In this document: one piece after another, positions 1-34,791 of the stretch | Position numbering within the stretch: position 1 is the first letter of the stretch | Layout of the letters: every line of letters starts with the position of its first letter | DNA from: Squatina squatina | Taxonomy: Eukaryota | DNA: 34,791 nt | Assembly: GCA_031763465.1 (NCBI GenBank) | Contig: JARFOE010000038.1 | Span: 1,366,450-1,401,240 of the forward strand | Reading direction: 5' to 3' | The notes under the pieces: model-generated | Told to the model about the DNA's origin: nothing | Databases searched by the model: none | The model's input: only the letters and a program-made list of their open reading frames with translations | Program-made: the position numbers and the translations under genes

Positions 1-482
1 GTGAGTCCTGATTGATAAGAAATTGTTGGTAGGTGAGTGATGGGGGTGTGGTGAATTAAGCAATGGCTGAGGCTGGTGGTGCAGTTGGTAGGGTGTGGCA
101 TTTGAAGATGCATTCACTGACCTTGACCACTCATGTGAGGTCATTAAACTTCTTGTGGCACTGCATCCAGGTCCTTGGGGCTATACTTCTGGCATTGACT
201 TTGCATTGCCTTCTCATTGTGTGGCTGGAGGTCCTCCTGCTCTTCTGAGGATACAGGACATCTCTTCTCATTGACACCTCCTCCACCAAGACCTCCAGTG
301 CCAGTCCGAAAACCTGGAGCCCACTCTCTCCCATGGTCAGCCATTCTTCACCATTTCCCAGGTCAGATTCACTTGTAGAATGCAGAAATCATTATAATTA
401 AGCACAAAGCCGCCTGCATTCCACTGAACGGGTCAATCGTGCAATACCCGCACCCGTTTTCAGGGACTAAGCAATTTATCCC
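1..482 (-). mobile_element. Harbinger-like DNA transposon remnant carrying a decayed Myb/SANT-like gene
   Basis: Frameshifted MADHGREWAP../LALEVLVEEVSMRRDVLYP...RTWMQCHKKFNDLT. The R-T-x-x-Q-C-x-KKxNDL motif is typical of Harbinger Myb/SANT proteins. Confidence 0.6.
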
Positions 483-1108
483 TCAGTATTGCTTATAGCT
501 GTGGAAGCCACGTTGAACATTTTTTGCCTTAGGTTCTTTCCTTGGAGATCAGTAACAGCAACGCATCATTGTATGAAGCAGGTGACTGATGCCTAATTTG
601 CAATAATAAACAATTACATCACTTTCTCCCTGAGCAATAGGGAAGAACAGGTCAAAGTCCTTCATGCCCTGATAGAGCCTAATCATGTATCAGTTTCAGT
701 ATCTGCTGCACCTGAAACCAGCTGGCATTTTACATACAGTGAATTTCACATCAATAGTTTTTGATCAACTGTCATCATCTATTGCACATCAAGGTTATTA
801 GTATTTATAAAGTGCTCAATTTAAATGAAAAGATGTAACTAGCTCATAGGTCTGAATTACCTGCCTCTACCAGTTTCTCAGTCATAGCCTTTATCAAGGC
901 CATAACAAGCAAAAGATGTTTTGACTAATGTTTATCAATACATTTTTCTAGTAAAATAGAAAGATGTTTTCTGATGGACTTGGTCACCAGGTTATTCACA
1001 CCTATTTTTTCATTAAAGCAAACTCAGAGTATGCATTAAGCATAAGTATTTCCTTATCAGGTATTTATTTAAGTGGAATCTGCTGTAACTCTTGTTAATG
1101 TTCCTTAC

Positions 1109-1215
1109 CAAAGCAAAAAGTCTGAGGAATCCAGAATTGAGAAGGCAGTTCTGTGCAGAATTCACCAATGAGAAAAGCAGGAATCGACTCCAGGGCTGTG
1201 ACACCACATGGCAAA
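1109..1215 (-). CDS. MEI1: MEI1 exon (107 nt)
   Basis: tttgtttag|VCHVVSQPWSRFLLFSLVNSAQNCLLNSGFLRLFAL|gtaagg resembles human [36 protein letters not shown]. Confidence 0.92.
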
Positions 1216-1245
1216 CTAAACAAATAGCATATTGTTTAATGTACT

Positions 1246-1419
1246 CATAAGAACATAAGAAAAGGAGCAGGAGTAGACCATTCGGCCCCTTGAGCCTCCT
1301 CCGCCATTCAACAAGACTATGGCTGATCTATCTCAACGCCAATTTCTTGCACTATCCCCATATCCCTTGATGCCTTTAATATCTAGAAATCTATCAATCT
1401 CTGTTTTGAATGTACTCAA
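1246..1419 (-). mobile_element. CR1-clade LINE 3' end
   Basis: ORF2 C-terminus LSTFKTEIDRFLDIKGIKGYG plus a short tandem tail (cataagaa)n. Confidence 0.85.
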
Positions 1420-2020
1420 NNNNNNNNNNNNNNNNNNNNNNNNNNNNNNNNNNNNNNNNNNNNNNNNNNNNNNNNNNNNNNNNNNNNNNNNNNNNNNNNN
1501 NNNNNNNNNNNNNNNNNNNNNNNNNNNNNNNNNNNNNNNNNNNNNNNNNNNNNNNNNNNNNNNNNNNNNNNNNNNNNNNNNNNNNNNNNNNNNNNNNNNN
1601 NNNNNNNNNNNNNNNNNNNNNNNNNNNNNNNNNNNNNNNNNNNNNNNNNNNNNNNNNNNNNNNNNNNNNNNNNNNNNNNNNNNNNNNNNNNNNNNNNNNN
1701 NNNNNNNNNNNNNNNNNNNNNNNNNNNNNNNNNNNNNNNNNNNNNNNNNNNNNNNNNNNNNNNNNNNNNNNNNNNNNNNNNNNNNNNNNNNNNNNNNNNN
1801 NNNNNNNNNNNNNNNNNNNNNNNNNNNNNNNNNNNNNNNNNNNNNNNNNNNNNNNNNNNNNNNNNNNNNNNNNNNNNNNNNNNNNNNNNNNNNNNNNNNN
1901 NNNNNNNNNNNNNNNNNNNNNNNNNNNNNNNNNNNNNNNNNNNNNNNNNNNNNNNNNNNNNNNNNNNNNNNNNNNNNNNNNNNNNNNNNNNNNNNNNNNN
2001 NNNNNNNNNNNNNNNNNNNN

Positions 2021-2575
2021 AACAACTTGCACTTATGTAGTGCCTTTAGCATAGTAAAACATCCCAAGGTGCCTCACAGGAGTGTTATCAAACAAAATTT
2101 GACATTGAGCCACATAAGGATATATTAGGACAGGTGAGCAAAAGCTTGATAAAAGAGTTAGGTTTTGAGGAGCGTTTTAAAGGAAGAGAGAGAGAAGTGG
2201 AGAGATGGAGAAGTTCAGAGAGCAATGGACGGATACGGTCGAGGGCCCCTGTCAACCACAGTGGAGGGGAATCATCAGACATATCAAAAGCACTGGTATG
2301 GAAGGTAGCATCGTCGGAACAGATGTGACAGAGACGGAGAAACTGGGAGAATGGAATAGAGTCCTTACAGGTAGCAGGGTGGGAGGAAGCATAGTCAAAG
2401 TTGCTGTGGGAGTCGATATTGTCGATATTGGTTGACAGCCTATCCCCAAAAATGGAGATAGAGAATTTGAGGATGGGAAGGGAAGAGTCAGAGGCGGACC
2501 ATGTGAAGGTGAGGGAAGGGTGGAAATTAGAAGCAATGTTGATGAAATTTTCCAGTTCGGGAGGCGAGAACTGTA
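2021..2575 (-). mobile_element. L2-clade LINE 3' fragment(s)
   Basis: Homologous to the copies at 8640-9020 and 18700-19490 (aaacatcccaagg..cacaggag..aaatttgaca..gagccacataagg). Boundaries approximate. Confidence 0.75.
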
Positions 2576-4023
2576 AATTGCGCTAATACAATCATTAATG
2601 TACCACTAGTAGTATAATACTTGACTTACACAATACATAGGCTGACTCAAAATAAATATAGAGTGTGTTAAATTCTTCAGAATTCTTTGCAGTAGCTTTT
2701 GACTGAGTTTCTGAATGGATGTTATGTGGGTGATTGACTTTGCATGGAACCCCTTTTAACCTGTTTCCCCCGTAATTGAGTTATATGAAGCAGAACACTG
2801 AACACCATGATATGATGCATAAATTATGTTGGATATCCTTCCTTTGATGTAAAACAGGCCTTCTATAAGCCCATTCTCTGTTGACATCTGCCTGCTATTG
2901 AAATCACATTTTTCAGATCTCACACAATAGTCAATGCTTTTAAGTTTTCTCGATGTTATGCCTTTGCCTGCAAGATCGAACATGCTTTAACAATTGCCAA
3001 CAACTGAAATGATCCGTAATGCGTGAGCAAGCTAATTACTTAATATCAGGCATGGTGGCATTTACGATGGGCAACTGGATGCTGCTCTCTGTGCTCCATT
3101 CACTTTCAATATCTCAAGCTTCTCTTCTGCTTAGAGGCCAAGGTAGAAAGCAGTACAATCCCCCGAGCCCTTTTGCTAGACCACTCTGGACATCATTGGA
3201 CATGAGAGCATCAAGAAAGTAGGGAAAATGAGGCTGGAGTTCATGGTTGGTTACAATGTTCAGAAAACTATAGANNNNNNNNNNNNNNNNNNNNNNNNNN
3301 NNNNNNNNNNNNNNNNNNNNNNNNNNNNNNNNNNNNNNNNNNNNNNNNNNNNNNNNNNNNNNNNNNNNNNNNNNCTGGACCTCTGTGATAACAACCCTTT
3401 ATGCAAGTCTTGAGGGAAGGACAACAGAATTGCTGGTTGTTGGTGACCCTCAGAACTACTCTGAGGCCAGAAGCAGTCCTGCTCCTCCTGGCTCCAAATC
3501 ATTTTTTAACTGTCTTGGTGGCAGATGCTTCCAGGCCTCATCCATGAGAGAAAAACCAGAATGGAGCCAGTGCCTGTTCTGCCTAATAAAGCACAATTAG
3601 GCACAGGGGTCCTAAAATTGGCATTAGGCCCCTGATTAACATATGCAAGGACCCTCACGCTTGTTTTAGGCGACTGCTGGGGATGGCTGAAAAATCACCT
3701 GGCCCAATATGGGTTAGACGTATTTCAGGCGTCCTTTGGGCGGGAGACATTGTCCTGCAAAATTGGTACTTTTTGTCTCCATTTTCTACCGCACAACAGG
3801 TACAACAAGGACCAAGTTCTACCTCAGAAAATCCTGGAAATATATCAAGTGTGTCACCATCTGAAAGAGAAAAGAAAAGTTAATTTAGGTACAGACCATT
3901 CGTCAGAAAGTGTAACCTATCTTTTTTTCCCCGGACGCTGGCACACCTGATGTGTATTTCCAAGACTTCCTGTTTTTATTTTACATTTTTAGCATTCAGT
4001 TTTTCTTTATATTTTAACATTAC

Positions 4024-4105
4024 CTGTGGCCTGGTCCCTAATGTGTAAGTATTCCATCAGTGCTTCCAGACAACCAGTTGCAGCATAGACAAGGAAGTCA
4101 TCTCC
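4024..4105 (-). CDS. MEI1: MEI1 exon (82 nt)
   Basis: taattgcag|GDDFLVYAATGCLEALMEYLHIRDQAT|gtaatg resembles human [27 protein letters not shown]. Confidence 0.9.
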
Positions 4106-4736
4106 CTGCAATTAAAGATACAGCGTTTAACAGAACTGTCAAATGCACCCATCCATCCATTAGTGTAAATAACTGCTAAATTTCAGGTGTTACACTTTCG
4201 GAACATGCCATAAAGCGGAAATGATGTTTATGGAGCTGCCTCGCTGCCTCCGCCTGAAGGCCCAAATCATTGTCAAGTTCAAGCTTCATCAGCATAATNN
4301 NNNNNNNNNNNNNNNNNNNNNNNNNNNNNNNNNNNNNNNNNNNNNNNNNNNNNNNNNNNNNNNNNNNNNNNNNNNNNNNNNNNNNNNNNNNNNNNNNNNN
4401 NNNNNNNNNNNNNNNNNNNNNNNNNNNNNNNNNNNNNNNNNNNNNNNNNNNNNNNNNNNNNNNNNNNNNNNNNNNNNNNNNNNNNNNNNNNNNNNNNNNN
4501 NNNNNNNNNNNNNNNNNNNNNNNNNNNNNNNNNNNNNNNNNNNNNNNNNNNNNNNNNNNNNNNNNNNNNNNNNNNNNNNNNNNNNNNNNNNNNNNNNNNN
4601 NNNNNNNNNNNNNNNNNNNNNNNNNNNNNNNNNNNNNNNNNNNNNNNNNNNNNNNNNNNNCTGATTATGCGGACACAGATAGATAGAGTAGAGGATACTC
4701 AGGATTTTGGTTTTTTTTGTGCGGCAATATCTTTAC

Positions 4737-4915
4737 CTGAACTAAAAAGTTCTGCAGATGGAAGAAGAGCAATAAGACCTGTTGATAAGAGAGTGGATAC
4801 AGCACATCATCCTGATCTTGTAGCGGACGATTCTTGGTGTTATGGATGGCAACGGTAAGCAGTGGAGATATGAAGTTGTGCCTCAGGACTGTCTTCAAAA
4901 ACTGGAGAATACATA
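4737..4915 (-). CDS. MEI1: MEI1 exon (179 nt)
   Basis: tttttccccag|CILQFLKTVLRHNFISPLL...DDVLYPLSYQQVLLLFFHLQNFLVQ|gtaaag resembles human AILCFLRTALRQSFSSAL...[25 protein letters not shown]. Confidence 0.9.
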
Positions 4916-5039
4916 CTGGGGAAAAAGTCAATGATAGAGCTGAAAGGGTCACAATATACTTTTAATAAATCACCGTCATTTTTAAATTTCAGGAGAAATC
5001 TCTGATCTTTTATCAGGTCAGTAATGCCAGTACCTGAAT

Positions 5040-5598
5040 CATAGAATGATTTGGCGAACCATGCCTGTATTGGTTCTTTGAAAGAGCTATCCAATTAGTC
5101 CCACTCCCCAGCTCTTTCCCCATAGCCCAGCAAATTTTGTTCCTTTTCAATTATTTATCCAATTCATTTTTGTAAGTAATCACCACCCTTTCAGGCAGCA
5201 CATTTCAGATCATAACAACTTGCTGCGTAAATCATTTTTCCTCATGTCACCTCTGGTTCTTTTGCCAATTATCTTAAATCTGTGCCCTCTGGTTACTGAC
5301 CTTTCTGCCAGTGGAAACAGTTTCTCCTTATTTACTTTATCAAAACCCTTCAAGATTTTGAACATTTCTATCAAATTTCCTCTGACCCTTCTCTGCTCTA
5401 AGGAGAACAATCTCAGTTATTCTAGACTCTCCATGCAACTGAAGTCTCTCATCCCTGGTACCATTCTTGTAAATCTCCTCTGCACCCTCTCTAAGGCCTT
5501 GACATCCTTCCTAAAGTGTGATGCCCACAATTGGCAACAATACTCCAGCTGGGGCTTAACCAGTGTTTTATAAAAGTTTAGCATAACTTCTTTGCTTT
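5040..5598 (-). mobile_element. CR1-clade LINE 3' fragment
   Basis: FSLEQRRVRGNLIEMFKILKGFDKV...TRGHRFKI is the CR1 ORF2 C-terminal motif. Confidence 0.88.
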
Positions 5599-5599
5599 G

Positions 5600-6285
5600 A
5601 GGGTGAGAAATTCATTATAGCCAAGAAATGGGCAGTGTTTAGATTAAAAATGGTTAAGTAGCGCCACCTGAAAATCGTCTAGATTGCACGCAAAATTTGT
5701 CCTCACTCTTCAATAAAATGATTGCAGTCATGATTCTCGTCTAAAAACTCAAGCTCTTTAGCATTACACTGAAAAGCTAGACCAATATTGGGAGCAGTCT
5801 AAATGCAAGTAACGATCGCCACAGGCTTTTTTCACTACTTAAAGGGGAGGTTCATTGATGCTGCAGCGCTTCATTCTCAGCATTGTTGAGTGTGCAACTG
5901 CCTCAATAACCATAAAAAGGACAAGAAGAGTAGTACTTAATTACAAATCCTGATGGGAGATTGCTGCCCCAAGGAGAGAGCCCAGAGGTTATCCAATGAA
6001 GCTTTGGAGGCTTTCATTTTAGCAGTGGAGAGAAGATGGGTGGTCCTGTACCCAGCAACTGGCAGGAGGCCCTTGCCATAAGTCTGCCAGACTATGTGGA
6101 GGGAGGTGGCACTGTGCTCCCACGACCCACAGCCAGCGCAGGAAGAAGTTTAACAAACTCACGCGGGTGGTCAGGGTGAATGAAGACTTCAACAAATGCT
6201 ACATACCACCATCTATACCACAAATGTTACACACTGCTCAATGCACCACATCCCCAGTACTCACTCACCAATCTCTACCTACCAA
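5600..6285 (+). mobile_element. Harbinger-like remnant with decayed Myb/SANT-like exon
   Basis: Starts gggtgagaaatt. Translates RERAQRLSNEALEAFILAVERRWVVLYP...QRRKKFNKLTRVVR|gt, similar to the copy at 1-482. Confidence 0.6.
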
Positions 6286-6290
6286 CACTC

Positions 6291-6366
6291 ACATAGAACA
6301 TAGAACATAGAACATACAGCACATAACAGGCCCTTCGGCCCACGATGTTGTGCCGAACCTTTGTCC
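6291..6366 (-). mobile_element. CR1-type LINE/SINE 3' tail with (CATAGAA)n
   Basis: catagaa x3 followed by acaggcccttcggcccac. Confidence 0.7.
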
Positions 6367-6466
6367 NNNNNNNNNNNNNNNNNNNNNNNNNNNNNNNNNN
6401 NNNNNNNNNNNNNNNNNNNNNNNNNNNNNNNNNNNNNNNNNNNNNNNNNNNNNNNNNNNNNNNNNN

Positions 6467-6484
6467 AAGCCAGTGTTTATGTAA
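6467..6484 (-). CDS. MEI1: possible first 18 nt of the next MEI1 exon, truncated by a gap
   Basis: Strong acceptor tgtttgtccttttccag lies where human VHQTLS is expected. It reads LHKHWL, or LHKTLA if one A is missing. Confidence 0.45.
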
Positions 6485-7062
6485 CTGGAAAAGGACAAAC
6501 AGTCCTGTTCCTGCTGGTAACATATTCATGTTTTTTTTTTGCAATGGTAGGATTGCGATTCGACTTCGCAAAGGTCTCAGGCTCCACACCCGTCGATTTT
6601 CATTACAACAATCAAATGCTCCTTCATTTCGGTCCATCCTGTTACCCCTATCATCTATTATTTCTTAAAAAATATAGAAAAAGTAAATGGTTAATAAAAT
6701 ACTTTCCTGTAAGGTTACTTATCTAAAAGGACATAAACAAGATGGCAACATAGTTGGGTGAAAGGCTTTAGAAACTTGCTCCACAGAACTGCGGAGACCA
6801 GAACCTGCAACTACACTGTTACCAGCAACTTAACAGAGGATTGCCATTCTAAATGTTTAGTCGGAAGTTTCAGCATTAAATGTTGACATAAACATGATTA
6901 AACATTTGCACAACAGGAAGTGCAGCCATGCACAAGATTTTTAAAATAAAGATACAATATTTAAATACATTTTATTAGTTATTCACTCCAGCAATACATT
7001 CTAAAATAAAGTCTATACTTTTTGGGAAACTTTTCTATTGCTTTAATGAGTGTATTACTAAC

Positions 7063-7232
7063 CTCGGACTTACAGTTGGTCTGGTTTTGGACTAAAGAGC
7101 TTACTAATAACCAGACAGAGCAGACCAGGACATCAGGGAGAGATTCAAGGGTCGATTGCTCTGACCAGCTCAGCTCTAAAATCTTCTCCAGTAACTCCAT
7201 CAGAGAGGAATTTGACAGTAACATAGACACAA
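7063..7232 (-). CDS. MEI1: MEI1 exon (170 nt)
   Basis: tatgcag|VVSMLLSNSSLMELLEKILELSW...VLVCSVWLLVSSL...KSE|gttagt resembles human [21 protein letters not shown]...LLCSAWLLTASF. Confidence 0.9.
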
Positions 7233-8639
7233 CTGCATAATTAACAAGTACATTTTAAATGCTTANNNNNNNNNNTGCTTATGTAATATATATATGCAAA
7301 TGTATTTCATTTTTTGCAACTCAAAATAAATATTGAAATGCACTTGATAACCTAATTTATTCTAGAAAAATGGCCAAAAACTCTTAGGCATGGGTTTTCC
7401 TCTGCTATCCTGACCTAAATCAGGCAGGATAATGGTGGAAATTGGGCAGCAAGGCCTATCAATGTATTCCTGCCCTGACTTATATTTTCCCACACCCATC
7501 CCAGCTGGTAAGGCCGCTGTCCACCCCTTTCGTTTGCCACATGTAAATGACAGTGACGAGGCAGGCACCAGCAAACCACCCAATCTGCGTTCTTGCCGTC
7601 ACTAATACCAATAACCACAGGAGTCACCAGAACACTTAGCAGTAACACTTAACCTTGCAGTAGCAGGCCCCCTACTTCATTGGTTGGAGGGAGAGGGTCT
7701 AGTAATGACCTCCTCTCCCTCCTTAATGACCCCAATCACGATCCACTCAGTGACCTTCAGTGCAAAATGTGATTTTCCCTTTGGAGCGCTTCTTCCCCTC
7801 TGATTTTGGCTCATGCCTCTTCTGGTGCTGCAGCATTACTGCCTTTCTCTCGACAGCAATGGTGACTTGGTATCTTGGTGACTGGGAGCTCATCTTGCAT
7901 ACCTCATCCAAGGTAGGGAACTGGGGTGGTAGATGGAAGTCCTGTCCCAACCCTCCTGCAGTGGGATTAGAACAATCCAACCCATAATCTTTAACATATT
8001 CCAATGCATTTAATTTGTTTTTCCTCTCCTTAGGACACATGTCATATTCTGATTGAGAGGATAAGCAGGTATGCAACATGCTCCCAGACCTCTGATATAC
8101 TCTTCTTGACCCAGTTGTTAGGTGTATAAAAGAAGCTGTGTTCCTCATACGCTCATTTCCTGTGCAGTGGCTGAACTACAACATGACATCACTCAGTGGG
8201 ATGTATGAAATCAGCAACCAGTGAATTTGTTGCAAGAAGGTTCTCATCACTAGCCTATTCTGTTTTGTTCCACTTTTCTTGTATTTTTACCTTCAATAAA
8301 CTTAACATGGAGAGGAAAATATAGGTCATTGCTGGGAAAGAATGCCAAAAGCTTTTCTCTACATTTAACCCATTTATGCTAACATTGGTTGAAGAGCAGT
8401 GGGAGGATATCCTGAACTGACATAAATCACCTTGTTTGCACCAAACTCGTCAAAAAGATTCCAAAAGGGTAATTTTATTGAATCTTTAAACAGTGCCATT
8501 TAAGGGTAAATACTCTGATTGAATTCTCCTGGCATGGAGCCCCACACGTCAGGAGAACCTATTAGAAAATTCCACACTGCAGCCTGTATCTTTCTGTCCA
8601 TCTCTATCTTCCCCTGCGGTGTTCTTGTTTTCTGTCTCT

Positions 8640-9020
8640 GTAGTGAAACGTCCCAAGGTGCTTCACAGGAGCGATTATCAGGCAAGATATCCGAACCCCA
8701 GATTCACAGGGAGAAATTCGGACAGGAGACTTGGTCAAAGAGATGGGTTTTAAGGAGCGTCTTAAAGGAGGAGAGAGAGGCGGAGAGGTTTAGGGAGGGA
8801 ATTCCAGAGCTCAGGGCCCCAGGCAGCTGAAGGCACGGCCGCCAATGGTGGAGCGATGGAAATCGGGGGATGCTCAAGAGGCCGGAATTGGAGGAGCGCA
8901 GAGATCTCGGAGGGTTGTAGGTGCTGGAGGAGGCGACAGAGGTAGGGAGGGGGTGACGAGGAGGCCATGGACAGGATTTGAAAATGAGGACGAGAATTTT
9001 AACATGGCGTTGCTGGACCG
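8640..9020 (-). mobile_element. L2-clade LINE 3' fragment
   Basis: YNPPRSLRSSNSGLL...SLSSFKTLLKTHLFDQ is the L2 ORF2 C-terminus. Confidence 0.85.
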
Positions 9021-9024
9021 TGAG

Positions 9025-9185
9025 CCTCATCTCATTGCTGTTTGTGGGAGCTTGCTGTGCACAAATTGGCCGCCATGTTTCCTACATTATAACAGTGACC
9101 ACACTTCAAAATAGTTCTTCACTGACTGTAAAGCACTTTGGGACACGCTGAGGTCATGAATTGCGCTAAATAAGCGCACGTATTA
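9025..9185 (+). mobile_element. Deu-domain SINE (SacSINE1/AmnSINE1-like) 3' part
   Basis: cattgctgtttgtgggagcttgctgtgcacaaattggc...gtaaagcactttggga. Related reverse copies lie near 10120-10260, 10850-11100 and 33797-33885. Confidence 0.65.
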
Positions 9186-10515
9186 CTTTTTCTCTCTCTC
9201 ATCTTTCTCCTTTTATGAGACTTTTACTTTTTCAGACTGTCGGTTAGTAAATAGGACGATGGATTTGATCCCTTCCCTCATGCTGGCTCTGAGCTGGTTT
9301 CATAGTCCTCTTCTCATTTCTACCCCAAGCTCTGCTCTTTGGTTGAAACTTAGAACCCGGCTCAAGTTGCCAGCTCCGTTTGGTGAGAGAACTGCTCCGG
9401 TTTTATTGCAGGGCAGGTTTAACCAGCTGGAGAGGGGATAAAATAGCCAGGCCATCTATTCCCTTCCCATCCTCCTGTTTTGGTTTCAATAGGGCTATTT
9501 TTTTTTTTAAATGACTTTCATTATTATTGAATTGAACTGCCCAACCTCCTCACTCTTTTATCAAACAAAAAAGCCGTGTGGGGGGCTGGGTTGCTGTGCG
9601 TACCCACTGGTGCAAATACTATCAGTTCAATCTTTTCTTCAGCTGCTTCAGATGGTCTAAACTCCAGAGTAATTGTCCTAACAAACACTTAAAATCAGGT
9701 TAGATAAAGAGTAAAGCTCCCTCTAGATTGCCCCATCAAACACTCCCAGGGCTAGCGTGACCAGATGCCCTGGTTTCGCCAGGACAGTCTCGGTTTTTCA
9801 GGACACATCCCAGTATCCCGACACCTGCCTTCAAATTGCTCAAATGTCTCGGTTTCTAGGAGCGAGAGACAGAGCCCTGTAACCGCGCGCAGTTACAGTT
9901 CCGTAGCGACTGCACATGCACAGCCATNNNNNNNNNNNNNNNNNNNNNNNNNNNNNNNNNNNNNNNNNNNNNNNNNNNNNNNNNNNNNNNNNNNNNNNNN
10001 NNNNNNNNNNNNNNNNNNNNNNNNNNNATCATTTTGATGGATGAAAGATCATGGGCTAAGCATGAAAGGCGCTGCAATGGGAGTGTGCAATCCAAAAATT
10101 TAGGCTTTCAAAAAAGAACCCGCAGCTTTATATAGTTCTATATAGCAGCTTTCACATGTTCAGGATGACTCAAAGTGCTTCACAGCCTTTGAAGTGTGGT
10201 CAGCAAACCCAGCAGCCAATTTATCTCACAAAAAGCAACTGAATGGCCAGATAATCTTTACTCTCAATAGAGAATGTACCACACATCTTGAAGGTAGTGT
10301 AACTGATTGTAAAGGATCATTCCCAGTAGGAAACCAAAGAAAGAAGCAAAGAAGGATTGAAGATGGACAGAGAATCATGAGATGTCACTTATAAGCTGCT
10401 TTGTCAAAACTCACAAGTGACCTGATCTCAGCAAATGGACTTTTACATTGTTTCCCTGTGGCTGAAACTGAAACTGAAAGTGTATAAAGCTCCAGATTTG
10501 TTTCTGTTTAATTAC

Positions 10516-10626
10516 CTCTGTTTCTGTTGGAGTTCGAGGTCTGTTTCAAACTGCAGTAGAAGAAATTAAAAGCAGGTTGTAGGATTTCTGTGCTCAAGGC
10601 TTTGCATTTTCCTGCCAAGTTACTCA
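10516..10626 (-). CDS. MEI1: MEI1 exon (111 nt)
   Basis: ttcttaaag|(V)SNLAGKCKALSTEILQPAFNFFYCSLKQTSNSNRNR|gtaatt resembles human [37 protein letters not shown]. Confidence 0.9.
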
Positions 10627-12121
10627 CTTTAAGAATACAAACAAAGCGTTTTCAAATTCGGCATTATTTTATATGTAAACAAGCATTACAATATGTGCAT
10701 ATTATACAAATACTGAACATAGCTGAAGGACAAAAATGGCAGTCTGTTAAAATGTGCTCTTTATTATTATTTTTGAAACTACACTAATTTCTGATTTACA
10801 TAGAACATTCAAATTTAAATGGCTAACACATGACATCAACATAAAGGTAATACTACATACTACCATTTATTTTGCACCATATGATATCACAGCTTACAAT
10901 TAATTACTTTGTGAATTGCAGCAACTGTTGTTATGTGGGCAGAAGTATCAGTTCTTCTGCACGAGTAACAACCCCCCAAATGGCAATCAAATGAGTGACC
11001 AGTTAAAATTTTGTTTGGGATGTTAATGGTTAAAGGAGAAATCTTGGTCAAGATACCCAAAACTCTCTACTCTTTTTCAATTAGTGCCATGGGGCGATAA
11101 TTTAAATAGCCAAAAAGAGTGTTGTGCTAAGAGTTCCGTTGGGGGCCCAATAAAGGCCAATAGTCTGCCCAAGACAAAGGTAATTGATCCTGCTGATTAC
11201 CTGTCTCTTGAGGCTTTCACTAGAATCTCAACAGAACTCATGTCAGCTCTCAGCTCAATGTCTGTTTGAGGACCTAGCCCGATCTGCTGGCTGCAGAAGA
11301 TAGTAGTTCTGACAAGGAAAATTCAAGTCAATCTATGCAACTAAATAGACCCATACAGTGGCTACAATTGTGATTTTTATTTAATATTTGCATTATTTTT
11401 ATATAATGACTACTCAATTTCCTGTGGCATTGCTCACAGGGAGTCTAGGCTAAGTGCACTCTTCAACTCAAGGAGGGTTAGCAGGTGGAAAATAATTGGA
11501 CCAGGGCTGAGGTAGAACTGCAAAGACAAGGGACGAGATTGGGTGTAGATTGGGAAAAGGAAGCCATTGATATAAATACTTTGAGATAGAGACGAGGAGG
11601 AGAGGCGGTAGGGATTGGGAAATGCAGAGAGGTGGAAGAAATGGGGGNNNNNNNNNNNNNNNNNNNNNNNNNNNNNNNNNNNNNNNNNNNNNNNNNNNNN
11701 NNNNNNNNNNNNNNNNNNNNNNNNNNNNNNNNNNNNNNNNNNNNNNNGCCGGCGCCAACGGCACCTGAATTTTGCGCCAGAATTTTAGCGCTAAAAGTGG
11801 CCTAATGCCAGTTTCGCGCCGATTTGACGCCAGAAGTTTGAACACGAATTGGCCGCCCTTTGTGTTTTGCTTAAAAGGGTGAGATCAGTCATCTCAGTGG
11901 ATAAAATGTCATACACATGCATGGCTCTGGGGAAAGGAAAAGTTGACACAGACCAACTTGGCAGCCTGAATTATACCTCCTGTTGACTGATCACAGAGCA
12001 ATACTGTCTTTGCCTTGGAAAGGCCCACAGATCAGAATATCGTGTTCTCCCAAGTATATAGTTTGACAGGAGTATTTTGAGGCAGGGGTAAGAAAGAAAA
12101 AAATATAAAATGCAAACCTAC

Positions 12122-12216
12122 CATGCTGATAATTCAGTACATTCTCGGTAGCTGAAAACAGGATTCGGCACATGCCACAAAGGAAGTCTGAACAGGCCTG
12201 ATTCAATTTTGGGTTT
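12122..12216 (-). CDS. MEI1: MEI1 exon (95 nt)
   Basis: ttttattag|NPKLNQACSDFLCGMCRILFSATENVLNYQH|gtaggt resembles human [25 protein letters not shown]. It is in phase with the preceding exon. Confidence 0.88.
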
Positions 12217-12408
12217 CTAATAAAACAGAGAGCATAAATAAATCATAATGTAACTCCCATTTTAGAACTCTCACCAGGCATAAGGAGTAGTGACAAGCAA
12301 AAGACAATTTTAAGTTACCAACTGAAACAGAGGTAAGTAAATTTGGTATCAAAATGACAGCTGAATTCAGCAGTGGAACATTAGTATGTTAAAAATAGAT
12401 TGCATTAC

Positions 12409-12469
12409 CTGCCTCCTGTAAAGAATTTGCCCTTCAGGTCCATTGTAAACCTTATAAAAGATGAGGACG
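12409..12469 (-). CDS. MEI1: MEI1 exon (61 nt)
   Basis: cttacag|(A)SSSFIRFTMDLKGKFFTGG|gtaatg resembles human ASSSFIRLTLELKARFCSG. Confidence 0.9.
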
Positions 12470-12651
12470 CTGTAAGCAGATAATTCAAATAATTACTGTT
12501 TTTAAGTAAAGATTAACATTAAATGTGAGAAATGGGTATGGTATGGTTCTGGTAATTCATTTTAAAAAGTGTCAAAAATATAAATGTATAGACAACAAAT
12601 GGCATTGGAATTTTGAATGGGTAGGAGCTGACAGAATTGAAAGAGTCATAC

Positions 12652-12763
12652 CTAGCTTAATAGAAAACAGGTTGGCTGTGTTGGGCGAGATACTGCACTG
12701 GACATTGAGTATTAGAAAGAATACCTCCATTACTGTGGCACTGGGAGTCTTTTCATAGTGTTT
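12652..12763 (-). CDS. MEI1: MEI1 exon (112 nt)
   Basis: ttctaatag|KHYEKTPSATVMEVFFLILNVQCSISPNTANLFSIKL|gtatga resembles human [37 protein letters not shown]. Its phase-1 end joins the next exon. Confidence 0.88.
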
Positions 12764-13510
12764 CTATTAGAAAGAAATATGGAAGTAGAAATTAAATGGA
12801 AAATAAGGCTGTTAATAGGATAGACCAAAGTAACTGTAACTCTAGGCATATGCAAATATATGCTGTTGCAGGGTTCTTTCATGCAGCCCTATCTTCACCT
12901 ATTTCATTAGTCAATCAATTAAGCAGGTGTAATAAGAGATGACATAGACCAGGAGAGATTGGACTGCCTCTGCTTCCCTGGCTTCAGTGAGATCCTTTAA
13001 TTTATACATGGAAGCTGAAAACAAACTGACTTAATTGACTCCGACATTGGAAAGCAGATGCGCATATGCATAGGATCACATAGTGCTGGGTCACAGATTA
13101 GTGCCCAGTGTCCACAGTATTAAGTACGTAATCTCAGCCATTTCACTGTGGAGGCATCCAAGCAAATTTCTTACATGGAAGCAGGTAAATCTGGAGAGAA
13201 AATCAGAACCGATAGTGCAATCAAAGCAGATAACATCCTCCCATTTGGTTAGAATTGAAATCAATTGAAATGCATTATCAGGCGTTTTCTAGAACGGGCG
13301 ACCAATCTGCAAGGTCAATGTTACACCCGGGCAATAAATTGAAAATCTAACCCAAGGAGAATGAAGGGAAAACAGAAAAAGGAGGAGAGGAAACGGGGCC
13401 AAAAAAATGANNNNNNNNNNNNNNNNNNNNNNNNNNNNNNNNNNNNNNNNNNNNNNNNNNNNNNNNNNNNNNNNNNNNNNNNNNNNNNNNNNNNNNNNNN
13501 NNNNNNNNNN

Positions 13511-13620
13511 CTGGATGGTGTTGAAATTCTTGAGTGTTTTTGGAGTTGCACCCATCCAGGCAAGTGGAGGGTATTCCATCACACTCCTGACTTGTGCCTT
13601 GTAGGTGGTGGAAAGGTTTA
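13511..13620 (-). mobile_element. LINE ORF2 fragment (C-terminal to RT)
   Basis: TYKAQVRSVMEYPPLAW resembles the LINE motif YKxxVRxxLEYxxxxW. Confidence 0.7.
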
Positions 13621-13768
13621 GTTGCCTAATTATATGCAGATTATTTTTGTTTATAACCATCCTTTCCAGCAGTTACAACAATACTGAAACAGCGAACATG
13701 TAATAAATGAACGTTCCAACAGACTCTCTGCTTCTAGTTCAAAAATCTCAAACAATATAGGTTCTTAC

Positions 13769-13868
13769 CATTTTAAAATCTCTCGAAACAATAGTAGACC
13801 TTGCTTCTGGACCTCAATGTTGTTCCCCTTCATAGTCTCTTTCAAGCTACGAACTAAGGATTCAATAC
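13769..13868 (-). CDS. MEI1: MEI1 exon (100 nt)
   Basis: ttacag|(G)[32 protein letters not shown]|gtaaga resembles human [33 protein letters not shown]. Confidence 0.92.
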
Positions 13869-14404
13869 CTGTAATTTGTATTTTAAAAAATGGGTAGGTG
13901 CCACTTGGTCTTCGACCTACAATTGTAACACTGAAGATATGTTCAGTATTGAAATACCAAGATATCTCCTAGTGACTCCCAGAGAATTGATCCAGATGCT
14001 GGTGTTATAGGCTTGAGCTAAAACCGAAGACTAGATAATATGAGGCTCTTAATCTTAAAAGGAGGGAGGATGTCATAGAGCAGGGGTGTTAAATGTACGG
14101 CCCATGGAACAGTTTCACCTGGCAGTGTACTATGCGTGGGGTTGTTGAATCTCACAGGCACTGCTTCCAGCAGCCAGGGAGAACTGCGCCTTTTAAATTT
14201 CATGCCACAGCAACGACACCGCCAACCTCCCCCCTGCCCCGCTTACATCCACTACTCCATGTCACCCTCCTTAGTGGCACAGAGAGATGGCACTCACTTT
14301 GGAATGACCAGTATTTGCTAGGTGGAGGGGAGAGAGAGAGAGATGGAGTGGGGAGGAGTGTGGGGTTGGGCTGGGCTGGAAGAGGGTGAACAGAGACTAC
14401 TCAG

Positions 14405-14686
14405 GATTACATAGGATATACGGCACAGAAACAGGCCACTCAGCCCAAACCGTCCATGCCGGCGTTTATGCTCCACTCGAGCCTCCTCCCATCTTTCTTC
14501 ATCTAACTCTTATCAGCATAACCCATATCCCTTACATGGTTGTTTAGCCTCCCCTTAAATGCATCTATACTATTTGCCTCAACTACTCCCTGTAGTGAGT
14601 TCAACATTCTTACCACTCTCTGGGTAAAGAGGTTTCTTCTGAATTCCCTATTTGATTTCTTGGTGACTATCTTATATTGATGGCCT
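14405..14686 (-). mobile_element. CR1-clade LINE 3' end
   Basis: GHQYKIVTKKSNREFRRNLFTQRVVRMLNSL...DAFKGRL. Confidence 0.85.
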
Positions 14687-14786
14687 NNNNNNNNNNNNNN
14701 NNNNNNNNNNNNNNNNNNNNNNNNNNNNNNNNNNNNNNNNNNNNNNNNNNNNNNNNNNNNNNNNNNNNNNNNNNNNNNNNNNNNNN

Positions 14787-14905
14787 CCGGGTGGCAAGTC
14801 GACAAAGAAAGCATTGGAATAGTCAAATTTGGAAATGACAACGACAAGAATGAGGGTATCAGCATCGGGACAGAGGCGAGATACTTTATGGAGGTAAACC
14901 ACCAC
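14787..14905 (-). mobile_element. L2 ORF2 fragment
   Basis: ADTLILVVVISKFDYSNA resembles L2 (L)VTSRLDYSNA. Confidence 0.6.
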
Positions 14906-14969
14906 TAAATATGCAACATTTCATGAGAAAACATAGACAGGAAATACACCTTGGCAAAAAAAAAGTAAC

Positions 14970-15084
14970 CTGGAATATCTGCATATACTAGTGCAGGAGC
15001 GTATTGCACTGGAGAGTGGACGAGTATGGAAGTCATACATTGCACACTTGCAATCTGCAGTGTTTCATCTCTACTAAGCAGCAA
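14970..15084 (-). CDS. MEI1: MEI1 exon (115 nt)
   Basis: ttttctttcag|[38 protein letters not shown]|gttact resembles human [38 protein letters not shown]. Confidence 0.93.
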
Positions 15085-16796
15085 CTGAAAGAAAACACAG
15101 AGAGAGTAAAATGCTATTGTAACTGTTGTTTAACTTGTCATTGCTGTCACTCCTTCCCTGCTGTGTTGAATGCTCCAAGGTGTTCAAGGATGGGCTGGGA
15201 TGACTGGCGTTAGAGTTTATCTCATAGGAAAGCACCTGGTTTCCGCCTGGCACCTGCCCATTTCTGCATGGTTGATATTGGACACTCATCTGAGGATTCC
15301 TGAATGCATCCTAACATTTTGTAACATCACATGTTACAGCACCAACACTCCATACTTAAGTGAATGGATAAGTTGCATTTTTAAATTAAAAGGCTAATTT
15401 GTATTGTTGGTCAACAAGACAATACATTCTTGTCTTGTAAGTAACAAAAACAAAAAAAAGATCCTACTAAAAAGTGCACAGATCAGTTCCCAAAATAAAC
15501 TTGCCTGATTGAAACAGAACATCGCTTTCTACTGAAAATAAATAAGTGGAAATTGCATTGTCAAAATCAAACATCCTGAAGAGAATAGTTATCCGTGGCC
15601 TTTTGACAAGTGAAGTCAATTCATTTCTGGGAAGAGTTCAGTCGTACTTGCAACGAGACATGCTTCTGTAAGTAAATAATTTTCTCCTCTTAAGCTGTTT
15701 TTTTCATAATTTTGCTTTATTGCTGCTTGTTTTTGGTCCGTTCATCGTGCATCTTTTTCATCTGTCATCCCAAACTAATTGCTCCACGCACTATCACCAG
15801 TATATCCTATTTGGTAAAATTGCTAGTTTGCTTTATATGAATAACGCAACATTTTTATTTTCATTTTTATTTTTAGCGTGCAGTTGCTTTACATTGAAAC
15901 TCTTTTAAAATAACATCCAGTTTACCATTGCAGAAATTCCCTATATTAGTAGTTTCATTACATCAGTAGCCAATTGATTCAGTAAGGGACATGACAGACA
16001 TCACATTGCTGCCAGACAGAGAAGACAAAATTGGTTCAGCATTTACAGAGTAACTTGTCACTCCAGGCAGCTGAAGAAAAGCGCAAATTAGAGGAAGAAT
16101 TACAGGCTGCAGGAAATCAAATGAATGGATTGTCACAAAGACTCGATGAATGAACAAAAATAAGCTGCAATAGAAGGCAAACTGATGAAAAATGACTTGA
16201 GAGAAGAAAATTAAGTTTTGCAGAAGAGCTGCAAAGACATAGNNNNNNNNNNNNNNNNNNNNNNNNNNNNNNNNNNNNNNNNNNNNNNNNNNNNNNNNNN
16301 NNNNNNNNNNNNNNNNNNNNNNNNNNNNNNNNNNNNNNNNNNACTCACCTTTCAAGTTGCAGGGACGGAGCAGAAACTGAGGTTTCAAGTGGGATTAACT
16401 TGGTTGATTTACAAGTTGCAGACAATGCAATAAGTTTCTATTTCCCCGTAATCGGTTCAGTTATTTCAGAGTCTGGTGCTGCAGCTACCACTGCAAACAG
16501 CAGATGGTGTTCTACATCGCGCAGTGTTAATATTGATCATTTATCTTTGCAAACTTGAAAGGGGAGGTTATGAGCAACGACACATTGATGCAGCAACTGG
16601 CAGATTCGATTTGCCAGCCTCGGTTTTTTGTTCTGACTCCCCCGCTGCCTCGGAGACAACGACCCGCCTCCTGACGTTACATGGGGCTGGGTCAGGCTAG
16701 GGGTCAGGGTGCGGTGGACGTTCAAAGCCAGGTCTTGGCAGGCCGGATTGAATCATTAGTGGGCCAGATACAGGCGTATTTTGGCTCGCCACTGGC

Positions 16797-17115
16797 AAAG
16801 ATGCATTTAAGGTGCAGTTAGATAAGAACATGAGGGAGAAAGGGATTGAAGGATACGCTGATAGGGTGAGATGAAGTAGGGTGGGAGGAGACGAACAGTT
16901 CTTCTGAATTCCCAATTGGATTTATTGGTGATTTTCTTATAATCATGACCTCTAGTTTTGGTCTCCCCCACAAGTGGAAACATTTTCGCCATGTCCACCC
17001 TATCAAATCCTTTCATTATCTAATGACTACTATTTAGTCACCCTTCAGCCTTCCCTTTCTGAGAAAAGAGCCCCAGTCTGTTCAGTCTTTCCTGATAGGT
17101 ATATCCTCTCAGCTC
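16797..17115. mobile_element. CR1 fragment with two oppositely oriented segments
   Basis: The minus strand reads KGFDRVDMAKMFPLVGETKTRGH...EFRR. The plus strand 16797-16892 carries the downstream DAFK..LDK segment. Confidence 0.75.
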
Positions 17116-17964
17116 TGCCCGTTACCTGCTGGTTCTGTGGTCTTTGGAGGATGGGGCAAGGGGGATACGATCACTTGCCCTTGTCTAAAGACCTGGGCTG
17201 TGCCTCTCCCTTTCATGCTTCTGCTTTTGGGTGCCCCTTGAGGTTGACCAGCGATCTGTTTGGCCACCATTAAGGAGTGTGAAGCCATCCATCTACATTG
17301 TCTCAGTCTGGTCCTTTAGACTCTTGGAAAACGAATGCTCCAGAGCAGCAGAAACAGTATGGGCAGAAAAACCGCACCTGTCCAAATAACTTGGATGTTT
17401 GCAGTAAAGGTTGAAGAACATACATGCAATGAGATAAGCAATGCAGACTGTGCCTGAATCATTTGTTGATCTAATGATTCATTATGATGTCAACTCGGTT
17501 TCATTTGAAGTACCAGCAGGTATTTGAAGGCCTCAAGTAATTAGAGCAAAAGATGGCAATGAGGAGCATTTTAAACCTCAAAAATGAGTGGAATGTAAAA
17601 CACAAACCTGAATTCAACCTGCCTGGAACCCGCCCACGTTTTAACAAAGGCAGGATGGACAGGCGACCAACCTGCTCCCAGGTTCCATCGTTTAAATATT
17701 TTAATGAGTTGTTTTACAGGGTTAGCTTGTCAGGCCAGGGGTTGGGGGGAGGGGAAGCAGAGGAAGCTCCTGGCCCATAAGCAGTGCTGTAAAAGCACTT
17801 ACCTTATGGATCCGACCCGTCTCACTTCCTTTTACCTACCAAGTTTCCCGGGTCTCAGGAAAGCGGCCAACATTAATTTAAAATAAAAAACCTTTTAAAA
17901 AGGAGTCATCCAGCCTCCTTAAAAGATTTCAATGACCAATGCACCTCTCAAGAACGGATTACTC

Positions 17965-18090
17965 GCCAACACTCCCTCAGCACTGTACTGAAGTATCATC
18001 CTGGATTATGTGCTCATGTCTCTGGAGTGAGGCTTGAACCCACAATCTTCTGACTCAACAACGAGAGTGCTACCAATGAACCATGGTTGT
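17965..18090 (-). mobile_element. SINE 5' head (tRNA-like)
   Basis: Minus strand ggttcattggtagcactctcg..tgagtcagaagattgtgggttcaagcc contains Pol III A/B-box-like motifs. Confidence 0.65.
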
Positions 18091-18337
18091 CACAGGGATG
18101 GAAGAAAAGGGAAGATAGAGAAAAACTCCAACAAAATAAAATGTCAGGTTAAGATTACTGTATACTGCATTCGTGATTAATAATTAAAAAATGGGAACAA
18201 AAATAATATTTAACTAAAAACAAAATCATTTCACAAGTAAACTAAAATGTCATGATAACTAACAACCAGAACCATTTTGTGCAACTAAAATGTCACAATG
18301 AAAATATTACTCACAGTGCAAAATATCTCAAACATAC

Positions 18338-18408
18338 CAAGGGAGTTTACTTGCAGTTCTTTGGTCTGTGCTGCCTCCATGATTGATACAAAGAGCTTAC
18401 AAAGTCTC
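18338..18408 (-). CDS. MEI1: MEI1 exon, 3' part (5' part lost in gap)
   Basis: RLCKLFVSIMEAAQTKELQVNSL-G|gtatgt resembles human [24 protein letters not shown]. Confidence 0.88.
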
Positions 18409-18699
18409 NNNNNNNNNNNNNNNNNNNNNNNNNNNNNNNNNNNNNNNNNNNNNNNNNNNNNNNNNNNNNNNNNNNNNNNNNNNNNNNNNNNNNNNNNNNN
18501 NNNNNNNNCGATTTTATCCTTTCCGCTAGGACCTTGGGACCATTCTGATTCAGGTCCCATCGAGTTCAGATGGATTGCATCCACGTATATTAAAAGAAGT
18601 TAGGGAAGAGGTAGCAGAGGCACTGTTACATTTATATAAAGATTCTTTAGAAAAGGGACTAGTGCCAGAGGACTGGCGGAAATCAATGTGATTCCTACA

Positions 18700-19490
18700 T
18701 TCAACAACAAAAACTTTCATTAATGTAGCACCTTTAACATAGCCAAACATCCCAAGCTGCTTCACAGGAGTGTTTTCAGACAGAAATTGACACCGAGCCA
18801 CATAAGGAGATATAAGGTCAGGTGACCAAAAGCTTGGTCAAAGAGGTAGTTTTAAGGAGAGCCTTAAAGGAGGAGAGAGTGGTTTAGGGAGGGAATTCCA
18901 GAGCTTAGGGCTCAGGCAGGTGAAGGCACGGTCGGCAATGGTGGAGCAATGGAAATCAGGGATGTGCAAGAGGCCAGAATAGGAAGAGCGCAGAGATCTC
19001 AGAGGGATGTGGAGCTGAGGAGGTTACAGAGATAGGGAGGGGCAAGTCCATGGAGGGATTTGAAAACAAAGTTGAGAATTTGGAAATTGAGATGTAGCTT
19101 AATCGGGAGCCAATGTAGGTCAGCGAGCACAGGGGTGATGGGTGAGTGGGTCCTGGCACAGGTTAGGACACGGGGCAGCAGAGCTTTGGATGAGCTCAAG
19201 TTTACGAAGGCCGGCCAGAAGAGCATTGGAATAGTCGGGTCTGGAGGTTATCAGACATGAATTTCAGCAGCAGATGAGGCACAGCTGAGACGGGGGCAGA
19301 GACGGGTGATGTTACGGAGGTGGGAGCCAGCGGTCTTGGCGATGGACAGGACATGGGGTGGGAAGCTCAGCTCGGGGGTCAAACAGGGCGCCGAGGTCAC
19401 GAACAGACTGGTCCAGCCTCGGACAGTGGCCAGAGAGAGACACGGAGCCGGTGGCTAGGGGAACGGAGTTTGTGGCGGGGCCTGAAGACA
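18700..19490 (-). mobile_element. L2-clade LINE 3' fragment (about 0.8 kb)
   Basis: SPITPVLADLHWLPIKLHLNFQILNFVFKSLHGLAPPYL is the L2 ORF2 motif. Confidence 0.9.
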
Positions 19491-19705
19491 ACGAGGGCGA
19501 AATCCGGCTCTGTTTTCACCCTGTTCGCGCCCCTGCCGCGGAACACCGAATTCTGCGGTGGGCGACCCGCCTTTGGGAGCCAGCGGGGGAAAATGCCGTG
19601 TCCCGCCCACTACCGCCCCAGTTCCGCCCAGGCTGAATTGTGTGCCCAATCTCTTCGCTCTTCCCAATATTTAATTGGAGGATTTGTGTTGTGACCTCTC
19701 CCTAG

Positions 19706-19825
19706 CTCTCCTGCATGTGGAAGGACATCCAGTGGCTGCGGCAGGGAATGAATTCCGCGCTCTCCTCCTCCTCCTCGGTGCTACAGACCAGGCAGAAGAT
19801 GTTATTAGCAGTGTCCCAGCTCCAG
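19706..19825 (+). CDS. ANKFN1: internal exon of an ANKFN1-family gene (ankyrin repeat and fibronectin type III domain protein; paralogue identity unresolved)
   Basis: ctctccctag|LSCMWKDIQWLRQGMNSALSSSSSVLQTRQKMLLAVSQLQ|gtatga is 120 nt, phase 0-0 and stop-free. It resembles recalled human ANKFN1 LSCMWEDIRWLRQSIPISSSSSTVLQTRQKMLAATAQLQ. Confidence 0.85.
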
Positions 19826-19964
19826 GTATGAAGTTGCTTATTGAGCTGAGGCATCAGCGTCAGGATCTAATTGGAGACAGAAGCTTTGGTCTTTAATTTT
19901 CCAGAGCATTACATTTAAACACCTTAAATTAAAATACGTTGTCCTCGGACTCTTGGGGGGGGCG

Positions 19965-20620
19965 AGTGGGGGTGGGAAATTCGGGAGCGTCCCACTTGGG
20001 GTGCCAACTTTTGAAAGTTGAAAAAAATTAGCGGCAGGCGCTAATGGTTTTCAGTTTTTTAAAAATTTGGTGTTAGCATTCCAGTCAGGAAGTGGAACAC
20101 TAAATCCAGCGCTTCGCTTCCTTCCTGGAGCGTGAAAGGAGGCACTCCGGGCGGTCGTGGTGCAGCGGTGCACAGTGGTCCGTGCAGCCCTGATGAGGTC
20201 CGAGGCTGCTTCCCTTCCTTAAAAAGGGAAGAGCCAGCGCTGCAGGCTCCGCATTGGGATCAGTTAGTTGGTGCCCGACAGCAGCCGCGATCCGGCCCGA
20301 TCAGGCCCAAAGCACTCCCATAGAGCGCTGTGCTGATCGATCGCGGCCAAAGACTATTGGGAAAAAAACTGATCTGATGCTTTCAAACAATTTTTGTAGT
20401 TGCCGGACCAACATCCCTTTCAAGTTTCACCCCCAAAGGGCCCGGCCTCCCGGACAACGCCTCCTGCAGCAGACGGTGTTTTCGCCCGACGATGCTGCAG
20501 GGAGCCGGAACCGAAGTTCAGGTCTGGGGCGCTACCGGGACGATGAGGCCACGATTTACGGGCGCAGGAGATCGTGGCGCATGGTTTTCCCACCGCCGCA
20601 AACCTCTCGGCCAATTTAGC
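19965..20620. mobile_element. GC/CpG-rich non-autonomous DNA element (MITE-like)
   Basis: GC-rich block starting ggggtgggaaatt and ending ..ccaattt. Similar termini occur near 11748-11860 and 19495-19650. No coding signal. Confidence 0.4.
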
Positions 20621-20767
20621 GGGAGTCCTTTATCTTGCCGCGCACAGTCGGTAAGTTGTTAGTGCGCNNNNNNNNNNNNNNNNNNNNNNNNNNNNNNNNN
20701 NNNNNNNNNNNNNNNNNNNNNNNNNNNNNNNNNNNNNNNNNNNNNNNNNNNNNNNNNNNNNNNNNNN

Positions 20768-20835
20768 CCTCACAACTCACATTCCCACCTAGCTTTGTGT
20801 CATCAGCAAACTTGGAAATATTACATTTGGTCCTC
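20768..20835 (-). mobile_element. CR1 RT catalytic motif fragment
   Basis: CNISKFADDTKLGG. Confidence 0.8.
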
Positions 20836-21159
20836 TGGTGAACTGCTATATAACCCTTCACGTTATAAAGGTGTGGTACCTCTTCCCTTCTCTTGTTCAG
20901 GCCTGCCAACTCCATCTCATTTCGGGCTGACACTGTCACCAGTCACATTTTTATGAAAATATACACAAATGTCAGACTATAAATTTTTAAAAAATATTTG
21001 TGACACCAAAACCTCCGGGACCTAAATCTGGGGCCAGCCAATTGGGCTCCTCCTCATCCCCCTGGGGGTGGTTGGGTGGGTGGGTTTTCAGCCCCACAAA
21101 CTCTTGCTTAAGTTGCAGAGTCTTGCCTGTTTCCTGGCCCTGTGCTCTCACTCTCTCAC

Positions 21160-21290
21160 AGGCAGGCTAGCAGCAGACATTTTGTGTGGAATCCCCGTCT
21201 TCAGTGACATCACGAGTGGGGGAGGAGGGATCTCCCGTGATTACACCGAAGGAGAGAATCTTACACAAAATGTCTGCTGCCAGGCTGCCT
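21160..21290. repeat. imperfect inverted repeat (about 55-nt arms)
   Basis: Perfect 18-bp core gcagcagacattttgtgt (21170-21187) / acacaaaatgtctgctgc (21263-21280), extended by mismatched pairing. Confidence 0.85.
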
Positions 21291-22089
21291 CTCACCAGCG
21301 GGGAAAGCTGGAACCTGCAAGGGGCAGGGAGAGGGAGGCAGGCCGAGGGACACTGACAGCGAGTGCACAGATACCTCTCTCTTTCTAACACTGAACATGC
21401 TGTCTGCGGCCAGACAGGAGGATCGATTTCCCCTTTTAATAGCCGTAGCAAATGAGTGCTGCACGGACAAACAAGTTGTGTAACCCAAGAGGAAAAAGGT
21501 TTCGCATGGAGAATAATTCACACAAGGTGGCGCTGACAGATAGCAAGTGCTTTCCACAGGAACACTCGTCTTTATGTGTCACCTCATCCCTTTATGCCGG
21601 TTCTGCCGNNNNNNNNNNNNNNNNNNNNNNNNNNNNNNNNNNNNNNNNNNNNNNNNNNNNNNNNNNNNNNNNNNNNNNNNNNNNNNNNNNNNNNNNNNNN
21701 NNNNNNNNTCTGACTCCCATGAGCAGGTTCCCAGTGATTTTGTAGACCCTGTTTTGCTGAATGAATGACGGTGTGCGTAGCTGCAATGATATCAGACCAA
21801 AATGTATTGTGTTGAAGTGGAGTGCATGGGAATGTAACAGTATGTATGGCCACAGAGTAATATACATGGCTGTGGACCAATTGCATCCGCCGTTCTTTCT
21901 CGCACCAGCACGGTAGCAGATCCCAGGTACGCAACCTGGGAGACTCCCGGGAGTAAAACTGGTGTTGCAGATCCACCACCCGTTATGGCAACCACCCAAA
22001 TGTCATTTGAAATGAAAACTGGGCTGTTTCTACAATGGATAGCCAATCTGCAACTTAAGACTTACAGCCAGGCAGCTAATTAGCAGAGA

Positions 22090-22240
22090 GGTCATTAACT
22101 CGGGGACATAGATTTAAAGTAAGGATTAGAGGGGAGTTGAGGAGACATTTTTTCACCCAGAGGGTGATAGAGGCAGAAACCCTCATCGTGTTTAGAAGGT
22201 ACTTGGACCTACACTTGAAGTGCCATAACCTACGAGGCTA
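22090..22240 (+). mobile_element. CR1 3' fragment
   Basis: TRGHRFKV..RRHFFTQRV motif. Confidence 0.75.
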
Positions 22241-24401
22241 CGGACGTCTTTTAAAATTCATTCACCGGATGTGGGCGCTGCCAGCATTTATTGCCCATCC
22301 CGAATTGACCTCGAGAAGGTGGTGGTGAGCCGCCTTCTTTAATACAAGAGCTCCTTCAGCGCTGTGGAGACTGAAAGCCCAGAGGCTGATCGGAGAGAGA
22401 TGCTGGCGGCACTGAGGAGGCCCAAAGTGGAGGTGCAGCCAATTCCCTCTGTGCTGATGCCAGGGACTGGCATCCTCTAAACGAGACTGCAGAGCCGTAT
22501 CGATGTGCACTGAGGGAACGGCGGACTTTGCGGCCAGTCTATAGGGCTTTGAGATTAAGGGACCTTTGAATGGCATTCCTCCCAAACTAACCCCTTCCTG
22601 TCCTTCCAGAGTGAGAGCAGCCTCGAAGGTACTCTGGTCACAGATTGGCTGTAGTTTCTTGTAAAACACCTGTTGCCTGGATCTCCAGTCAGTGGATCTA
22701 TTGGCAGATCTTAGCATTTTGGCCCAGTTTTACATCCTGAGTAAATCTGACATCTGACATCGTTCACTAAACCTGATTTAGCAACCACCACAACTCCGTG
22801 ACACTTTATCCACAAGTTAACTTTTTTCTAAATGGCATTTTTTTTTTCATGGCCTGACTTTTGGAATTTGTTGACTCACACCTGTCTAAGTAGCCTTGCA
22901 ATTCAAAATAAGTTAATTTAAACAGGCAATGTGAGGGCCAACGTGTCTTGCAACTTCATGCAACAATGGTCAGTGTGNNNNNNNNNNNNNNNNNNNNNNN
23001 NNNNNNNNNNNNNNNNNNNNNNNNNNNNNNNNNNNNNNNNNNNNNNNNNNNNNNNNNNNNNNNNNNNNNNNNNNNNNNNNNNNNNNNNNNNNNNNNNNNN
23101 NNNNNNNNNNNNNNNNNNNNNNNNNNNNNNNNNNNNNNNNNNNNNNNNNNNNNNNNNNNNNNNNNNNNNNNNNNNNNNNNNNNNNNNNNNNNNNNNNNNN
23201 NNNNNNNNNNNNNNNNNNNNNNNNNNNNNNNNNNNNNNNNNNNNNNNNNNNNNNNNNNNNNNNNNNNNNNNNNNNNNNNNNNNNNNNNNNNNNNNNNNNN
23301 NNNNNNNNNNNNNNNNNNNNNNNNNNNNNNNNNNNNNNNNNNNNNNNNNNNNNNNNNNNNNNNNNNNNNNNNNNNNNNNNNNNNNNNNNNNNNNNNNNNN
23401 NNNNNNNNNNNNNNNNNNNNNNNNNNNNNNNNNNNNNNNNNNNNNNNNNNATACGGTTCTTCCTCTCATGGACCAGTTGAATTGTGGGGGGGGGGGAAGG
23501 GATGTTCTAAAGATGACCAGCACATTTCAAGCCCATTCGCTTCACACAAAACATATCTGTTATTGGCAACACATTGGTGAATGACTCAGTACCTTCTAGG
23601 ATGCGCCATATCTGGACTGAAAAGGGACAGTCAGAGATTAAGCTGTTACGAATATCCCTTCAAAGATTGCAGCTGATTGGGGAACAGTTTGGACCAACCC
23701 TGCTTTCGTGTAGACCATATTTTTTCCAGCAAATACTTGGGATAACTGCTGCATGGTGCACAGAATTCATAGTGCAGTCACTACAGGGTGTGATGTACAG
23801 TTTATTGTCAGTGATGCCTTTTCGCATATACACATTTTTAAAAATGTTCATGGGATGATTTTAAAAAGAATCTGACAAGTTTTTTTTGGATGCAGATTTG
23901 AGTCATCTCTTACAAGCCACAGAATGCAATTGACACTGGCGTATTCTGTGGCAGAACAATCTCTGGTCATTGGACCATAGGATCACAGTGCTGAAAATCT
24001 GGTCTATATAGCCAGGTCCTTGCATTGCGGTTCCGATCTGTGCATTGTTTGGGGCGGGGAGGGGCGTTGTATAAAATGTGTTTTTAGAGCACTTACATTG
24101 AGTTTCTAAAGGTTATTTGTTTATTTTCCTAAATATTTCGCACTTCGAACTGCAGTATACCTTTTAGACAGTCTGTGCTTAATGCTTTGCGCACGAGATT
24201 TACTTGTGTGGGTTTTTTTGAAAATTCGATTAGATCTGTAAACTGATGGTTTGTGTATTTTTTAAAGAACACTCCATGGGTAAATACACCATCTTGAATG
24301 ANNNNNNNNNNNNNNNNNNNNNNNNNNNNNNNNNNNNNNNNNNNNNNNNNNNNNNNNNNNNNNNNNNNNNNNNNNNNNNNNNNNNNNNNNNNNNNNNNNN
24401 N

Positions 24402-24635
24402 TGCACTGTCAGAGGTGCCGTCTCTCAGATGAGACGTTAAATGGAGTGGTGAACCTTTGTTTAAATAGCACTTTCATGATCTTGGGTGCTTCACAGCTCC
24501 CTTGGGTGGATGTATATGATCCCAGGGCACTATTTGAAGAAGAGCAGGGGGGAGTTCTCCCCGGTGTCCTGGGCCAATATTTATCCCTCAATCAACATCA
24601 CTGAAACAGATGATCTGGTCATTATCACATTGCAG
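24402..24635 (+). mobile_element. Deu-domain SINE central region
   Basis: tgcactgtcagaggtgccgtc..cagatgagacgttaaa...gcactatttgaagaagagcagggg..gtgtcctgggccaatatttatccctcaa. Confidence 0.7.
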
Positions 24636-24677
24636 TGTGTGTGTGTATACTTGTATGTACATGCTGATGACTGGTGA

Positions 24678-24797
<120 letters not shown>

Positions 24798-25367
24798 TAA
24801 GTTTTTGTTTTTGTTTTTTTAAAAAAAAGAGGGCGGTTAGGGAGTTTAAACCAACAGAATGAGTATTTATGGGTGGTTGGGGATGTGTGGGGGCTGCTGT
24901 TTGCCCAGTGTGCAGACTCGTAATGGGTGTAGGAGATCCATGGGCTAAATATATTGAAGCCCACTTGTGGATACAAGTCTTGGTGCCATAATTCACACGT
25001 CCTTGCCTCTGTGACTTGCTTTCTAACGGAGGCCATTGGATCGTGATCATGAGCAGAAACACATTGTTTTCATTAAAATAATAGTAATAAATAAAAGTAC
25101 CTCCAGAGAAAACTCATGCCTGCCTTTATTTCTTTCCTAGGCATAGACAGTTAAATGATGGAAAAATACTTGGCTAACCCACAAGAGAAGCTTACAGCTT
25201 GCTGCTAACTTGCTGTAACTTGGCATGAATATGAGGAGGCAACCACAGCTGCTGTTTTGAGGTTGCCNNNNNNNNNNNNNNNNNNNNNNNNNNNNNNNNN
25301 NNNNNNNNNNNNNNNNNNNNNNNNNNNNNNNNNNNNNNNNNNNNNNNNNNNNNNNNNNNNNNNNNNN

Positions 25368-25940
25368 TCATAGTGCTACTGATCCACTCTTGGTGATGGG
25401 CATTGAAGTTTCCCCCTTCTGTACCCTTGAAGCCCTCAGTGTTTCTTCCAAGTGGTGTTCAACATAGAGGAGTACTGATTTATCAGCTGAGAGAAGACGA
25501 TAGGTGGTAATCAGCAGGAGATTTCCTTGCCTATGCTTGACCTGATGCCACAAAACTTCATGGCGTCCAGGGTCAATGTTGAAGAATGCCAGGGCCACTC
25601 CCTCCTGACTATATACCACTGTGTCGCCACGTCTGGTGGGTCTGTCGTGCTGGTGGGACAGTACTTACCCAGGGATAGTGATGATGATGGACTTTAGGCG
25701 AAAGATATGATTCTGTGAGTATGACAATGTCAGGCTGTTGCTTCACTAGTCTGTGGGACAGCTCTCTCAATTTTGGCACTAGTCCCCGGATGTTAGTGAG
25801 GAGGACTTTGCAGGGTTGCCTGGGCTGGGTGTGCCTTCTTTCATGTCCGGTGCCTAGGTTGATGCTGAGTGGTCTGTCCATTTTTATTCTTTGTATACTT
25901 CTTTGTTTTTTGGTACAACTGAGTGGCTTGCTAGGCCATT
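25368..25940 (-). mobile_element. LINE 5' region with decayed APE-type endonuclease
   Basis: LLTNIRGL...QPDIVILTESYL matches endonuclease motifs NxRG and DIxxLxE. It is frameshifted. Confidence 0.8.
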
Positions 25941-25944
25941 TCAT

Positions 25945-26042
25945 ATTCCCCAGCTGCCGTGGTGGGATTTGAACTAGTGTCTCCGGATCTTTAGTCCAGG
26001 CCTCTGGATTACTAGTCCAGTAACATAACCACTATTCTGCTG
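25945..26042 (-). mobile_element. tRNA-derived SINE head
   Basis: Minus strand tagtggttatgttactggactagtaatccagagg...agttcaaatccc contains A/B-box-like motifs. Confidence 0.65.
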
Positions 26043-26964
26043 TACTAAAGACTGGCATTAAGTAGTGCATGCTAGCTTTAAGTTGCGCTTGCCTCTCTCA
26101 AGGCAGCGTGAAGTTGGCATGCTGCCTGCATCGGAAGCAACAGGGCATGGGTTAATTGTGCATCGCGATCCCCATACCCATTTTTGGGAGCTATCGAATT
26201 TAGCCCCCAAATTGTTCCTCAGTATATTTGAATGAATGGCACCATTGCATCCTGGGATATCAGGTAGCTGTCCACATTCAGACTGCACAATCCAAATTTA
26301 GCTCACAGCATCACAGCTCTGGGCAAAAATATTAACTCCTAGCCCAGGCTTTTGGGAGAGGCAGAGTCTCTCAAAAATAAGCTTTAATTAAGGCATTAAA
26401 ATAAATGCGCTGATACCTCTGTTAAAATGGACAAGGAATTTTATATGAGCTGTTACTAGGATCACCCAACACAATCTCAAAAGCCACATGACAACAAGTG
26501 AGGACAATATTGACTTGGCAGCCACAGTTAGAGAACATGGCTGCGGGCTGTGTGGTCCCACTGATCTTCTTTCAAGTGCTGACACAAGTATAGTATAATC
26601 TCTAGCAAGGTGGCATATGCCTTGAGCTTGTCTAGTAAGTAAGTCAGGAGGCAAAACTTCTCCCCATTAGCACTCATTCTCCACTAGTAGGTTAAACATA
26701 GTCAAATAACTGGCAGTGATGGCTACTGATGTGATGAGTCTGCCTTTTATATGCTTATTTTGATATATATTCTGTTGAGATTGCCATTATTTTCACAATC
26801 TCTACTTATTTACATCACTCTATATCATACATATAAAGGTAATTATTCAGCACAGCTCTGCAGTGAATAATCTGCAAACCCTGACCACCAAAAAGAAATC
26901 CAATTTTATTTTGCTTTCTCCTGTCAAGCACCAAAATATGCAGAAAGCATCCATTAAAAACAGG

Positions 26965-27842
26965 CAGTGTCGCTGTTGCACACAGTTTATTCAACAATAT
27001 GGTAAATAAGAAAGAAATCAATTTTAGCAGTCTATACAGTGATCCAAAGTTCATATTTATAAGTAATTATCAATAAATTGCATGATTTACACATTTCTGG
27101 ATAGGTTTTTTTCTCTTTTTTTCTGCTTGCCCATTTTTCAAGTTTTACACAGAAGTCTGAAAGAGGAAAAACCAAGGGATGTGTTCAATAAAATCAGCCA
27201 CACAGTCTTTTTAAAGGATCCTTCGATAGTCTCACCAAAAAAAATAAAATAAAAAGTAAAATGTCACCATTAAACTGAAAAAAACCACAATATTCTACAT
27301 CCGCAGGACGTTTTGGCAGCTGCCAGTTTGTGCAATAGTCTCTCGTTCTACCTGTACAAATTATTAATACTTCGAAATTTCTGCTCAAACCCTTGTATAG
27401 AAGTGAAAAAAATTAAGGGAAGAAGGGGATACACAAGANNNNNNNNNNNNNNNNNNNNNNNNNNNNNNNNNNNNNNNNNNNNNNNNNNNNNNNNNNNNNN
27501 NNNNNNNNNNNNNNNNNNNNNNNNNNNNNNNNNNNNNNNNNNNNNNNNNNNNNNNNNNNNNNNNNNNNNNNNNNNNNNNNNNNNNNNNNNNNNNNNNNNN
27601 NNNNNNNNNNNNNNNNNNNNNNNNNNNNNNNNNNNNNNNNNNNNNNNNNNNNNNNNNNNNNNNNNNNNNNNNNNNNNNNNNNNNNNNNNNNNNNNNNNNN
27701 NNNNNNNNNNNNNNNNNNNNNNNNNNNNNNNNNNNNNNNNNNNNNNNNNNNNNNNNNNNNNNNNCCCTAGAAATTTCAAAATTGTTTTTCAGTACAAAAA
27801 ACCCTAAGTAAAGACGAAAAATGAGAATTTGCTCCCAAAATG
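26965..27842 (-). other. EP300: EP300 3' UTR (end approximate; contains a gap)
   Basis: AT-rich, repeat-free sequence downstream of the stop codon, ending shortly after an AATAAA. Confidence 0.7.
26986..26991 (-). terminator. probable EP300 polyadenylation signal AATAAA
   Basis: TTTATT on the + strand about 850 nt past the stop. GT/T-rich sequence follows on the - strand. Confidence 0.65.
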
Positions 27843-28537
27843 CTACAAGATGTCTAGTGTATTGTGATTAATGTTTGTGCCTGTTAAGTCCGGGTTGTCA
27901 GAACCCAAGCCAAGGTCACTGGCGGCACCATGTAAGCCTGCCATTCCAGGGTTAGCAAGTTGAGAAAGCATTGCACTCTGGTCCGGAGCAGCAAAGTGTC
28001 CTTGATCCATGGGGTTTGCCTGGGCAGCTACCATTCCCGGATGTGGGGAGTTAGTCTGTGGCGAGACGTGGGGTGGAGACGGTTGAGGCTGCATCCTGGG
28101 CGACGGGCTGGAATGAGGTGGCTGGGACTGCGGGCGTGGTGAAGGCACGGGCTGTGGGGACCGTACCTGGTTGCTGAGAGAGGATGGGTGCTGGCCCTGG
28201 AGGTGAGGTGACTGGGCCTGGCCAGGGAGCATGTGCTGCTGTGGACTCATGGAGTTGGACTGGGCTGGCGAACCCATCTGCTGTTGCTGCTGCTGGAGAA
28301 TTCGCTGTTGGAGGGCTTGATGGAGACTGGAACTGCTCTCTGCTCCCATTCCTGCTTGTTGAATCTGGCTCATCTGCCCCATCGGCTGTCCCACTTGTCC
28401 CATGGTTCCCTGCTGCATGGGCATATGATGCTGTATCCTCTGTTGTTGCTGCTGCTGTTGCATGGGATAACCAGAACTTTGAGGCTGTTGAAACTGGTTA
28501 GCCATTCCAGCGCTCATGCCAGGGTTTGATTGCTGCT
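27843..28537 (-). CDS. EP300: EP300 terminal exon, 3' part with stop codon
   Basis: LSNQVRSPQPVPSPRPQSQPPHSSPSPRMQPQPSP...NPMDQGHFAAPDQSAMLSQLA...HNTLDIL* resembles the p300 C-terminus STLDIH*. TAG is at 27845-27843. Confidence 0.95.
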
Positions 28538-29026
28538 NNNNNNNNNNNNNNNNNNNNNNNNNNNNNNNNNNNNNNNNNNNNNNNNNNNNNNNNNNNNNNN
28601 NNNNNNNNNNNNNNNNNNNNNNNNNNNNNNNNNNNNNCATTATCCTTCCAGATTATGAGAGGAGCTCGTGAAACTAATCCAGGTAAATTGTTCGTTATGT
28701 GGAAGGGTTCAAATAGCAGGGACAGAAATTAAAAATTCCGAATTTCAGAATAAGAACAGAAGGTAGGCAAAACATTTTCATCCAAATTTAATGGAATTAT
28801 GGAATAGGTTACCAGTGAAGTCACTGGTAACCTGAATTGAATAGTCTAAATAGGTTCAAGCAGCAGAGTTAACTGGGGCATTTTATTCCTGTTGACTTCT
28901 CAGATGCTACTAAGCAGAAGTTTGACGTTGCCACATTGTGACTGGCTGACAAAACTACTTCAAAAGAGAGTGGTTGACTGAGTAGTTAAATACAGATATA
29001 TACCAGGTTATTTAGGAAAGGTTTAC

Positions 29027-29201
29027 CTGCTGATCCAAATCCTCCAAGTGCTGAGCCAATAGCAGCACCCAGAGAGTTACTGCTTCCAAAGCCAAGTGAT
29101 GTGTTGCCCGGCTGGCCGGGCCCATGAGAGAACAAAGAGCTGCTCTGAGAACTATTTGACAGAGAGCTACTGCCGTAAAATGAGTTTGACTGCAAGTTGC
29201 T
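29027..29201 (-). CDS. PUM2: PUM2 (Pumilio 2) exon 3' part joined in frame to EP300 at a poly-Gln tract; probably chimeric
   Basis: [58 protein letters not shown]|gtaaac is nearly identical to the recalled Ser-rich region of human PUM2. Intron-like DNA follows down to the gap at 28637. Confidence 0.88.
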
Positions 29202-29768
29202 TTGTTGTTGCTGCTGCTGCTGTTGCTGCTGAGGGATGTTGGGCCGTTGAACTCCAGGCTGCATGGGGCTCATGTTCTGCATGCCTGGGTTGCCATGCAT
29301 GCCCTGCTGTCCCTGCATTACTGGCTGTGCCTGCATTACTGGCTGTCCCTGCATACCTGGCTGTCCCTGCATACCTGGCTGTCCTTGACCTCCTTGATAC
29401 CTGGCTGCCCTTTGCTTGATGAAAGCAGCCATAAGCTGGGGGTTGGAACGGAGGATAGCAAGCACTTGCTGTTGCTGCATAGGGGAGCTCGGAGACCTGA
29501 GAGTCCGCAATAAGTCCTGCAGGGCCCCTTGGGGAATAGCACCTCGGCTGGGCTGAGGCACCCCTGATGTAACTTGGCACATGGGCGGTGGTGGTTGGGG
29601 TTGCATGTTCATTTGCAGGGCTTGCTGGGCCATCTGCATGACTGGTCTTTGCATTCCTTGTGGATGCTGCTGAGTCTGGGCCATTCCAGCTTGTCCCCAC
29701 TGTGCCTGCTGCATGCTGGCTGATACCATTCCCTGATCCGTGTGACTGGGGGCTCTCTGCGACTGTTG
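29202..29768 (-). CDS. EP300: EP300 terminal exon, middle part (NCBD/IBiD coactivator-binding domain, poly-Gln)
   Basis: [44 protein letters not shown] is the p300/CBP NCBD. Confidence 0.94.
29297..29384 (-). repeat. 18-nt coding tandem repeat, about 5 units ([12 protein letters not shown])
   Basis: Repeated ctgcatacctggctgtcc / ctgcattactggctgt units. Confidence 0.85.
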
Positions 29769-30006
29769 NNNNNNNNNNNNNNNNNNNNNNNNNNNNNNNN
29801 NNNNNNNNNNNNNNNNNNNNNNNNNNNNNNNNNNNNNNNNNNNNNNNNNNNNNNNNNNNNNNNNNNNNNNNNNNNNNNNNNNNNNNNNNNNNNNNNNNNN
29901 NNNNNNNNNNNNNNNNNNNNNNNNNNNNNNNNNNNNNNNNNNNNNNNNNNNNNNNNNNNNNNNNNNNNNNNNNNNNNNNNNNNNNNNNNNNNNNNNNNNN
30001 NNNNNN

Positions 30007-30632
30007 CTTCTTGCCATGTTGCTGTAGGAAGGCATGTTGGTTGGTGGTGGTGGCTGCGGCTGGGGCTGTGGCTGTGGTTGAGCTGGAGGTTGGGGCTGAG
30101 GAGTCTGCGGGGTGCTCGGCTGCTGTCCTGTTGGTGTAGTGGGTGCAGTGCCACTTGGAGAAGGCAGGCTTTGCTGTCCAACACCACCTCGCTGCATTGT
30201 GGCCATCCTCCTGCGTAGCATCTGGGCTTGTTGTAGACGGTGCTGTAGCTGTTGTTGCCGAAGCTTGTGCTTGATGTTGAGACAGAACGGCACAGGGCAC
30301 TTTGTCTCTTGGCAGTGCTTGGCATGGTAGCAACAGAGCGCAATAAGCTGCTTGCAGATTGGGCAGCCACCATTGGTCTTGCGTTTGCACCCTTTGGTGT
30401 GCTGGACCACCCTCTTCATCTTCTGGCAGGAAGGCAGAGAACAGTTGGCATTGCGGCACTGGCAGGCATGGACCAGTGACTGAATGCAGCGCTGGATGCT
30501 GAGGCGCCTTGAATCTCCGGTGCTGGCTTCTGACCCTTGAGAGTTGCTCTCATCATCCAGACCAAGGCCAAGCTTCTCCATCTTGTGCTCATGTCCCTTA
30601 CTGTTAAAGCAGTTGACACAGAGGTCATAATC
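30007..30632 (-). CDS. EP300: EP300 terminal exon, 5' part (end of ZZ, TAZ2 zinc finger, Pro/Gln-rich linker)
   Basis: ttttctag|DYDLCVNCFNSKGHEHKMEKLGLGLDD...SRRLSIQRCIQSLVHACQCRNANCSLPSCQKMKRVVQHTKGCKRKTNGGCPICKQLIALCCYHAKHC. Confidence 0.96.
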
Positions 30633-30794
30633 CTAGAAAAAACAAATTTAGAAAAGTTAGTTCCCCAACACATATCTACATCTCAACAGATGTTGCTATC
30701 TTAGTCCCTTTAGTCACTCATTCTCAAAATATAATTTGAACACTTTACGACATAAATGTATAAAATGGGACTTGAAGGGTTAAAATAGGACGAT

Positions 30795-31184
30795 AGGTAC
30801 ACCAGCTTGGTTTGCATCCCCTCGCGTTTAGAAGGTTGAATGGTGACCTAACTGAGGTGCTTAAAAGGGTTTGATAGAGTAGACACAGAGAAGCTATTTA
30901 CTCTGTTGGGGGAAAACGCATGACAGGGTGGCGGTGGAGGCACAATATTAAAATTAAAGCTAGCTCATTCAGGAGTGAAATTAGGAAGCACTTTTTAACG
31001 GAAAGGGTAGGGGAAATGTGAAATTCTCTTGTCCAAAAGGTCGAGGTGCAGAGTTAATTGAAATTTTCAAGACTGAGTTCGACAGATAATTAGGTAATGT
31101 TATCAAGGGATATGGATCAAAAGCGGGGAAATGGAGCGGAGATGCAGATCAGCCACGATCTAATTGAATGGTGGAACAGGCTAG
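30795..31184 (+). mobile_element. CR1-clade LINE 3' fragment in an EP300 intron
   Basis: Decayed FRRLNGDLTEVLK..GFDRVDTEKLF..FKTEFDR, then a CR1-like 3' UTR. Confidence 0.8.
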
Positions 31185-32140
31185 NNNNNNNNNNNNNNNN
31201 NNNNNNNNNNNNNNNNNNNNNNNNNNNNNNNNNNNNNNNNNNNNNNNNNNNNNNNNNNNNNNNNNNNNNNNNNNNNNNNNNNNNNNNNNNNNNNNNNNNN
31301 NNNNNNNNNNNNNNNNNNNNNNNNNNNNNNNNNNNNNNNNNNNNNNNNNNNNNNNNNNNNNNNNNNNNNNNNNNNNNNNNNNNNNNNNNNNNNNNNNNNN
31401 NNNNNNNNNNNNNNNNNNNNNNNNNNNNNNNNNNNNNNNNNNNNNNNNNNNNNNNNNNNNNNNNNNNNNNNNNNNNNNNNNNNNNNNNNNNNNNNNNNNN
31501 NNNNNNNNNNNNNNNNNNNNNNNNNNNNNNNNNNNNNNNNNNNNNNNNNNNNNNNNNNNNNNNNNNNNNNNNNNNNNNNNNNNNNNNNNNNNNNNNNNNN
31601 NNNNNNNNNNNNNNNNNNNNNNNNNNNNNNNNNNNNNNNNNNNNNNNNNNNNNNNNNNNNNNNNNNNNNNNNNNNNNNNNNNNNNNNNNNNNNNNNNNNN
31701 NNNNNNNNNNNNNNNNNNNNNNNNNNNNNNNNNNNNNNNNNNNNNNNNNNNNNNNNNNNNNNNNNNNNNNNNNNNNNNNNNNNNNNNNNNNNNNNNNNNN
31801 NNNNNNNNNNNNNNNNNNNNNNNNNNNNNNNNNNNNNNNNNNNNNNNNNNNNNNNNNNNNNNNNNNNNNNNNNNNNNNNNNNNNNNNNNNNNNNNNNNNN
31901 NNNNNNNNNNNNNNNNNNNNNNNNNNNNNNNNNNNNNNNNNNNNNNNNNNNNNNNNNNNNNNNNNNNNNNNNNNNNNNNNNNNNNNNNNNNNNNNNNNNN
32001 NNNNNNNNNNNNNNNNNNNNNNNNNNNNNNNNNNNNNNNNNNNNNNNNNNNNNNNNNNNNNNNNNNNNNNNNNNNNNNNNNNNNNNNNNNNNNNNNNNNN
32101 NNNNNNNNNNNNNNNNNNNNNNNNNNNNNNNNNNNNNNNN

Positions 32141-32350
32141 NTCTCTCTCTACCTATCTCCCTATCTCTGTCTCTATCTCTCTGTCCGTCTCTTTATCTCT
32201 ATCTATCTCTATCTCTGTCTCTCTCTACCTACCTCTCTATTTCTCACTACCTCTCTCTCTCTCACTCTCTATCTTTCTCTATCTATCTGTCTCTCTACCT
32301 ATCTCTATCGCTCCCTCTATCGCGCTCTCTATCTCTCTTTATTTCTCTAA
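32141..32350. repeat. compound (CT)n/(CTAT)n microsatellite
   Basis: Directly visible. It abuts a large gap. Confidence 0.95.
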
Positions 32351-33057
32351 TCTAAAATAAAAACAAATCTAAACAGCAATCTGTAGAGACAGATTGGCCA
32401 TAGGCAGCATCGCAGCCAAGCCCATTCCTGCAAACACTTACAGCTGTGCATCCCTATTGTGTATCTCGGGTTATTGGCGAGTGATCAAAAGTTGGAGCCG
32501 TGTCTGAATTTATCTTCCCATTCCTAAGCCGAGGATACGAAACCTTGGGGGGCCCTTGACATCAGCTAATTCATCTCACACTGGAGTTTATCTGCAAGTC
32601 TCAGTACCATAACCAGTGGTGCATTTATCCACTAAATCCTGTTTGAATAAAACTTCATTTGTACTTTGAATGTTTTGTCACAAGATAAATCCAAAGATAT
32701 TACAAATTAATATTTGGAGGAGCGAGAAAAATTCTTATGCTGCACAGTTAATGCAGCACAGACCGGAGCTTCAGTCTGGTGAGACACATATCTGCCCTAT
32801 CATTTCTCTGTTGAATTGGACTGTGTTGCCATGGATAAATATTTAGTAAATATAAGGGGTGGGGGGGAGAAAGGGTAGGAGAGGAAATCAGAACGAGTCA
32901 CTGGTCATTGGATGCTTTGCTCAATGGCTGAATTCAGAGCAGCATCTGCAGAAGCCAAACAGCAGCAGGTTTATCTGCATTTGACACAGGGAGACATGCA
33001 TAAAAGAGAGCAAAGTCAGTCATTACCCAGGACAGACTAAAGAGATAAAAACTGTAC

Positions 33058-33219
33058 CTCCTTGTGCTTTTCCATGGTGGCATAAAGTTTCTGGGAGAGG
33101 TCGTTGGACACATTGGGCCTCCCCGGTTTCTTCTTGTTACCTCGGCTCAGGCTGCTCTTATTCTTGCTCGTTTTCTTGTTGTTCTTTTTCTTTGCATTTT
33201 TGCTGTCTCCCTTCTTCCC
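33058..33219 (-). CDS. EP300: EP300 exon encoding the Lys-rich HAT autoinhibitory loop (162 nt)
   Basis: ttttcag|GKKGDSKNAKKKNNKKTSKNKSSLSRGNKKKPGRPNVSNDLSQKLYATMEKHKE|gtacag. KTSKNKSSLSRG is p300-type rather than CBP-type. Confidence 0.96.
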
Positions 33220-34421
33220 CTGAAAACATCAGCATGTCAATTCAGCAGTTACAGCAATGTTTAAAAGCATGTATTTTCATGCCCCTGAACCAGAGAGTTG
33301 CAAGGGGAGAATTCAGGAGGGGAGCTCAACTTTCAGAACCACTGGTAAATGGGTCGATTTAGCCAGCTTGGGTCTTGCACATCGTAATCCCGCTTAACTC
33401 AGGAAATCCCGATTGAAACAGTACAGTCGAGAGGTATGCCAAGAACTGCTAGCAGCTGTTACCACCCCTCTCTCTGGGGCTGGATTTAAAGAATGGCTGT
33501 GGGGGTGGGCAGGAGAATGCAGCAAGTGTTTGTGTTTTTAAAGGGAGAGGGGTATTTCAATTATTTTTGTTGCACCTTTATGTATTAACACCTTCACTTT
33601 GGAAAACATTAAAAAAAAAATCACCAATTTAATATTGTATTTATCTGCTAGCCTAATTTCTAACTGCAGAATGAGTAGTTTGATGTTGGTAACCACAGTG
33701 CCTTGCAGTAACATTGACATGCAAGATACATTGCTTTGAAATATATTTTACTTCTGCTTCATTTTTTTCCTATGTTTAAGGGACTGATAGAAAAAAAACT
33801 TACATTTATATAGCGCCTTTCACAACCGCCGGGCGTCTCATAGCACTTTGCAGCCAACACTCCCAACAGCTTTTGGAGTGTAGTCNNNNNNNNNNNNNNN
33901 NNNNNNNNNNNNNNNNNNNNNNNNNNNNNNNNNNNNNNNNNNNNNNNNNNNNNNNNNNNNNNNNNNNNNNNNNNNNNNNNNNNNNTGCCTCAATGGCCTT
34001 CTATGGTAATTTAACCCACAAACTTAGTCACCCCTTTGGGTGAAAAAGTTCCAACTGATTTTCCCCATCACTCCAACTTGCTCATTTTTAAACCTGTGCT
34101 CCCCTTTGCTATTATGATCAATTTGCCTGCATCAATCCTGTCAATTCCTTTGAAAATCTCGAAAAATTCAATTAGTCATAAACTTCCAAGTTTCCCTCCC
34201 CCCCTCTCCCCGCCAAAGTAAACAAGCTCAAATTCTTTAACCTTTCCTCATTAACTTAAATTCTTAATATCTGGACTTATACTCTCTCCCACTACGCTAG
34301 ATGGGGGCTGACCAACACCCTAGCAAGTCACTTATGCAGACTGCAACCACCATACAAAGTATCTGCTGTGCAAAGATAATGACACAATGAATATTGCAAC
34401 TAGCAAACTATTGGGGCTCAC

Positions 34422-34574
34422 CTCTGATTGGGCGGAGGACAGTCTGAACCGTACTCCTGCACATGCATGCCGAAGAAACACACGTCCACACCATCAATCT
34501 CTTCAAAGGCAAACAAAGCTTTTGNNNNNNNNNNATAAGAAAACGACTCTGCCATCTCTCCATTATCAACAAAC
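34422..34574 (-). CDS. EP300: EP300 HAT-domain exon (contains a 10-N gap)
   Basis: tttatag|[47 protein letters not shown]|gtgagc. PPPNQR is p300-type. Confidence 0.95.
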
Positions 34575-34791
34575 CTATAAAGGAAATACATCCGAGTAAC
34601 TAATGGTTTGACTGAATTCTCAAGTTCTGGCAATGGAATGCATCTTCAAGACGTAATATATAAAAGTGAATTTAACTAGCATTTAAATACCATATTGTAA
34701 ACATTAAACCAATTTGCAAGATGAACTAGAACTGTCGTTGTGCAATTTCCAACCTTTGCACCTGGATGTCATTCAGAACCTACGTTAGACA

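Follow-up and report, generated by a model that had tools for sequence, protein, structure and literature searches.

An in-frame EP300–PUM2 join in the Squatina squatina assembly is very probably a misjoin at a shared CAG/CAA repeat

Introduction

EP300 fusion genes of human tumours are somatic, have intronic breakpoints, and are expressed as spliced transcripts. In the vertebrate EP300 last exon, as represented by the p300 proteins of coelacanth (P0124), lizard (P0127), and bird (P0128), the TAZ2 domain, the NCBD, and the C-terminal Gln-rich region follow one another in order. In vertebrate PUM2, as represented by the Heterodontus francisci proteins P0004 and P0005, a Ser-rich exon lies upstream of the PUF domain. 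Joins between two such genes can also be made by software. De Bruijn graphs, according to PMC6868369, resolve only repeats shorter than k, with k usually 21–96; a reference-guided scaffolder, according to PMC9753292, places a contig by its primary alignment, derives gap sizes from the reference, and inserts 100 N where the derived gap is too small.

Here, we analyze a stretch of 34,791 nt of the Squatina squatina assembly GCA_031763465.1 (contig JARFOE010000038.1, positions 1,366,450–1,401,240; hereafter "the window"), in which an initial annotation had described the EP300 terminal exon running in frame into a PUM2 exon at a shared poly-Gln tract. We conclude that the join is very probably a misjoin at a CAG/CAA repeat common to the two genes and probably does not represent a real fusion gene.

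Materials and methods

The length missing from p300 was estimated from coelacanth, lizard, and bird p300 together with the lengths of relatives' contigs, using proteins of up to 2,000 residues, the limit of protein retrieval. For comparison with related organisms, 8 of the 24 listed runs, representing 6 organisms and 8 studies and all consisting of contigs, were compared with the region. All compared runs appear to be from other species (no listed run shares more than 0.22, i.e. 22%, of sampled words), and an event private to this individual or species lies beyond their reach. The comparison skipped 42 repeat letters, and one joint and ten loose ends were dropped there over both comparisons (one joint and four loose ends in the first, six loose ends in the second).

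Results

The region of the join comprises nine elements.

30007..30632, minus strand: EP300 last coding exon, 5′ part (end of ZZ, TAZ2, Pro/Gln linker); PF02135 and PF00569; 87% identity to coelacanth p300 P0124
29769..30006, no strand: 238-N sized gap within the EP300 last exon; length fits the expectation from relatives
29232..29768, minus strand: EP300 last exon, NCBD and Gln/Gly/Pro-rich stretch; PF09030; one match in the assembly
29202..29231, minus strand: junction, ten CAG/CAA Gln codons; Gln run at the equivalent point in p300 and in shark PUM2
29027..29201, minus strand: PUM2 coding exon, 3′ half (about aa 634–691 of shark PUM2 P0005), undecayed; covered by relatives' contigs in 8/8 runs
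28800..29026, minus strand: PUM2 intron, starting with GT; relatives' contigs, runs X1, X2, X12, X18
28638..28799, no strand: dispersed repeat at the contig end; 10 matches at 69–84% elsewhere in the assembly; separate records in relatives
28538..28637: 100-N gap of default size; conceals the end of the foreign piece
27843..28537, minus strand: EP300 C-terminal 230 codons and stop, opening in the second Gln run; 73% identity to coelacanth P0124

Positions 28638–29768, read on the minus strand, form a single contig of 1,131 bases, which leads from the EP300 last exon through the ten CAG/CAA codons into the 3′ half of a PUM2 exon, a GT donor, and PUM2 intron. The upstream part of the contig encodes the p300/CBP NCBD (PF09030, E 2e-36). 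Re-reading of the coordinates reproduced the layout given by the initial annotation: ten Gln codons at 29231–29202, passage of the frame without a gap into the peptide ending GGFGSA, a GT donor at 29026–29025, and 100 N at 28637–28538, beyond which p300 restarts with Gln codons at 28535. The foreign segment past the Gln run is 564 bases long (28638–29201); it begins mid-exon, without an acceptor, and contributes 58 codons in frame before the GT at 29026. The fused frame extends over 548 codons from stop to stop (28986–30632) and 531 from the first Met, the length previously reported for the ORF, though 80 of these codons fall within the 238-N gap.

The EP300 parts (TAZ2, NCBD, C-terminal Gln-rich region) are in their usual order and are 63–87% identical to coelacanth P0124. 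An AG acceptor lies just upstream of the exon start at 30632, and the C-terminal frame is intact and open to the stop codon at 27845–27843. Relatives' contigs pass into the CAG run at the 28537-side end of the C-terminal piece. Pfam returned no family for this piece or for eight other open frames of the window (nine of 12 queries blank). Seven upstream EP300 exons are present, in order and with normal splice ends or N, at 33046–33213 and 34421–34573 of the window and in C38 up to position 1424882; most other EP300 exons are located in gaps. Elsewhere in the window, a simple CT-rich repeat (32142–32360) adjoins a 957-N gap, and four open frames on the minus strand (3658–3879, 4843–5094, 6982–7254, and 7750–8175) resemble exons of a gene downstream of EP300, which may be MEI1. 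None of the four has a Pfam match; 6982–7254 has weak ARM-repeat-like neighbours, below recognition level.

The peptide downstream of the Gln run matched 2,368 proteins, of which the best among the 120 listed is Heterodontus francisci PUM2 (100% identity over 97% of the 59 residues, E 7e-21), in agreement with its earlier assignment to PUM2; a 68-residue comparison with shark PUM2 P0005 gives 97% identity. The peptide is nearer to PUM2 (97–100%, shark) than to PUM1: the PUM1-like copy on C203 is 69% identical to P0005 and 78% identical in DNA. All 12 chondrichthyan PUM2 proteins examined have a Gln run directly ahead of the peptide, as the initial annotation had stated for PUM2.

Because the DNA after the GT is orthologous intron to ~28800, the foreign piece is, as judged from its sequence, genomic PUM2 DNA beginning mid-exon and not a retrocopy. 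The earlier description of this DNA as intron-like thus holds as far as ~28800, where the match to the relatives' PUM2 intron ends; the last ~160 bases (28800–28638) are a dispersed repeat, whose membership in the PUM2 intron is only putative. In four of the relatives' runs (X6, X10, X17, X19), the donor at 29027 is spliced to the next PUM2 exon, and the spliced partner agrees at 30 of 30 positions with the first bases of the acceptor exon C4:14115334, with the best matches on C203 and C38 having 12 and 11 mismatches. One run additionally splices the donor to the following PUM2 exon (28/30 match). At 29025–29027, run X17 has two spliced forms, one to the next PUM2 exon and one skipping to the following exon. 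Within the intron, at 28868–28896, four runs of three related organisms have 617–662 additional letters compared with the window, a difference that reflects either a species-specific deletion or another assembly error in the same contig.

The assembly contains 1.5 Gb in 1,152,659 contigs, with a median contig of 1.1–1.25 kb and 13–58% N; the best protein matches of the window are from sharks. A search of the assembly with the 564-base piece, as the initial annotation had proposed, gave 12 matches: the piece itself (the sole full match), the PUM1-like paralogue on C203 (78%, the only other match to the exon), and ten at 69–84% to the repeat-like end. PUF repeats were found on C4 and C203. C4 carries PUM2, identifiable by 11 exon matches at 80–100% to P0005; there is no match for aa 547–691, and the exons flanking the missing part are 90–100% identical on both sides. 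The gene at C203:588533–631165 is PUM1-like and has an intact homologous exon of its own. On C4, a 1,687-N gap (C4:14113337–14115023) ends 310 bases ahead of the next PUM2 exon. This gap is the home place of the misplaced PUM2 piece; the absence of the piece there is weak evidence alone, because N makes up 43% of the region and many further exons of PUM2 are likewise missing. A protein search of the assembly for the PUM2 5′ half-exon and the preceding exon found only the PUM1-like copy, and a search for the p300 middle stretch with the coelacanth query gave, apart from CBP on C168, just two matches, both at E 0.7. Comparison of the window piece with the C4 flanks revealed no overlap; the best match spans 19 bases (E 0.67). 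C168:3879267–3882506 is a CREBBP-like last exon with the stretch from NCBD to C-terminus intact; therefore, the p300 and CBP paralogues are both present.

Alignments place 47 (coelacanth P0124), 44 (lizard P0127), and 45 (bird P0128) residues between the two p300 pieces of the window, which agrees with the earlier statement that the p300 stretch between the two Gln runs is absent and sets its length at ~45 codons. Conserved anchors across the junction are 393 codons apart in the window vs a median of 199 (151–214, n=23). Across the 238-N gap, anchors are 255 aa apart in the window vs 248–256 in four p300 proteins; the median is 249 (97–396, n=30) with CBP and fragments included. The 238-N gap is therefore about the right size, and the junction region is ~540 bases too long.

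In the related organisms, the two halves of the contig belong to different records. No record or joint bridges p300 and PUM2 in any of the 8 runs (0/8). The PUM2 exon is covered in 8/8 runs, always in PUM2 records, which extend upstream of the exon by 1,120, 1,126, 760, 1,936, 1,760, 2,426, and 1,605 letters that are not on p300 in seven runs and by 40 letters in the eighth. The p300 NCBD is covered in 3/8 runs (X1, X12, X18), each time by a separate record; these records extend 169, 274, and 151 letters beyond 29237, and the extensions are not on the PUM2 piece, because the depth there is that of the PUM2 record alone. The true continuations of both genes are present as separate records in the relatives; they were not found in the own assembly, so that no second path was seen there, a point against the misjoin. 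Both parts of the contig are ordinary, undecayed pieces of two genes, which lie on different scaffolds here and are separate in related species.

A 248-aa query spanning the fusion, in a search covering proteins of up to 2,000 residues, retrieved 2,046 proteins of 435–2,000 residues; among the 120 listed, none covers more than 70% of the query or has both PF09030 and PF00806. In 249 retrieved proteins, the NCBD motif is present in 47, the PUM2 motif in 187, and both in 0. No EP300–PUM2 fusion appears in the titles or abstract beginnings of the literature searched.

A second abrupt transition is present in PUM2 itself. At C4:14115333–14115598, the next PUM2 exon ends 11 codons early (~aa 760), without a donor, and continues into a high-copy repeat, which we take to resemble an L2/CR1-type LINE. 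The repeat has at least 39 other copies (1,056 candidates, 40 scored), and homology to it begins ~20 bases inside the exon. This exon-to-repeat transition (C4:14115539) is likely a second misjoin. A protein search of the assembly for the lost end of the cut exon found only the next exon. Of the 30 exon pieces that were mapped across EP300, PUM2, and the PUM1-like gene, 2 carry such a join; the ends of the other 28 show none.

The 93 gaps counted comprise 7 of 10 N, 57 of 100 N, and 29 larger, with none of 11–99 N, a pattern that fits the gap rule given in PMC9753292. Towards the end of the contig list, two sampled contigs have lengths of 611 and 636 bases, which hints that shorter contigs were filtered out of the assembly.

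Discussion

The evidence points with high confidence to a misjoin at the CAG/CAA repeat, as the initial annotation had favoured. The junction lies within a 30-base CAG/CAA run common to both source loci, and the foreign piece is absent from its home locus on C4, where there is a gap. The reading of the 531-aa ORF as a false fusion is further supported by the single copy of the piece in the assembly, the eight runs without a bridging record, the listed protein matches with no fused protein among them, and the second join in PUM2.

A low-coverage short-read assembly could produce such a contig in the following way. The two Gln runs would have in common a word no shorter than the assembler overlap. 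The true exits, i.e. the ~45-codon p300 stretch and the PUM2 5′ half-exon, would have been lost or left on contigs too short to keep, so that the common run could be entered in the graph only from p300 and left only towards PUM2, and the false path would be written as one contig. A reference-guided scaffolder would then likely have anchored this contig to EP300 through its p300 half; with 564 foreign bases at its tail, the computed gap would have been negative and hence written as the default 100 N. The link might equally have come from one chimeric library molecule, which would here be indistinguishable from a graph path. The 100-N gap is as compatible with a real insertion as with a chimeric contig, and we therefore set it aside as evidence.

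The principal alternative is a real and recent DNA event, in which CAG/CAA microhomology led either to the copying of a PUM2 exon–intron fragment into the last exon of EP300 or to a translocation between the two loci. Such an event is predicted to yield a p300 that keeps the NCBD and has, in place of its last ~275 residues, a Ser-rich PUM2 peptide that carries a live splice donor. It would account for a contig that is continuous and in frame over the junction; microhomology at the junction is also expected for repair-driven insertions. A collapsed recent duplicate would likewise appear only once in the assembly, and the far end of an insertion could be concealed in the 100-N gap. Against it, the join is absent from the contigs of the six related organisms and from the listed proteins, the PUM2 piece is undecayed, and the 230 C-terminal codons of p300 are intact and open, as in a working gene. 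Moreover, on a literal reading the second, similar join would leave PUM2 doubly broken though its other exons are 90–100% conserved, which is implausible. We consider a real event very unlikely.

A processed PUM2 retrocopy, or lineage-wide capture of the exon by EP300, has a negligible probability: all that speaks for it is that coding sequence of PUM2 lies within another gene, and against this the piece starts mid-exon without an acceptor, the GT donor and orthologous intron are retained, so that introns were not removed as in a processed retrocopy, and relatives lack the piece at EP300 (p300 contigs of X1, X12, and X18), which contradicts lineage-wide capture.

If the fusion were true, it would be a natural case of exons shuffled between conserved genes that are unrelated, with poly-Gln codon runs serving as frame-preserving recombination points between essential genes. 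The preferred explanation, a misjoin at the shared repeat, carries a warning for users of this assembly: contigs may change locus at 20–30 shared bases, within coding exons and in frame, and misplaced or fused exons need read support before they are believed.

Comparison with known systems places the locus as follows. The EP300 part resembles the vertebrate EP300 last exon in having TAZ2, the NCBD, and the C-terminal Gln-rich region in order; it differs in that the 44–47 residues between the Gln runs are replaced by 564 foreign bases and 100 N. The foreign part resembles vertebrate PUM2 in its peptide (97–100% identity to Heterodontus francisci PUM2), its donor position, and its orthologous intron, but the exon is reduced to its 3′ half, which is located on the EP300 scaffold. 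The join shares with the EP300 fusions of human tumours the in-frame connection of p300 to an unrelated gene, but it lies mid-exon at a shared codon repeat. It also resembles repeat-induced misassembly in short-read de Bruijn assemblies as treated in PMC6868369, in that the assembly is fragmented and a short tandem repeat, about as long as a k-mer, is the meeting point of two unique sequences; whereas that account concerns unresolved or collapsed repeats in general, the repeat here is coding and lies on the same strand and in the same frame in two genes, and the product mimics a fusion ORF.
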